A stretch of DNA of 61,057 nt from Thermoflexales bacterium. Its GTDB lineage: Bacteria; Chloroflexota; Anaerolineae; B4-G1; DUEL01. The translations under genes were made by a program, and so were the position numbers. Location: contig JACIWQ010000003.1 in NCBI GenBank assembly GCA_014360895.1, positions 1 to 61,057 on the forward strand, given 5' to 3'. The notes under the pieces are model-generated. The model was not told the DNA's origin. It searched no databases and was given only the letters and a program-made list of their open reading frames with translations. This document shows positions 1 to 61,057 of this stretch, piece after piece. Position 1 is the stretch's first letter; every line of letters begins with the position of its first letter.

Positions 1-56
1 GAGAGAAAAGCAGGAAGCAAGAAGCAGGGGGCATTTGGCCTCCTGCTTCTTGCTTC
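1..56 (-). terminator. Intrinsic-terminator-like hairpin 3' of the SurA-like gene
   Basis: Perfect 15-bp inverted repeat gaagcaagaagcagg (14-28) / cctgcttcttgcttc (42-56) with a 13-nt loop. On the minus strand it follows the stop at 58-60 and is followed by cttttctctc. The arms are made of a stuttered short word, like other intergenic hairpins here. Confidence 0.55.
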
Positions 57-57
57 T

Positions 58-1263
58 TTATTGTGTCGGGACCTTTGACGCCCAGTCTTCGCTGTATTGA
101 ACCGTCGCCATCTGGGCCTGGAGCCATTCCTGGAAGACCCGTTGCTCCTCATAGGAGCGCAGCCAGGATTCCAGTTCCCGCACCTCGCGGCCCATGACCT
201 GCACGATGTACCAGCGACCGTCCGTTCCGGTCAGCGGGGCGGTGTACTGGAGTGCCGGGGTATCCCATATCGTGCGGGCAGCTTCCTCGCCGAACTGCTC
301 CGTCAGGAATCCCTGGGTGACCCACTCCGGTTCGCTGGCGTACGCGGTACTTTCCTGGTCCGCCTCTATCTCCGCCGCGATGTCTTCCCACTTTTCCCCT
401 TTGCTCAGCCGATCCGCCACCTGCCCGGCTTCCTCCTGGGTGGAAAGGGAGAGGTAGCGGATTTGGACCTGTTCCATCGTCTGGGGGACTTCCGCCGCCA
501 TAGCCTGCTGGAGTTTGTCGTAGAGCAGGCTGGCCTCTACCATCGCGCGGAATTTGGCCTCGCTGAGGCCGCTGGGCTTCAGGTAGGTTTTCACGTACTC
601 CTGATACCGGCGGTCAAACTCTTCCTTCGGCACCGGCGTCGGCGCCGGGGTTGCCGTGGCCGTCAGCGGGGTCTCCGCTGTTACCGGAGCGGTGGGGACG
701 ACCGTCGGGGTCAGGAGGGCCGCCGCGGCCGCGTCCCGGTCGTAGCCGAACTGTTCCTCAATGGCCCGGTCTATCTCCTCCGGGGAGACCGAAATCCCGC
801 GCCGGGCGGCTTCCTGGCGGAGGATTTCCTCCTGGACCATCCGGTCCAGCACCTCCTTCCCCAGCATGGCGGCGTAGGTTTCGGAGAGCATGGAGTCTAT
901 CTGGCGAATCTGGCCGTTCAGATACTCCAGCATGTAGGAGGTGTTGGGGTCGGTGGGGTCCAGTTCCATCCGCAGGCTCGTGTAATAATTCCGCTGGTCT
1001 TGAAGGACGAGGCGGTAGTGCCGGACGCGAGCCTGGAAATCAGCGGTGGATATGGGGACACCGTTGACGGTGGCAACGGGTACCCGGCCCTTAAAGACGT
1101 TCTCCGCCAGGTAGCCGTAGAGCAGGATGCCGACGACCAGAACGCCGAGGGCGACGGTCCCGATGATAATCCAGCGGTTCAGCCGCGCTTCCCGTTCCGC
1201 GCGGGTGCGCTGTTTTTTGGTCAGTGGGCGCGGTGCGGCGACTTCTTTCCGTCTTCTGGACAT
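58..1263 (-). CDS. SurA N-terminal domain / PpiC-type peptidyl-prolyl isomerase-like membrane-anchored chaperone
   Basis: 401-aa ORF. Basic N-terminus plus one TM helix (IIIGTVALGVLVVGILLYGYL), then VATVNGVPISTADFQARV typical of the SurA_N/PpiD family, a Pro/Thr/Ala linker and a parvulin-like C-terminal part. Last gene after rpsF-ssb-rpsR. Confidence 0.6.
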   Translation of the reverse strand: MSRRRKEVAAPRPLTKKQRTRAEREARLNRWIIIGTVALGVLVVGILLYGYLAENVFKGRVPVATVNGVPISTADFQARVRHYRLVLQDQRNYYTSLRMELDPTDPNTSYMLEYLNGQIRQIDSMLSETYAAMLGKEVLDRMVQEEILRQEAARRGISVSPEEIDRAIEEQFGYDRDAAAAALLTPTVVPTAPVTAETPLTATATPAPTPVPKEEFDRRYQEYVKTYLKPSGLSEAKFRAMVEASLLYDKLQQAMAAEVPQTMEQVQIRYLSLSTQEEAGQVADRLSKGEKWEDIAAEIEADQESTAYASEPEWVTQGFLTEQFGEEAARTIWDTPALQYTAPLTGTDGRWYIVQVMGREVRELESWLRSYEEQRVFQEWLQAQMATVQYSEDWASKVPTQ

Positions 1264-1268
1264 AGGTT

Positions 1269-1589
1269 TCAGGCCGGGTGGGTGTAATCCACGACGAACG
1301 GCAGGAGGGCCAGATGGCGGGCCCGCTTGATCGCCCGAGCCAGTTGCCGTTGATGGCGGGCGCAGAGACCCGTCTGCCGCCGAGGCCGAATCTTGCCCCG
1401 CTCGCTCAGGAAGCGGCTCAGCGTATCGGCGTCTTTGTAGTCAACCTTTTCCACCTTTTCGGCGCAAAACACACACCGGCGCACCGGCCGCCGCCATTGG
1501 GCCTGCTGGGCCCGGGCTTCCGCGCGCGCGGTGGCAACGGCCCGACCAGTCTGTCGTCCTCCCGATGATGACCGTCGTTCTTCTGCCAA
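1269..1589 (-). CDS. rpsR: 30S ribosomal protein S18
   Basis: C-terminal 65 aa match the S18 signature ([60 protein letters not shown]). The Arg/Ala-rich N-terminal extension makes the exact start uncertain. Confidence 0.9.
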
Positions 1590-1603
1590 TCTTCACCTCC
1601 GGA

Positions 1604-2023
1604 TTAAAACGGGAACTCCTCGCCCATAGCTTCTTCGCCCACCGGCATCTCTTCCTCCGGCATCTCTGGCTGCTCCATCTCCAGATTCTGCGGGCGACCG
1701 CCGAGGATAATCATCTCCTGGGCCACCAGTTCGGTGCGGAAGTGCTTCTTGCCCTCGGCATCTTCCCATCCCCGAGTCTGCAGGCGGCCCTCAATGTAGA
1801 CCTGATGCCCTTTGCGCAGACGTTGCTTGCAGATTTCCGCCAGATTTCCCCAGGCGACCACGTTGAACCACTCCGTCTCTTCGCGCCGCTCGCCATTGGA
1901 ATTGGTCCACCCGCGCGTGGTCGCGACGCTGAAGGAGGTCACCGGCCGTCCGGCCGGCGTGTACCGCATCTCGGGATCCCGACCCAGGTAACCGATGATC
2001 ATCACCTTATTCAGCCCTCTCAT
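1604..2023 (-). CDS. ssb: Single-stranded DNA-binding protein
   Basis: MRGLNKVMIIGYLGRDPEMRYTPAGRPVTSFSVAT...WFNVVAWGNLAE OB-fold signature and an acidic tail ending EEFPF. Sits between rpsF and rpsR as in the classical operon. Confidence 0.92.
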   Translation of the reverse strand: MRGLNKVMIIGYLGRDPEMRYTPAGRPVTSFSVATTRGWTNSNGERREETEWFNVVAWGNLAEICKQRLRKGHQVYIEGRLQTRGWEDAEGKKHFRTELVAQEMIILGGRPQNLEMEQPEMPEEEMPVGEEAMGEEFPF

Positions 2024-2040
2024 CGCTTCCCTGCTCCTTG

Positions 2041-2331
2041 TTAATCTTCGTCAGTACGGACAATCAGGTATCGGAGAATCTGTTCTTTGAATTTAAGCGC
2101 CCGATCCACTTCAGCCACGCCTTTGGCGTCCAAGCTGAACTCCATAAACACGTACTGGCCCTCCCGGACTTTGCGAATGGGATAGGCCAGTCGTCGGAGC
2201 CCCCAGGGCTCCACTTTGTGGACGGTGCCGCCGTTGGATTCCACAAGGCCCTTCACCTCGTCCACCACCGCGGCCAGCCCCTCGGAGTCCACCTGGGGGT
2301 GCACAATATAGGTCAGTTCATATTGTCGCAT
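2041..2331 (-). CDS. rpsF: 30S ribosomal protein S6
   Basis: MRQYELTYIVHPQV...WGLRRLAYPI is the S6 signature. I use the internal ATG (cat at 2329-2331), which is preceded by aaaggagg. The 25 extra codons of the track ORF (to 2406) overlap the predicted promoter and leader. Confidence 0.9.
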   Translation of the reverse strand: MRQYELTYIVHPQVDSEGLAAVVDEVKGLVESNGGTVHKVEPWGLRRLAYPIRKVREGQYVFMEFSLDAKGVAEVDRALKFKEQILRYLIVRTDED

Positions 2332-2415
2332 GGACGGTTCAAACCTCCTTTCCACGGGATTGCCTCCGGTCCGCGCCGGAGGCGGAAAGCCCGTCCGGGC
2401 ATACAAACGGGCACA

Positions 2416-2444
2416 ATCATAACACAGAGCGCAGATTTTGGCAA
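2416..2444 (-). promoter_or_regulatory. Sigma70-like promoter of rpsF-ssb-rpsR
   Basis: Minus strand reads TTGCCA (2444-2439), 17 nt spacer, TATGAT (2421-2416), with TG one base upstream of the -10 (extended -10). Confidence 0.45.
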
Positions 2445-2446
2445 AT

Positions 2447-2476
2447 CAGACCCCAGACGACAGCGTCCGGGGTCTG
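2447..2476 (-). terminator. Hairpin 3' of ftsK
   Basis: cagacccc...ggggtctg 8-bp stem plus inner gacg/cgtc pairs, about 40 nt downstream of the ftsK stop (2516). The minus strand continues atttgcc (weak U tract). Adjacent to a heptamer stutter at 2471-2505. Confidence 0.4.
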
Positions 2477-2515
2477 TGGTCCGTGGTCCGTCGTCTGTGG
2501 TCTGTCGCCTATCCC

Positions 2516-4714
2516 CTATTCCCCGCCGATGACCCTACGGGGGCGGCCAGCGGCCTCTGGCGGACCGACCAGCCCCATCTCCTCTAACCGCTCTATCAGC
2601 CGGGCCGCCGTGGGGTAGGCGATGCGCAACCGGCGCTGCAGGTAGGACGCGGAGATGGTCTCACGGGTCCGCAACAGGGCGATGGCCTGCTGGAGCAGGT
2701 CGTCCTCCTCCTGCATGGCGGACGGGGGAACGGCACCTCCGGCCGGCATCATGGATTCCCACGGCGCCTCGCTGGTCCAACCCGGCAGTTGCTGCCGCCA
2801 GAATTCCACCACCCGCTGAATCTCCGCCTCGCTCACGTAGCACCCCTGGAGCCGCACCGGATGGCCGGCGTCTGCCGCCAGGTACAGCATATCCCCTTTG
2901 CCCAGAAGCGTCTCCGCGCCGGGCATATCCAAGATGACCCGCGAGTCCACCTGGCTGGCCGTGGCGAAGGAGATGCGGGCCGGGAAGTTGGCCTTGATGA
3001 GGCCGGTCACCACGTCCACGCTGGGCCGCTGAGTGGCGACCACCAGATGGATGCCGGTGGCGCGGGCCATCTGGGCGATCCGGCAGATGGTCCGCTCCGT
3101 CTCTTCCGGGGCCAGCATCATCAGGTCCGCCAGTTCGTCTATCAGGACGACGATGCGGGGAAGCTGCAGGGAGGGGTCGCTCCGGCCCACTTTCTCGTTG
3201 TAGTCGTCTATGTGGCGGGCCCCGACGGCAGCGAAGCGGCGGTACCGCTCATCCATTTCGTGGGCCACCCACCGCAACACCCGACCGATGCGCTCCAGTT
3301 CCACCTCGGTCCGCCCCAGCAGATGGGGGAGGCCGTTGAAATGGACCAGTTCCACCATCTTGGGGTCAATCATTACAAACCGCAGTTGGTCGGGCCGATT
3401 GGTCATCGCCAGGCAGGTCGCCAGGGCCTTGATGCAGATGGACTTGCCGGAGCCGGTGGTGCCCGCGATGAGCAGATGGGGCATGGTGCTCAGGTCGGCC
3501 ACCACCGGGGTCCCCGCGACGTCCTCCCCCAGCGCGACGGTCAGGGGAGAGTCCATCGCGGCGAAGGCTTCGCTCTCCATAACCGAACGGAGGGGGACCC
3601 GGCTCACCCGGTCGTTGGGGACTTCAATCCCCACGACGGACCGGCCGGGGACCGGGGCCTCCACCCGCAGGGAGGGGGCCGCCAGGGCCAGCGCCAGGTC
3701 GTCGGCCAGGGCCGCAATCTGGCTGACCCGGACTTTGTGGGGGCGTCGCTGGCCGTCGGGGCCGGGCCGTTCGGTGAAGCCCGGAGCGATGCCGAACTGG
3801 GTGACCGCCGGCCCGCGCCGGACCTCCACGACCTGAACGGGCAATCCGAACTGGGCCAGTGTCTCCACGATGATGCGGCTTTTGCGGCGCACTTCTTCAT
3901 CGGAAAGGCCGACCTCCTCCCCTTCATCCAGCAGGTCCAGCGGCGGGAGGGAAGGTTCGGCGAAATCGGCCGAGGCGGACGGAGGAGCAGGCACCGCGCG
4001 GGCCGGCGCGGTCGGCGCGGGCGCCGGCTGGGGGGCGGCCGGAGCCGGACGTTCGGCGGGAGAGGGAGCCGAGGGAGCAGGGCGGGGGGATGGTCGGGCG
4101 GCGGGCTGGGCAGGCCGGGCCGCACGGGGGCGGGCCGGAGGGGGAACGGCGCGGCGTCGCCCCAGCCGTTCCCGGATATCGGCCAGGGTCCAATCCAGGG
4201 CCAGCCCCAGTCCCAGCAGGGTAAAGATGGTCAGCAGGACCCCGGCCACCGGCGGGCCCAGGTAGAGGGAAAGGACATGGGACAGGGCCCACCCGATGAC
4301 CCCTCCGCCCCATCCGCTCTGGAGGAGGGCCCAGGGGTCCCGGCGGCCCAGCAGCAGGTGGGTGAGGGCCAGCAGGCCGAAGAAGAGCAGTTCCAGCCCA
4401 ACCACCGGCCGCCACCGCCAGAGGACAGGACGGTCCAGATGGTGCTGGAGGATGAGGACCCCGCCCCATCCGATGGCGAACGCGACCGGCACCGCCCCCC
4501 AGCCGAAGACAAACTGAAGGGCATGGAGCCAGGCATCGGTCCAGCGGCCGGAGGTCACCCGCAGGAGGGTGAGGAACGTCAGGATAGATAGCAGAATCAG
4601 GCCCACGGCCAGGGTCTGCTGGGCGATGGGGCTGGTGAGCACTGCCCACCAAGGCCGACCCGGCGGCCGGGGGGCTGGCTTCTGTCCCGATGTTCCCTTT
4701 GGACGTGCGCTCAT
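2516..4714 (-). CDS. ftsK: DNA translocase FtsK/SpoIIIE
   Basis: 732 aa. N-terminal multi-TM region, Pro/Ala-rich linker, motor domain with Walker A GTTGSGKS and Walker B VVLIDELADL, and a C-terminal winged-helix gamma domain (ISASYLQRRLRIAYPTAARLIERLEEMG). Confidence 0.92.
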   Translation of the reverse strand: MSARPKGTSGQKPAPRPPGRPWWAVLTSPIAQQTLAVGLILLSILTFLTLLRVTSGRWTDAWLHALQFVFGWGAVPVAFAIGWGGVLILQHHLDRPVLWRWRPVVGLELLFFGLLALTHLLLGRRDPWALLQSGWGGGVIGWALSHVLSLYLGPPVAGVLLTIFTLLGLGLALDWTLADIRERLGRRRAVPPPARPRAARPAQPAARPSPRPAPSAPSPAERPAPAAPQPAPAPTAPARAVPAPPSASADFAEPSLPPLDLLDEGEEVGLSDEEVRRKSRIIVETLAQFGLPVQVVEVRRGPAVTQFGIAPGFTERPGPDGQRRPHKVRVSQIAALADDLALALAAPSLRVEAPVPGRSVVGIEVPNDRVSRVPLRSVMESEAFAAMDSPLTVALGEDVAGTPVVADLSTMPHLLIAGTTGSGKSICIKALATCLAMTNRPDQLRFVMIDPKMVELVHFNGLPHLLGRTEVELERIGRVLRWVAHEMDERYRRFAAVGARHIDDYNEKVGRSDPSLQLPRIVVLIDELADLMMLAPEETERTICRIAQMARATGIHLVVATQRPSVDVVTGLIKANFPARISFATASQVDSRVILDMPGAETLLGKGDMLYLAADAGHPVRLQGCYVSEAEIQRVVEFWRQQLPGWTSEAPWESMMPAGGAVPPSAMQEEDDLLQQAIALLRTRETISASYLQRRLRIAYPTAARLIERLEEMGLVGPPEAAGRPRRVIGGE

Positions 4715-4784
4715 TTCTACAGATTCACCGCAGAGAACGCAGGGCGCAGAGGCAATGTGTTCCCGCGCTTGCTGCAGTTCCCTA

Positions 4785-5774
4785 TCAAGACGCCGGGGCC
4801 GGTTCGGCCGCCTGACGGAGGCTGAGGCCCAGGCGGCGGCGGTCGGCGTCCACGTAAATGACCCGCAGCCGGACGGTCATCCCCTCCCGGACCACGTTGC
4901 GAGGATGCAGGAATTGACCTTCGGCCAGTTCGGAAAGGTGAATCAGACCCTCCACCCCTTCTTCTACCTGAGCAAACGCACCGAACTCCACCACGTTGGT
5001 GATGACTCCCTGGACAATCTGCCCGACCTGATACCGTTCTCCAACGGTGCGCCAGGGGTCCGGGTGGACTCGCTTCAGGCTCAGGCCGACTCGTCCGCGC
5101 TCCCGGTCCACATTCAGCACAGCGACCTGGACCTCCTGGCCCGGGCGAAGCAACTGGGCAGGGTGATTCACGCGGCTCCAGGAGATTTCGGAGATGTGGA
5201 TCAACCCCTCCAGTCCGCCCAGGTCTACAAACGCGCCGAAGGAGCAGATATTGGTCACTCTCCCCGTGCAGACATCCCCCGGCTGCAGCTGCTCCAGCAG
5301 GGCTTTCCGGCGTTGCTCTTCGGAATGGGTGGCCCGTTCGGAGAACACCAATCGCTGGCGCTCCGGGTCCACTTCAATGACATGGAGACGAAGAGTCTGA
5401 CCGAGGCGGGCACGCAGGGCCTCTTCCCGTTCCCGCTCGTCCATATAGGGGGGGAAGTCGGCCAGATGGGAGACCGGGACAAAGCCCTGGGTGCCGTTCC
5501 ACTCCACCAGCAGGCCGCCCCGATTGTAGCCGACCACCGGCAGGGTCAGGACGGCCTTTTCCTCCATCGCGCGGACGGCGGCGGCCCATCGTCCATCATC
5601 GGGCGGGGAAGGGGGCGCCCCGACGTCCGCCGACTCCGGTTCCAGGCCCAGCCCGAGCCATATGCTCTCGGGGTCGGCCGGGGGGGCCGAGCTTCTACTG
5701 TGCTCTCCCTCTCGCAGCAGGGCTTCCCAGTACGCTTCCGTGTAGGGCGCATTAGGGGGCAGAAAATCCACCAT
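4785..5774 (-). CDS. S1 RNA-binding domain protein (three S1 repeats)
   Basis: Repeated S1 motifs (GFVPVSHL, G.V.N...FGAFVDLGG.EGLIHISE, G.ITNVVEFGAFAQV..GVEGLIHLSE). I prefer the second ATG (cat 5772-5774) because a perfect GGAGGAGGTGG lies 1-13 nt upstream. The track ORF starts at 5798. Confidence 0.8.
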   Translation of the reverse strand: MVDFLPPNAPYTEAYWEALLREGEHSRSSAPPADPESIWLGLGLEPESADVGAPPSPPDDGRWAAAVRAMEEKAVLTLPVVGYNRGGLLVEWNGTQGFVPVSHLADFPPYMDEREREEALRARLGQTLRLHVIEVDPERQRLVFSERATHSEEQRRKALLEQLQPGDVCTGRVTNICSFGAFVDLGGLEGLIHISEISWSRVNHPAQLLRPGQEVQVAVLNVDRERGRVGLSLKRVHPDPWRTVGERYQVGQIVQGVITNVVEFGAFAQVEEGVEGLIHLSELAEGQFLHPRNVVREGMTVRLRVIYVDADRRRLGLSLRQAAEPAPAS

Positions 5775-5787
5775 ACCACCTCCTCCG

Positions 5788-6330
5788 CTATAACTCATTC
5801 AGTTTTCGCCAAAACCGTGCAGCACTCCGATTCCGATCGGCCGCTCGTTCCAATTGGAAATAACGGCCCACTCTTCTTGCCATCTCCATTTTAGTATACC
5901 AGTGTCCATACTTTTGAAAGAAAAGGTCCTTGAGTTCCGATACCGGGTCCGGAAGAGAGTCGGTCAGGCCCGACCACCCAGGGAGTCCCGTCGCCCTCTG
6001 GATAGCCTCATTATCGGCCAGCAACCACGCCTCCAGCATACGCGCGGCAACACAGATAACAACGTCTGGCTCGGAACGTACGGAGTCCAGCCGTTTCGCA
6101 GTTGCCGGGGGACATGGGTCTGTTTCCTGATCTAAAACGAAAAAGATGCGCTCAAATCCGGAACGCCGCAGGACATCCAAATGTCTGGACGCATCCCGGA
6201 TTAACAGGGAGCGCCCTCCTGCGTTGACGACTTTGACCGCTATTCCTCTCTGGCGCAGCCAGGGACAAAGACTCTCTTGGAAGAGGACCTCCAGCGATTT
6301 CCCTTCCACCACGAAACCAACCCGCCGCAT
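5788..6330 (-). CDS. DUF4276-family (Toprim-like) protein, partner of the upstream ATPase
   Basis: 180 aa. N-terminus VGFVVEGKSLEVLF (strand-EG-x-x-E, typical of DUF4276/Toprim), then GGRS and an acidic FFVLDQETD motif. The start ATG (6328-6330) directly abuts the ATPase TGA (6331-6333). Local GC is clearly lower than the flanks. Confidence 0.7.
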   Translation of the reverse strand: MRRVGFVVEGKSLEVLFQESLCPWLRQRGIAVKVVNAGGRSLLIRDASRHLDVLRRSGFERIFFVLDQETDPCPPATAKRLDSVRSEPDVVICVAARMLEAWLLADNEAIQRATGLPGWSGLTDSLPDPVSELKDLFFQKYGHWYTKMEMARRVGRYFQLERAADRNRSAARFWRKLNEL

Positions 6331-7518
6331 TCACGGCCTCCCCCTCTCAAGGTATCCCTGGAGCCAGAGTTCGTCCAGCGTGAAATGCTGCAGAAATTCC
6401 TGAATCTGCTCTATACTGTCGGCCCGTACAATCTGAGTACAGCCATCCACCTTGTCCATCAGATAGACCTCTTCGGGCAGGCAATGACGGACAAAGTCCG
6501 CACTATGCGTTGTGACAATCACCTGCGTTTGAGCAGAGACTTCTCGCATCAGTTGGACCAGTGGCTCCAGGACCAGGGGATGGAGGTTCCGCTCCGGCTC
6601 CTCCAGAAAAATGGCCGCAGGAGGGATGTCAGACCAGAGCAACGCACTCAGCAGGATCAGTAAACGCACTGTACCATCAGAAATCGCGATGGAGGGGAGC
6701 GCTCCCCTCACGCCACTTTCACGAACCCGGAAGGTGATTCGTCCATCCGCGAGCTCTTCGGTCTCCCAATCTTCAAATCCAGGAACCAGCATCTGAAGCA
6801 GGTCCCGAATCCGCTCGCGCGTCCCTCCATTAGACCGGATCACATGGAGCACGGCGGCCAGGTTGTCACCGGTTTCGGAGACGAAATGGGGAGTACGGAT
6901 CTCTGTCGGGAAACGGGCACTCTGAGTCAGAGGATCGTAAAATCGCCATCCCAGAAACATGTCGCTGATGATAGAAGAAGCCAGAGAGAAGAAGCGGGTT
7001 CGGACGAAAAGTTCTTTCTGGTTCGCTTCGCCGACAGATAGTTTGCGGGGGGAGTCGGACCACTCCCGGATCGTGACGTACTCCGTATCCCGTTCAAAAG
7101 CGGAAATTTCCTGCTCCTCTTCTATCCCCTCAGGGATACCGATGAGTGCTCCCTTCTCTTCCAAAACGACCAATTCCTGGTGGAACATCAGGTCGTAGGT
7201 AAACCGAAGGTTGCGGAACGGCTGTGTTTTCTTGCGCCCCACCGCTATGTTCAGGGTCTCCACCCCTAACGTGCCCCTCACCCCCAGAAGTGTGCTGCCT
7301 TTCCGGCGGCGACGGCAGCGCAGGTTGCTCCATCCGGCCCGACGGGCGACGGCTGTTTCCATCCCTTCCGCCACGCATTCCCGCAGGAAGCGGAATGCGT
7401 CCATTAAGTTGGACTTCCCCGCTGCGTTGGGCCCGATGAAGACACTGAACGGGGACAGAGGAAAATAGATTTCATCTCCGAAAGACTTAAAGTTGGCGAT
7501 TCGGATTTCTTGAATCAT
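6331..7518 (-). CDS. ABC/SMC-type AAA ATPase (AAA_15/AAA_21-like)
   Basis: Starts MIQEIRIANFKSF (RecF/SMC-like N-terminus). Walker A GPNAAGKS (7411-7434), signature-like ISDGTVRLL, Walker B AIFLEEPE, H-loop VTTHS. I use the ATG at 7516-7518; the 60 upstream codons of the track ORF overlap the preceding gene. Confidence 0.85.
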   Translation of the reverse strand: MIQEIRIANFKSFGDEIYFPLSPFSVFIGPNAAGKSNLMDAFRFLRECVAEGMETAVARRAGWSNLRCRRRRKGSTLLGVRGTLGVETLNIAVGRKKTQPFRNLRFTYDLMFHQELVVLEEKGALIGIPEGIEEEQEISAFERDTEYVTIREWSDSPRKLSVGEANQKELFVRTRFFSLASSIISDMFLGWRFYDPLTQSARFPTEIRTPHFVSETGDNLAAVLHVIRSNGGTRERIRDLLQMLVPGFEDWETEELADGRITFRVRESGVRGALPSIAISDGTVRLLILLSALLWSDIPPAAIFLEEPERNLHPLVLEPLVQLMREVSAQTQVIVTTHSADFVRHCLPEEVYLMDKVDGCTQIVRADSIEQIQEFLQHFTLDELWLQGYLERGRP

Positions 7519-9431
7519 CTTACCCCTCGTGCTTTCCGCTCTTCCCGTTCCATCTCCGCCAGAATGCGGGCCAGTTCCTGAATGGCGATGCGCTGTTTGC
7601 GGTAGAAGTCGGACTCGCTCATGGCCAGCCGCATGGCCACGTCCCGCACCCGGTAGCCCTTGATGAATTTCAATTCCAGGATGTTGTAGAGCAACCACTC
7701 GGTGGCTGTCAGGCTGCGCTCGCCCTCCGGGCGTAGTTGCTCAATCGCCCGCAGGAGGACGGCCCGCAACGCGTTGACCGGTCCGCCGTGGTCATCCGAG
7801 GCGCGCTCTACGACCTGTAAATTCAGGAGAGGACTGCGGGTCAATTTGGGGCCACCCCAGTAATGGTCCAGAGCGTCCCATACCCAGCGCGGGAAGTCCG
7901 GCGTGGCCAGGGGGTCGGAAAGACGGGCCAGCGCCGGTGCTCCCTCGTAGCGCAGCATCTCCCGCCGTCGCTGGATTTCCTCAATCTGGGGGATAATCCG
8001 CTCCAGGACGCCGAACAACGCCTGTTGAACCATCCGGTCTTCCAAGGCGGCCTCTATCTGGGCGGCCAGGGAATGGAGGAAGTCCTGCTCCTCGGCGCTC
8101 AGGTCCACCTCCGGGGAACGGGCCTGGAGCCCCAAAATGCCGATCAGTCCGTCGTCGGAGCGGGAGCGAAGCGGCAGGAGCCAGTACCCGTCCCAGACGT
8201 AGAGGTCTCCGGAGGGCTGAAGCCGGCCGGCCAGCGCGCCGATTCCCCTGGTGGGGAGAGAGAGGTCGGAGCCTATGGCCCCGCAGACGACCTCTATTCT
8301 CGCCTGGTCCCCCTCCACCACGGCCACAAACGCGGTGGGGGTCCGGAGAAGGTCACAGAGGGCGGTCAGAACGTTCTCCAGGAACTGTCGCAGGTCGGTG
8401 GTGGTCAGCAACCGGTTGCTCAGGCTCTGAATCCAGGCAATCTCCTGCTCGTCCCGCCGATAGAGCAGGCGGTCAATCAGCGGTTTGCTCCATTCCACGC
8501 CCAGTTGGATCAGCAGAATGGCGATGACGACGCCGAAGAGGGTCAGTTGGAGGGGGGAGAGCCCGAGGAGCCCGCCCGACTGGGACGCGGCGATAATGAT
8601 GGCCACGACCACGGTCGCCTGGAAGGGCCCGCGCAGGAGATAGCGGACGAAGCGGTGCTTGACCACCCGGTCGGGGGTAAGGGCGCCGAAGAAGGCGACG
8701 GTGTAGGCCATCACCATCAGCATGCTGCCCACGAAGAGGTTGCCCAGGACCAGCAGGAGCCAGAGGAGGACGGCGGGGAGCCGCTGCGGCCACCCTGTCA
8801 GCACCAGGTAGGGGAAGACGCCGACGGCGGGGGCCAGGGACGCCAGGGCCAGGTAGGCCATCCGGCGGCGGGAAGTGGAGGTGAGGCACCGCTCCCAGGC
8901 CCGGAGGACGTTCGCCACCCCCCAGAGAATAAAGAAGGCAAAGTAGAGGGAGAAGAACCAGAACTGGGGGCCGGCTCGCAGGTGGATGGTCCCGATTTGC
9001 AGGATGCCATCCCAGACGATGCGGTCGGTGAGGAGAGCACCCAAGAAGATGACGCCGCCCAGGGCGTAGGCGACTCCGACGGCCCATGCGCGCCGGCGGC
9101 TGCGGTCGTTGGTCGTTTCTAACAGGGCACCGGTAAAATGGAAGTAGGCGGCGGGGGTGAAGGCAATCCCCACCCACTGAAAGCGAAGCCACTCCAGGGC
9201 TACCTCCACCGGCGCCGCGACGATGACCAGTTCCACAAAGTAGACGATGAGGACGCAAAAGAGGAGGGCGCTGAAAATCTGGGCGACCCGGTTGCGGAAG
9301 TTATAGAGCAACAGGTAAATCGCCAGGGCGAAAGAGAGGATGACGACGCCCGACGTCAGCAGGATGTTCAGAAGTTGAAGAACGCCGATCCAGTTCACAA
9401 TCCCAATCGTCTCAACGCAAATGGGACCCAA
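7515..9431 (-). CDS. Multi-pass membrane protein with a GAF-like middle domain and a C-terminal sigma70-region-4/HTH-like domain
   Basis: 638 aa. Roughly nine hydrophobic segments in the first ~320 aa (resembles the HisKA_7TM type). Central TTDLRQFLENVL...AFVAVVEGD...GLIGILGL looks GAF-like. The C-terminus TEWLLYNILELKFIKGYRVRDVAMRLAMSESDFYRKQRIAIQELARIL looks like an HTH. The stop TGA (7515-7517) overlaps the ATPase ATG (ATGA). The start is a TTG at 9431 and is uncertain. Confidence 0.6.
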   Translation of the reverse strand: MGPICVETIGIVNWIGVLQLLNILLTSGVVILSFALAIYLLLYNFRNRVAQIFSALLFCVLIVYFVELVIVAAPVEVALEWLRFQWVGIAFTPAAYFHFTGALLETTNDRSRRRAWAVGVAYALGGVIFLGALLTDRIVWDGILQIGTIHLRAGPQFWFFSLYFAFFILWGVANVLRAWERCLTSTSRRRMAYLALASLAPAVGVFPYLVLTGWPQRLPAVLLWLLLVLGNLFVGSMLMVMAYTVAFFGALTPDRVVKHRFVRYLLRGPFQATVVVAIIIAASQSGGLLGLSPLQLTLFGVVIAILLIQLGVEWSKPLIDRLLYRRDEQEIAWIQSLSNRLLTTTDLRQFLENVLTALCDLLRTPTAFVAVVEGDQARIEVVCGAIGSDLSLPTRGIGALAGRLQPSGDLYVWDGYWLLPLRSRSDDGLIGILGLQARSPEVDLSAEEQDFLHSLAAQIEAALEDRMVQQALFGVLERIIPQIEEIQRRREMLRYEGAPALARLSDPLATPDFPRWVWDALDHYWGGPKLTRSPLLNLQVVERASDDHGGPVNALRAVLLRAIEQLRPEGERSLTATEWLLYNILELKFIKGYRVRDVAMRLAMSESDFYRKQRIAIQELARILAEMEREERKARGVR

Positions 9432-9939
9432 ATAACAGCGCGATATCTTGATTCCGCCAGTGGTGGTCGTGGTATCCCCGGAAGGAGAAACCCAGTGCCC
9501 GATAGAAACAGATCGCCGGATGGTTGCGGGTCGGTACCTCCACCAACAACTCGCCCAATCCTTTACCGGACGCCCATGAGATGACCTCCGCCATCAGGGC
9601 ACGGCCCACTCCCTGCCGCCGATGGGCCGGGTCCACCACCAGGTCGTATACCCATGCCAATCCGTGCCCCATCAGGGAGCGCGCCGTCACATATCCGATG
9701 ATTCCTTTCTCTTCGGCCACCAGGAACAGGTCGCACTCCTCCCATCCGGCGACCAGTTCCTTCCCCTGGCGGGGGTATGGAACAGGGATAGCTCGCGGGA
9801 GGCGTACGGGCTGGAAGGTAAGCGTGATGCCTCCCTGTTGCTCGTGCTCTTCCATCCGCCAGGCGTGGTCGGTGAGGACAGAGTGGTCCAGTTTCAAACA
9901 GGGCTCTATATCGGCGGGTCGGGCTTTGCGGATTCGCAT
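9412..9939 (-). CDS. GNAT family N-acetyltransferase
   Basis: 175 aa with the acetyl-CoA motif RRQGVGRALM and NHPAICFYRALGF. Overlaps the downstream 7TM gene by 20 nt. Confidence 0.85.
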   Translation of the reverse strand: MRIRKARPADIEPCLKLDHSVLTDHAWRMEEHEQQGGITLTFQPVRLPRAIPVPYPRQGKELVAGWEECDLFLVAEEKGIIGYVTARSLMGHGLAWVYDLVVDPAHRRQGVGRALMAEVISWASGKGLGELLVEVPTRNHPAICFYRALGFSFRGYHDHHWRNQDIALLFGSHLR

Positions 9940-10015
9940 GTGCTATTCCTGCGCAGTTATACCCAGATTCTACCATTGGAGGGGATAAGAGGCAAGTTTG
10001 TGATCGGTGTCCCCC

Positions 10016-10044
10016 TTGACAGTCTCTCCAGATGATGCTAAACT
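10016..10044 (+). promoter_or_regulatory. Sigma70-like promoter of the MFS transporter gene
   Basis: TTGACA (10016-10021), 17 nt spacer, TAAACT (10039-10044). AAGGAGG lies 6 nt before the ATG at 10104. Confidence 0.5.
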
Positions 10045-10103
10045 CTCCCCACGCGGCGTCCGGCCGCTGAGATTCCCCATCCCCCCAACTCAAGGAGGCT
10101 TCC

Positions 10104-11408
10104 ATGCGTCTGGACTACAAGAAAGTCTTCCTCATCGGCTTCGGCTTCTTCTCCACCAGTGTGATGTGGGCCGTCTACAACACGTACGTGCCCATCTTCC
10201 TCCAGGCCGGCAACCCGGCCTTTGACGCCAAACTGGCCGTGCAGACCTTCGGCTTCGGCCTCAGCGCCACGCTCACGGGCTTCATCATGACATTGGATAA
10301 CATCGCCGCGTTCTTCATCCAGCCCATTATGGGCGCCCTCAGCGACCGTACCTATACCCGCATCGGCCGCCGGATGCCGTACATTATCACCTGCGCGCCC
10401 ATCGCCGTCCTGGCCTTCGCCCTGATCCCGCTGGCCCCCCAGATGATCCCACCGGAACTGAACGGGCAGGTAGACAAACTGGGCGGCCTCTTCGCCTTCT
10501 TCGTCGCCTCGCTGATGGTGATGCTGCTGGCGATGGCCGTCTTTCGGACGCCCGTCATTGCACTGATGCCGGACCTGGTCCCCTCCCCCCTGCGCTCCCA
10601 AGCCAACGGCGTCATCAACCTGATGGGGGGTCTCGGCGGGATTCTGGCCTTCCTTATCGGCGGCCTGCTCTACACACTCTACCGTCCTCTCCCCTTCTGG
10701 TTCGGCGGACTGCTCACCCTCATCGCCGTCGCCATCCTCTTCTGGAAGGTCAAGGAGCCGAAGGAACTGGTGGAGGCGGCCCGTCACGAAGAAGGGCTGG
10801 GCGTCTTCCGGGGACTGCGCAATATCCCCCGGGAGAACGTCCGCAGCCTGACCTTCCTCATCCTGGCCATCTTCTTCTGGTTCGTCGGCTACAACGCGGT
10901 GGAGACCTTCTTCAGTTCGTACGGCGTGGCGGTCCTGGGCGTCAGCGAGTCTACCGCCGGGATGATTCTCAGCATCGCCTACGTCACCTTTATCCTGTTC
11001 TCCATCCCCAGCGGCATTATCGCCACCCGCATCGGGCGGAAGCGCACCATCCTTATCGGACTGGCCGTCTTCACGGTCGTGCTGGTGGTCGCGTTCTTCA
11101 CGCCGATGGTGCCGGTGATTATCGGGCTGCTGGCGGTCGGCGGGTTGGCCTGGTCGCTGGTCAACATTAACAGCTTGCCGATGGTGGTGGATACGTCCAC
11201 CTCCGAGGAGGTGCTGGGGACCTACACGGGGCTCTACTACGTGGCGGGGACGCTGGCGGCGGTGGTGGGGCCCATCCTGAACGGGTGGGTGATTGACCTG
11301 ACGGGCCGCAACTACAACATGATTTTCCTGGTCACTCCGGCGTTCTTCGTGCTGGCGATTCTCTGTATGCTGGGCGTGACGAAGGGCGAGGCCAAGACGG
11401 CCGCCTGA
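10104..11408 (+). CDS. MFS transporter (GPH/SLC45-like sugar:cation symporter type)
   Basis: 434 aa, about 12 TM segments. Motif LSDRTYTRIGRRMPY after TM2 is typical of the GPH/SLC45 MFS group. Confidence 0.8.
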   Translation: MRLDYKKVFLIGFGFFSTSVMWAVYNTYVPIFLQAGNPAFDAKLAVQTFGFGLSATLTGFIMTLDNIAAFFIQPIMGALSDRTYTRIGRRMPYIITCAPIAVLAFALIPLAPQMIPPELNGQVDKLGGLFAFFVASLMVMLLAMAVFRTPVIALMPDLVPSPLRSQANGVINLMGGLGGILAFLIGGLLYTLYRPLPFWFGGLLTLIAVAILFWKVKEPKELVEAARHEEGLGVFRGLRNIPRENVRSLTFLILAIFFWFVGYNAVETFFSSYGVAVLGVSESTAGMILSIAYVTFILFSIPSGIIATRIGRKRTILIGLAVFTVVLVVAFFTPMVPVIIGLLAVGGLAWSLVNINSLPMVVDTSTSEEVLGTYTGLYYVAGTLAAVVGPILNGWVIDLTGRNYNMIFLVTPAFFVLAILCMLGVTKGEAKTAA

Positions 11409-12255
11409 CCGGCGCCTGCGCCAGCACCATCCCGACCAGCATCAAGCCGCCGCCCGTCCACTGGACCGGCGCGAGCCGTTCCCTCAGGAACAACCCGCCG
11501 AACAGGGCGGCGAAGACGGATTCCAAGCTCAGGATGACGGCCGCGACGGTGGGGGGAGCCTCGCGCTGGCCCAGCATCTGGAGGGTGTAGCCCACCACGA
11601 CGGAGAAGACGGCGGTATAAGGGACGGTCCACCCGACGGGCCGGAGCGCTTCCCATGATGGGGATTCCAGCGCCAGGCCGACGGTCAGGCTGAGGAGCCC
11701 GCAGGCCAGGTACTGCGCCGAGGCCAGCCGTAGGGGCTCCATCCGCCCGACCCACCGGCCAATCAGGATGACGTGCAGCGCGTAGAGGGCCGCCGATACC
11801 AGCACCAGGCTGTCGCCTGGGGCCAGGGAGAGGCGGCCCTCGGCGCTCAGAAGGAAGAGGCCGGTCGCGGCCAGCAGGGAAGCCGCCCACACGTTCCACC
11901 CTGACCGCTGGCGCCAGAAGAGGGTGAGGAGGAGGGGGACCAGGACGACGTAGAGGCCGGTGATGAAGCCGGCCTTGCCGGCGGTGGTGAAAGCCAGCCC
12001 GGCCTGCTGGGAGGCGGCGCCCGCAAAGAGGACCAGTCCCGCCAGCGCGCCGCCGCCGACTTCCTGCCGGGAGAGGCCACGCAGTCGGCGCCCGGCCATC
12101 GCCAGGACGAACAGTCCCCCCAGCAGGAAGCGGAGGCCGTTGAAGAAGAAAGTCCCCAGATAGGCAGCGGCGATTTTACAGGGGACGAAGGTGCTCCCCC
12201 AGGCCAGCGCCGCTCCCAGCAGCATCAGGTTGGCGATCCACTGCCGTCGGGTCAT
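11332..12255 (-). CDS. DMT superfamily (EamA) transporter
   Basis: 307 aa, 10 predicted TM segments in two EamA-like halves. The 3' end overlaps the convergent MFS gene by 77 nt. Confidence 0.8.
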   Translation of the reverse strand: MTRRQWIANLMLLGAALAWGSTFVPCKIAAAYLGTFFFNGLRFLLGGLFVLAMAGRRLRGLSRQEVGGGALAGLVLFAGAASQQAGLAFTTAGKAGFITGLYVVLVPLLLTLFWRQRSGWNVWAASLLAATGLFLLSAEGRLSLAPGDSLVLVSAALYALHVILIGRWVGRMEPLRLASAQYLACGLLSLTVGLALESPSWEALRPVGWTVPYTAVFSVVVGYTLQMLGQREAPPTVAAVILSLESVFAALFGGLFLRERLAPVQWTGGGLMLVGMVLAQAPVRRPSWPRPSSRPAYRESPARRTPE

Positions 12256-12259
12256 GCTT

Positions 12260-13789
<1,530 letters not shown>

Positions 13790-13826
13790 AGGTCATTTCC
13801 TCTTGTACAAGATCCATCATCCTGCA

Positions 13827-14459
13827 CTACATGGGTTCTCCGGGGCCGATGTCGGCCAGGATTTGCTGGACGACGGCCCGGACGATGCCGTAGGGGAAGC
13901 CCCGGCGGAGCAGGTAGTCCATCAGCCGACGGCGGAAGAGGTCGGGGGCCAGCCCGCGCAGTTTGCGGCGGGCCGCCTCCGCCGCCCGCGCGGCGGCTTC
14001 TTCCTCATCGTACTCCGCCAGCGCCTCCTCTATGGCCGATTCGTCCACCCCCTTCTGCCGGAGTTCCTGCCGGAGCGCCATGGCCCCTCGGGGGTTGTGC
14101 TGGAGGCGGTTCTGGACCCAGTAGCGGGCGAACTCCCGGTCGTCCACCAGCCCACTGCGGCGCAGCCGCTCCAGGACCTCTCCGGCCGTTTCTGCATCGT
14201 ATCGCTCGGCCAAGCGCTCCCGGATTTCCGCCTCGCTGCGGGGGCGGTAGGAGAGGAGGTCCAGCGCTCGCTCGGCGGCCCGCTCGGCGGTATCCCGCTG
14301 CCGGAGGCGGGCGATGTCCTCGTCGGAGAGGACCTGCCCCACCCGCAGGCGGGCCGCTTCTATGGCCGCCAGCCCGAAGGCGAAGCGGCCGTCCAGGTAG
14401 ACGTTGACCCGATTCCGGTTGCGCTTCTGGACTCTGAGCGCCGTGATTTGCCCGCCCAT
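13827..14459 (-). CDS. recX: Recombination regulator RecX
   Basis: ITALRVQKRNRNRVNVYLDGRFAF start and three-helix repeats. Located downstream of recA. I prefer the ATG at 14457-14459 over the TTG at 14471 used by the track. Confidence 0.85.
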   Translation of the reverse strand: MGGQITALRVQKRNRNRVNVYLDGRFAFGLAAIEAARLRVGQVLSDEDIARLRQRDTAERAAERALDLLSYRPRSEAEIRERLAERYDAETAGEVLERLRRSGLVDDREFARYWVQNRLQHNPRGAMALRQELRQKGVDESAIEEALAEYDEEEAAARAAEAARRKLRGLAPDLFRRRLMDYLLRRGFPYGIVRAVVQQILADIGPGEPM

Positions 14460-14783
14460 GGGCTTCCCCAACAGCCGCTATATAGCGCCGCGCGCCGTAG
14501 CTTGGAGGCCACGGCGCGCGGCGTATGCCCAGATAGGTCCGACCCGAACGGTTCTTACCACAAATCGGGCATGGCGTAGATGGAGCCAGGAAACGCCCGC
14601 TCTCCACCTGAGAGGCCCGGTCAACCTGAGCCCTCAGGTCTCAGGGCGAAACGCTGATCCTACGCCGTAGAGAGAAATGGCTCTGTGTCCATATCGCCAC
14701 TCACGGGAGTGCCGATGCGGCCCGGAAAATCACCTGTCGGATCGGATGACAGGACAATACGCCTCGCCGTGGCCCGGCCGACT

Positions 14784-15812
14784 CTACGCCGGTTCTACGT
14801 CTTCGGTGACGAGAGGCGGAGGGGCCTCCATGGCCCTTTCCCGAATCTGTTGCTCCAGTTCGGCCGTGACCTCCGGATGGTCCCGCAGGTACTGCTTGGC
14901 GTTCTCCCGCCCCTGAGCGATGTTCTGCCCCTGGTAACTGTAGAACGAACCGCGCTTCTCTATCAGGCCGTACTGGACGGCCAGGTCCAGGATGTCCCCC
15001 TCCCGACTGATGCCTTTGCCGTAGATAATGTCAAACTCGGCGACCCGGAAGGGGGGCGCGACTTTGTTCTTGGTCACCCGCACGCGGGTGCGGCTCCCGA
15101 TGACCTCCCCTTTCTCCTTGATGCCGGTGACCCGCCGGACGTCCAGGCGGACGCTGGCGTAGAATTTCAGGGCCCGACCGCCGGTGGTCGTCTCCGAACT
15201 GCCGAAGACGACGCCGATTTTCTCCCGTAACTGATTGGTGAAAATCATAGCTGTATTGGACTGTTTGATGGCCCCGGAGAGTTTCCGGAGCGCCTGGCTC
15301 ATCAGTCGGGCCTGGAGGCCGGGGTGGGAATCTCCCATTTCGCCCTCAATCTCGGCGCGGGGGACCAACGCGGCAACGGAGTCTATGACGACCACGTCCA
15401 CTGCCCCGCTGCGGACGAGGGTCTCCGCGATTTCCAGCGCCTGTTCGCCGGTATCCGGCTGGGCGATGTAGAGATTATCCACGTCCACACCGCACGCTTC
15501 CGCATATTCGGGGTCCAGAGCATGCTCCATGTCAATGTACGCCGCCACACCGCCTCGCTTCTGGGCTTCGGCGACGATGTGGAGGGCCAGGGTGGTCTTG
15601 CCGGCGCCGTCGGGGCCGTAGATTTCGGTGACCCGGCCGCGCGGGATGCCGCCCACGCCCAGCGCGATGTCCAGGGAAAGCGCCCCGGTGGGGATGACAT
15701 CCACTGCCAGTTGGGTGGCCTCGCCCAGACGCATCACCGTCCCTTCGCCGAACCGCTTGGTCAGGGTTGCCAGAGCCGCTTCCAGTGCTTTTTGCCGTCC
15801 TTCCTCTTTCAT
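14784..15812 (-). CDS. recA: Recombinase RecA
   Basis: [10 protein letters not shown], Walker [16 protein letters not shown], and [15 protein letters not shown] use the ATG at 15810-15812 ([11 protein letters not shown]...); the track ORF has 12 extra codons. Confidence 0.97.
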
Positions 15813-15860
15813 CAGACCACCGCCTCCGGCTGGTAAGTAGCAAACCAACGGCTTTTATTA

Positions 15861-15889
15861 AGTGTACTACGAAAGCGAAGAAAAGGCAA
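15861..15889 (-). promoter_or_regulatory. Sigma70-like promoter of recA
   Basis: Minus strand reads TTGCCT (15889-15884), 17 nt spacer, TACACT (15866-15861). I found no GAAC-N4-GTTC type SOS box. Confidence 0.4.
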
Positions 15890-15905
15890 ATGCGCGATAC
15901 CCCAT

Positions 15906-15934
15906 TTGCAGAACTGCAGCAAAAAGGGTATACT
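15906..15934 (+). promoter_or_regulatory. Sigma70-like promoter of the FAD/2Fe-2S dehydrogenase subunit gene
   Basis: TTGCAG (15906-15911), 17 nt spacer, TATACT (15929-15934). An inverted repeat tgcag-aa-ctgca overlaps the -35/spacer. GGCGGAGG precedes the ATG at 15966. Confidence 0.5.
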
Positions 15935-15965
15935 CTAACCAGACTACTTTGGGCGGAGGTTTGCG

Positions 15966-17387
15966 ATGACCCTCTGGGAGACGTACTACACACCGACCTC
16001 CGTAGAGGAAACTCTGCAGTTATTAGCCGAATCCGGCCCTCGGGCCCGCCCGATCGCCGGCGGGACCGACCTGCTGTTGGAACTGGAGCGCGGGGTGCGG
16101 CAGGCACCCGTCCTCATAGACATCAGCCGGGTGCCAGGATTGGACGGAATTGTGATGGACGGCGAAACCCTTCGCCTGGGCCCGCTGGTCACCCACAACC
16201 GGCTGGTGGCCTCGGCGACAGTTCGGGAACGGGCTTTCCCATTGGCGCAGGCGGCCTGGAGTATCGGAGCGCCGGCCATCCGTAATCGGGCAACCCTGGG
16301 CGGCAATCTCATCACCGCCTCTCCCGCCAACGACACCATCCCCCCGTTGGTCGCGCTGGGGGCCACCCTTGTCCTCCGTTCGGCGCGCGGGGAGCGGCAG
16401 GTCCCCATCCGGGAGTTCTACAAGGGAGTGCGGCAGGTGGACCTGGCTCCCGACGAGATGTTGACCGAAATCCGGGTACCGGTCCTGGCTCCCAGCGAGC
16501 GGGGAGTCTTCCTGAAACTGAGCTTGCGTCAGGCGCTGGCGGTCTCCGTGGTCAACGCAGCCGTGGTGGTCCGGCTGGAGCGGGGGGTCGTCACCCGGGC
16601 GCGGGTAGCGCTGGGGAGCGTGGCCCCCACCGTCATCCGGGCCTGCGAGGCCGAGGGGGTGCTGGTGGGCGGCCCGCTGACGGAGGAGCGCATCGCCGAA
16701 GCGGCGGACCTGGCGGCCCGGGCCGCCGTCCCCATAGACGACATCCGCGCCGGCGCGGAGTACCGCCGGGAGATGGTCCGCGTGCTGGTCCGGCGGGCGC
16801 TGGCCGCGCTGGCCGAAGGGCGGGAGCGCACCAGCTTCCCGGACCACCCCCCGCTCCTCTGGGGCCGCAGCGACGGCCGCTTCCCCCGCCTGGCTGGCCG
16901 GACCGTCCGCCACACCGTCGGCGAGGATGAGCCCATAGAGTGCACCGTCAACGGCGAGAACCACGTCGTCCGCGGGGCCAATGGCAAGACCCTCCTGCGG
17001 ATGCTCCGGGAAGACCTGGGGCTCACCGGCACCAAGGAGGGATGCGGCGAGGGGGAATGCGGCGCCTGTACGATCTGGCTGGACGGCATCGCCGTCCTCT
17101 CCTGCCTGGTCCCGGCCCCGCGCGCCCACGGCGCCCAGATCGTCACCGTGGAAGGACTGGGGCGGGGAGAGAACCTCCATCCCCTCCAGCAGGCCTTCAT
17201 CCAGGAAGGGGCGGTCCAGTGTGGCTACTGCACCCCTGGCTTCGTGATGAGCGGGGCCAAGTTGCTGGAGGAACTGCCCAGCCCGTCCCGCGAGCAGATT
17301 CTCCACGCCATCGCCGGGAACCTCTGCCGCTGTACCGGCTACTACAAAATTGTGCGGGCCATAGAACGGGCCGCCACCGGTGTTTAA
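15966..17387 (+). CDS. Fused FAD-binding (CoxM/XdhB-like) and 2Fe-2S (CoxS/XdhC-like) subunit of a molybdopterin (xanthine dehydrogenase family) enzyme
   Basis: N-terminal half has AGGTDLLLE and the CO-dehydrogenase flavoprotein C-terminal pattern. C-terminal ~160 aa carry CGEGECGACTIWLDG...LSC and QCGYCTPGF...CRCTGY, the two 2Fe-2S motifs. Confidence 0.85.
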   Translation: MTLWETYYTPTSVEETLQLLAESGPRARPIAGGTDLLLELERGVRQAPVLIDISRVPGLDGIVMDGETLRLGPLVTHNRLVASATVRERAFPLAQAAWSIGAPAIRNRATLGGNLITASPANDTIPPLVALGATLVLRSARGERQVPIREFYKGVRQVDLAPDEMLTEIRVPVLAPSERGVFLKLSLRQALAVSVVNAAVVVRLERGVVTRARVALGSVAPTVIRACEAEGVLVGGPLTEERIAEAADLAARAAVPIDDIRAGAEYRREMVRVLVRRALAALAEGRERTSFPDHPPLLWGRSDGRFPRLAGRTVRHTVGEDEPIECTVNGENHVVRGANGKTLLRMLREDLGLTGTKEGCGEGECGACTIWLDGIAVLSCLVPAPRAHGAQIVTVEGLGRGENLHPLQQAFIQEGAVQCGYCTPGFVMSGAKLLEELPSPSREQILHAIAGNLCRCTGYYKIVRAIERAATGV

Positions 17388-17735
17388 AAACCACGAAGGG
17401 CACGAAGAATTTATTTGCTTTGCGTCTTCGCGGTGAACGCCGAAAAACCGCAAAGGACGCAAAGGGCGCAAAGATTTTTTTATTTTCTTTATATCTTTGT
17501 GTCTTCGTGGTGAACGTTTAGAACCGCAAAGGACGCAAAGGGCGCAAAGATTTTTTTATTTTCTTTATATCTTTGTGTCTTTGTGTCTTCGTGGTGAACG
17601 TTTAGAACCGCAAAGGACGCAAAGGGCGCAAAGAAAATCTTAAAAACCTTTGCGCTCTCTGCGGTGAAAACATAAACCGCAAAGGGTGCAAAGAATTCTT
17701 TGTTTTCTTCCTGTCTTCGGGGTGAACCACAGGAG
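17388..17735. repeat. Array of five tandem hairpin-type 'word' repeats (CCGCAAAGGACGCAAAGGGCGCAAAGA ... TCTTTGTGTCTTCGTGGTGAA)
   Basis: The left-arm motif aaccgcaaaggacgcaaagggcgcaaaga starts at 17446, 17522 and 17606 (periods 76 and 84 nt). The copies at 17446 and 17522 are near-identical over about 68 nt, including the AT-rich loop. Degenerate units lie at 17390-17445 and 17669-17730. Confidence 0.85.
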
Positions 17736-17741
17736 GCGCCG

Positions 17742-19232
17742 ATGATGACGGCGGAGGAGTACATAGAGAGCCTGCGGCAACTGGGGCCGCGCACCATTTA
17801 CCTCTTCGGGGAGCGGGTGGAGCATCCGGTGGACCATCCCCTCATTCGCCCCTCTGTCAACGCCTGTGCCATGACCTACCGCGTGGCGGAAATCCCCCAG
17901 TACCAGGACCTGACCACCGCCACCTCGGCGCTTTCGGGCCGCCGGGTTAACCGTTTCGTCCACCTCCATCAGAGCCCGGAGGACCTGGTCAAAAAAGTAA
18001 AGATGCAACGGCTTCTGGGACGGTTGACCGGGACCTGCTTCCAGCGCTGCGTCGGTCTGGACGCGCTGAACGCCGTCTGGAGCACCACGTATGAGATAGA
18101 CCAGAAATACGGCACCTCCTACCACGAACGCTTCCGGCGGTTCGTCCTGGAGTGGGAGGAAAGGGACTGGACGGTGGACGGGGCGATGACGGACCCCAAA
18201 GGGAACCGGGCGCTGGGCCCTTCGGCCCAGGCCGACCCCGACCTCTACGTCCATGTTGTGGAGCGCCGGGCCGATGGCATCGTCGTCCGGGGAGCTAAAG
18301 TCCATCAGACGGGGCTGTTGAATTCCCACCAGATTCTGGTGATGCCCACGCTGGCCCTGAAGCCGGAGGATGCGGACTACGCCGTCTGCTTCGCCGTCCC
18401 CGCCGACGACCCCAGCCTCATCTACATCTACGGTCGCCAGTCCTCGGACACCCGGAAACTGGAGCGGAGCCGGGTGGACATGGGCAACCTCCACTACGGG
18501 GGGCAGGAAGGGGTCATCATCTTCAACGACACCTTCGTCCCTTGGGAGCGGGTCTTCATGTGCGGGGAGACGGAGTTCGCCGGGATGCTGGTGGAGCGGT
18601 TCGCCGCGTACCACCGGCAATCCTACGGGGGGTGCAAGGTGGGAAACGGGGACGTCCTCATCGGCGCGGCGGCGGCCGTGGCGGAGTACCAGGGGGTCGC
18701 GAATGCCAGCCATATCCGGGAGAAACTGACCGAGATGGTTCACCTGAACGAGACCCTCTACGCCTGCGGCATCGCCTGCTCCGCTGAGGGCGTCCGAACC
18801 CCGGCGGGCAACTATCTGGTGGACGTCCTTCTGGCCAACGTCTGCAAGCAGAATGTGACCCGGTTCCCGTACGAGATCGCGCGGCTGGCGCAGGACATTG
18901 CGGGGGGCCTGCTGGGGACGATGCCGTCGGATGCAGACTTCGCTTCCGATGAGGTGGGGCCGTGGTGCCGCAAGTACCTGGCCCCGGCGGCCCCTTTCCC
19001 GCCGGAGCACCGCCAGCGGATGTTGCGGCTAATAGAGGCGATGACGATGGGCTCCCTGGCGGTGGGGTATCTGGTGGAGTCCATGCACGGGGCGGGCTCT
19101 CCGCAGACCCAGCGCATCGTCATCCAGCGCTATGCGGACCTGGAGGGGAAGAAAGCGCTGGCCCGCCGCCTCTGCGGGATCGGCCCGGATGACCTGTTGC
19201 CGGAGGGGGAGCGGGCACAGGACGCGGAATAA
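17742..19232 (+). CDS. 4-hydroxybutyryl-CoA dehydratase / 4-hydroxyphenylacetate 3-hydroxylase (AbfD/HpaB) family protein
   Basis: MMTAEEYIESLR...IYLFGERVEHPVDHP, GTCFQRCVG (C-x3-C as in AbfD Fe-S ligands), MTDPKG.R. AGGAGG lies 6 nt upstream of the ATG at 17742. Confidence 0.75.
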   Translation: MMTAEEYIESLRQLGPRTIYLFGERVEHPVDHPLIRPSVNACAMTYRVAEIPQYQDLTTATSALSGRRVNRFVHLHQSPEDLVKKVKMQRLLGRLTGTCFQRCVGLDALNAVWSTTYEIDQKYGTSYHERFRRFVLEWEERDWTVDGAMTDPKGNRALGPSAQADPDLYVHVVERRADGIVVRGAKVHQTGLLNSHQILVMPTLALKPEDADYAVCFAVPADDPSLIYIYGRQSSDTRKLERSRVDMGNLHYGGQEGVIIFNDTFVPWERVFMCGETEFAGMLVERFAAYHRQSYGGCKVGNGDVLIGAAAAVAEYQGVANASHIREKLTEMVHLNETLYACGIACSAEGVRTPAGNYLVDVLLANVCKQNVTRFPYEIARLAQDIAGGLLGTMPSDADFASDEVGPWCRKYLAPAAPFPPEHRQRMLRLIEAMTMGSLAVGYLVESMHGAGSPQTQRIVIQRYADLEGKKALARRLCGIGPDDLLPEGERAQDAE

Positions 19233-19303
19233 TCTTGCGCCACCGATCTTCCACCTGCGCAAAGTCCGGCTCTCTTCCGGGCTGATGGCCTCACCTTCAC
19301 CTC

Positions 19304-19332
19304 TTGACAAATCTCCTCACCTGTAGTATACT
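19304..19332 (+). promoter_or_regulatory. Sigma70-like promoter of padR-ABC operon
   Basis: TTGACA (19304-19309), 17 nt spacer, TATACT (19327-19332). Confidence 0.5.
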
Positions 19333-19368
19333 TTCCCCAAACCTAATCACTCGTAGACTAATTTTCCT

Positions 19369-19959
19369 ATGTCTGTCCGATATGCCCTTCTGGGACTTCT
19401 GGCCCAGCAGCCGCGCCATGGCTACGAACTGCGCGCGGCCTTTGAGGCGCTGGTCGGCGGGCGGGATACGTGGGAGGTCAAGCCCGGCCAGGTCTACGCC
19501 ACCCTGGAACGGCTGGAGGAGGCAGGGCTCATCGCCGAGGTCGGCGTGGAGAAGGAGGGAGGGCCGGAGAAGCGCATCTACGCCCTCACCCCCGCCGGCC
19601 GTGAGGCCCTCCAGGAGTGGTTCCATACAGGCGTCGTCGGCGACCACCACCGGGACGAGTTCTTCGTCAAACTGATGGTCGGCCTGCTGGTGGAGGGTAC
19701 CGACCTGCATCGTCTCATCCAGGTCCAGCGCAACACCCTCTACCAGGAACTGCACCGATTCACCCGCCAGCGGATGGAGGCTGACTCTCAGACCGAACTG
19801 GCCTATGTGCTCTTCCTGGACAAAGTGGTCATGCACCTGGAGGCCGACCTGCGCTGGCTGGACATGGTGGAGGCCCGCCTGGAGGAGATTCAGCGCCAGC
19901 CAACCCCGCAACCGGAGCCGAAACCCCGGGGGAGGCCGAGGGCGAAACGTGAAGCGTGA
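19369..19959 (+). CDS. PadR family transcriptional regulator
   Basis: YALLGLLAQQPRHGYELRAAFE...GQVYATLERLEEAGLI winged-helix signature with a C-terminal PadR_C-type helical domain. Confidence 0.9.
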   Translation: MSVRYALLGLLAQQPRHGYELRAAFEALVGGRDTWEVKPGQVYATLERLEEAGLIAEVGVEKEGGPEKRIYALTPAGREALQEWFHTGVVGDHHRDEFFVKLMVGLLVEGTDLHRLIQVQRNTLYQELHRFTRQRMEADSQTELAYVLFLDKVVMHLEADLRWLDMVEARLEEIQRQPTPQPEPKPRGRPRAKREA

Positions 19960-20024
19960 AACGTGAAGCGTGAAACGTGAAGCGTGAAGCGTGAAACGTG
20001 AAACGTGAAAAGGGAAGCGTGAAA
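19948..20024. repeat. Heptamer tandem repeat CGTGAA(A/G), nine consecutive units plus one more
   Basis: Units at 19948, 19955, ... 20004 (9 x 7 nt), then agggaag, then cgtgaaa at 20018. The padR stop TGA (19957-19959) lies inside the second unit. Confidence 0.85.
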
Positions 20025-20064
20025 GGGAGATATATTGATCCTACAACCTGAAAGGAGACAAATC

Positions 20065-20802
20065 ATGCCCATCATCCAAACCGAAAACCTGACCAAAATC
20101 TACGGCACCGGCGAGACCGCCGTCGTCGCCCTGGACCACATCAACATGGCCGTGGAGAAGGGGGAGTTCCTGGCCGTGATGGGGCCCAGCGGCTGCGGCA
20201 AGTCCACCCTCCTGCACCTCGTCGGCGGGCTGGACCGACCCACCGAGGGGCGGGTCCTGCTGGACGGCCGGGACCTGACGGCACTGGAGGACGATAACCT
20301 GGCCGCGCTCCGCCGCCGGCGCATCGGCTTCGTCTTCCAGTTCTACAACCTCATCCCGGTGCTGACCGCGCTGGAGAACGCCGCGCTGCCGCTCCTGCTG
20401 GACGGGGTCAGACCCGCCGAGGCCCACCGGCATGCGGCGGAGTGGCTCCAGCGCCTGGGAATGGGCGACCGGCTCCACCACCGCCCGGACCAACTCTCCG
20501 GCGGGCAGCAGCAGCGGGTGGCCATCGCCCGCGCCCTGGTCGCCGAGCCCGACCTCATCCTGGCCGACGAGCCCACCGGCAACCTGGATTCCCGCGCCGG
20601 GGACGAGATCGCGGCCCTCCTGCGCCGCATCTCCTCGGAGTGGGGCCGTACAATCCTGCTGGTCACCCACGACCCGCGCATCGCCGCCCACGCCGACCGC
20701 ATCCTCTTCATGAAGGACGGGCGCATCATAGACGAGACGCGCCTGGCCGGAACCGGCGAGGAGCAGGCCCAGGCCCTCCGGGAGCGGATGGAGACGCTTT
20801 AG
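20065..20802 (+). CDS. ABC transporter ATP-binding protein (MacB/LolD type)
   Basis: [44 protein letters not shown] lies 8 nt before the ATG at 20065. Confidence 0.92.
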
Positions 20803-20852
20803 GTTTACCACGTGTCTTCGTGCCTTGGTGGTTTCTCCATAAGGAGGATACG

Positions 20853-23378
20853 ATGCGGGTACAGTTGATGATGGCTCTGCGGTACCTGCGCGGGCGGAAA
20901 CTCCGCACCGCGCTGACGACGATGGCGGTGGTCTTCGGCGTGGCCGTTCTCTTCGGGATGAACGCCCTCCTGCCCACCATGCTCCAGGCCTTCCGCCAGA
21001 CGGTTATGGCGGCCACCGGCAAGGTGGACCTGATGTTCACCAGCGTGACCGATGGCCCCTTCCCCGCCGACCGGGTGGAGATCATCCAGGGGATGGAAGG
21101 GATCGCTGAAGTGACTGGCTCCCTGCGCCGCAACATTCTGCTCCCGCCCGATATGGCGAGCCAGGCCGGGCTGAACGCGGTCACCCTGGTGGGGGTGGAC
21201 CCGGAGGTCGCGGCGCGCATGCGCCACTACCCGCTCAAAGAGGGCCGGTTTCTCGCCGCCGACGACGGGGACGCGGTCGTCGTCTCCAAAGGGCTGGCGG
21301 AGAAACTGGGCCTTGCCCCTGGGAGCACACTGACGCTTCCTTCGGCGAAGGGCACCACCGATTTTGAGGTGGTGGGCATCCTGAATGTGCCCTCTATCCC
21401 CGGTGTGGAGGAGGTCTACGTCCCGCTTCCGGCGGCCCAGCGACTGCTGGAGATGCCCGGGCAGATCAACGTCATAGAGGCAACGGTGAAGCCGGGGGTG
21501 GACCGGGACGAAGTGGAAAAGGCCGCGCTGGCCGCGCTGGGCGACCTCTTCAAGGCCGAGCCGCCGGAGGTCGGGGAGGAACTGATCGCCAGCCTGGAGA
21601 TGGGCGAGATCGCCTTTGCCCTCTTCGGCGTGATGGCGCTGGCCATTGGCGCATTCATCATCCTGAACACCTTCCGCACCGTCGTCGTGGAGCGGCGGCA
21701 CGACCTGGGGATGCTCCGGGCCGTGGGCGCGTCCCGCCGCGCCGTCGTCGGCCTCATCCTGGCGGAGAGCCTGCTCCAGGGGGTTCTGGGGACGGCCGCG
21801 GGGCTGGCCGCCGGATACGGCCTGGCCTGGGTGCTCCTGCTCTCGGTCAAGTCGGTGATGCAGCAGTACCTGCGGATGGAAGCGATCGCGCCGATTATCA
21901 CCCTGCCCAACCTGATGACCGCCGTGGTCCTGGGGCTGGGGGCGACGCTGGCAGGGGGCCTGTGGCCCGCGCTGGCCGCCGGGCGGGTGACGCCCGTGGA
22001 GGCGCTGCGGCCCGTGGTCCCCGGCGCCTACGAGCGCGCGGCCCGGCGGCGCGGCACCGTCGGGGCCGTGCTGGTCGTCCTGGCGGCGCTGGCCCTGCTG
22101 ACCGGCAACTTCAACCTGGCCGCGCTGGGCACGCTCCTCTTCCTGGTCGGGCTGGTGCTGGTGGCGCCGGTCCTGGTGAGCCCTCTCTCCCGCCTCTTCG
22201 GGCGGCTGCTGGCGCTGATCTTCGCTCGCGAGGGACGGCTGGCGGAGGGGAACCTGGCCCGTCAGCCCAACCGGGCCGCCATCACCGCCTCCGCGCTGAT
22301 GGTGGGCCTGGCGATGATCCTGGCCCTGGCCGGGATCGTCACTTCCACCTTTGACGGCTTCATGAGTTACATTGACCACTCCCTGCGGGCCGACTTCTTG
22401 CTGATGCCCGCGTCGCTGGTGCTGGGCGGCGGGAACGTCGGGGCGGGGCCGGAGTTGGTGGAGGAGATTCGGGCTGTGCCCGGCGTGGCCGGCGCCACGA
22501 CGCTCCGGCTGGCGACGGCCGCGGTGGACGGCCTGACGGTGCAGGTGGTCGGTGTGGACCCCGAGACCTACCCGCAACTCTCGGGCCTGGTCTTCCGCTA
22601 CGGCGATTCGGAGGAGGCCTTCGCGGCGCTGGGCCGGGAGCGGGCGATGATCGTCAACGGTGTCTTCGCTGCCCAACGGCGGGTCAAGGTCGGGGACGTC
22701 CTGACCCTCCAGACGCCGGAGGGGAAGCGGGAGTACCGGGTGGTCGGCGTCGGCTCCGACTACCTGAACGCCAAACTGGTCACCGCCTACATCTCCCAGG
22801 CCAACCTGGAGCGGGACTTCCACCAGACGGCGGACCTGCTGGTGATGGTGGAGGCAGCGGACGACGCCGATATGGCCGCGGTCCAGGCCCGGCTGGAGGA
22901 GATTGTCCGGAAGTACCCGTCCTTCGTCCTGACGGAGTGGCGGTCGTTCCGGGAGGAGCAGGAGCGGGTCTTCGGGCAGAGCGTCTCCCTGTTCAACGTG
23001 ATCGGGGTGATGTTCGCCCTGCCGTCGCTGCTGGCGATGGTGAACACGCTGACCATCAACGTGATGGAGCGGACGCGCGAGATCGGCGTCCTGCGGGCGG
23101 TGGGGAGCACGCGGCGGCAGGTGCGGCGGATGGTGATCGCGGAGAGCTTGCTCCTGGGCGCGCTGGGGACGGCCTTCGGGATTCTGGCAGGCCTCTGGCT
23201 GGGGTACGTGTTGGTGGCCGGGATGAACGTGAGCGGCTTTGTGATCCCGTACTACTTCCCGTACACAGGCGTTCTGGTCGCGGTGGCGGTGGGGCTGCTC
23301 ATCGGCGTGGGTGCGGCGGTGTTGCCGGCCCGCCGGGCGGCGCGGCTGGACGTGGTGGCGGCCCTGCGGTATGAGTGA
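20853..23378 (+). CDS. ABC transporter permease, FtsX/MacB-like with two FtsX domains
   Basis: [22 protein letters not shown] start, two copies of the FtsX 4-TM module with large extracytoplasmic domains. AAGGAGG lies before the ATG at 20853; the track ORF is extended upstream over the ATPase gene. Confidence 0.9.
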
Positions 23379-23500
23379 GGGGGAAGGCCGGATAGGGCGA
23401 TTTGGGCCCGCGCCGCGAAAGAGAGCCAACCTGCGCCAACCCGGTCGCGAAGGGGGTGAAGCAACCTGGCCGGAGGCCCGGACGGGTCGCCGCAACGTCT

Positions 23501-24286
23501 CTACGGCGTCTCTCCTCTGAGGAAGCACAAAATTCCATCCACAATCCCCTGAGCGATCAGGTCCTGTTGGTTCAGGAGAATATCCCGGTCGGCCAGGAGA
23601 AAACCAATCTCTATGATGGCGCCCGGAGTGGCAGGATCAACCTCGTAGAAAGTGTGGTACTGGGTCATATCGGGGGTGACGCTGCCCTCATGGAAAGGCA
23701 GGCCGGTACGGGCTCCGTAGCGGCTGATCAGACAGGCTACCAGACGGTCCTCCACACTGGGGATGGCGCTCTCTTCCACGCGGGCCACTTTGAAACCGGA
23801 GGCTTCGGGGTAAAGGCAAGCGTCCGCATGGATGGAGACCAGGGCCCGGGCCCGGTAGCCCTCCAGCCGGGGGTCAAACTCCTCCAGCAGGTCGGTGGGG
23901 TATCCGGCAGCTTCCAACCCCTTCACAACCCGCCAGGCGACGGCCAGATTCACGTCCACTTCCCGGAGCCAGCCGTCGCAGATGGCGCCGGTATCGTTCC
24001 CCCAGTGGCCGGCCACAATGCCGATGGGCAGCACCGCTGGCGTACCGGGAAGGGGCGTCGGCCGGGGGGAAGGAGTGGGAAATGGAGTAGAGGTCAGCGG
24101 GAAGTAACCAGGCGACGGAGTGACGGGAGGAGGGTTGGCAGGATGTTCCGCGCCGACGTTCAGCCCGATACGGATGAGGACCAGGAGAGCAGTTCCTAGG
24201 ACCACCAGCACCAGCAGGCGCGGCGCGCCGGAGGCGGCTGGCGGCCTCTCCCGGGACTCCAGCGGGCGGGCCATCTGGCGGGACAT
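23501..24286 (-). CDS. N-acetylmuramoyl-L-alanine amidase (Amidase_3)
   Basis: GIVAGHWGNDTGA, VSIHADA, EIGFL. TM anchor plus Pro-rich linker. I use the ATG at 24284-24286 (MSRQMARPL...); the longer track ORF would run through a heptamer repeat and overlap the upstream gene. Confidence 0.85.
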   Translation of the reverse strand: MSRQMARPLESRERPPAASGAPRLLVLVVLGTALLVLIRIGLNVGAEHPANPPPVTPSPGYFPLTSTPFPTPSPRPTPLPGTPAVLPIGIVAGHWGNDTGAICDGWLREVDVNLAVAWRVVKGLEAAGYPTDLLEEFDPRLEGYRARALVSIHADACLYPEASGFKVARVEESAIPSVEDRLVACLISRYGARTGLPFHEGSVTPDMTQYHTFYEVDPATPGAIIEIGFLLADRDILLNQQDLIAQGIVDGILCFLRGETP

Positions 24287-24375
24287 GGCAGGACGTAGAG
24301 CACAGGTCGCAGAGTGCAACCCGCAACTAACGATAAGCGACGAGCGATGAGCGATACGCGATATGCGATACGCGC

Positions 24376-24900
24376 TTACCGACTCTCTTCCACACAAAAC
24401 GCGCCGATGTGGCGCTTGTTGACCAGGATGCCCCCGGCGTTGAAGACGATGTCGGGCCGAATGGAACCGCGCACCCGGCCGTCCAGAACTACCAGGAAAT
24501 CCTCCGTATCCGTCACCAGCAGCCGTCGCATGTCCACCCGGGCGGAGAGGCGCAGGTAGCCGCTGACCTCAAACGTGGGAACGGTCAGAAAGATGTTGTA
24601 GAGATACGCGCCCGTGTAACTGCCGTAGGCCTGCTTGCGGGGCAGCGCGTCCTCCTGGCGGGCCACCAGTGCCAGGGTCAGGTTCGCCTTGGCCAGCGTG
24701 GAGGCGGGGTAGGAGGCGAGAATCTCGCCCGGCCGGTCAATCGGGGAGATATAGGCATCTTCCAGTTGGAGAAACGCCGTTGTCCGGTCGTTCAGCATCT
24801 CAAAGAGGCCGTAACGGCGCACGTCCAGATGCCCGGAGATCCGGTAACTCTGGGTGAAAAAATCCACCACCAGCCAGCCGACCTGTCGGATTTCCTCCAT
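24376..24900 (-). CDS. Hypothetical protein with an internal two-fold duplication
   Basis: 174 aa. The halves align: SYRISGHLDV...LNDRTTAFLQLEDA versus TFEVSGYLRL...LVTDTEDFLVVLDG. I recognise no family. Confidence 0.5.
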   Translation of the reverse strand: MEEIRQVGWLVVDFFTQSYRISGHLDVRRYGLFEMLNDRTTAFLQLEDAYISPIDRPGEILASYPASTLAKANLTLALVARQEDALPRKQAYGSYTGAYLYNIFLTVPTFEVSGYLRLSARVDMRRLLVTDTEDFLVVLDGRVRGSIRPDIVFNAGGILVNKRHIGAFCVEESR

Positions 24901-24909
24901 AGTGACTCC

Positions 24910-25860
24910 TTACGTTGACGGCGGACGATACAACACGGAGAGCCACTCCTCCCGCCGATGCCGGTGAGGGCAGCGGGGGCAGAAGGCCAGGGCGGCGGCC
25001 CGCAGTTCCGGGGCCTGCTTCTCCGCGTAGCCGGAGGGACAGTAGGAGCAGGGGATGGCATCGGCCAGCTCTTCCCGCACCCGCTCCAGCGTGGAGAGGA
25101 GGCCCGCCGGGCTGGAAGTGCCCAGGCGGAATCGCTCCGGGGTCCGCAGTTCGGACGTGGGCGCGCCGGCAAAGATGAGCCGCACCGCGTCGGCGGCGGT
25201 CCGAATGCCTCCGGCGGCCTTCACCCCCATCCCGGCCCCCACCGCCTCCCGCATCCGGCGGATGTGCTCCGGCGTGGCGCCGAAGGCCTCCATGCCGGTG
25301 GAGTTCTTCACAAAGTGGGCCCCCGCCTCCTGCGCGATCCGGCAGGCCAGAGTGATGTCCTCGCGGCGGAGTTCGGAGGAGCGAATAATGACTTTGACAA
25401 CTTCCCCATCGGCCGCGTCCACCACGGCGGCCACCTCCCGCCAGGTGTACTCGGGGTCGTCCCGGAGACGGCCTACGTTGATGACCATATCCAGTTCCAC
25501 CCACCCCGGCCCCTCCCGGCGGAGGGCGCGGCTTTCGGCCACGACGCGGGCGGCCTGATGCGCTTTCATTGCGATGGTGGACTTGCCCAGAGGGAAATCC
25601 ACCACGTAGCAATCCTTCACCCCGGTCCCTGCCAGCAACCGGGGCAGAAGGTCCACCTCCACGGGGTTCACACAGACGGAGGCGCAGCGGTAGCGGACGG
25701 CGGTTTCGGCCAGGGAGCGGATTTTCGCTTCCGGCGTGTCGGCCCGCAGGTCGGTCGCGTCTATCAGCGCGGCCAGCCGCTCCGGGGTCAGCCAGCCGAT
25801 GATCTCTTCCAGCGCGTCGGGCGGGAAATCCACCAGTGGCAGCGGCGGCAGTTCGTCCAT
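24910..25860 (-). CDS. deoC: Deoxyribose-phosphate aldolase (DeoC family) with a C-terminal 4-Cys extension
   Basis: ASVCVNP, VVDFPLGKS, ELDMVINVG, VKVIIRSSEL, FVKNSTGM (Schiff-base Lys context), VKAAGGIRT. The tail carries CSYC-x19-CPRC. Confidence 0.8.
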   Translation of the reverse strand: MDELPPLPLVDFPPDALEEIIGWLTPERLAALIDATDLRADTPEAKIRSLAETAVRYRCASVCVNPVEVDLLPRLLAGTGVKDCYVVDFPLGKSTIAMKAHQAARVVAESRALRREGPGWVELDMVINVGRLRDDPEYTWREVAAVVDAADGEVVKVIIRSSELRREDITLACRIAQEAGAHFVKNSTGMEAFGATPEHIRRMREAVGAGMGVKAAGGIRTAADAVRLIFAGAPTSELRTPERFRLGTSSPAGLLSTLERVREELADAIPCSYCPSGYAEKQAPELRAAALAFCPRCPHRHRREEWLSVLYRPPST

Positions 25861-25869
25861 TCGTCCCTC

Positions 25870-26466
25870 CTACTCTTCCCCTGGAGACGGGAAGGAGTGA
25901 TGGGCCACCAGCCCCCAGTGCTGCGGGGGCCAGTAGCAGAGCCAGGCCTTACCGATGATGTTCTTTCGCGGCAACGGCCCCCAGGCGTGGGAGTCGCTGG
26001 AGTTGGCGCGGTTATCACCCAGGACGAAGTACTCATCCGGCCCCAAACTCCAGGCGCCGGTGTACGGGATGCCCGAATTCAGATACGGCTCATCCAGCCG
26101 GTACCCGTTGATCCAGACCGCGCCGTCCCGGATCTCCACCCGTTCCCCCGGCAGGCCGATGATGCGCTTGATGTAATCCTCTCCTGCCCCGTTGGGGGAG
26201 ACGAAGACGACAATGTCCCCGCGCTGGGGTTCGCCGAAGAGGTAACTGATTTTGCTGACGACCAGATACTGTCCATTGTGGAGCGTGGGCTCCATACTGG
26301 AGCCCCGGACGTAGAAGCGGCCTGTCAGCGCATTGATGACCAGATAGATCAGCAGCGCCAGGACAAGGCTTTCCACCATGTCCCGCAGGAAAGAACGGGC
26401 AGGTGACGGCCGCTCCGGTGCTAAGGGGTGCTCAGGTGTTTCCAGTTCGGTCAACGGTGGTTCCAA
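25870..26466 (-). CDS. lepB: Signal peptidase I
   Basis: GSSMEPTL (catalytic Ser), YIKRIIGLPGE (Lys box), GDNRANSSDSH. Confidence 0.92.
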   Translation of the reverse strand: MEPPLTELETPEHPLAPERPSPARSFLRDMVESLVLALLIYLVINALTGRFYVRGSSMEPTLHNGQYLVVSKISYLFGEPQRGDIVVFVSPNGAGEDYIKRIIGLPGERVEIRDGAVWINGYRLDEPYLNSGIPYTGAWSLGPDEYFVLGDNRANSSDSHAWGPLPRKNIIGKAWLCYWPPQHWGLVAHHSFPSPGEE

Positions 26467-26488
26467 CGGCGCCTCCCAGGCCGGTCGT

Positions 26489-27292
26489 TTATGGACGATA
26501 CGCGTAGAGAAAACCCAGATACGGGTGGACGGGATTGGGCGTTATCCGAGTCTGGAATCCATACTGATGCAAGTAACCAATCAAGTCGGTATGGGTGAAC
26601 CGGGTGAAGCCGTCGTGATATTCCAGGCATATCCTGGAAATCCTCTCCAGAGTGGTAGGGGAGGTCCCGAAAAGCACATCAAATTCGCATCCTTCGCAGT
26701 CCATTTTCAGGAAATCGCATCGCTCTATTCCGTTGATTGCAAAGGCATCATTAAGGGTCACCCCCTGGACTTCTGTGTACGGAATTGAGTCATCGGAGTG
26801 CCCCTCCAGTAGAATGGTGTGTTGAACGGCCTCTCCCTTAGCAAACAGTCTCACCTTCTCGTTTCTGGCTCCGACGGCCACCTGGAATGAGGAGATATTA
26901 TAGACATTATTCAGGGCGATGTTTTCTTCCAACAATTGGTACGAATCAGGAAAGGGCTCATAGGCATAGATGTGGCTATGGGGATTTTCGCGGGCAATTA
27001 GAATCGCGAAGTCCCCCAGACCAGCGCCGATGTCAACCACTGTCCAGCCATCCTCAATCGGTGTTCCGTACAACTCATATTGCCGGTCCAGGCAGGTTTC
27101 CTTAACGATCCAGACGTCCATCAGGCTTCGCACACGGAACCGGCAACCGTTTCTGAGCCGAATAACCGGGCGTTTGCCCCACAGGAGCATCAAGATGAGA
27201 GGCCAATTCTCAATTTGCCCAAAGATAGTCGGGATAGAACTGAGATAGTAGCGGATGCGCGAAGTTATCCCGGCGGCCCGAGTCATGGACAC
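26489..27292 (-). CDS. FkbM family SAM-dependent methyltransferase
   Basis: VVDIGAGLGDF (SAM motif I), AYEP, FLKMDCEGCEFDVL (FkbM hallmark). GC is markedly low: two 60-nt lines counted at 38 % and 43 %. Confidence 0.8.
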   Translation of the reverse strand: MSMTRAAGITSRIRYYLSSIPTIFGQIENWPLILMLLWGKRPVIRLRNGCRFRVRSLMDVWIVKETCLDRQYELYGTPIEDGWTVVDIGAGLGDFAILIARENPHSHIYAYEPFPDSYQLLEENIALNNVYNISSFQVAVGARNEKVRLFAKGEAVQHTILLEGHSDDSIPYTEVQGVTLNDAFAINGIERCDFLKMDCEGCEFDVLFGTSPTTLERISRICLEYHDGFTRFTHTDLIGYLHQYGFQTRITPNPVHPYLGFLYAYRP

Positions 27293-27319
27293 GTTCCTGA
27301 AGGGTTCAGCACCATATCA

Positions 27320-27796
27320 TTATAATCCAGATCGGTCAGGGGGCAACTCCTCCGAAACCACTCTCACTCCCTCCCGTCGCAGGAGGGCCGCGGTGACTCC
27401 CTCGCCAGGGATCAGCCGATGGGTATGGGTGCCGTCATAGATGCCGGAAGGGCTGCAGGAGGGACTGCGGGCCTTCATCACGGCGAGCCGAATCCCATAC
27501 CGCCGGACCAGGGCCAGCGCGACCTCTGCCCCCCGCAGGTAGGCCTCCGTCACGTCCTCTCCGGCGGCGGTGAGGACGCGCGCCCGTCCGTCCAGGACGT
27601 CGCCGCCGCTGCCGCCGACAATCTCTGCCGGTGGACGGGGCACCGGTAGCCCACCCGCAACCTCCGGACAGACCGGGACCACCCGCCCCAATGCTGCCAG
27701 CCGGACCAGTTCCGCCACCAAATGCCCGCGTCCGTCGTAGGACGTGGGCAGCCCCAGCAGACACGCACTGACCAGAACTACCCCGTTTTCCTCCAT
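27320..27796 (-). CDS. DUF523 (YbbK / 2-thiouracil desulfurase-like) protein
   Basis: VLVSACLLG.PTSYDG, VPVCPEVAGGLP.PRPPAE, KARSPSC. I use the ATG at 27794-27796; the longer track ORF would cover the divergent promoter. Confidence 0.8.
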   Translation of the reverse strand: MEENGVVLVSACLLGLPTSYDGRGHLVAELVRLAALGRVVPVCPEVAGGLPVPRPPAEIVGGSGGDVLDGRARVLTAAGEDVTEAYLRGAEVALALVRRYGIRLAVMKARSPSCSPSGIYDGTHTHRLIPGEGVTAALLRREGVRVVSEELPPDRSGL

Positions 27797-27837
27797 CGTT
27801 CCCCCTTGAGTCGCGAATCCGCTGGTATTATACCCAC

Positions 27838-27866
27838 TTGACATCCAGCACAAACTGTGCTATAAT
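27838..27866 (+). promoter_or_regulatory. Consensus sigma70 promoter of the GntR-family gene
   Basis: TTGACA (27838-27843), 17 nt spacer, TATAAT (27861-27866), with TG at 27858-27859 (extended -10). Confidence 0.6.
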
Positions 27867-27899
27867 CATAGCGCATTAGTTCAATGGATTATTGGTTCA

Positions 27900-28277
27900 A
27901 TGAGACTGCAGATAGACCCGGAGAGTCCTGTTCCCATCTACGTCCAGATTGAGGAGCAGGTACGGGCGCTGGTCGCGGCGGGGCAACTGCGCCCCGGCGA
28001 CCAATTGCCGACCATCCGGCAACTGGCGGTGGACCTGGGGGTGAACTACAACACCGTCGCCCGCGCCTATCTGGAACTGGAGCGCGCCGGGGTCATTACC
28101 ACCCAGCGTGGGCGAGGGACTTTCGTCGCGGGGATTCCGGACGAGGCCCGGCAGGCCCAACTGCGGGCGGAGAAACTGCGGGCCATCCTGCGGGCCGCGA
28201 TAGACGAAGCGCTCCATCTGGGGTATAATCGGGACGAAATCGCCGCCGCGTTCCGGGAGGAAATAGGACGCGGATGA
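27900..28277 (+). CDS. GntR family (YtrA-subfamily, short) transcriptional regulator
   Basis: PIYVQIEEQVRALVAAGQLRPGDQLPTIRQLAVDLGVNYNTVARAYLELERAGVITTQRGRGTFV, with only a ~55-aa C-terminal part. Confidence 0.9.
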   Translation: MRLQIDPESPVPIYVQIEEQVRALVAAGQLRPGDQLPTIRQLAVDLGVNYNTVARAYLELERAGVITTQRGRGTFVAGIPDEARQAQLRAEKLRAILRAAIDEALHLGYNRDEIAAAFREEIGRG

Positions 28278-28395
28278 ACGCGGACGAGCGCGGATGTTCC
28301 TTGAACGGGATGCGCGCCGCGCCACCCGGCTCTATTTCCGATAAAGTCTAGCGAGACATTTCCGGCAGGCAACGCTTCCAGTAAGAGGTAGACCA

Positions 28396-28956
28396 ATGGT
28401 GTCCCTGCTCTTCTACTGTGTCCCTGTGCTGATCTACGCCCTGGCCGTATGGCTCAGAGAACGGATCGGCCCTCGCGAAATCGCGTCGCGCCTGGGACTG
28501 GTGCCAGGCCCCGCTCGGTATTACGGTTGGGCTCTTGGCGTTCTCCTTCTGACAATGACCTGGCGTCTTCTCGCCACCCGGTGGTTCCCTGCTCTGGGAG
28601 CCTTCCAGGAATTCGCCGGTCAGCCGCTGACGTTCAGCAATGTGCTGCGGGCGCTGGAATTTGGGTTGCTTGCCACTGGCCTGGGTGAGGAGTTGCTCTT
28701 TCGCGGGCTGATCGGTGGCTGGCTGGGGCGACGGCTGCGGTTCTGGGTCGCCAACGGGATTCAGGCCTTCCTTTTCACCCTGCCTCACTTGCTTCTGGTG
28801 GCGGAAGCGCCTCACCTGTGGCCGCTGGTTTTTCTGACTCCCTTCCTGTTCGGCCTGGCCATAGGCTGGCTCCGGCTGAAATCCGGCAGCATCCTCCCCG
28901 GCTGGATCGTGCACGGTGGAGGGAACGTCTTTGTGGCGATAATGGCGATGGCGTGA
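28396..28956 (+). CDS. CPBP family intramembrane glutamic endopeptidase (CAAX protease-like)
   Basis: Motif 1 GLGEELLFRG, motif 2 FLFTLPHLL, motif 3 GWIVHGGGN. Confidence 0.85.
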   Translation: MVSLLFYCVPVLIYALAVWLRERIGPREIASRLGLVPGPARYYGWALGVLLLTMTWRLLATRWFPALGAFQEFAGQPLTFSNVLRALEFGLLATGLGEELLFRGLIGGWLGRRLRFWVANGIQAFLFTLPHLLLVAEAPHLWPLVFLTPFLFGLAIGWLRLKSGSILPGWIVHGGGNVFVAIMAMA

Positions 28957-29075
28957 ACCGCGTTTGCCTCGTAGCGCGGGCCGCTAGGCCTGCCAGGTGC
29001 AGGCTAATCGCAATTGGATAAATTGCCCGGGCAACTATCGTCTATGCCCGACAACGTCATTGCGAAAGGGACAGG

Positions 29076-30050
29076 ATGGACAAACGGGAACGCCTTCAGC
29101 GTGCGATCGCCGGGGAGCCGGTAGACCGTCCGCCGGTGGCCCTCTGGCGCCACTGGCCCGTAGACGACCAGACGCCCGAGGGGCTGGCCGAGGCCACCCT
29201 CCACTTCCAGCGGGAATGGGACTGGGACTTCGTCAAGGTCACCCCGTCCAGTTCCTTCTGCCTGCGGGATTGGGGCGTCCGGGATGAGTGGCGCGGCAAC
29301 CCGGAGGGGACCCGCGACTACATCTTTCGCCCCGTCCAGTCCCCCGACGACTGGGCGCGCCTGGCGGTTCTGGACCCCCGCCGGGGCTCGCTGGGGGCCC
29401 AACTGACCGCGCTGAAGCGGATTCGGGCCGCTCTGGGAAATGAGGTCCCCGTCCTCCAGACCGTCTTCAGCCCTCTGGCCCAGGCGAAGAACCTGGCGGG
29501 AGACGACCGGCTGCTCCTCCATCTCCGCCGGTATCCCGACGCCCTGCGGGCAGGCCTGGAAGCCATCACGGAGACGGCGGTCCGGTTCGTGGAGGCGGTC
29601 CGGGAACAGGGCGCGGACGGCATCTTCTACGCCGTCCAGCACGCCCGCTACAGCTATATGAGCGCGGAGGAGTACCGCCTCCTCGGGCGTCCTTACGACC
29701 TGCGGGTTCTGGAAGCGGCGCGGGGGATGTGGCTCAACGTCCTGCACCTGCACGGGGAGGCGGTGATGCTGGAGGCGCTGGCGGATTACCCTGTTCAGGT
29801 CCTCCACTGGCACGACCGGGAGGGCGGGCCCGCGCTGGAGGTGGGGCAGGCCCTCTTTGGGGGCGCGGTCAGCGGTGGAGTGGGGCGCCGGACCCTTGTC
29901 CTGGGGACGCCGGAGGAGATAAAGGCCGAGGTTGCCGATGCGGTGGCCCGGACAAGAGGCCGTCGGCTCATCCTGAGCACGGGATGCGTGGCCCCGTTGA
30001 CGACGCCCTGGGGCAACCTGCGGGCCCTCCGCAGGGCTGTGGATGAATAA
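29076..30050 (+). CDS. Uroporphyrinogen decarboxylase (URO-D) family protein
   Basis: 324 aa. GEPVDRPPVALWRHW N-terminus and overall URO-D/MtaA-like pattern. Substrate not assignable. Confidence 0.7.
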   Translation: MDKRERLQRAIAGEPVDRPPVALWRHWPVDDQTPEGLAEATLHFQREWDWDFVKVTPSSSFCLRDWGVRDEWRGNPEGTRDYIFRPVQSPDDWARLAVLDPRRGSLGAQLTALKRIRAALGNEVPVLQTVFSPLAQAKNLAGDDRLLLHLRRYPDALRAGLEAITETAVRFVEAVREQGADGIFYAVQHARYSYMSAEEYRLLGRPYDLRVLEAARGMWLNVLHLHGEAVMLEALADYPVQVLHWHDREGGPALEVGQALFGGAVSGGVGRRTLVLGTPEEIKAEVADAVARTRGRRLILSTGCVAPLTTPWGNLRALRRAVDE

Positions 30051-30053
30051 GAC

Positions 30054-30132
30054 TCACCGCAGAGAACGCAGAGGACGCAGAGATTTTTGTAGAATAGACT
30101 GTTCTCCGCGCTCTCTGCATCCTTTGCGGTGA
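30054..30132. repeat. Hairpin 'word' repeat (tcaccgcagagaacgcagaggacgcagaga ... ttctccgcgctctctgcatcctttgcggtga)
   Basis: 30-nt arms at 30054-30083 and 30102-30132. When the right arm is reverse-complemented, all six mismatches are transitions. AT-rich loop. Confidence 0.7.
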
Positions 30133-30159
30133 AAATCCTGAGTTCTGAAGGAGGCGATC

Positions 30160-31161
30160 ATGGTCGTGGTTCCGGCAACTCAATCCCGGCGCGGGGAGCG
30201 CCCCCCGGCGGGAGCCCCTCAGCGGAGAGAGCCTGCCCTCAAAGGCTTCAGCGGCCTGGCCCTGGCACTCTTCGTCATCCTGCTGGTCATCTCCGTCATC
30301 ATGGCCATCATTCTGGATTCCCTGGGCGTGCCGGACGGCTGGATCGGCGCGGAGGTTATCCTCCTCAACCTGGCCGGCCTCTACATCCTCTTCGCCCTGC
30401 GCGTCGCCAACCAGTGGGAGAAGGCCATCGTCCTGCGGCTGGGGCGATTCCGGGGCCTCAAGGGCCCGGGGCCCTTCTGGATTGTCCCGGTCGTGGACAC
30501 CATCCCGGCGATGGTAGACCACCGGGTGATGGTCACCCCCTTCACCGCGGAGCGGACGCTGACGAAGGACTCGGTGCCGGTGAACGTGGACGCGGTCCTC
30601 TTCTGGGTGGTCTGGGACGCCGAGAAGGCGGTCCTGGAGGTGGAGGACTACCAGACGGCCATCGCCTGGGCCGCGCAGACGGCCCTGCGGGAGATCATCG
30701 GTCAGATGGACCTGGCCAGCATCCTCGTCGGGCGGACGGTGATGGACGCCGAACTCCAGCGCATCATTGACGAGCGGACGACGCCCTGGGGCATCACCGT
30801 CCAGTCGGTGGAAATCCGCGACATCGTCATCCCGGAGGCGCTGGAGGACGCGATGAGCCGTCAGGCGCAGGCGGAACGGGAACGGCAGGCGCGGGTCATC
30901 CTGGGGGAGAGCGAGAAGCAGATCGCGGCGTCCTTCGCCGAGGCCGCGCAGGCCTACCGGGATAACCCCACCGCGCTCCACCTGCGGGCGATGAACATGC
31001 TCTTTGAGGGACTGAAGGAGAAGGGAGCGCTGGTCATCGTCCCGTCCAGTGCGGTAGAGACGATGAACCTGGGCGGGCTGATGGGGATGGCCTCTATGAC
31101 CGGCGCCCTGCAGACGCTCATTGCGGGAGGACAACCATCCACCTCACCACAGGAGGGATAA
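30160..31161 (+). CDS. SPFH/Band 7 (stomatin/slipin-like) membrane protein
   Basis: N-terminal TM hairpin, then ANQWEKAIVLRLGRF...GPGPFWIVP, TKDSVPV.VDAV..W.V.D, REIIG, AEAERERQARVILGESE. Confidence 0.9.
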   Translation: MVVVPATQSRRGERPPAGAPQRREPALKGFSGLALALFVILLVISVIMAIILDSLGVPDGWIGAEVILLNLAGLYILFALRVANQWEKAIVLRLGRFRGLKGPGPFWIVPVVDTIPAMVDHRVMVTPFTAERTLTKDSVPVNVDAVLFWVVWDAEKAVLEVEDYQTAIAWAAQTALREIIGQMDLASILVGRTVMDAELQRIIDERTTPWGITVQSVEIRDIVIPEALEDAMSRQAQAERERQARVILGESEKQIAASFAEAAQAYRDNPTALHLRAMNMLFEGLKEKGALVIVPSSAVETMNLGGLMGMASMTGALQTLIAGGQPSTSPQEG

Positions 31162-31162
31162 A

Positions 31163-31666
31163 ATGACCACCGATGCATTCCAAACGGACCGGATAGAAGT
31201 CATCCCGTCCGGTTTCCTTGCCCTCCGCTACGAGTTCCGGTCGCCGATGGGGGCGCTGGGGGTGCTGAACCTCTCCGCCTTCCGGACGGGGGGCCGGTTC
31301 CAGGACGCCGATGGGCGCCTGTGGCGGATGCGGCGGAGCCACTGGTGGCGGCGAAACTACGAACTGCGGGCCGACGACACGGTGGTGGCGACGGCGCGGG
31401 GGCGGGGAATCCGGCGGATGGTTCTGGACCTGGAATTTCAGGGTGAGCCGTATCTCCTGGAGCCCACCGACTGGTGGGGCAGGAAGTGGCAGCTCCTGGG
31501 CCCGGCGGGGACGGCCCTGCTGGAAATCCGGCGGCGCGGGGTGTTCCGCCCGGGGCTGGTCCTGGAGGTGCTGGGGCCAGTGGCGGGGGAACTGCTGGCC
31601 TTCGCCGTCTACCTGGTCCTGACCATCTGGCGGGAAGGCGCGGCGGCCGCAGCGGCCAGAGCGTAG
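31163..31666 (+). CDS. Hypothetical protein with a C-terminal TM helix, translationally adjacent to the SPFH gene
   Basis: The ATG at 31163 is preceded by AGGAGGG and lies 2 nt after the SPFH stop. About 167 aa, Arg/Trp-rich beta-type sequence, then LLAFAVYLVLTIW. No family recognised. Confidence 0.5.
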   Translation: MTTDAFQTDRIEVIPSGFLALRYEFRSPMGALGVLNLSAFRTGGRFQDADGRLWRMRRSHWWRRNYELRADDTVVATARGRGIRRMVLDLEFQGEPYLLEPTDWWGRKWQLLGPAGTALLEIRRRGVFRPGLVLEVLGPVAGELLAFAVYLVLTIWREGAAAAAARA

Positions 31667-31675
31667 GGAGAATTT

Positions 31676-31770
31676 ACCACGAAGACACAAAGACACGAAG
31701 GGGAATGCGAATGAACAAATGACCGAATGACCAAAATTGATAAATCTTCGTGTCTTCGTGCCTTTGTGGT
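31676..31770. repeat. Hairpin 'word' repeat (accacgaagacacaaagacacgaagg ... cttcgtgtcttcgtgcctttgtggt)
   Basis: Arms at 31676-31701 and 31746-31770. The three arm mismatches are all transitions. The 44-nt AT-rich loop itself stutters (gaatgcgaatgaac, aatgaccgaatgacc). Confidence 0.7.
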
Positions 31771-31791
31771 TTTATCCCGGAAGGAGGCGAT

Positions 31792-32565
31792 ATGCTGATT
31801 GTGGCGTTCATCGTGGAGATGCTCATTATGTTCGGCGCGCCGGTGGCGCTCTGGCTCTTCCTGCGGCGGCGATACCGGGTCGCCTGGGGGCTGGTCGCCG
31901 TGGGCGCGCTGACCTTCGTCCTCTCCCAGGTGGTGCATATCCCCTTAAACTGGGGGTTGGGCCTGATCGGGGGTGGACGCGGCGTGGCCCTCTGGCCCCT
32001 TCCGGCGATGGCGGCCGTCGCAGGCCTGAGCGCCGGGGTCTGCGAGGAGGGGGCCCGCTACCTGGTGCTCCGCTTCTGGCGGAAGGAGGCCCGCTCCTGG
32101 GCTCAGGGGCTGGCCTTCGGCGCCGGGCACGGAGGGATAGAGTCCATCCTGCTGGGGCTCTCCGTCCTGAGCGGTTTCGCCAGTATGCTGGTCCTGCAAA
32201 GACTGGGGCCCGAAAACCTGGGGCTTTCCGGAGAGTTGCTGGAGCAGACCCGGCAGCAGGTGGCGGCCTACTGGGCCACTCCCTGGTACCTGCCTCTTCT
32301 GGGCGGGCTGGAGCGGGTCTTCGCCATCACGATGCACATCGCCTGGACGCTGCTGGTGTTGCGGTCGGTGGTGCGGGGGAACCTGCTCTGGCTGGGCCTG
32401 GCGGTGCTGGCCCACGCGCTGGTGGACGGACTGGCCGTCGGCCTGATGGGAGCCGGGGTCTCTCTCCCGGTGGTGGAGGGCGTGGTCTTTCTGCTGGCGC
32501 TGGGGGCGCTGGCCCTTATCATCGCCCTGCGGCCGCGCGGAAAGGCGGAAGACGCTGGCGGATAG
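31792..32565 (+). CDS. YhfC-family intramembrane metalloprotease
   Basis: About 7 TM segments with GVCEEGARY and FGAGHGGIESILLG motifs. AAGGAGG lies before the ATG at 31792. Confidence 0.7.
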   Translation: MLIVAFIVEMLIMFGAPVALWLFLRRRYRVAWGLVAVGALTFVLSQVVHIPLNWGLGLIGGGRGVALWPLPAMAAVAGLSAGVCEEGARYLVLRFWRKEARSWAQGLAFGAGHGGIESILLGLSVLSGFASMLVLQRLGPENLGLSGELLEQTRQQVAAYWATPWYLPLLGGLERVFAITMHIAWTLLVLRSVVRGNLLWLGLAVLAHALVDGLAVGLMGAGVSLPVVEGVVFLLALGALALIIALRPRGKAEDAGG

Positions 32566-32572
32566 AGATGAA

Positions 32573-32605
32573 ACGTGCCAGGCGCTTCGGAAGCGCCTGG
32601 CACGT
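32573..32605 (+). terminator. Strong hairpin 3' of the YhfC-family gene
   Basis: Perfect 13-bp stem acgtgccaggcgc / gcgcctggcacgt with loop ttcggaa, 8 nt after the stop. No clear U tract. Confidence 0.5.
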
Positions 32606-32650
32606 GGAATATCCGGCAACCGTCATTTTCCCCGCTACCGTTACCCATCG

Positions 32651-32679
32651 TTTACCCCCCGCCATCTTTGTGCTATAAT
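32651..32679 (+). promoter_or_regulatory. Sigma70-like promoter upstream of nadC
   Basis: TTTACC (32651-32656), 17 nt spacer, TATAAT (32674-32679), with TG at 32671-32672 (extended -10). About 170 nt upstream of the preferred nadC start. Confidence 0.45.
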
Positions 32680-32854
32680 TAGCACCGGGCAGTTGATGGG
32701 GGCATGCCTCTCGCCCTGAAACTGGCGGCGGCCCTTGTAGCCTTCCGGCCGCAGCGGTACAACGGGGCTCATGCCTGCCCGCGATGTTTCACGTGAAACA
32801 CTCCCCGGCCTGGCGCGGATGAACCGGGTTGGAAACCACCTGTCAGAAAAGAGA

Positions 32855-33685
32855 ATGGACCCTGCCCTGTATTCCCACCTGATAGACCTGGCCCTGGCCG
32901 AGGACATCGGTCCGGGGGACGTCACCTCGGAGGCGGTGTTGCCGCCGGACCTGCGCCTCCGCGCGCACATCGTCGCCAAACAGGCGGGAGTGATCGCCGG
33001 ATTGCCCATCGCGGAGGCCGTCTTCCGGCGGGTGGACCCCTCCATCCGCTTCACCCCCTTCGTTCAGGACGGCGCGCGGGTGGAGGCCGGGACCGTCCTG
33101 GCAGAGGTAGAGGGGCCGGCCCGAAGCCTGCTGGCCACGGAGCGGACCGCCCTCAACTTCCTCCAGCGCCTCTCCGGGATCGCCACCCTCACCCGCCGCT
33201 TCGTGGACGCTGTCGCCGGGACGCGCGCTGTCATCCTGGATACCCGCAAGACCCACCCCGGCTGGCGCGCCCTGGAGAAGTACGCCGTCCGTATGGGCGG
33301 CGGGCAGAACCATCGGATGGGCCTCTACGACATGATTCTCATCAAAGACAACCACATCGCGGCGGCGGGCTCTATTACCGAGGCCGTCCGGCGGGCCCGC
33401 GCCGCTCACCCCGACCTGCCCATAGAGGTGGAGGTGAAGAACCTGGACGAACTCCGGGAGGCACTGGAACTGCCGGTGGACCGGATTATGCTGGATAACT
33501 TTGACCTGGAGTCCGTCCGTGAGGCCGTCCGCATCGCCGCCGGACGGGTGCCGCTGGAGGTCTCCGGCGGGGTGACGCTGGAACGGGTGGCCGCACTGGC
33601 CGCGACGGGGGTGGACTACATCTCCGTCGGCGCGCTGACCCACTCCGCCCCGGCGATGGACATCAGTATGGAAGTACTCAAGTAA
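32855..33685 (+). CDS. nadC: Nicotinate-nucleotide pyrophosphorylase (carboxylating)
   Basis: LALAEDIGPGDVTSE, ERTALNFLQRLSGIAT, ILDTRKT.PG.R.LEKYAV..GGG.NHR.GLYD..LIKDNH, MLDNF. I prefer the ATG at 32855 (276 aa, typical length) over the track start at 32771. Confidence 0.9.
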   Translation: MDPALYSHLIDLALAEDIGPGDVTSEAVLPPDLRLRAHIVAKQAGVIAGLPIAEAVFRRVDPSIRFTPFVQDGARVEAGTVLAEVEGPARSLLATERTALNFLQRLSGIATLTRRFVDAVAGTRAVILDTRKTHPGWRALEKYAVRMGGGQNHRMGLYDMILIKDNHIAAAGSITEAVRRARAAHPDLPIEVEVKNLDELREALELPVDRIMLDNFDLESVREAVRIAAGRVPLEVSGGVTLERVAALAATGVDYISVGALTHSAPAMDISMEVLK

Positions 33686-33695
33686 AGATAAGACG

Positions 33696-35333
33696 ATGCG
33701 AGAAAGCAGGTTTATCGGCATACTGATCATTCTGCTGGTCGCCCTTTGTCTGATGATCGGGATAGTCGGGATCGCGACCTGGGCTTATGCCCAGTATCCC
33801 GACCGTCCGGTTTTTGTGTTTCTCTCTGGAGCAACGACAACCCCAACTTCCACGCGAACTCCGCCTCCCAGTCCAACCCCAGTGCCCACGCCGGTTCCTT
33901 CTCCGACCTCCAGCCCCGCCCCCTCACCGACGCCGACGTTATTCAAGGCAACTTCACAGCCCCGACCCACTCGGCACCCTTCCCCCACGCCCACACCGGA
34001 ACCGACCGTTGTACTCCCGACGGAAGCGGTTCCTCTGCCCGAGGGGGTGCCCATTCCGGCGGACCTGTACTTTATCCGGGACGGCGGCCTCTGGCGCTGG
34101 TCGGAGCAGGGGAGATTGGAACAACTCGTTGCCCCGCCCCAGCAGAGTGGCACCGCCGGGAGTATATGGGCCAGACCGGTTGCGGGCGCGCTCCCACGTC
34201 CCACAGGCGTCACCAACTACCGCGTCAGCCCGGATGGGAAGTTTGTGATCTATTCCTACACGCGCCGGGAGCGGGCGGAGTACCGGTCTGAAATCCGGGT
34301 CCTGGTTCTGGAGACAGGGGAAACCCTGTACCTTCCGACCATAGCTATGCTTCCTCCTTCGTCACCGATAACCCCCGACATGGACATCGTTCCCGATGGG
34401 AAAATAGCCCTCTACCTGGCCTGGGGAGTTCGCCCGACAGTTCCGGGCGGTCAGGTTTTTGACCCCGAAGAAGCGGGGAACTACGGAACTATTCTGGCGG
34501 TGGAAATCCGCAACCCGAACCGGGAGTACGAATTGGGATATTGTGCCGGGCGAAAGGTGATTCTCTGGGATACAGAGCAACAACTGCCCTGCAGAGGTTT
34601 CGTGCTCTCGCCAGATGGTGCCCGCGTCGCGTTCGTGGACGGCAGAGGAATATGGGTCTCGGATTTCTCGGGAAGGGCTCCTCGTCTGATAGCGGAACAC
34701 CAGAGCGGATTCTGTGGAATCTGGCGGTCAGTCCGATGGTCCCCGGACGGGAAATCCCTTCTGGCGGAAATGGTCTGCTACGAGTCCATAGGCCTGACCC
34801 TGATAGAGGTGGAAACGGGGGCGCGCTATACGCTGCATCCCACCTGGAGACATGTCGGCTTCGTGACCACTTCTCTGAGTCACCAGCGGAGCGAACTTCT
34901 GGTCGCGCACATCGCTGAACTGGACACAGGTTACCTGGACCGGATTTCCCTGGATAATCCGGCGGATAAAATTTCCCTGCTCTCCTCCCGGAACTTCTGG
35001 CCCACCTATCCTGTAGAGTTGCTGGACAGTCGGATTGCCATGGCCAACCAGCGATGCGCTGAAATGGAAGGGCCGGCGCCGGGGATTTACACGGTAGCCC
35101 CGGACGGGCGGGAACTGCGGTTTCTCTCACCCCTCCCCGCCGTTTCCTGCGAGACCCTGGATTTTGGGAAAATTCTCTGGTCTCCCGATGGCAGAGCTTA
35201 CCTGTACCTGAAGGATGACCATCCCCTGCTTTTGGGGATGACGGACGGCTCGGCGTTGTGGGATGTGCAGGACCTGTTGTCGGGGGCCCACACCTTTCAG
35301 TGGAGGCCACCCTATGCCGGATACATTCCCTGA
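33696..35333 (+). CDS. Membrane-anchored protein with Pro/Thr-rich linker and PD40/TolB-like beta-propeller repeats
   Basis: N-terminal TM helix and a PTPSP-type linker. Recurrent [VLW]SPDG motifs (VSPDGKFVIY, LSPDGARVAF, WSPDGKSLLA, APDGREL, WSPDGRAYLY). Confidence 0.6.
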   Translation: MRESRFIGILIILLVALCLMIGIVGIATWAYAQYPDRPVFVFLSGATTTPTSTRTPPPSPTPVPTPVPSPTSSPAPSPTPTLFKATSQPRPTRHPSPTPTPEPTVVLPTEAVPLPEGVPIPADLYFIRDGGLWRWSEQGRLEQLVAPPQQSGTAGSIWARPVAGALPRPTGVTNYRVSPDGKFVIYSYTRRERAEYRSEIRVLVLETGETLYLPTIAMLPPSSPITPDMDIVPDGKIALYLAWGVRPTVPGGQVFDPEEAGNYGTILAVEIRNPNREYELGYCAGRKVILWDTEQQLPCRGFVLSPDGARVAFVDGRGIWVSDFSGRAPRLIAEHQSGFCGIWRSVRWSPDGKSLLAEMVCYESIGLTLIEVETGARYTLHPTWRHVGFVTTSLSHQRSELLVAHIAELDTGYLDRISLDNPADKISLLSSRNFWPTYPVELLDSRIAMANQRCAEMEGPAPGIYTVAPDGRELRFLSPLPAVSCETLDFGKILWSPDGRAYLYLKDDHPLLLGMTDGSALWDVQDLLSGAHTFQWRPPYAGYIP

Positions 35334-35370
35334 CCTGACCATGACCATCACCAAAGCGAGGAGGAACATT

Positions 35371-35862
35371 ATGCCCACACCCAGAACGGTCGGAGAGTTG
35401 CTGGACACCCTGATTGCGATGGAGAAAGCGTCGCAGGATTTCCACCTGCAGCTCCACCGGATGTTCGCCCATCACCCCACGGCGGCGGAGGTCTTCTGGG
35501 CCATGGCCGCCGATGAGGCGCTGCACATCTGGATGCTCCAGCAGGCGCGAGATTCCCTCACGCCTCAACAGGCGGCATCTCCCCCGCCTCCCGAGGTCAT
35601 CCAGAAAGTCGCGGCCCTGGGGGCCATCAATCCGGAAAAAATCCTGAACGACATCCAGACGCTGGAGAACGCCTACCAGACCCTTCATGAACTGGAGGCT
35701 TACGAGTTCGGCGCGGTGCTGGATTTCGTCCTCTCGGAGTTCTTCCCCGCCGAGTACCAGCGGCAGTTCCTGGTCTCCCAGTTGAGGGACCACATGGGCA
35801 GATTGGAGCGACTGGGACCTCCTGAATGGCGTCAGGAAATTTTGGCAATTAAAGAGGTATAG
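35371..35862 (+). CDS. Ferritin-like/rubrerythrin-like four-helix protein (hypothetical)
   Basis: GAGGAGG precedes the ATG at 35371. Helical protein with paired E..H-like motifs (AADEALHIW, LHELEAYEFG). Assignment is tentative. Confidence 0.45.
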   Translation: MPTPRTVGELLDTLIAMEKASQDFHLQLHRMFAHHPTAAEVFWAMAADEALHIWMLQQARDSLTPQQAASPPPPEVIQKVAALGAINPEKILNDIQTLENAYQTLHELEAYEFGAVLDFVLSEFFPAEYQRQFLVSQLRDHMGRLERLGPPEWRQEILAIKEV

Positions 35863-35866
35863 ACAA

Positions 35867-37000
35867 ATGGAAGAGAAAAGCGTCGTCTACTTCGCGACGG
35901 CCCGCGCGACCCGTTGGGACTACCAGCACAGCCTCGCCGCCCGGCTGGAGCGGATGCTGGAGCAGCTGGACCTGGGTAGCCGGATTGAGAAAAACGAGTA
36001 CGTGGCCATCAAGACCCATTTCGGGTCGGACGGGGCCCACCGCATTGTGCGCCCTCTCTTCCTGCGCAAGGTCGCGGACGCGGTCAAGGCCGTCGGGGGG
36101 AAACCCTTTGTCTGCGACACGGTGCGCATCAACGGATGGGACTATCTGGAGGTCGCCAACCAGAACGGGATCAACCCCCAATCCGTCGGGTGTCCGGTCA
36201 TCCTGGCCGACGGCCTCTTCGGCCACGATAGCGTGGAAGTGCCCTCCGGCCCCGTTTTGGGGAGCATCCGGATCGCGTCGGCCATCTACGACGCCCCGGC
36301 GATGATCGTCGTCTCCCACTGCAAGGGGCACATTGAGGCTGGCTATGGCGGGGCCATTAAGAACCTGGCGATGGGCGGCGTGGCGGGCCGTCACCGCAGC
36401 GGCGACTGGCGGCAGGCTCGCGGCCACCTCCACGCCGCGGGGCCCGACGCCTCGGTGGTCCGCTACCCGGAGTTGTGCATCCTCTGCCTGCAGTGTCTCC
36501 ACGTCTGCCCGGTGGGAGCTATCTCCGAGGCGGAAGGAAGCCTTGTGGTGGACGACGAGAAATGCTGGCGCTGCGGGCGCTGTGAACGGGTTTGTCCGGA
36601 GGGAGCCATCCGCCTTCAGAAGCGGGGGCGGGACGAGTTCCAGGCCGGGCTGGCGGAGGCCGCGAAGGCCGTCCTCTCCACCTTCAAGCCCGGCAAAGTC
36701 GTCTTCCTGAACTTTGCGCTGGAGGTCCAGCCGGAGTGCGACTGCATGCCGATGGCCGACACGCCCCTGGTCCAGGACCAGGGTATCTTCGGCGGGGATG
36801 ACATTGTGGCAGTGGAGCAGGCGACGCTGGACGCCATCAACGGTGCGATCCCCCTCCCCCAGTCCGCCGCCGCCGACCGGGGAGTCCGGCCCGGCGAGCG
36901 CGTCCTGGCGGAGACGCTGGGGATAGACGGGCAGTTCCATGTGGACGCGGCCGCCGCGTTGGGGATGGGGCGGCGAGAGTACCGGTTGGTAGAGGTCTGA
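35867..37000 (+). CDS. DUF362 domain protein with an inserted 4Fe-4S dicluster ferredoxin domain
   Basis: VAIKTHFG...G.KPFVCDT DUF362 start. CILCLQCLHVCP and CWRCGRCERVCP are the ferredoxin motifs. Confidence 0.8.
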   Translation: MEEKSVVYFATARATRWDYQHSLAARLERMLEQLDLGSRIEKNEYVAIKTHFGSDGAHRIVRPLFLRKVADAVKAVGGKPFVCDTVRINGWDYLEVANQNGINPQSVGCPVILADGLFGHDSVEVPSGPVLGSIRIASAIYDAPAMIVVSHCKGHIEAGYGGAIKNLAMGGVAGRHRSGDWRQARGHLHAAGPDASVVRYPELCILCLQCLHVCPVGAISEAEGSLVVDDEKCWRCGRCERVCPEGAIRLQKRGRDEFQAGLAEAAKAVLSTFKPGKVVFLNFALEVQPECDCMPMADTPLVQDQGIFGGDDIVAVEQATLDAINGAIPLPQSAAADRGVRPGERVLAETLGIDGQFHVDAAAALGMGRREYRLVEV

Positions 37001-37014
37001 AGAAGCCAAAAATA

Positions 37015-37042
37015 GCGCACCACGACCAGAGTCGCGGTGCGC
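37015..37042. terminator. Hairpin between convergent DUF362 and rpsT genes
   Basis: gcgcaccacgac (37015-37026) / gtcgcggtgcgc (37031-37042), a 12-bp stem with one G-U/A-C position and a 4-nt loop. Preceded by aaaaata. Confidence 0.45.
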
Positions 37043-37072
37043 ACAGGAGGGAGCAGCGGGGCGGGACGCTGC

Positions 37073-37345
37073 TTACGATTTACTCATGGTCTGGTGAAAA
37101 AATCGCATCAGCCGCGACTTGCGTCGGGCGGCGTTATTCTTATGGATGATACCCTTCTCGGCCGCCTTGTCCAGCGCGCTGTATGCCCGACGGATGGCCT
37201 CCTGGGCCTCCTCTAGCCGACCCGAGAGGATGGCCAGGCGGGCCTTTTTGACCATCGTGCGGGCACGGGTGCGGAACATCTGGTTGCGAAGCCGCCGACG
37301 CTCGTTTTTGCGCATATTTTTGATAGCCGACTTCGTATTTGCCAA
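37073..37345 (-). CDS. rpsT: 30S ribosomal protein S20
   Basis: [20 protein letters not shown]...[19 protein letters not shown] start at 37343-37345 preceded by GGAGGG. Confidence 0.92.
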
Positions 37346-37375
37346 CGCTTCCCTCCGGAATGGAAATGCGGGTAT

Positions 37376-37404
37376 ATTCTACCGCAATTTGCTGAATTTG
37401 TCCA
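37376..37404 (-). promoter_or_regulatory. Sigma70-like promoter of rpsT
   Basis: Minus strand reads TGGACA (37404-37399), 17 nt spacer, TAGAAT (37381-37376). Confidence 0.5.
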
Positions 37405-37420
37405 GCGCGTTTGCGGTGGC

Positions 37421-38176
37421 CTACATCGCCGCCCGGCGCAACATGGAAATTAACCACAAGCGCGCCGGATGTTCTACCCTCTCCAGTGCGGCAACGACTT
37501 CTTCTACGTCGTAGGCCACCCGCCGCAGGGTGACGGTGCACTCCGGGCCGTTGAAGTCCAGAAGGGCATAGGCGGCGCGGGGGTCGCCGTCCAGCGGCAG
37601 GCCGACGCTCCCCCCGTTGACCAGCCGTACCCCGCCCACCTCCCGGTCCAGCGGGCGATGCGTGTGCCCGTAAACCATGAGGCGCGCATCCAGACCAGAG
37701 AGATGGGGGAGAATCTGCTCCTCCGGCGTGTCGGGGAAGATGTTGGCCTCGTCGTCGCCGGGGACGGCGTGAACCGCCACCACGCGGCCGTAGCTGGGGA
37801 GGTCCATCTCCAGCCGCGTCGGCAGGTCGCGCAGGAAGAGGTAGTCCTCCCAGGCCAGTCGCCCCACCGTCCAGCGGAATAGCGCGTCCCGCATCTCCAG
37901 GAAGCTGGGCATGCGGGCCCAGTCCTCCGGAGAACGGACGGGCGCCAGCGGGCGGCGCCCGGTGACCAGATAACGGTCGGTGTTCCCCTGCAGGAAGGAG
38001 ACGTTGGGGAGCGCCCGCAGGCGGGCCAGTGTCTCCCCGGGCCAGGGGCAGAAGGCGACCAGGTCGCCCAGCACCCAGTAGAAGTCCGGCCGGCCCTGGC
38101 CCTCTATATCCGCCAGGACCGCCTCCAGCGCCGGCAGGTTGCCGTGGGTGTCGGAAAGGATAGCCAGTCGGGTCAT
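37421..38176 (-). CDS. Metallophosphoesterase (calcineurin-like, YfcE/MJ0936 type)
   Basis: ILSDTHGN, VLGDLV, GNTD, YGHTH, GSVG motifs. Confidence 0.85.
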   Translation of the reverse strand: MTRLAILSDTHGNLPALEAVLADIEGQGRPDFYWVLGDLVAFCPWPGETLARLRALPNVSFLQGNTDRYLVTGRRPLAPVRSPEDWARMPSFLEMRDALFRWTVGRLAWEDYLFLRDLPTRLEMDLPSYGRVVAVHAVPGDDEANIFPDTPEEQILPHLSGLDARLMVYGHTHRPLDREVGGVRLVNGGSVGLPLDGDPRAAYALLDFNGPECTVTLRRVAYDVEEVVAALERVEHPARLWLISMLRRAAM

Positions 38177-38185
38177 GGAACCTCC

Positions 38186-38623
38186 TCAGTCATCCCTCCC
38201 TCCTCGGATGCCCGGCAGGCAGAGAGTCCCCCACACGACGGCCAGAAAAAGTAAGGAAAGCACCAGGTCGCGCGGGCGGGTCTGTCGGGCATAGTCGGAC
38301 GCGTCAAAGAGTAGATGGTTCAGCCAGACGTGGGCCTGGTAGAGCGTCACCACGGCCAGGGTGACCCACCGGCTCCAGGGACGCCCCAATTGAAGGCTCA
38401 CCGCGCAGGCTATCAGCGCAATTCCCCAGAAAATCCCCATCCCTGCCAGATAGGCCCAGGGGACGGTCAACGGGAGGTCGGGGAGCGCGCGGGCGTAGTG
38501 GAGGGCCATCACGGCCCGCCCCAGATTGCCCAGGCCGATTCCGGCAATCAGCAGGATGATGTTAGCTCTCAACCAGCGGGAAGACGAGGCCGTCACAGCT
38601 CCCCCCGCAGTTCCGGCATACAT
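38186..38623 (-). CDS. Hypothetical 4-TM membrane protein
   Basis: 145 aa with four hydrophobic segments. Overlaps the upstream deacetylase gene by 31 nt. No family recognised. Confidence 0.45.
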   Translation of the reverse strand: MYAGTAGGAVTASSSRWLRANIILLIAGIGLGNLGRAVMALHYARALPDLPLTVPWAYLAGMGIFWGIALIACAVSLQLGRPWSRWVTLAVVTLYQAHVWLNHLLFDASDYARQTRPRDLVLSLLFLAVVWGTLCLPGIRGGRDD

Positions 38624-39465
38624 AACGGCGTCCCCGCACCGCGCCAGGGGAGCCAGCCCAAAAACATCCCCAGCGAGTGGAGACCGTTCACTTCCGTCCG
38701 CCGGAGGTAGTACCGGCGTTCCAGCCGCTGGACGGGGGAGGCTCCCAGTCCTACGGCGACCTGGTAGCCCGCCCGCTCCAGCATCGCGGGCAGACCCTTC
38801 CGGTAGCCACCGTAGGGATAGGCGAAACTGACCGCCGAAACTCCCAATTTCTCCTCCAAAACTTCTCTGGAACGGGCAATCTCCCGCCAGGCCTCCGGGT
38901 CGTCCGCATCCGCCAGGTTGACATGTTTGCGCCCGTGGGATGCAATCTCCATTCCGGCGTCCCGCAGTTCGGCCAGTTCTTCCCAGGTCATAAACCGGGA
39001 GTAGCCCACAAACGAAGTGCTGACAAAGAATGTGGCCCGCATGCCGTATCGCTGGAGAATCGGGAAGGCGATGTCGTACTGTTCGCGCCAGCCGTCGTCA
39101 AAGGTCAGCGCGATGGGGCGTTGGGGTAGCGTCGCCTTCCCGTCCAGCGCGGCGGCAATCTCACTGACGGTGACCGGGTGGTAGCCCAGTTGTTTCAGGA
39201 GTAACAGTTGGGCCTCAAAATCGGCTGCCGTCACGTTGAACCGGGAGACGGAGTGCCCGCCCCGCTCCAGTTTCTCTCGTCCGATGAAGTGGTACAGGAG
39301 AACCGGTATCAGCATCTCCCCGTCCTTCAGGTTGTACGTGGGGTCGGGGGCACAGAGATGTTCCATAAAATCGGGGCCATACGGCGGGGAATCCGCCCGA
39401 ACGACGCCGCCCACCGGGGTGAGGCAGAGAATGATGGCAAGGATGAGCCAGAAGAAGACGCGCAT
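38593..39465 (-). CDS. Polysaccharide deacetylase (NodB homology) family protein
   Basis: Signal/TM start MRVFFWLILAIILCL. LTFDDGW, ATFFV, and SHGRKH motifs. Confidence 0.85.
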   Translation of the reverse strand: MRVFFWLILAIILCLTPVGGVVRADSPPYGPDFMEHLCAPDPTYNLKDGEMLIPVLLYHFIGREKLERGGHSVSRFNVTAADFEAQLLLLKQLGYHPVTVSEIAAALDGKATLPQRPIALTFDDGWREQYDIAFPILQRYGMRATFFVSTSFVGYSRFMTWEELAELRDAGMEIASHGRKHVNLADADDPEAWREIARSREVLEEKLGVSAVSFAYPYGGYRKGLPAMLERAGYQVAVGLGASPVQRLERRYYLRRTEVNGLHSLGMFLGWLPWRGAGTPLCMPELRGEL

Positions 39466-39564
39466 GGGCCCTCCGGTATCCAGCAAGCCATGAGGTTTCG
39501 TATCTCACTACGGACGGGAGTACGCCGGTAGTAAGCGACAAAAGGAAGGGGAATCGCGTTCGGG

Positions 39565-41154
39565 CTACGAATGGTACGTCCATTGGCCTCCGACCATTGT
39601 CCCCAGAACATGGGTCTGGGGAATGAGGGACGGGTCGGTGGTGAAGATGTCCCGGTCCAGCACCACCAGGTCGGCCCACTTGCCGGGGGTCAGGGTGCCC
39701 AGCCGGGATTCCAACCCCGCTGCGTAGGCCGCGCCCCAGGTGTAGGCCCGGACGGCCTCCTCCACAGTGATGCGCTGGGACGGAATCCACCCCTCGGGGC
39801 CGCCGTACCCGTCCGGGCGGGAGCGGGTCACCGCCGCGTGGATGCCCAAGAAGGGGTTGGGGCTCTCCACCGGGCAATCGGAGCCGAAGGCCAGGACGGT
39901 CCCGGTATCCAGGAGACTGCGCCATGCGTAGGCGGTCGCGCAGCGGGCGGGGCCCCAGTACCGGTCGGCCATCGGCGCATCCTGGACGGCGTGGATGGGT
40001 TGCATGGAGGCCACGACGCCCAGCGCGGCCAGCCGGCCCACGTCGTCCGGATGGAGCAACTGGACGTGTTCTATGCGGTGGCGGAGGCGCGCGCGGTTCT
40101 CCGGCGGCAGGGCTTCCAGGGCATCCAGCACCAGCCGGTTGGCCCGGTCGCCGATGGCGTGCACGGCCAGCGCCAGCCCGCCCTCCGCCGCCTGCCGGAC
40201 CACCCTCTGCAGTTCTTCTGGCTCCAGGGTCAGGATGCCCCGGTTGTCGGGCTCGCCGATGTACGGTTCCAGCATGGCCGCGGTGCGGGGCCCCAGCGCG
40301 CCGTCGGCGAAGAGTTTGACGCCGCCGATACGCAGGAAGTCATCGCCCAGACCGAAGCGCAGCCGGAGCGCCCGCGCGTGGTCCAGCCCTTCCAGGGGCA
40401 GATAGAAGACGGCGCGCAGGAGAAGGGGAGCTCCGTCCTCCCGAAGTCGCTGGCACGCCTCCAGCGCGATCAGGTCGCCCATGTCGTGGATGGCGGTCAG
40501 GCCCAGACGGGCCAGGTGCTCCAGCGCGGGCGGGATCATCCGCGCCAGCGCCGCCGCGTCCGGGTACGGGACGGCCTGCTGAATCAACCGCATGGCCTCT
40601 TCCAGAAAGAGGCCGATGGGGCGGCCCGATTCGTCCCGAACCACCTGCCCGCCGGGCGGACTGGGGGTATCGGCGGTGATGCCGGCCTGCTCCATCGCGC
40701 GGGTGTTGGCGACCAGCGCGTGCCCGCTTTTGGCCACCAGCAGAACGGGGTGGTGGGGCGCAACGGCGTCCAGGTCGGCGGCGGTGGGGAACCGGCGGTC
40801 GGGCCACTCTTCCTGATGCCACCCCCGGCCCAGAATCCACTCCCCCGCCGGGGTGACGGCGGCCCGCGCGGCCACCCGGGCCAGCATCTCCTCCCGCGAG
40901 GCCGTCCCGGTCAGGTCCACCTGCCCCAGCCCCAGCGCAAACCATGAGAGGTGGATGTGGCTGTCGGCCAGGCCCGGGAGGACGGTCCGTCCCTCCAGGT
41001 CCACCACCTCTGTCCCCGGGCCGGCCAGCGCGCGCAGGTCATCCCCGCCCACAGCCTGGACCCGCCCCCCGCAGACCGCCAGCGCGCGGGCCCGGGGGCA
41101 GTGCGGGTCCATCGTGTAGATGCGTCCGTTGAACAGCACGGTATCTGGGTTCAT
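39565..41154 (-). CDS. Amidohydrolase family protein (Amidohydro_3 / YtcJ-like)
   Basis: VLPGLADSHIHL metal-binding HxH, AVHAIGD, HVQL, and GSDCPVE motifs. Confidence 0.85.
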   Translation of the reverse strand: MNPDTVLFNGRIYTMDPHCPRARALAVCGGRVQAVGGDDLRALAGPGTEVVDLEGRTVLPGLADSHIHLSWFALGLGQVDLTGTASREEMLARVAARAAVTPAGEWILGRGWHQEEWPDRRFPTAADLDAVAPHHPVLLVAKSGHALVANTRAMEQAGITADTPSPPGGQVVRDESGRPIGLFLEEAMRLIQQAVPYPDAAALARMIPPALEHLARLGLTAIHDMGDLIALEACQRLREDGAPLLLRAVFYLPLEGLDHARALRLRFGLGDDFLRIGGVKLFADGALGPRTAAMLEPYIGEPDNRGILTLEPEELQRVVRQAAEGGLALAVHAIGDRANRLVLDALEALPPENRARLRHRIEHVQLLHPDDVGRLAALGVVASMQPIHAVQDAPMADRYWGPARCATAYAWRSLLDTGTVLAFGSDCPVESPNPFLGIHAAVTRSRPDGYGGPEGWIPSQRITVEEAVRAYTWGAAYAAGLESRLGTLTPGKWADLVVLDRDIFTTDPSLIPQTHVLGTMVGGQWTYHS

Positions 41155-41183
41155 TCAACCTCACCGGAAATGGGTAGGATATA

Positions 41184-41341
41184 GGGTTGACAGGATTGAC
41201 AAGATTGACAAGATTTTGTGGGGTTGATAGACAGGATTGACAAGATTGACAAGATTTTATAGGGTTAATGGGCAGGATTGATAAGATTGACAAGATTTTA
41301 TAGGGTTTTGCTCCATCCTGTTCATCCTGTAAATCCTGTCA
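41184..41341. repeat. Three ~40-nt direct repeats built from GATTGACAA words, plus one inverted copy
   Basis: Units start at 41184, 41221 and 41263. The inverted arm atcctgttcatcctgtaaatcctgtca lies at 41315-41341. There are six exact TTGACA and two TTGATA hexamers on the plus strand. Lies in the divergent intergenic region between two amidohydrolase genes. Confidence 0.85.
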
Positions 41342-41484
41342 GAGGAAGGCAGACGGCAACCTGAATTCCAGGTCGGCCAGGTAGCGACACATCAGGGGGC
41401 CCATCTCGCGCGCCTTCCGTGCCTTTCGCGCCTTCCCTATCCGGTGTATAATTATAGTCACCTTCCCCTGGAGGAAAAATCGCC

Positions 41485-42810
41485 ATGCGCCTGCTCATCC
41501 GCCAGGTTGCCGCCATCCCGCTGGACGGGGAACACGACCTGCTCCCTGAAGTGGATATTGCCGTAGAGGACGGGCGAATTCGGGCCATCGGGGCCGTCCC
41601 GCCCGATTTCGTGCCCGAACAGACGGTGGACGGGCGGGAACTGCTGGCTCTGCCGGCCTTCTTCAACGCCCACACCCACGCCGCGATGACGCTGGAGCGG
41701 GGCTGGGCGGAAGACCTGCCCTTTGACCGCTGGCTGAACGAGAAAATCTGGGTCGCCGAGTCGGCATTGGAGGAAGAAGACGTCTACTGGGGCGCGGCGC
41801 TGGCCTGTTGCGAGATGATCCGCTCCGGCATCGTCGGCTTTGCCGACCACTACTTCTGGATGCATCAGGTCGCCCGCGCGGTCGCCGAGGCCGGGATGAA
41901 GGCCCATCTGGCCTGGTGCCAGTTCGGTATCGGCGCCGAGCACGAAGTCGGCGGCGCCACGCTGGAGGACACGGTTGCCTTCATCCGGGAGTGGCACGGC
42001 GCCGCAGACGGCCGCATCCGCTGCGCGCTGGGCCCTCATTCCCCCTACATGTGCCCGCCGGAGTTCCTCCGCCGGATCGTGGAGGAGGCAGCGCGGCTGG
42101 GGGTGGGTATCCATCTGCATGTGGCCGAATCCGAGGAACAGGTCGCCAACTCGCTCCGGGCCCACGGCCGGACGCCCGTGGCCCACCTGGCCCACCTGGG
42201 CGTCTTGGACCACCCCACCATCGCCGCCCACTGTATCGCCGCCACCAATGAGGACCTGGGCATCCTGGCCCGGAAGGGCGTTTGGGTGGCCCATACCCCC
42301 AAGACCTATATGAAACTGGCCATGGGGATGGCCCCGCTGGACCGGTTCCTGGCGGCGGGGGTCCGGGTGGCGCTGGGGACGGACGGGCCGGCCTCCAACA
42401 ACAACCTGAATATGCTGGAGGTCCTGCGGATTGCGGGACTGGTGCACAAAAACCGGGTCGGCGACCCGGCGGCGTTCCCCCACGATCTGCTCCTGCGGCT
42501 GGCGACGCAGGAGGCGGCCCGCGCGCTGGGGTTTGCCGAAAGCGGCGTCCTGCGGCCCGGTGCCCCGGCCGACCTGATTCTGATGGATACCCGGGGGGTC
42601 CACTGGGCCCCGCGCCACGACCTGGCCGCGAACGTCGTCTACGCCAGCCACCCCGCCGACGTCCGCTACGTCTTCTGCGACGGCCGCCCCCTGCTGTGGG
42701 ACGGCGAACTGGTCACGCTGGACGAGGAGCGCATCCGCTACGAGGCGGAGCGGCGGGCCTTCCGCATGGTCGGCACCCCCATGCGGCAGGTGCGGAGGTA
42801 TCAGGGGTAG
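41485..42810 (+). CDS. Amidohydrolase, 5-methylthioadenosine/S-adenosylhomocysteine deaminase (MtaD)-like
   Basis: FFNAHTHAAMTL.RG, HLHVAES, GTDG.ASNN, with the overall SsnA/MtaD/guanine deaminase pattern. Confidence 0.75.
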   Translation: MRLLIRQVAAIPLDGEHDLLPEVDIAVEDGRIRAIGAVPPDFVPEQTVDGRELLALPAFFNAHTHAAMTLERGWAEDLPFDRWLNEKIWVAESALEEEDVYWGAALACCEMIRSGIVGFADHYFWMHQVARAVAEAGMKAHLAWCQFGIGAEHEVGGATLEDTVAFIREWHGAADGRIRCALGPHSPYMCPPEFLRRIVEEAARLGVGIHLHVAESEEQVANSLRAHGRTPVAHLAHLGVLDHPTIAAHCIAATNEDLGILARKGVWVAHTPKTYMKLAMGMAPLDRFLAAGVRVALGTDGPASNNNLNMLEVLRIAGLVHKNRVGDPAAFPHDLLLRLATQEAARALGFAESGVLRPGAPADLILMDTRGVHWAPRHDLAANVVYASHPADVRYVFCDGRPLLWDGELVTLDEERIRYEAERRAFRMVGTPMRQVRRYQG

Positions 42811-42847
42811 GGCACAAATCTCACCGTTCTACACCGGAGGCCACTGG

Positions 42848-44146
42848 ATGAAAAATGTGATGAGCCTTCGCTGCACCATCTGCGGCGCCGAGTACGGCGC
42901 GAATGAGGTGGACTACGTCTGCCCGCATCACGGGAACGACGGCATTCTGGATGTGGTTTATGACTATGACCGGATCCGGCGGGAGGTCTCGCCGGAGACA
43001 TTGGCCGCCCGCCCGGAGCGCTCCATCTGGCGCTATCTGCCCCTCCTGCCGGTGGACCCGGAGGTGGCCCGGCATCTGGCGGAGGGGACGGTGCTGGGAA
43101 GCGTCGGGTGGACGCCGCTCTATCCGGCTCCCCGTCTGGCTCATGGGCTGGGGCTGCGGCACCTCTGGGTCAAGGACGATAGCCGCCAGCCCACCGCGTC
43201 CTTCAAGGACCGCGCCTCGGCGGTCGCGGTGGTCAAAGCGCGGGAGCGCGGGGCAGAGGTGGTGACGACGGCCAGCACGGGCAATGCCGCCGCCGCGCTG
43301 GCCGGGCTCAGTGCCGCCGTCGGCCAGCGCACCGTTATCTTCGTCCCCCGCACTGCCCCCCCGGCCAAAGTGGCCCAACTCCTGGCCTTCGGCGCCACCG
43401 TCCTGCTGGTGGACGGCACCTATGACCAGGCTTTTGACCTCTGCCTGGAGGCGTCGGCGGCCTTCGGATGGTACAACCGCAACACCGCCTATAACCCGTA
43501 CATGTCCGAGGGGAAGAAGACCGCCGCCTACGAAATCTGCGAGCAACTGGCCGCGCAGACCGGCAGTCCGGCCCCCTTCCGGCCCCCGGATGTCATCCTC
43601 ATCCCCGTGGGCGATGGTTGCATCATCGGCGGCATCCACAAGGGGCTGCGGGACCTGGCTGCTCTGGGCTGGATAGAACGTATGCCGCGCCTGATCGGGG
43701 TCCAGGCCGAGGGCTCCTCGCCGCTGGTGGACGCCTGGGAGCGGGGGCTGGAGGGCTGGGAGATGGTGCCCGTGGAGGCCCACTCGGTGGCGGACAGTAT
43801 CGTCGCCGGGCTCCCGCGCGACCGCATTAAGGCGCTGCGCGCGGTGCGGGAGACGGGCGGGGCCTTCCTGCGCGTAAGCGACGAGGAGATTCTGGCCGCC
43901 ATCCCCGCGCTGGCTCGGGGCTGCGGGGTCTTCGCGGAACCGGCGGCAGCGGCCGCCTACGCTGGCCTGGTGAAGGCCGTGGAGCGGGGACTGGTGGGAG
44001 CGGAGGAGCAGGTCGTCGTCCTGGCTACCGGCTCCGGCCTGAAGGACGTCGCCAGTGTGATGAAGGCGACGGGCCAGCCTCTCACCGTCGCCCCCGACTT
44101 GGAAGACGTCCGGCGGGCGCTGGCGAAGGAATCGGAGGGGAGATGA
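42848..44146 (+). CDS. Threonine synthase-like PLP enzyme with an N-terminal Zn-ribbon
   Basis: CTICGAEY...CPHHG ribbon, PLP-lysine motif SFKDRAS, ASTGNAAAALA. The stop overlaps the next gene's ATG (ATGA at 44143-44146). Confidence 0.75.
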   Translation: MKNVMSLRCTICGAEYGANEVDYVCPHHGNDGILDVVYDYDRIRREVSPETLAARPERSIWRYLPLLPVDPEVARHLAEGTVLGSVGWTPLYPAPRLAHGLGLRHLWVKDDSRQPTASFKDRASAVAVVKARERGAEVVTTASTGNAAAALAGLSAAVGQRTVIFVPRTAPPAKVAQLLAFGATVLLVDGTYDQAFDLCLEASAAFGWYNRNTAYNPYMSEGKKTAAYEICEQLAAQTGSPAPFRPPDVILIPVGDGCIIGGIHKGLRDLAALGWIERMPRLIGVQAEGSSPLVDAWERGLEGWEMVPVEAHSVADSIVAGLPRDRIKALRAVRETGGAFLRVSDEEILAAIPALARGCGVFAEPAAAAAYAGLVKAVERGLVGAEEQVVVLATGSGLKDVASVMKATGQPLTVAPDLEDVRRALAKESEGR

Positions 44147-45306
44147 AGCGATCTATCTATATGGACTACTCCGCCACCACGCCGGTGGACTCCCGGGTGG
44201 TGGAGGCGATGGCGCCCTACTGGAGCGAAGTCTTCGGGAACACCTCATCGGCCCATGCCTGGGGGCAGGCCGCCGCGGCCGCGCTGGAACGGGCGCGGGA
44301 GCAGGTTGCCCGCATCCTGGGTTGCCGCCCGTCGGAGATTGTCTTCACCGCGTCGGGGACGGAGGCGGATAATCTGGCCCTGCGCGGCGTCGCCTGGGCC
44401 GCCCGTCGGGCCGGCCGGGGCAACCACATCATCACCACACCTGTAGAACACCACGCGGTGGAGGCGACCGTGGAGCAACTCCACCGCCTCTTCGGTTTTG
44501 AGGTGACGGTCGTCCCGGTGGACGGGCACGGGCTGGTAGACCCCGAAGCGGTCCGGCAGGCCATCCGTCCCGATACCATCCTGGTCAGCGTGATGACGGC
44601 CAGCAACGAGGTGGGCACGGTCCAACCCATTCCCGAAATCGCCGCCGTCTGCCGGGAGTACGGCGTCCCCTTTCACACCGACGCGGTCCAGGCCGCCGGA
44701 CGGATGGCGCTGAATGTGGAGGACCTGGGGGTGGACCTGCTGGCCCTCTCGGCCCACAAGTTCTACGGCCCTAAGGGGGTGGGGCTTCTCTACGTCCGGC
44801 GGGGACTGGCGCTGGTGCCGGCCATCACCGGCGGCGGGCACGAAGGGGGCCGCCGCCCCGGCACCGTCAACGTGGCCGGCATTGTCGGCATGGCGACCGC
44901 GCTGGAACTGGCGGAGGCGGCGCGGGAGGAGGAGACAGCGCGCCTGGCCCGCCTGCGGGACCGGCTGATAGCGGGCATCCTCTCCGCCATCCCGGAGGTC
45001 CGCCTGACCGGCCACCCGACCCGGCGGCTCCCGCACCTGGCCAGTTTCGCCATCCGGGGCGTGGAGGGGGCGTCGGTGGTGATCGGACTGGACCTGGAGG
45101 GCATTGCGGCCAGTTCCGGGGCGGCCTGCGCGGAGGGGGAGGCCCGCCCGTCCCCCGTTCTGGAGGCTATGGGACTCCCGCCGGAGTGGGCGGTGGGGGC
45201 ACTGCGCCTCTCCCTGGGCCGGTACAACACCGAAGAGGACGTGGAGGCCGTGCTGGAGGTTTTGCCGCGAGTGGTGGCCCGGTTGCGGGAAGGCTCCCCT
45301 GGATAA
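44143..45306 (+). CDS. Cysteine desulfurase (NifS/IscS class V aminotransferase)
   Basis: YMDYSATTP, TSGGTEADN-like (ASGTEADN), PLP lysine SAHKFYGPKGVG, active-site loop SSGAAC. Confidence 0.9.
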   Translation: MKRSIYMDYSATTPVDSRVVEAMAPYWSEVFGNTSSAHAWGQAAAAALERAREQVARILGCRPSEIVFTASGTEADNLALRGVAWAARRAGRGNHIITTPVEHHAVEATVEQLHRLFGFEVTVVPVDGHGLVDPEAVRQAIRPDTILVSVMTASNEVGTVQPIPEIAAVCREYGVPFHTDAVQAAGRMALNVEDLGVDLLALSAHKFYGPKGVGLLYVRRGLALVPAITGGGHEGGRRPGTVNVAGIVGMATALELAEAAREEETARLARLRDRLIAGILSAIPEVRLTGHPTRRLPHLASFAIRGVEGASVVIGLDLEGIAASSGAACAEGEARPSPVLEAMGLPPEWAVGALRLSLGRYNTEEDVEAVLEVLPRVVARLREGSPG

Positions 45307-45329
45307 GGCACCGGAGGGGAAGGGCGGAT

Positions 45330-45788
45330 ATGACCAAGACGAGGGGATTGGAACAACCCGAGGACCTGGAAGCGCTAAAGGGAGTTTTCGGGAAGTATCC
45401 GGAGGTCCAGGCAGTCTACCTTTTCGGATCTGTCGCTGAGGGACGAAAAGGCCCCGAAAGCGACCTGGACCTGGCGATCGTGCCCCGATCTCCGGCCGCG
45501 CGGGCCCGCCGGCTGGACATTCTGGCCGACCTGGCCCGGGCGGGCTTCTGCAATGTGGACCTGATCTTTCTGGATACCAACGACATTGTCCTGCGATATG
45601 AGGCGGTTCGCCTCAATCGGGTAGTATATCAGGCGGAGGACTTTGACCCGGGAGAGATGTATTCCCGGATCGTCCGCCAGTTTCTGGATTTTTTACCGTA
45701 CCTTCAGGTGCAGCGCGAAGCATATAGACGGAGGATTCTCCATGATTCGGGCCGAGGTCATCCGCAGGCGGTTGAACAAACTGGATGA
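45330..45788 (+). CDS. mntA: Nucleotidyltransferase antitoxin, MntA type (type VII TA)
   Basis: LFGSVAEGRKGPESDLDLAI minimal NTase motif (GS-x9-11-DxD). Immediately precedes and overlaps a DUF86/HepT gene. Confidence 0.8.
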   Translation: MTKTRGLEQPEDLEALKGVFGKYPEVQAVYLFGSVAEGRKGPESDLDLAIVPRSPAARARRLDILADLARAGFCNVDLIFLDTNDIVLRYEAVRLNRVVYQAEDFDPGEMYSRIVRQFLDFLPYLQVQREAYRRRILHDSGRGHPQAVEQTG

Positions 45789-46155
45789 ATACCTTTCCAT
45801 CCTGCGAAGCATCCAGAGATACCAATGGGATGAGTTCATCCAGGACCCTGAACACTATGGAAGCGCAGAGCGCTTTCTCCAACTGGCGATTGAGGCCGTG
45901 AATGACATCGGAAGTCACATCATTGCCGCGCTGGATCTGGGGACGGTCAACTGGTACAGCGACATTCCGGCGATTCTGGGGGAGAAGGGATACGTCTCTC
46001 CGGCGCTGCAAGAGCGGTGGATCCGGATGATCGGTTTCCGAAACGCGCTGGTCCACGACTATCTGGATATAGACCGCCGGATCGTCTATGAAGCGCTCCA
46101 GGGAAGCCTGGAGGACCTGGAGGCGCTGAGAGAGGTCTTTGCCCGATTTCTATGA
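45742..46155 (+). CDS. hepT: HEPN-domain toxin, HepT/DUF86 type
   Basis: MIRAEVIRRRLNKLDEYL start and HEPN R-x4-H motif RNALVHDY. GGAGG precedes the ATG at 45742. The stop overlaps the mnmA ATG (ATGA at 46152-46155). Confidence 0.85.
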   Translation: MIRAEVIRRRLNKLDEYLSILRSIQRYQWDEFIQDPEHYGSAERFLQLAIEAVNDIGSHIIAALDLGTVNWYSDIPAILGEKGYVSPALQERWIRMIGFRNALVHDYLDIDRRIVYEALQGSLEDLEALREVFARFL

Positions 46156-47240
46156 ACCGCCATGTCGTTGCCGCGATGAGCGGAGGGGTGGATAGCAGCG
46201 TTGCGGCGGCGCTGCTGGTAGAGCAGGGCTACCGGGTGACCGGGGTGATGCTGCGCCTGTGGGCCGAGCCCGCCGCCGGTTGCCGGGAGAACCTCTGCTG
46301 TACGCCGGAGGCGGTGGAGCGGGCGCAGGACGTCGCCGCGCGGCTGGGCATCCCGTTCTATGAGGTGGACATGCGGGAGCCCTTCCGTCGCGCCGTGGTG
46401 GAGACCTTCATTGCCGAGTACGTCGCCGCCCGGACCCCCAACCCCTGTATCCCCTGCAACCGGGAAATTCGGTTCGGCTTGCTGATGCAGTGGGCCCGGG
46501 AGCACGGCGCGGACTTCCTGGCGACCGGCCACTATGCCCGCGTTCGCCGGGTGGGTGACCGCTACCAGTTGCTGCGGGGCCGGGACCGGGCCAAAGACCA
46601 GTCCTACGTCCTGCACATCCTGACGCAGGAGCAACTGGCGCATGTCCTTTTCCCCCTGGGCGACCTGACCAAGACGGAGGTTCGGGAAATGGCGCGGGCC
46701 CGGGGCCTCCCCGTCGCCGACCAGCCGGAGAGCCAGGACGTCTGCTTCCTGGCGGACGGGGATTACCGCCGGTTCGTCGCCGAACATGCACCGGAGGCGG
46801 TCCGGCCCGGCCCCATCCTGGATACATCGGGTCGGGTGCTGGGAGAGCACAGGGGGTTGATTCACTACACCGTCGGGCAGCGGAAGGGCATCGGGGTCGC
46901 CGCGCCGGTTCCCCTCTACGTCCTGGCGCTGGACCCCCAGCGCAATGCCCTGATTGTGGGGCGGGCGGAGGAGTTGGGGCAATCGGAGTGCATGGTCGCC
47001 CGGATGCACTACATCTCCGGCGAGGAGCCGCCCGGGCCCTTTGAGGCCACTGCTCAGATTCGCTATCGGCACCGAGAGGCGCCGGTTGTGGCCACGCCGT
47101 TGCCCGGAGGACGGCTCCACGTCCGTTTCGCCGTCCCCCAGCGGGACATCACCCCAGGCCAGTACCTGGTGCTCTATGACGGCGAGATGGTCCTGGGGGG
47201 TGGGGTGATTTGTGCGCCCTGGGAAAACGTGATACAATAG
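46152..47240 (+). CDS. mnmA: tRNA-specific 2-thiouridylase (tRNA U34 2-thiolation)
   Basis: PP-loop VVAAMSGGVDSSVAA, NPCI.CN, KDQSYVL, F.LG...K.EVR..A, QDVCF. Confidence 0.95.
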   Translation: MNRHVVAAMSGGVDSSVAAALLVEQGYRVTGVMLRLWAEPAAGCRENLCCTPEAVERAQDVAARLGIPFYEVDMREPFRRAVVETFIAEYVAARTPNPCIPCNREIRFGLLMQWAREHGADFLATGHYARVRRVGDRYQLLRGRDRAKDQSYVLHILTQEQLAHVLFPLGDLTKTEVREMARARGLPVADQPESQDVCFLADGDYRRFVAEHAPEAVRPGPILDTSGRVLGEHRGLIHYTVGQRKGIGVAAPVPLYVLALDPQRNALIVGRAEELGQSECMVARMHYISGEEPPGPFEATAQIRYRHREAPVVATPLPGGRLHVRFAVPQRDITPGQYLVLYDGEMVLGGGVICAPWENVIQ

Positions 47241-47266
47241 GAAAAACCTGCGGGAGCCCCGTCCAG

Positions 47267-47758
47267 ATGAAGCGACCCATCCTGGAGCGCGTGGCGGAAG
47301 AACTGACGAGGAGATATACCCGAGCCCTGGGGTCCAACCTGGTGGCTCTAGCTTTCTTCGGCTCCTGGGCCAGGGGGGAGGAAACAGAGAGCAGCGACCT
47401 GGATATTCTGCTGATCGCCTCGGAACTGCCAGATCACCCGTTGGAGCGGAATCGCCTGATCTACGAACCCCTTCAGGGCTGGAAAGGAAAGCCCTGCTCC
47501 ATCTCCGTATTGGCCCGAACCGTGCGGGAGTTTACGGCCGACATCACCCCTCTCCACCTGGACCTGGCCGCCGATGCCATCATTTTCTATGACCCGCAGG
47601 GTTTTCTGAAAGCCAAACTGGACCAGGTCCGGGGAATCATTGCTCAAGCCCGTCTGGTTCGAGAACGGGATGCTTATGGATTGTGGGCCTGGTGGTGGGA
47701 GAAGGGCGCCGAGCCTTCGGGTCGCTGGGCCATTACATGGGCCGGGGTTCAGAAATGA
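47267..47758 (+). CDS. Nucleotidyltransferase-domain protein (putative antitoxin of an NT/HEPN pair)
   Basis: FFGSWARGEETESSDLDILLI NTase motif. The stop overlaps the ATG of the next (HEPN) gene (ATGA at 47755-47758). Confidence 0.75.
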   Translation: MKRPILERVAEELTRRYTRALGSNLVALAFFGSWARGEETESSDLDILLIASELPDHPLERNRLIYEPLQGWKGKPCSISVLARTVREFTADITPLHLDLAADAIIFYDPQGFLKAKLDQVRGIIAQARLVRERDAYGLWAWWWEKGAEPSGRWAITWAGVQK

Positions 47759-48198
47759 TTTCGGCGAAGGATGCCCTCTTCCGGTTGGAGACTGCCCGGC
47801 GCTACCTGGCCGCTGCGGAAAAACTGCAAGAAGCACAAGAGTGGCCGGGCTGTGTGCATTACGCCCAACTGGCCGTGGAAAACGGAGTGAAGGCCATCCT
47901 GGCCTGCTGGGGACCTGTGCCCCGCTCCCACGACCTGACGGAATGGCTGCATCGGATTCTGGACCAGGATTTGCCGGATGAGATCCGCTCTCGTATCCAG
48001 CAACTGATTCCGCTTGCAGAGGAGTACGGTCGGCAGAAGCACGTTATGAGCACGTACGGCGATGAGGAGACATTTCTAACCCCGTGGGACCTTTTTGATG
48101 AAACCGATGCTCAGAAGGCGGTGGAAGACGCCCGTCAGTGTGTTACCCTTGCGGGAGAGATCTACGAGCATCAGTTTGGAGAACCGCCATCCCGTTGA
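47755..48198 (+). CDS. HEPN domain protein (putative toxin of an NT/HEPN pair)
   Basis: 147 aa, all-helical. A..L..A...L.....W..CV.YAQLAVE..VKA pattern and RSHDL motif, typical of HEPN proteins paired with minimal NTases. Confidence 0.7.
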   Translation: MISAKDALFRLETARRYLAAAEKLQEAQEWPGCVHYAQLAVENGVKAILACWGPVPRSHDLTEWLHRILDQDLPDEIRSRIQQLIPLAEEYGRQKHVMSTYGDEETFLTPWDLFDETDAQKAVEDARQCVTLAGEIYEHQFGEPPSR

Positions 48199-48210
48199 GA
48201 AAGGGGAGCG

Positions 48211-48681
48211 ATGAGAGGAGCAAGTACTGAGAATCCGGAAGCCGTTCCCACGCCCGCCGAGGCCCGCCTGAAGCGCAACCTGATTTTGAGTCTGGTCATC
48301 GTGGGGGTGCTGTTGCTGGGCATGATTGCCCTGCTGGTGGTACTGGCAGTGGACGCCTATCGCTCCCCGGTTCAGCCCAGTCCGGGGGCGGCGGTCGTCG
48401 CCCTGCTGCGGGATGCGGCCATCATCCTGGTCGCTTTTGAGACCCTCCTGATCGGCATCCTGCTCATCGTCCTGACAATTCAGGTTCAGGCATTGGTGTC
48501 GCTGCTGCGGGACGAGATTCGCCCGATGCTGGAAACCATCAACGACACCCTGGCGACAGTCCGGGGAACCACCCAATTCGTCAGCCATCATGTCGTCGCC
48601 CCGACCATCCAGGCCGCCGGTTTCGTGGCGGGTGTACGGCGGGTACTGAAGGAGATCGCGGGGGTCTTTAGAGGTGCATGA
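48211..48681 (+). CDS. Hypothetical membrane protein (two TM helices plus C-terminal amphipathic region)
   Basis: AAGGGGA precedes the ATG at 48211. LILSLVIVGVLLLGMIALLVVLAV and IILVAFETLLIGILLIVLTI. The stop overlaps the next ATG (ATGA at 48678-48681). Confidence 0.45.
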   Translation: MRGASTENPEAVPTPAEARLKRNLILSLVIVGVLLLGMIALLVVLAVDAYRSPVQPSPGAAVVALLRDAAIILVAFETLLIGILLIVLTIQVQALVSLLRDEIRPMLETINDTLATVRGTTQFVSHHVVAPTIQAAGFVAGVRRVLKEIAGVFRGA

Positions 48682-48911
48682 TGGTCCGTGAAAATCTGGC
48701 AAGGTCTTCGCATTTCCAGGATGTGATTGAGGCGGTAGAAGCGCTGCCACCGGATGACCAGGCCTTACTGGTAGAAATTATTCGCCACCGCTTGATTCAA
48801 TATCGTCGCAAGAGACTGGCAGCGGAGATCGCCGAGGCCCGTGAAGCCTACCAACGAGGTGAAGTCCATCGGGGTACGGTAGACGATCTGATGAAGGAGT
48901 TGGCGGATTGA
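48678..48911 (+). CDS. Putative type II antitoxin
   Basis: 77 aa, helical and acidic. Overlaps the start of the downstream RelE/ParE-family toxin gene by 4 nt. No specific family recognised. Confidence 0.55.
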   Translation: MMVRENLARSSHFQDVIEAVEALPPDDQALLVEIIRHRLIQYRRKRLAAEIAEAREAYQRGEVHRGTVDDLMKELAD

Positions 48912-49192
48912 GGGCCCTGGTCTGGAGTGCGACGTTTATACGGGCTTTTAAACGAGCCATCCGTCGCCAGCCGGAACTCCGCGCCAGAATTGAGCAAACC
49001 CTCCGGCAAATGGCCGAGGATCCCTTTCACCCCACCTTACACAGCCACAAATTGAAAGGCGAACTGGCTGGCTCATGGGCCTGTACAGTAGATTATGACC
49101 ATCGCATCCTTTTTGAATTCGTCCAGAATCCCGAGTCGGGAGAAGAAGAAATTCTCCTGCTAACCATCGGAACCCACGACGAAGTGTACTGA
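48908..49192 (+). CDS. Type II toxin, RelE/ParE (YafQ-like) superfamily
   Basis: 94 aa. F.RAFKR..R..PELR..I...L..M..DPFHP.L..HKL.G.L.G.W.C.V.YD.RI.F pattern. TTG start at 48908. Confidence 0.8.
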   Translation: MRALVWSATFIRAFKRAIRRQPELRARIEQTLRQMAEDPFHPTLHSHKLKGELAGSWACTVDYDHRILFEFVQNPESGEEEILLLTIGTHDEVY

Positions 49193-49224
49193 CGATATTC
49201 TCGCACAGGAACAGGAGGACTACC

Positions 49225-49614
49225 ATGGCGAAAGACAACGGCAGCGATGTGGTAGCTTTCCTGACCGGATTCGTGGTCGGCGGACTAGTGGGAGCGGCGG
49301 TGGCCCTCCTCTTCGCCCCCCAATCCGGTGAGGAGACCCGGGCTCAGATTCGCGCCAAAGGCGTGGAACTGAGCGAGAAGGCCAAAGAAGAGGCTGAGAG
49401 GGCCCGCCTGCGGGCGGAGCAGGCGCTGGAAGAGGCCCGAGCGAAGGCCGAGGCGGTCGCGGCGGACCTCCGCCGTCGGGCCGAAGAAATCCAGGCTCAG
49501 GGGCAGGTGGTCCTGGAAGAGGGCCGTCGGCAACTGACCGAGGCGGTGGAGGGGACCCGCAAGGCCGTCGCCCGGGCCCGAGGTGGCGCCCCTGCCGAAG
49601 AGCCATCTGCCTGA
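49225..49614 (+). CDS. YtxH domain protein
   Basis: FLTGFVVGGLVGAAVALLFAPQSGEETR hallmark, followed by a coiled coil. Confidence 0.8.
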   Translation: MAKDNGSDVVAFLTGFVVGGLVGAAVALLFAPQSGEETRAQIRAKGVELSEKAKEEAERARLRAEQALEEARAKAEAVAADLRRRAEEIQAQGQVVLEEGRRQLTEAVEGTRKAVARARGGAPAEEPSA

Positions 49615-49756
49615 TCTCGTCCCAACCCGACCGTTGCAAAACCCGCATCCAGGTCACGGGAACTTGTCGCGCGCCGGGTAAACGGCTCCCACCGGGAACA
49701 CCGGTTCGGGAAGGTGCAAACATCGGACACTTTTCCACGATGACAAGGAGGATCCC

Positions 49757-50572
49757 ATGCCGCACATCTCCATTCAAGGCCATCAGTTGTTTTACGAAGA
49801 CCGGGGCAACGGTTTTCCCCTTCTCTTCGGCCACAGTTATCTCTGGGACGGGGCCATGTGGGAGCCTCAGGTGGCGGCTCTTTCCGCCCGATACCGCTGT
49901 ATCGTCCCTGACCTTTGGGGGCATGGCCGCTCTGACCCACCCCCGCAGACCCCCTACTCTATAGAGGCTTTGGCAGAGGATTTCTGGACCCTCACCCGGT
50001 CTCTGGGGCTGGAGCGTTTCGCCGTTATCGGCCTCTCCGTCGGTGGCATGTGGGGAATCCAGATGGCGCTGATCCATCCCGAGGCAGTGGCAGCCCTGGT
50101 TGTGATGGACTCATATGTGGGTCCGGAACCGGAGGAAAATCGCCTGCGCTACTTCGGAATGATGGACATGGTGGAAAAGGCGGGAATGATCCCACCCCCC
50201 ATACGGGAGGCGGTCCTCCCCCTCTTCTTCTCTTCGGTCACTCTCCAGCAGAAACCCGACCTCCCAGCGCGCTTCCAATCCGCGCTGGCATCCATTCCTT
50301 CAGACCGCATCCCGGGTATTCTGACCATCGGCCGCGCCATCTTTGGGCGTTCCTCTCTCCTGGAGCAACTGCCCGGGTTGAACGTGCCCACCCTGATTAT
50401 CGTCGGCGCCGATGACCGTTCCCGTCCGCCCCACGAAGCCGAAGAAATGGCCCGCCGGATTCCCGGCGCACGGCTGGAGGTGATCCCTCAGGCAGGACAT
50501 ATCAGCAATCTGGAACAGCCCGACCGGGTGACGGCCCTGATTCGCGAGTTCCTGAAAGCAACGGTTGGGTGA
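49757..50572 (+). CDS. Alpha/beta hydrolase fold protein
   Basis: LLFGHS, nucleophile elbow GLSVGG, C-terminal GHISNLEQP (His of the triad). Confidence 0.85.
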   Translation: MPHISIQGHQLFYEDRGNGFPLLFGHSYLWDGAMWEPQVAALSARYRCIVPDLWGHGRSDPPPQTPYSIEALAEDFWTLTRSLGLERFAVIGLSVGGMWGIQMALIHPEAVAALVVMDSYVGPEPEENRLRYFGMMDMVEKAGMIPPPIREAVLPLFFSSVTLQQKPDLPARFQSALASIPSDRIPGILTIGRAIFGRSSLLEQLPGLNVPTLIIVGADDRSRPPHEAEEMARRIPGARLEVIPQAGHISNLEQPDRVTALIREFLKATVG

Positions 50573-50601
50573 GGACGATAAACTAAACGAGGAGGCCGCC
50601 G

Positions 50602-51087
50602 ATGGAACTTCTGACCGTTCGCGTCCAGAAACCGGATGACGTCAACTTCATCCTGGGGATGAGCCACTTCATCAAGACGGTGGAAGACATCCACGAAGCG
50701 CTGGTCAACACCGTCCCGGGCATCCGCTTCGGCCTGGCCTTCTGCGAGTCCTCCGGCCCGGCCTTGGTCCGCTGCACCGGCACCGACGCGGCGATGATAG
50801 AACTGGCGAAGCAGAACGCTCTGGCCATCGGCGCGGGCCATTCTTTCATCATCTTCCTGGCCCCCGGCTTCTACCCCATCAATGTCCTCAACGCCGTCAA
50901 GATGGTGCCGGAGGTTTGCCGCATCTTCTGCGCCACCGCCAACCCCGCCGAGGTCATCATCGCCCAGACGGAGCAGGGGCGGGCCATCCTGGGCGTGGTG
51001 GACGGCATCAGCCCCAAAGGGGTGGAGGGGCCGGAGGACGTGGCTCACCGCAAAGAATTCCTGCGCAGGATCGGCTATAAGATGTAA
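50602..51087 (+). CDS. Adenosine-specific kinase family (DUF355-type) protein
   Basis: 161 aa. FILGMSHFIKTVEDIHEALV...GIRFGLAFCE.SGP.LVR..G.D matches my memory of the Adenosine_kin family. Moderate confidence. Confidence 0.65.
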   Translation: MELLTVRVQKPDDVNFILGMSHFIKTVEDIHEALVNTVPGIRFGLAFCESSGPALVRCTGTDAAMIELAKQNALAIGAGHSFIIFLAPGFYPINVLNAVKMVPEVCRIFCATANPAEVIIAQTEQGRAILGVVDGISPKGVEGPEDVAHRKEFLRRIGYKM

Positions 51088-51098
51088 GGGAGGACAAG

Positions 51099-51620
51099 AT
51101 GCATGGCCCGCTGCCATCTGTGGTCCGCCAGGCCTGGGGAGAAAATATCGCTGATGCCTTCACGATCTGGCTGGAGGATTGGGGCGAACGGCTGGTCCGG
51201 GAAAAGGCCGTCCCCAGAGACGAATACCGGGAAGTTCTCTCTCGCCTGGACGTGCTGGATCGCGAGGTTGCCCTCCTGAGGGAAGAGCAAACTCTCTTGA
51301 GGTCGGAACTCCGGCAGGAAATTCACAACCTGCGCCAGGAAATGCTCAACCTCCACCAGGCAACCCAAGAGCGTCTGGACCGGGAATTCGGCCAAATCCA
51401 AGAGCGCCTGGACCGGGAATTCGGCCAAATCCAAGAGCGCCTGGACCGGGAATTCGGCCAAATCCAGGAGCGCATGGACCGGGAATCCGGCCAGATTCAA
51501 GAGCGCCTGGACCGGATGTATCAGCAGATGGTCGTCCAAACCCGATGGCTGATCGGAGCCCTATTAGGCTTCGGTACCATCATCACGGTCCTGCTGGCGA
51601 TCGCCCAATTCACGCCGTAG
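51099..51620 (+). CDS. Coiled-coil protein with a C-terminal TM anchor (DUF1640-like) carrying an 11-residue tandem repeat
   Basis: (E/Q)ERLDREFGQIQ repeated four times, then WLIGALLGFGTIITVLLAIAQF. Confidence 0.6.
   Translation: MHGPLPSVVRQAWGENIADAFTIWLEDWGERLVREKAVPRDEYREVLSRLDVLDREVALLREEQTLLRSELRQEIHNLRQEMLNLHQATQERLDREFGQIQERLDREFGQIQERLDREFGQIQERMDRESGQIQERLDRMYQQMVVQTRWLIGALLGFGTIITVLLAIAQFTP
51378..51509 (+). repeat. Four in-frame 33-nt tandem repeats inside the coiled-coil gene
   Basis: gaccgggaattcggccaaatccaagagcgcctg at 51378 and 51411 (identical). Variants at 51444 and 51477. Confidence 0.85.
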
Positions 51621-51630
51621 AAAAATTGGT

Positions 51631-52359
51631 ATGGGCATCCCTTCTCTTTTCCTGGCCCTCCTGGCAGGCCTGGCATCCTTTCTCTCTCCCTGCGTCCTCC
51701 CGATGGTGCCAGCTTACATCGGCTATCTGAGCGGCCGCGCCGTCGCCGGGGCGGATGCCGGGCCCTCTGCGCGGGAGCGTTTCACCACCCTCCTCCACGC
51801 TCTGGCCTTTGTGACGGGCTTCTCTATGGTCTTCGTCGCCCTGGGCGCGGCCGCCGGCGGGTTGGGTCGCCTCCTGCGCGCCGACTGGGTCCGCTGGCTC
51901 GGCGGCCTGGTCATGGTCTTCTTCGGCCTGGCGCTGATGGGGGCGATCAAACTCCCCGCGCTCTACACCGAGCGGCGGCTCCACCTCCGCACCGGTTCCC
52001 GATGGGGCTACCTCTCCTCTGTCCTCGTCGGCGTCTCCTTTGCTGCCGGATGGACTCCCTGTGTGGGCCCGGTCCTCGGGGCCATCCTGGCCCTGGGGGC
52101 CAGCCAGGAGACCGCCGGCCAGGCCGCGCTCCTGCTGACCGTCTACTCCCTTGGACTGGGCATCCCCTTCCTGCTGGTCGGACTGGCGGTGGACCGGATG
52201 GGCGCGGGGTTGCGACGCCTGCACCGCTACCTCCGCCCCATCCAGGTCGCCACCGGTGCCCTCATTCTCTTCTTCGGTATTCTCCTGTTTATGGACTGGC
52301 TGCGCGTCCTGGGCGCGTGGATGACCTCCCTGGGCCTGGGCTGGGACCCGGGGCTGTAA
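51631..52359 (+). CDS. ccdA: Cytochrome c biogenesis / thiol-disulfide transporter CcdA (DsbD family)
   Basis: FLAGLASFLSPCVLPMVPAYIGYL with the conserved Cys, second Cys in AAGWTPCVGP, six TM segments. Confidence 0.85.
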   Translation: MGIPSLFLALLAGLASFLSPCVLPMVPAYIGYLSGRAVAGADAGPSARERFTTLLHALAFVTGFSMVFVALGAAAGGLGRLLRADWVRWLGGLVMVFFGLALMGAIKLPALYTERRLHLRTGSRWGYLSSVLVGVSFAAGWTPCVGPVLGAILALGASQETAGQAALLLTVYSLGLGIPFLLVGLAVDRMGAGLRRLHRYLRPIQVATGALILFFGILLFMDWLRVLGAWMTSLGLGWDPGL

Positions 52360-52413
52360 CGAGCCTGTAGCCCTCCCGCAGGCTTTCCCAACTGCGGGAG
52401 GGGCCTTGGGCCG

Positions 52414-53313
52414 TTATCCGTCCCGCTTCAGTTTCCCCGTCTGCTTGGCATATCTCTCGGCCTGGTGGAAAACTGTCAGCCCCAATGGGATGGAGACGAC
52501 GCCCGCCAGCAATGCCGGCCAGAGATAGGGCCAGAGAGAGGAGGTCGGCGCGCCACGCAGGATGGCCGCTCGCATCCCCTCCAGGACGAACGTGGCCGGA
52601 GAGACCCGCGCCAGGGCTTGCATCCACGCCGGCAGCACCTCCACCGGATAGTACACGCCGGAAATCAGCAAGAAGACAGCTTGCAGCACATTGGTCATCT
52701 GCGCGCCCCGTTCCGGGAAGAGCAGCGGCAACACCGACGCGAGGATGCCGAGCCCGATGAAGGAAAGACTTCCCGCCAGCAGCATGACTGTCGCCCCCCA
52801 GAGATTGGCCCCGCTCAGGTCCAGTTGGAAAAAGAGCACCACCACTCCCAGGATGACCAGTGTGAACAGCAGGCTGTACGCGACGGCGAAAGCCGTCTGG
52901 CCCATCATATGGGTGAAGCGGGTAATGGGAGCCATTAGCGTGTATTCTATCGTCCCTTCCCATCGCTCCCACGCAATCATCTCGCTGATGTTGTCAAAGA
53001 TGATGGCCAGGAAACGCCAGACCATCGTGCCGATGAGCAGGTAGAGGATGAGATAGTTGGTGTCCACCTGCACACCGGAGATGGCCTCCATCCCGGCGCC
53101 GATGTAGGTGATGGAGAGGGTGGTGGCGATAGAGTACGCCAGCCAGACCGCCTCCCATCCCCAGTAGCGGCGCACCAGATTGAAATTGCGCTCCACGAAC
53201 GCGTAGGAAGCGCGGAGGGTTCGGGTCAACGCACATCGCGGATCGCGAATCGCAGATCGCGGATCGCGGGTCGTGAACGGGCTGTCACCAGTTGCCTGTG
53301 GTTTCTCGGCCAT
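52414..53313 (-). CDS. ABC-2 type transporter permease
   Basis: Six TM segments, RRYWGWE...start, typical of ABC-2 permeases. The N-terminal ~28 codons include a heptamer repeat, so the true start could instead be the TTG at 53228. Confidence 0.8.
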   Translation of the reverse strand: MAEKPQATGDSPFTTRDPRSAIRDPRCALTRTLRASYAFVERNFNLVRRYWGWEAVWLAYSIATTLSITYIGAGMEAISGVQVDTNYLILYLLIGTMVWRFLAIIFDNISEMIAWERWEGTIEYTLMAPITRFTHMMGQTAFAVAYSLLFTLVILGVVVLFFQLDLSGANLWGATVMLLAGSLSFIGLGILASVLPLLFPERGAQMTNVLQAVFLLISGVYYPVEVLPAWMQALARVSPATFVLEGMRAAILRGAPTSSLWPYLWPALLAGVVSIPLGLTVFHQAERYAKQTGKLKRDG

Positions 53314-53326
53314 CTCTTCTTTCCTC

Positions 53327-54264
53327 TCAGCGGCCTATGGTCTGTCGTCTCCAAAGAGTCAGGTCGGTCTGGAATTCCAGGCCCAGGGCGGCGGCCAGCG
53401 TTCCGCCTTCCGGCTCCTCCAGAAGGAGGTCCACATAGGCGAAGCCCAGGCGGGCCGCCAGAGCCTGCAGGGTCTCCACCGCCGGGCGCAGGTCGGCCTC
53501 GGGTGGCGCCCAGACGAAGCCGTCGGCCTGGGTGGGGGCCAGGGGCTGCGCCCGCAGGCCCAGCCAGACCGTCTCTCCGCCCGGCATGCGGGCCTGCCAG
53601 CGCCCCCAGGGAAGCCGGGCCAGTTCCGGCAGCGGTCGGTCGGCGATTTCGTGCCACATGTGGCGCCCGGTCTGGTAACGGCCCACCCGCAGCGCCAGCC
53701 CCTGCCCGGCGGGGTAGGGGGCATCATCGGCCCGACGGAGGTCAGCGGGGAGAGGGGCTTCCTGTGCCGGAGCCTGCCACTCCCGCAGCCACAGCCAGGG
53801 CTCAAACCCCACCCGGCGGTAGAACGGCTCTGCCTCCCGCTCCGGCTGGGTTGTGAGCGCCGCACATCCCCGTTCCCGGGCCAGTTCCACGCCCGCTTCC
53901 ACCAGCGCCCGCCCCACGCCCTCTCCCTGATGGGCCGCGTGGACAAAGAGCAGGGAGAGGTGGAGGACATGCCCGTAGGGCGGCGGCTCTTCGTCCTCCA
54001 CGAATTCCGCCTCGCCCACCACCTCATCTCCCCGCAGAGCGACCAGGGCCAGATGACCCGCTCCCAGCCAGCGTCGGAGGTAGGCCGCGCAGGTCCCCGC
54101 GTTCATCCACGGGCCGCCGTGGAGCCACTGCTCGTAGGGAGAGAGCGCGTCGTATGGCACGGCCTCCCCTTTCCCACCTCGCCGCCAGACCCGGATGTGA
54201 CTGCAGTGGACAGCGGTGATGGCCGCCGCGTCCCCGGGCGTCGCCGGACGGATGGTCAACCCGT

Positions 54265-54268
<4 letters not shown>
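53327..54268 (-). CDS. GNAT N-acetyltransferase with a ~150-aa C-terminal extension
   Basis: IRPATPGDAAAI, HQGEGVGRALVE, FYRRVGFEP. Lies between the ABC ATPase and permease genes; its ATG overlaps the ATPase stop (ATGA at 54265-54268). Confidence 0.75.
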
Positions 54269-55098
<830 letters not shown>

Positions 55099-55215
55099 CT
55101 CTTCTCCTCCAGGACAGTAGCTACAAGAGCGTGGGGCAATGAGACGTTTCGCCAGACTCCCCTGTAAACAGCGAGGCCGTGGGGGAGTCCACGGCCTCGC
55201 GCGAAGGAGAAATGA

Positions 55216-55251
55216 AAAGGCCGTGGGCTCCCGCAGGCGCCCACGGCCTTT
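55216..55251 (-). terminator. Strong hairpin downstream of nadB / small ORF
   Basis: Perfect 13-bp stem aaaggccgtgggc / gcccacggccttt with a 10-nt loop. A second 10-bp hairpin sharing the ggccgtgg core lies at 55173-55198. Confidence 0.5.
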
Positions 55252-55408
55252 AGTATTATTTCTATTATCGGCCAGGTGGCGCACTGCGGCAGGGCATGCC
55301 GGCCACCTCGCGGCGCAGCATGGGAACCCCGATCATCCAGAGAATCATCGCAATGCGCATCTGACCTGCTCCTCGGTGATTTCGTTCCTATCAGGACTTA
55401 CACACTTG

Positions 55409-55486
55409 GGGGATTGCTTCGGCCCATTGGGCCTCGCAATGACTTCTTACGCACTCGCAGGGTCATTGCGAGCGGCGAAGCAATCT
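55409..55486. repeat. Composite palindromic element (gattgcttcg ... ctcgcaatgac / gtcattgcgag ... cgaagcaatc)
   Basis: gattgcttcg (55412-55421) pairs with cgaagcaatc (55476-55485). ctcgcaatgac (55433-55443) pairs with gtcattgcgag (55462-55472). There is an inner mini-hairpin gccc-att-gggc. A gtcattgcga half-site recurs at about 29058. Confidence 0.55.
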
Positions 55487-55554
55487 CATCCCGGGAGGCC
55501 AATTGTGTAACTCCTGTTTGTTTCTATTTTACCCCGGTTTGGATAATTGTCAAA

Positions 55555-57150
55555 TCAGGATTCCCGATAGTGACAGCCCCGGCTCTGACGGTTGTGGTAG
55601 GCGGCCTCCGCGACCAGGAGCGCCGCCTGTACCGTGTGACGCAATCCCACCAACCCGTCGCTTAACCGACTGGTCCGGTAGAAGTCGTCTATCTCTTCTT
55701 TCAGGTGACGGAGGTCCCGAAGGGCGCGGCTGAGCCGCCGTTCGGAGCGGACCAATCCCACGTAGTTCCACATTGTGTACTGAATCGCCCGCAGGTCGCG
55801 CCAGATGAGGGCCGGGTCTGCTTCCTCTACCCCGGTCTCCTCCCAGGGTGGGACCTCCTCCGGGGAGACGACGGGGAGCGGGCCCCGTGCAGCGATGTCC
55901 CGCGCCGCGCGCTCGCCCCAGACCAGCCCCTCCAAGAGCGACGTGGAGGCCAGTCGGTTGGCCCCGTGCACCCCGGTACAGGCCACCTCCCCGACGGCGT
56001 AGAGGTTTCGGACGGTCGTCCGGCCCCACTCGTCGGTCCAGACACCGCCGCAGAAGTAGTGGGCCGCCGGGACCACCGGGATGGGCTGGACGGTGATGTC
56101 CAACCCCAGCGACCGGCAGCGGTCGTAGATGGTGGGGAAGCGTTCCCGAATCCGCTCCGGCGGGAGGACGGAGGCGATGTCCAGCAGCACGTAGGGGTAG
56201 CCGTTGACGACCATTTCGTGGTGGATGGCCCGCGCGACCACGTCCCGGGGTGCCAGGTCGCCCCACTCCGGGGCGTATTTCTGCATAAACGGGCGGCCGT
56301 CCGGGGTGAGCAATCGTCCTCCTTCCCCTCGCACCGCCTCGGAGATCAGGAACCCCTCCGCGCCGGGAAGGGCCAGGACGGTGGGGTGGAACTGGACGTA
56401 CTCGGCGTTGATGACCCGTGCCCCGGCCCGGTAGGCCATAGCCAGGCCGTCGCCCCGGGCGCCCTCCGGGTTGGTGGTGTAGCGGTAGATGCGGCCCAGG
56501 CCGCCCGTCGCCAGCACCGTCGCTCCGGCCAGATACCGGTGCACCTGTCCGGTGGCCCGGTCCAGCACATACGCGCCGTGGCAGGTGATGGGGTCGTAGA
56601 CGGTGAGGGAGTTGCGGGCGTGGTGGGGGAAGGTGATGAGGTCCACCGACGTGGCGTTGGTCACCAGGCGGACGTTGGGGCAGGCCCGCAGTGCGGCGAT
56701 CAGCGCCCCGATGATGGCCCGCCCCGTCGCGTCGCCGACATGGAGGATGCGGGGACGGGAGTGGGCCCCCTCCAGGCCGTAGGCCAGCCGCCCGTCGGGC
56801 TCGCGGTCAAAGGGGACGCCGAGTTCCCGAATCAGCAACTCCTCCACCAGCCGGGGCCCCTCCTCCGCCAGGATGCGGACGGCGGCGGGGAAGCTGAGGC
56901 CGGCCCCGGCCGCCAGAACGTCTTGGGCCAGGAGGTCGGGGCGATCATCCTCCCCCAGGGCGACGATGCCGCCCTGGGCATAGCGGGTGTTGCTCTCTTC
57001 GGGGTCGGCCGCGCGGGTGATGATGGTGACCTGCCGCTGGCGCTCACGCGCCAGGGCCAGCGCGGCCGTCGCCCCGGCAATGCCGCAGCCGATGACCAGG
57101 ACGTCGGTCTCCACATGTTCGGTCACAAATCCTCCTTTCCGGTCAGCCAT
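55555..57150 (-). CDS. nadB: L-aspartate oxidase
   Basis: DVLVIGCGIAGATAAL (FAD dinucleotide fold), YAQGGI, FHPT, RGEGG.L, HYFCGGV, GANRLASTSLLE. Confidence 0.95.
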   Translation of the reverse strand: MADRKGGFVTEHVETDVLVIGCGIAGATAALALARERQRQVTIITRAADPEESNTRYAQGGIVALGEDDRPDLLAQDVLAAGAGLSFPAAVRILAEEGPRLVEELLIRELGVPFDREPDGRLAYGLEGAHSRPRILHVGDATGRAIIGALIAALRACPNVRLVTNATSVDLITFPHHARNSLTVYDPITCHGAYVLDRATGQVHRYLAGATVLATGGLGRIYRYTTNPEGARGDGLAMAYRAGARVINAEYVQFHPTVLALPGAEGFLISEAVRGEGGRLLTPDGRPFMQKYAPEWGDLAPRDVVARAIHHEMVVNGYPYVLLDIASVLPPERIRERFPTIYDRCRSLGLDITVQPIPVVPAAHYFCGGVWTDEWGRTTVRNLYAVGEVACTGVHGANRLASTSLLEGLVWGERAARDIAARGPLPVVSPEEVPPWEETGVEEADPALIWRDLRAIQYTMWNYVGLVRSERRLSRALRDLRHLKEEIDDFYRTSRLSDGLVGLRHTVQAALLVAEAAYHNRQSRGCHYRES

Positions 57151-57432
57151 TCCACGGAGAGGACACCGCCGTAGTCAATGAACTGATCGTGGGCCCGGCC
57201 TCGGGTTGTACCGCTCCTGGTACTTTTTGGGGATGACATCCCAACCCTTAGTAGAAATGGTCGTTATCGCCATACTGAGGCCTCATTAAGTGATACTTTC
57301 TATATAGAAGTATACCTTAAATGACGGAAAATGCAACCGAAGGGAGGGTAGCTGTTTCCCTACTTCTCTCGTTTGACAAACAGCGGGATGTATAATAAGA
57401 TTTGGGGCGACTTTCACGGATGGGTGGCGCTT

Positions 57433-58788
57433 ATGACCCCTGATACGCTTTCCTCCCGCATCTCCTCCCGCACCGCGCGGGTCGCCATCATCGGGCTGGG
57501 GTATGTGGGGCTGCCGCTGGCGGTGGCCTTCGCGAGGGCCGGATTCCCGGTGGTCGGTATAGACGTGGACGAAGAGAAGGTCGCCGCGCTGAACGCGGGC
57601 CGCAGTTACATCGCCGACGTCTCCGATGAGGACCTGAGGCCGCATGTGGTCTCGGGCCGCCTCCGGGCCACAACGGACTACGACGCGCTGCGGGAGGCCG
57701 ATGCCATCTTCATCTGCGTCCCCACGCCCTACGACGCCCAGCGGGCCCCGGACCTCTCGTACATCCGGGCCGCCGCGGAGGGGATTCGCTCCCGCCTTCG
57801 CCCCGGCCAACTGGTCGTCCTGCAATCCACCACCTACCCCGGCACCACCGAGGAGGTGGTCCAGCCCATCCTGGAGGCGAGCGGCCTGCGGGCGGGCCGG
57901 GATTTCTACCTGGCCTTCTCCCCGGAGCGGATAGACCCGGGCAACAAACAGTGGTCGGCCTACAACACCCCGAAGGTGGTAGGGGGCATAGACCCGGAGT
58001 CCACCCGGCTGGCCTGCGAACTCCTGGGGCAGATGGGCGCCCCTGTCCATCCTGTTTCCTCTCCCCGCGCGGCGGAGATGACCAAACTTCTGGAGAACAT
58101 TTTCCGCGCCGTCAACATCGCGTTGGTCAACGAACTGGCGTTGCTGGCGGAGCGGATGGGGATTGACTTCTGGGAGGTCATAGAGGCGGCGAAGACCAAG
58201 CCCTTCGGGTTTATGCCCTTCTATCCGGGGGCGGGAGTGGGGGGGCATTGCATCCCGGTGGACCCGTACTACCTCTCCTGGAAGGCCCGGGAGTACGACT
58301 TCTACACCAAATTCATAGAACTGGCGGCGGAGGTGAACCAGGCCATGCCCTACCACGCGGTGGACCTGGTGGCGGAGGCCCTCTCCCAGGACGGGCTTCC
58401 CCTCAAAGGCGCGCGGGTGCTGGTGCTGGGCGTGGCCTTCAAGCCCGATGTGGACGACCCCCGCAATTCCCCCGCGGAGCGCGTCATAGAACTCCTGCTG
58501 GCCCGGGGCGCCCTCGTCCGCTACCACGACCCCTATATCCCCCGCTTCACCGTCGGCGGGGACGTCTTCTACCGGCCCAACTGCACGCTGGAATCGGTCC
58601 CGCTGACCGATGAGGAACTGGAATCCGCCGACTGTGTCGTCATCGTCACCGGGCACCGGTCGGTGGACTACGCGCGGGTGGTTCGGTGGGCGCGGCGGGT
58701 CGTGGATTGCTGCAACGCCACCCGGGGCGTCTCGGCCGACCGGCCCGTTGTCCGCCTGGGCGCCCCCTTCCCCCGGGAGGTCCGATGA
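57433..58788 (+). CDS. Nucleotide-sugar dehydrogenase (UDP-glucose/UDP-ManNAc/GDP-mannose dehydrogenase family)
   Basis: VAIIGLGYVGLPLAVAFA, catalytic Cys GVGGHCIPVDP, and AFKPDVDD.RNSPA. Confidence 0.9.
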   Translation: MTPDTLSSRISSRTARVAIIGLGYVGLPLAVAFARAGFPVVGIDVDEEKVAALNAGRSYIADVSDEDLRPHVVSGRLRATTDYDALREADAIFICVPTPYDAQRAPDLSYIRAAAEGIRSRLRPGQLVVLQSTTYPGTTEEVVQPILEASGLRAGRDFYLAFSPERIDPGNKQWSAYNTPKVVGGIDPESTRLACELLGQMGAPVHPVSSPRAAEMTKLLENIFRAVNIALVNELALLAERMGIDFWEVIEAAKTKPFGFMPFYPGAGVGGHCIPVDPYYLSWKAREYDFYTKFIELAAEVNQAMPYHAVDLVAEALSQDGLPLKGARVLVLGVAFKPDVDDPRNSPAERVIELLLARGALVRYHDPYIPRFTVGGDVFYRPNCTLESVPLTDEELESADCVVIVTGHRSVDYARVVRWARRVVDCCNATRGVSADRPVVRLGAPFPREVR

Positions 58789-58976
58789 ACAGAGTGCTTT
58801 GCACCGTGGGGCACGCCGAGAACACAGGGAAAACCAAATCTTTGCGCTTTCCGCGCCCTCGGCGGTTAGGTCCGGCTCGTGGCGCCGCGGGGCGCGCGGA
58901 GAACGCAGAGAAAACTGAACCTCTGCGCTCCCCGCGGTTAGAAAACAAACGTCCCTCCCCGGCCCGCCTGCGCGCG

Positions 58977-59501
58977 GTGCAGGTGCTGACGGGCATCGTG
59001 ATCGTCGGCGCGCTGGCGGCGGCGGTCTACTTCCGGGACCGGCTCCAGGAATTGGCGGCCTACGGCTACGCGGCGGTCTTCCTGGTGGGGCTGCTGAGCA
59101 ACGCCACCATCATCCTGCCTATCCCCGGCCTGGCCGTCAGTTCGGTGATGGGCGGCGTCTTCAACCCTTGGCTGGTGGGGATTGTGGCGGGGATTGGGCA
59201 GGCCCTGGGGGAACTCTCCGGCTATATGCTGGGCTACAGCGGCCAGACGCTGATTGCCAACCGTCCCATCTACGACCGCATCCAGGGCTGGATGCGCCGC
59301 TGGGGGGTCTGGGTGATTTTCGTCCTGGCGGCCATCCCCAATCCTGTCTTTGACGTGGGGGGGATGATGGCCGGCGCGCTCCGGTTCCCGGTGTGGAAGT
59401 TCCTGACCAGTTGCGCAGCCGGAAAAATCATTAAAAACATCGCCTTCGCCCTGGCCGGGTACTACGGCATAGAGGCCATCCTGCGCCTGCTGGGGCGGTA
59501 G
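58977..59501 (+). CDS. VTT-domain (DedA/YqaA family) membrane protein
   Basis: YAAVFLVGLLSNATIILPIPG...GELSGYMLGY...FVLAAIPNP.FD..G..AG. This is the conservative GTG start at 58977. An in-frame ATG at 58785 (overlapping the upstream stop as ATGA) would add 64 residues that are encoded by hairpin repeats. Confidence 0.7.
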   Translation: MQVLTGIVIVGALAAAVYFRDRLQELAAYGYAAVFLVGLLSNATIILPIPGLAVSSVMGGVFNPWLVGIVAGIGQALGELSGYMLGYSGQTLIANRPIYDRIQGWMRRWGVWVIFVLAAIPNPVFDVGGMMAGALRFPVWKFLTSCAAGKIIKNIAFALAGYYGIEAILRLLGR

Positions 59502-59534
59502 CTAGGCCCGGGGACCTCGGCCCCGGGCCTGGGG

Positions 59535-60860
59535 CTATCTCGTCACCTCCAGCGTTGCCAGAAAGGCCATCTGGAGCGGCCAGAGTCTCTCCACCTGTTC
59601 CGGTTCCATCGTGAGCGGGCTCGCCAGTGGCAACCAGAGCACTCGCTTTCTGCCGATGACGACCAGGGCCTGGAGGTTCGGCGGGTCACCGGGCCAGAGC
59701 GGCTCCTGGACCACGAAGGCGGGTCGCCCTCCGACCTGAATTCTCTCCACCACCCGGATCGGCCCGCCGCCGGGAACCGGATTCTCGCCTTCCGGCAATT
59801 CCCGTATCCAAGATTCCAGCCCCTCCGGTGTGGTCAACCGTGGGTTCTCCTCTTCCAGCAGGAAAATCCGCATCCCTACGAAGGTCTCCCGCCTCTCTCC
59901 CTGTGGCCGGTCCACAGAGACGCCTATCAGCAGGGAGGACACCGGTTGAATGCGGACCTCGTACTCCGGCGGATACCGGAAGCGAAGTCCCAATGCCGCG
60001 TCTTCAAACGCTTTCCAGCCGACGGTCAGGTTTTGTGCCTCGTCCGCGGAGGGGAGGACAACGGGGCGCGGCGTCGGAGCCGGCCCCGGCGTCGGCGGCG
60101 GAGGTGCACACCGGGGCGGTGCAAAAGCCCGTTGGACCTCCCGCCATACCTCTTCCGGGACCTCCGCCGGAACGGCCTGGGCGGAGAGACGAAATGTGTC
60201 CAGCATCCGGCGAATAACGGGAATCTCCGCGGGGTCGCAGTGGAGGGTGAACCAGAGGCGATAAATGTACTGCCCGTTGCCGACGTACACGGTCAACATG
60301 GGGCTGGGATTTTGAGGGTCGCCCATCACGAAGGCCACGGCCGGATACCCCGCCACTTTGGCGTTGGGCTCCGTGCGAACCACCAGGTCTGGTCCCGTTG
60401 CCTCTCTCTGCTTCTCCAGCCATTGGGCCAGGTCCGAAAGGGTGGGATGCCAGATGTCTATATCCAGCGCACCCTCCGGTCCGCGGAATTCGTGGCGTTT
60501 GGCGACTTTTACATCGCTGTGTAGCCCGGTATCTATGCTGACCGTCCAGTTCCACCCGGCGGGGTATTCTACGGCAAAGCTGTACACGAGGTCTTCGTAG
60601 CAGGCCCAGGCGGCTTCTGAGGACGTGGCCGGGACACAGTTGCGGACCCGCATCGCCGGATTTTCTCCACATCGCCATTCAGGGGACATGGCCGGACAGA
60701 GCGGGGCGGGGGAAGGCGTCGTCGTAGCGGTCGGGACTGGTGTGGGGCCGGCAGGCTGCGGAGAGGGAGCGATGCTTCCTGGCCGGCTGCAAGCCGTCAG
60801 GACGGGGCAAAGGAGAAGGGCGATCAGGGCATACGTCAAAAAGGACATCCATCGCTTCAT
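59535..60860 (-). CDS. Hypothetical lipoprotein
   Basis: MKRWMSFLTYALIALLLCPVLTAC lipobox, then a Pro/Thr linker and about 400 aa without a recognisable family. GGGAGGTG precedes the ATG at 60858-60860. Confidence 0.6.
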   Translation of the reverse strand: MKRWMSFLTYALIALLLCPVLTACSRPGSIAPSPQPAGPTPVPTATTTPSPAPLCPAMSPEWRCGENPAMRVRNCVPATSSEAAWACYEDLVYSFAVEYPAGWNWTVSIDTGLHSDVKVAKRHEFRGPEGALDIDIWHPTLSDLAQWLEKQREATGPDLVVRTEPNAKVAGYPAVAFVMGDPQNPSPMLTVYVGNGQYIYRLWFTLHCDPAEIPVIRRMLDTFRLSAQAVPAEVPEEVWREVQRAFAPPRCAPPPPTPGPAPTPRPVVLPSADEAQNLTVGWKAFEDAALGLRFRYPPEYEVRIQPVSSLLIGVSVDRPQGERRETFVGMRIFLLEEENPRLTTPEGLESWIRELPEGENPVPGGGPIRVVERIQVGGRPAFVVQEPLWPGDPPNLQALVVIGRKRVLWLPLASPLTMEPEQVERLWPLQMAFLATLEVTR

Positions 60861-61057
60861 CCTGCACCTCCCGGGTTTCCAGGACCTCCTGGGCACGTTG
60901 CCGTTTCTGGTTTAAGGGATGCGCCCAGCGCGGGGGACCTCCAACTTGCCGAATCGGCCAATTTGTAGCATCATGCAGCAAGACGTCAGGAGCACGGGCC
61001 AGGTTCCACCGGCGGGCCAGCCTTTTGCGCCGATTGGAAGACCCTCACCCCACCCCC

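Follow-up and report, generated by a model that had tools for sequence, protein, structure and literature searches.

HEC-01 is the PADLOC "Hma-embedded candidate 01", defined from genes within Hma defence systems (10.1101/2024.01.29.577857). It consists of a gene for an ABC ATPase, with an insert (Insert 1) that extends the beta sheet, followed by a gene for a small TOPRIM (DUF4276) protein. HEC-01 is among the more abundant candidate systems, and its functional record so far is one negative and one weakly positive test. The representative that Payne et al. tested in E. coli protected against none of the phages (10.1101/2024.01.29.577857); with another representative, E. coli B was protected from one or more of T4, T5 and T7 (10.1101/2024.09.26.614923). 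In MADS, a homologous pair, mad3 and mad4 (AAA_15/21 ABC ATPase and DUF4276), is required for defence (10.1101/2023.03.30.534895; PMC12065111, PMC11464382).

Other systems have a similar architecture. PARIS is split into an AAA_15/21 ABC ATPase and a stand-alone Toprim nuclease, in which the ATPase serves as both sensor and scaffold and the Toprim protein is released as the effector (PMC11464382). In AbiL (AbiLi/AbiLii, RloA/RloB-type), the partner of the ABC ATPase is a small protein of the Toprim family, and OLD and Gabija GajA have the ABC ATPase and Toprim domains fused in one protein.

The gene pair and its surroundings

We analyzed a 61,057-nt stretch of DNA (the window) from a Thermoflexales bacterium, a member of a thermophile-type Chloroflexota lineage. 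An earlier note on this DNA had described an ATPase gene and a 180-aa open reading frame as a possible conflict system. Both reading frames, the four ATPase motifs and the abutting stop and start codons are where that note had placed them. The features of the locus are as follows.

5771..7535, minus strand: whole accessory cassette, about 1765 nt, the span between the two points where homology to empty sites ends
6331-7518, minus strand: HEC-01A-type ABC ATPase, 395 aa, starts MIQEIRIANFKSF
7411-7434, minus strand: ATPase Walker A, GPNAAGKS (sequence motif)
6919..7311, minus strand: variable, mostly beta-strand ATPase insert (approximately residues 70-200), a candidate sensing surface (conservation and model)
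6670-6681, minus strand: ATPase signature, SDGT (sequence motif)
6592-6609, minus strand: ATPase Walker B, FLEEPE (sequence motif)
6502-6513, minus strand: ATPase H-loop, TTHS (sequence motif)
5788-6330, minus strand: HEC-01B / DUF4276 Toprim-like protein, predicted metal-dependent nuclease effector, 180 aa, starts MRRVGFVVEGKSLE and contains LDQETD
6304..6306, minus strand: codon of E9, the Toprim Glu just after strand 1 (family alignment and model)
6124..6132, minus strand: codons of D67-Q68-E69, which form the DxD-type motif of Toprim where strand 3 ends (family alignment)
6013..6033, minus strand: codons E100 to D106 (E100, W102, D106), near-invariant, after strand 4 (family alignment)
7515..9431, minus strand: HisKA_7TM-GAF membrane protein gene (Pfam HisKA_7TM and GAF), upstream flank, outside the cassette
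4785..5774, minus strand: gene for a protein with three S1 domains, downstream flank

The genes are closely packed. The ATPase ATG overlaps the stop codon of the 7TM gene (ATGA, 7515-7518), and the ATPase stop (TGA, 6331-6333) abuts the ATG of the DUF4276 gene (6328-6330), with a zero spacer and in the same orientation. Only 13 nt, containing GGAGGAGG, separate the DUF4276 stop from the most likely S1 start, the ATG at 5774; the open reading frame start at 5798 is disfavoured. A longer ATPase reading frame from GTG 7698 (455 aa) was rejected: every homologue begins with MI.EI..NFKSF, and the added stretch would run into the 7TM gene.

The neighbours of the pair in the window are GNAT, 7TM-GAF, S1 and FtsK genes. 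The S1 gene adjoins the pair downstream, as the earlier note had it; the adjoining upstream gene is HisKA_7TM-GAF, and ftsK, which the note had also listed as a neighbour, lies one gene beyond S1. The limits of the cassette came from blastn against empty-site relatives (L015, L012, L017, L019), in which 9997..7536 and 5770..2519 of the window align and nothing between them does.

The cassette differs in composition from its surroundings. The pair is 55-56% GC with a GC3 of 0.58-0.65, compared to 61-70% GC and a GC3 of 0.72-0.89 for neighbouring genes. At 0.5575, it is the lowest-GC 1765-nt stretch of the window; the mean is 0.649 (sd 0.030), and a value this low occurs in only 0.04% of such stretches. 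Cassette GC was below that of the surroundings in 11 of 12 contexts. The claim of a low-GC pair thus holds for the window, and the composition is foreign in the occupied relatives as well.

The pair is HEC-01

Both proteins matched the HEC-01 models over their full length. The ATPase matched PADLOC HEC-01A (PDLC04176) with an E-value of 1.4e-61 (residues 2-395 aligned to positions 3-370 of the 371 in the profile), and the small protein matched HEC-01B (PDLC04191) at 8.3e-18 (residues 1-179 on 1-187 of 192). HEC-01 calls for a match to each model by genes that are adjacent and co-oriented, and all of this was found here. In Pfam, the ATPase matched AAA_21 (7.5e-29) and AAA_15 (4e-19), and the small protein matched DUF4276 (1.2e-8; 35.9 bits, above the gathering cut-off of 30.2), in agreement with the family that the earlier note had proposed for it. 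A DUF4276 gene was directly downstream in every homologous ATPase examined. We conclude that the pair is of an already catalogued kind, the candidate system HEC-01, and that the combination of an ATPase and DUF4276 is not new, with Mad3/Mad4 a related pair.

The resemblance to HEC-01 extends to gene content and gene order. Unlike the genes that define HEC-01, the cassette stands alone in a housekeeping operon and is not embedded in Hma or another defence system, and its host is a thermophile-type Chloroflexota. The pair embedded in BREX-1 on E. coli plasmids has approximately 28% identity with the cassette. The ATPase also matched the PADLOC mad3 model (4.2e-25), but it scored 112.8 bits on NCBIfam MAD3, for which the cut-off is 420, and the other mad genes are absent nearby; the detection model of the MADS authors requires MAD6-8.

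The match of the ATPase to PADLOC AriA of PARIS (1.2e-28) covers residues 24-340, which is also the generic AAA_21 region, and is far weaker than that to HEC-01A; that to AbiLi (1.2e-28) is likewise much weaker. The PARIS effector is DUF4435, whereas that of the cassette is DUF4276, with no DUF4435 or AriB match in Pfam or PADLOC at E-values up to 0.1. In Pfam and PADLOC, neither the RloB nor the AbiLii models matched the sequence of the small protein; its sole tie to AbiL is the resemblance of its model to a viral RloB-like protein, described below. Unlike OLD and GajA, the cassette has its two domains in separate open reading frames; sequence similarity to these proteins is confined to the N-terminal P-loop region, and no GajB-like helicase is near the cassette.

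Predicted structures and conserved residues

The small protein is predicted to have a Toprim-like fold. Members of the Toprim superfamily are alpha/beta proteins with four parallel strands, in which a conserved Glu follows strand 1 and an acidic DxD-type motif follows strand 3. The AF2 model had a pLDDT of 92.4, with strands at residues 2-8, 30-36, 61-68 and 90-96. Its best solved-structure match in Foldseek was the Toprim region of OLD from B. pseudomallei (6nk8), a moderate match (TM 0.46-0.48, E 3.7e-4), and its best match in the viral library was an RloB-like protein (TM 0.56). A PDB sequence search with the DUF4276 profile found nothing below E = 0.77. In the family alignment, E9, at the end of the 2-8 strand in the model, is Glu in 144 of 152 members (95%), D67 is found in 149 (98%), and 134 (88%) have D or E at position 69; E100 and W102 are each present in 150 of the 152 and D106 in 145. 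The earlier note had proposed the Glu and DxD layout of Toprim. The Glu and a conserved acidic motif are indeed there, but the motif is D67-x-E69 (DQE, a DxE variant) and not a DxD that includes D71. Based on the model and the alignment, we consider the small protein a predicted nuclease of Toprim-like fold, with a Glu after strand 1 and a DxD-type motif after strand 3.

The ATPase model (pLDDT 94.6) matched the ABC folds of SMC heads, PtuA and OLD. In this model, residues 75-161 consist entirely of beta strands, and no solved AriA chain was among the top 50 fold matches, a further difference from PARIS. Among eight versions at the locus, mean column conservation was 0.54-0.73 in the insert and 0.8-0.93 in the catalytic core, and the ATPase motifs were invariant.

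The cassette is accessory at a fixed chromosomal spot

Most related genomes lack the pair. Of 13 informative related species genomes, 10 had empty sites, in which the 7TM gene is followed directly by the S1 gene, and three were occupied. The flanks of an empty site (L012) and an occupied one (L007) are nearly identical, and the 7TM-GAF protein is 90-95% identical in empty-site relatives. The 7TM-GAF and S1 genes, considered as functional parts of the cassette, are both intact in empty-site genomes and are thus flanks only. We conclude that the cassette is accessory and polymorphic at a fixed chromosomal spot in Thermoflexales.

These findings bear on whether the pair could be a lineage-specific housekeeping pair of RecF, SMC or OLD type, acting in repair or RNA processing together with the S1 and FtsK genes and behaving like core genes, with its odd composition due to something else. 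That reading seemed possible while the first relatives all carried the pair at the locus. It fits the SMC/RecF-like N-terminus of the ATPase, the fact that all occupied genomes have the pair at one and the same locus, and the co-orientation of the pair with S1 and FtsK in what is apparently one operon. It was rejected when the scan of species genomes turned up the 10 empty sites, in which S1 and FtsK are intact, and is largely refuted by this pattern of presence and absence. The persistently foreign composition argues against it as well; a pair present in all relatives with native composition, which is what a core gene would look like, is not what was found. The strong purifying selection on the pair favours a housekeeping role, but the age of the versions, their conflict with the flank tree (both described below) and the unrelated contexts of the relatives, including the inside of BREX, do not, and we regard such a role as very improbable.

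Cassette versions are much more diverged than their flanks. At this precise site, the occupied genomes carry four or more versions that are deeply diverged, with cassette proteins only 58-67% identical where the flank proteins are 88-94% identical. The dS of the cassette was approximately 1.7 or saturated, compared to 0.3-0.6 in the flanks, and dN/dS was 0.08-0.24, indicating that both cassette genes are under purifying selection, as judged from their sequences. The versions long predate the split of their hosts. Fast evolution in place was ruled out as the source of the divergence since synonymous sites were saturated too. Swapping of ATPase and nuclease partners, considered for the window and L001 (85% versus 67% identity), is unsupported: the ATPase and DUF4276 trees are broadly congruent with each other. 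The versions disagree with the flank tree, and the diverged versions have probably been exchanged by homologous recombination through the conserved flanks. We tested for hitch-hiking of flank DNA with imported versions and found no fall in flank identity toward the junctions.

Versions sharing 56% identity or more are all at this locus and form one clade. Because all close versions are at one locus within Thermoflexales, the cassette is a long-standing, polymorphic occupant of a hotspot. The claim that the pair was horizontally acquired agrees with its absence from many relatives and its foreign composition, but a recent arrival it is not.

In its natural variation, the locus behaves like an immune gene: its presence is variable, its versions are old and diverged and under purifying selection, its variability is focused in the insert, and its catalytic residues are fixed. 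Tentatively, and with less conviction than for the reading of the cassette itself given below, we raise the possibility that the Thermoflexales HEC-01 clade is a long-lived balanced immune polymorphism, with at least four old versions and the empty state maintained at a single core-genome site that lacks mobility genes, shuffled between lineages through the flanks and wired into the S1/ftsK transcription unit. If so, expression of the cassette and the cost of its loss would be tied to downstream cell-cycle genes, the S1 promoter having been replaced. The versions at one site, together with matched empty-site genomes, are a natural series that could be used to map recognition by the insert and the cleavage target of the DUF4276 protein.

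The cassette replaces the promoter of the S1 gene

At empty sites, there is a TTGACA-N17-TATAAT sequence upstream of the S1 gene. In the window, no promoter-like sites were found in 4600-9700. With its promoter replaced by the cassette, the S1 gene in the window is probably transcribed through the cassette, and expression of the cassette itself most likely rides on the host operon. At the other end, the C-terminal tail of the 7TM protein departs from that of empty-site relatives from approximately ...EMEREER onward, its last codons having been replaced by the insertion. In L007, the cassette is placed after the -35 element; elsewhere it starts at the 7TM stop.

No mobility gene was found at the cassette, consistent with the earlier observation that neither an integrase nor a transposase flanks the pair. 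The cassette flanks had no integrase, no convincing terminal repeats and no target-site duplication, and there are no tRNA genes in the whole window. We considered whether the two genes might themselves drive the movement of a small, as yet unrecognised mobile element, as a Toprim-type DNA-cleaving enzyme and a site-targeting ATPase. Insertions at one precise site with slightly different junctions (L007 versus the others), a MITE-like insert at the same spot in the empty site of L012, and the lack of any other mobility gene would all fit. However, an element of this kind is hard to reconcile with the missing repeats and duplication; moreover, the versions at the locus are one clade, indicating one old insertion rather than repeated ones, and relatives of the cassette are passive passengers inside BREX and restriction-modification operons. 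We know of no transposase built as an ABC ATPase with a Toprim-type enzyme. We therefore give this explanation very little credence.

A probable role against invaders

We think it likely that the locus is a promoterless cassette of a HEC-01 ATPase and a DUF4276 Toprim-type nuclease, present as old, exchanged versions at a fixed hotspot, with a role against invaders by analogy to related systems. The computational checks that the earlier note had proposed all favoured its interpretation, and none of its refuting outcomes that could be computed was seen. The cassette would be likely to share the sensor and effector logic of PARIS. By analogy with PARIS, OLD and AbiL, an oligomer of the ATPase would probably hold the nuclease inactive, and an invader would probably be sensed through the variable beta-rich insert. 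ATP binding or hydrolysis might then release or activate the Toprim nuclease, whose cleavage of nucleic acid, be it DNA, tRNA or another RNA, would stop the infection or the infected cell.

A different function for the same two genes would be as a selfish addiction module, similar to a toxin-antitoxin system, kept in place by a nuclease that is toxic without the ATPase and by its capture of the transcription of S1 (and ftsK beyond), with no real protection from phage. The negative result of Payne et al. with HEC-01 is in line with this, as is the Pfam description of AAA_21 as a putative AbiEii toxin of a type IV toxin-antitoxin system. Removal of the S1 promoter by the cassette means that a clean loss would need the promoter restored, and the tight packing with zero spacing recurs in several unrelated operons. 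On the other hand, many sites are empty, and these are scattered between occupied ones in very close relatives, which shows that loss or absence of the cassette is clearly tolerated; an arms race would better explain the deep diversity of versions and its focus in one ATPase insert than simple addiction; and the second HEC-01 did protect against phage. An addiction module is unlikely, in our view, though less so than a housekeeping pair or mobility machinery.

Carriage by phages was also considered. No close relatives were found on viral contigs, and those in IMG/VR and GenBank phages were remote (at most 34% identity).

Relatives of the cassette are found in both defence and housekeeping contexts. 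There are relatives inside BREX-1 on E. coli plasmids and beside an Eco57I-like methylase, which speaks for a link to defence. In the window and in L025, L029, L030 and L037, the pair is among housekeeping genes and not in a defence island, which speaks against it. The locus is an example of a promoterless, defence-type cassette that lives in a housekeeping operon without a mobility gene, and the same promoterless, zero-spacer arrangement, an "operon hitch-hiker", is present in the unrelated genomes L025, L029 and L030.

The ATPase and DUF4276 genes in a co-oriented gene string

The genes for the ABC ATPase and the small DUF4276 protein were part of a string of co-oriented genes:

9412-9939, minus strand, GNAT acetyltransferase
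7515-9431, minus strand, HisKA_7TM-GAF membrane protein
6331-7518, minus strand, ATPase, 395 aa
5788-6330, minus strand, small protein, 180 aa
4785-5774, minus strand, protein with three S1 domains
2516-4714, minus strand, FtsK

The 7TM stop codon and the ATPase ATG overlapped as ATGA, the ATG of the small gene directly abutted the ATPase TGA (with GGGGGAGG six nucleotides upstream of that ATG), and 13 nt containing GGAGGAGG separated the TAG of the small gene from the S1 start, which is most likely at 5774. The motifs that an earlier note had listed for the two proteins were all found where it had placed them. In a mechanical ORF list the ATPase began further upstream, at GTG 7698 (455 aa), so that 7518-7698 (minus strand) overlapped the 7TM gene in a different frame; the aligned homologues rule out this extension.

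The C-terminal end of the 7TM-GAF protein (7515-9431, minus strand) was helix-rich (…LTATEWLLYNILELKFIKGYRVRDVAMRLAMSESDFYRKQRIAIQELARIL…) and, on reading the sequence, resembles sigma-70 region 4 or a LuxR-type helix-turn-helix. A Pfam search of the protein did not call a C-terminal helix-turn-helix domain. If the resemblance holds, it would suggest a membrane-anchored one-component regulator.

Both proteins match the candidate defense system HEC-01

The top PADLOC match of the ATPase was HEC-01A (1.4e-61, full length); matches to AriA, AbiLi and mad3 were generic and far weaker. Pfam matches were to AAA_21 (7.5e-29), AAA_15 and the N-terminus of SMC_N. An AlphaFold2 model that drew on 93 homologues was confident (pLDDT 94.6, pTM 0.92), and the nearest solved structures (SMC heads, PtuA of Septu and retron systems, and Thermus OLD; TM 0.40-0.54) were all ABC ATPases. 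Residues 75-161 of the model formed an all-beta insert, in agreement with HEC-01A as described by Payne et al. (10.1101/2024.01.29.577857). When the versions of the pair at this locus were aligned, their differences clustered in the insert (residues ~70-200), and Walker A, signature, Walker B and H-loop were invariant.

The small protein was a DUF4276 protein with a Toprim-like fold, as the earlier note had proposed. It passed the Pfam DUF4276 gathering score and matched PADLOC HEC-01B over its full length (8.3e-18). Its model was confident (pLDDT 92.4, pTM 0.87), with a four-stranded beta-alpha pattern; the top PDB match was 6nk8, the Toprim-containing C-terminal region of B. pseudomallei OLD (E 3.7e-4, TM 0.46-0.48), Thermus OLD ranked sixth, and the top viral-model match was an RloB-like protein (TM 0.56). 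In an exhaustive profile search, representative clusters numbered 1030 (E up to 1e-3). Over 152 family members from that search, E9 (95%), D67 (98%), E100, W102, D106 and S169 were near-invariant, and position 69 was D or E in 88%. The proposed Toprim layout of Glu plus a DxD-type motif is therefore real; in the small protein itself the motif is DQE. DUF4276 has already been placed in the Toprim superfamily (PMC12065111), and AAA15/21 plus DUF4276 (MADS3-4) has been counted among ABC-ATPase + TOPRIM defense pairs (PMC11464382).

The interpretation of the pair as a candidate defense module is supported. However, HEC-01 is an existing catalogue entry for this architecture, and Mad3/Mad4 of MADS is a related pair. 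The ATPase scored under the NCBIfam MAD3 cut-off (112.8 versus 420 bits). In E. coli, one HEC-01 failed to protect (Payne et al., 10.1101/2024.01.29.577857), another was protective in E. coli B for at least one of the phages T4, T5 and T7 (10.1101/2024.09.26.614923), and MADS defense was weakened by deletion of mad3 and mad4 (10.1101/2023.03.30.534895). The pair has two folds with intact catalytic motifs, and its genes are obligately paired, accessory and under selection. PARIS, OLD and AbiL suggest by analogy that the ATPase would serve as both sensor and scaffold, with the Toprim protein as a predicted nuclease effector held inactive until triggered.

More distant homologous pairs were found in two settings, either within defense loci or standing alone, with zero spacing, in housekeeping operons. 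One pair lay between BREX-1 pglX and pglZ on E. coli IncHI1B plasmids, and another adjoined an Eco57I-like methylase and a DUF87 ATPase. Stand-alone pairs lay between the PBP1A gene and surE, before hisH, and after an MFS transporter gene. These stand-alone pairs, wedged into operons of unrelated genomes (L025, 8001-9796; L029, 74-1820; L030, 8001-9739), had overlaps of 0-4 nt, with ATGA overlaps because the conserved Met-Ile start is ATGATT. The DUF4276 ORF followed the ATPase in every homologue examined; that of L025 (9233-9796) was missed by the source annotation. Distant ATPase homologues occurred in 239 plasmid records, mostly conjugative, and only remote relatives in viral contigs and phage genomes.

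Old versions and empty sites at the locus

The part of this analysis worth keeping is the population picture: no mobility genes accompany this hotspot, its versions are old and diverged, empty states are frequent, and a promoterless cassette sits in the S1 promoter region. The nearest homologues of both proteins were all from Thermoflexales/Anaerolineae MAGs and metagenomes (at least 56% identity for the ATPase and 58% for the small protein), and all shared the order GNAT, 7TM, ATPase, DUF4276, S1, FtsK. On its own, this shared locus would suggest a core gene; empty sites, discordant flank history and foreign composition argue against that reading. We scanned the site in one genome per species by S1 protein alignment, obtaining 14 loci, 13 of them informative. 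The presence/absence comparison proposed earlier found the S1 gene directly after the 7TM gene in ten (L012, L014-L020, L023, L024), and only three were occupied. Empty and occupied genomes were interspersed in the flank tree, with L012 (empty) and L007 (occupied) as sisters.

The cassette versions long predate the divergence of their hosts and are not simply fast-evolving. Flank proteins of the window were 88-94% identical to those of loci L004 and L007, versus 67% and 59% for the ATPase and 65% and 58% for the small protein; in the more distant L001, flank proteins were 63-79% identical and the ATPase 85%. Synonymous divergence was 1.7 or saturated in the cassette and 0.32-0.6 in the flanks, which gives the versions their greater age. 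Both genes are under purifying selection (dN/dS 0.08-0.24). Against outside homologues, all versions at the locus grouped as a single clade; the tree of the ATPase was congruent with that of DUF4276. The simplest history is a single old insertion, followed by long persistence of several version lineages (the window/L001/L022/L034 type and the L004, L007 and L039 types), probably with exchange between lineages via the conserved flanks and repeated loss.

The composition of the cassette stays foreign. As the earlier note had read from two short stretches, GC was low: 55-56% (GC3 0.58-0.65) versus 61-70% (GC3 0.72-0.89) in the neighbors, and the cassette was the lowest-GC 1765-nt stretch in the window, ~3 standard deviations under the mean. 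All occupied relatives showed the deficit, as did 11 of 12 contexts overall.

Two other low-GC stretches were observed in the window. The second lowest (0.572; ~26200-28000) encodes, on the minus strand, a signal peptidase S26, an FkbM-type methyltransferase and a 2-thiouracil desulfurase. The other (~0.58 around 47.5-49.3 kb) holds a nucleotidyltransferase ORF (NTP_transf_2/Polbeta; 47210-47758, plus strand) overlapping a HEPN-domain ORF (1.4e-12; 47683-48198, plus strand); together (47210-48198) they look like an MNT-HEPN toxin-antitoxin-type pair.

The cassette occupies the promoter region of the S1 gene

Homology to empty-site genomes stopped at 7536 and restarted at 5770, and thus the cassette is 5771-7535. 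No repeats, tRNA or integrase flanked it; the note had likewise seen no integrase. Empty sites had a consensus sigma-70 promoter (TTGACA-N17-TATAAT) and a GGGAGGA ribosome-binding site ahead of the S1 gene; the promoter was perfect or near-perfect between the 7TM stop and the S1 ATG in L014, L015, L016, L019 and other empty sites, and its -35 hexamer contained the 7TM stop codon. In the window, L001, L004 and L022, this promoter and the original 7TM tail were missing and the cassette began at the 7TM gene end. L007 retained the -35 element, followed by a cassette that has a TATAGT of its own and a leader of 177 nt. The cassette in the window lacks a promoter of its own and stands where the S1 promoter would lie. 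No promoter-like site was found across 4600-9700; most likely, therefore, transcription of the S1 gene runs through the cassette.

The empty site of Thermoflexus sp. RSWP15 (L012) had a ~150-nt insert (~2858-3010) immediately after the 7TM stop, in the intergenic spot held by the cassette in other genomes. Its ends are inverted repeats (TAACTATTCAG ... CTGAATAGTTA), and it resembles a MITE.
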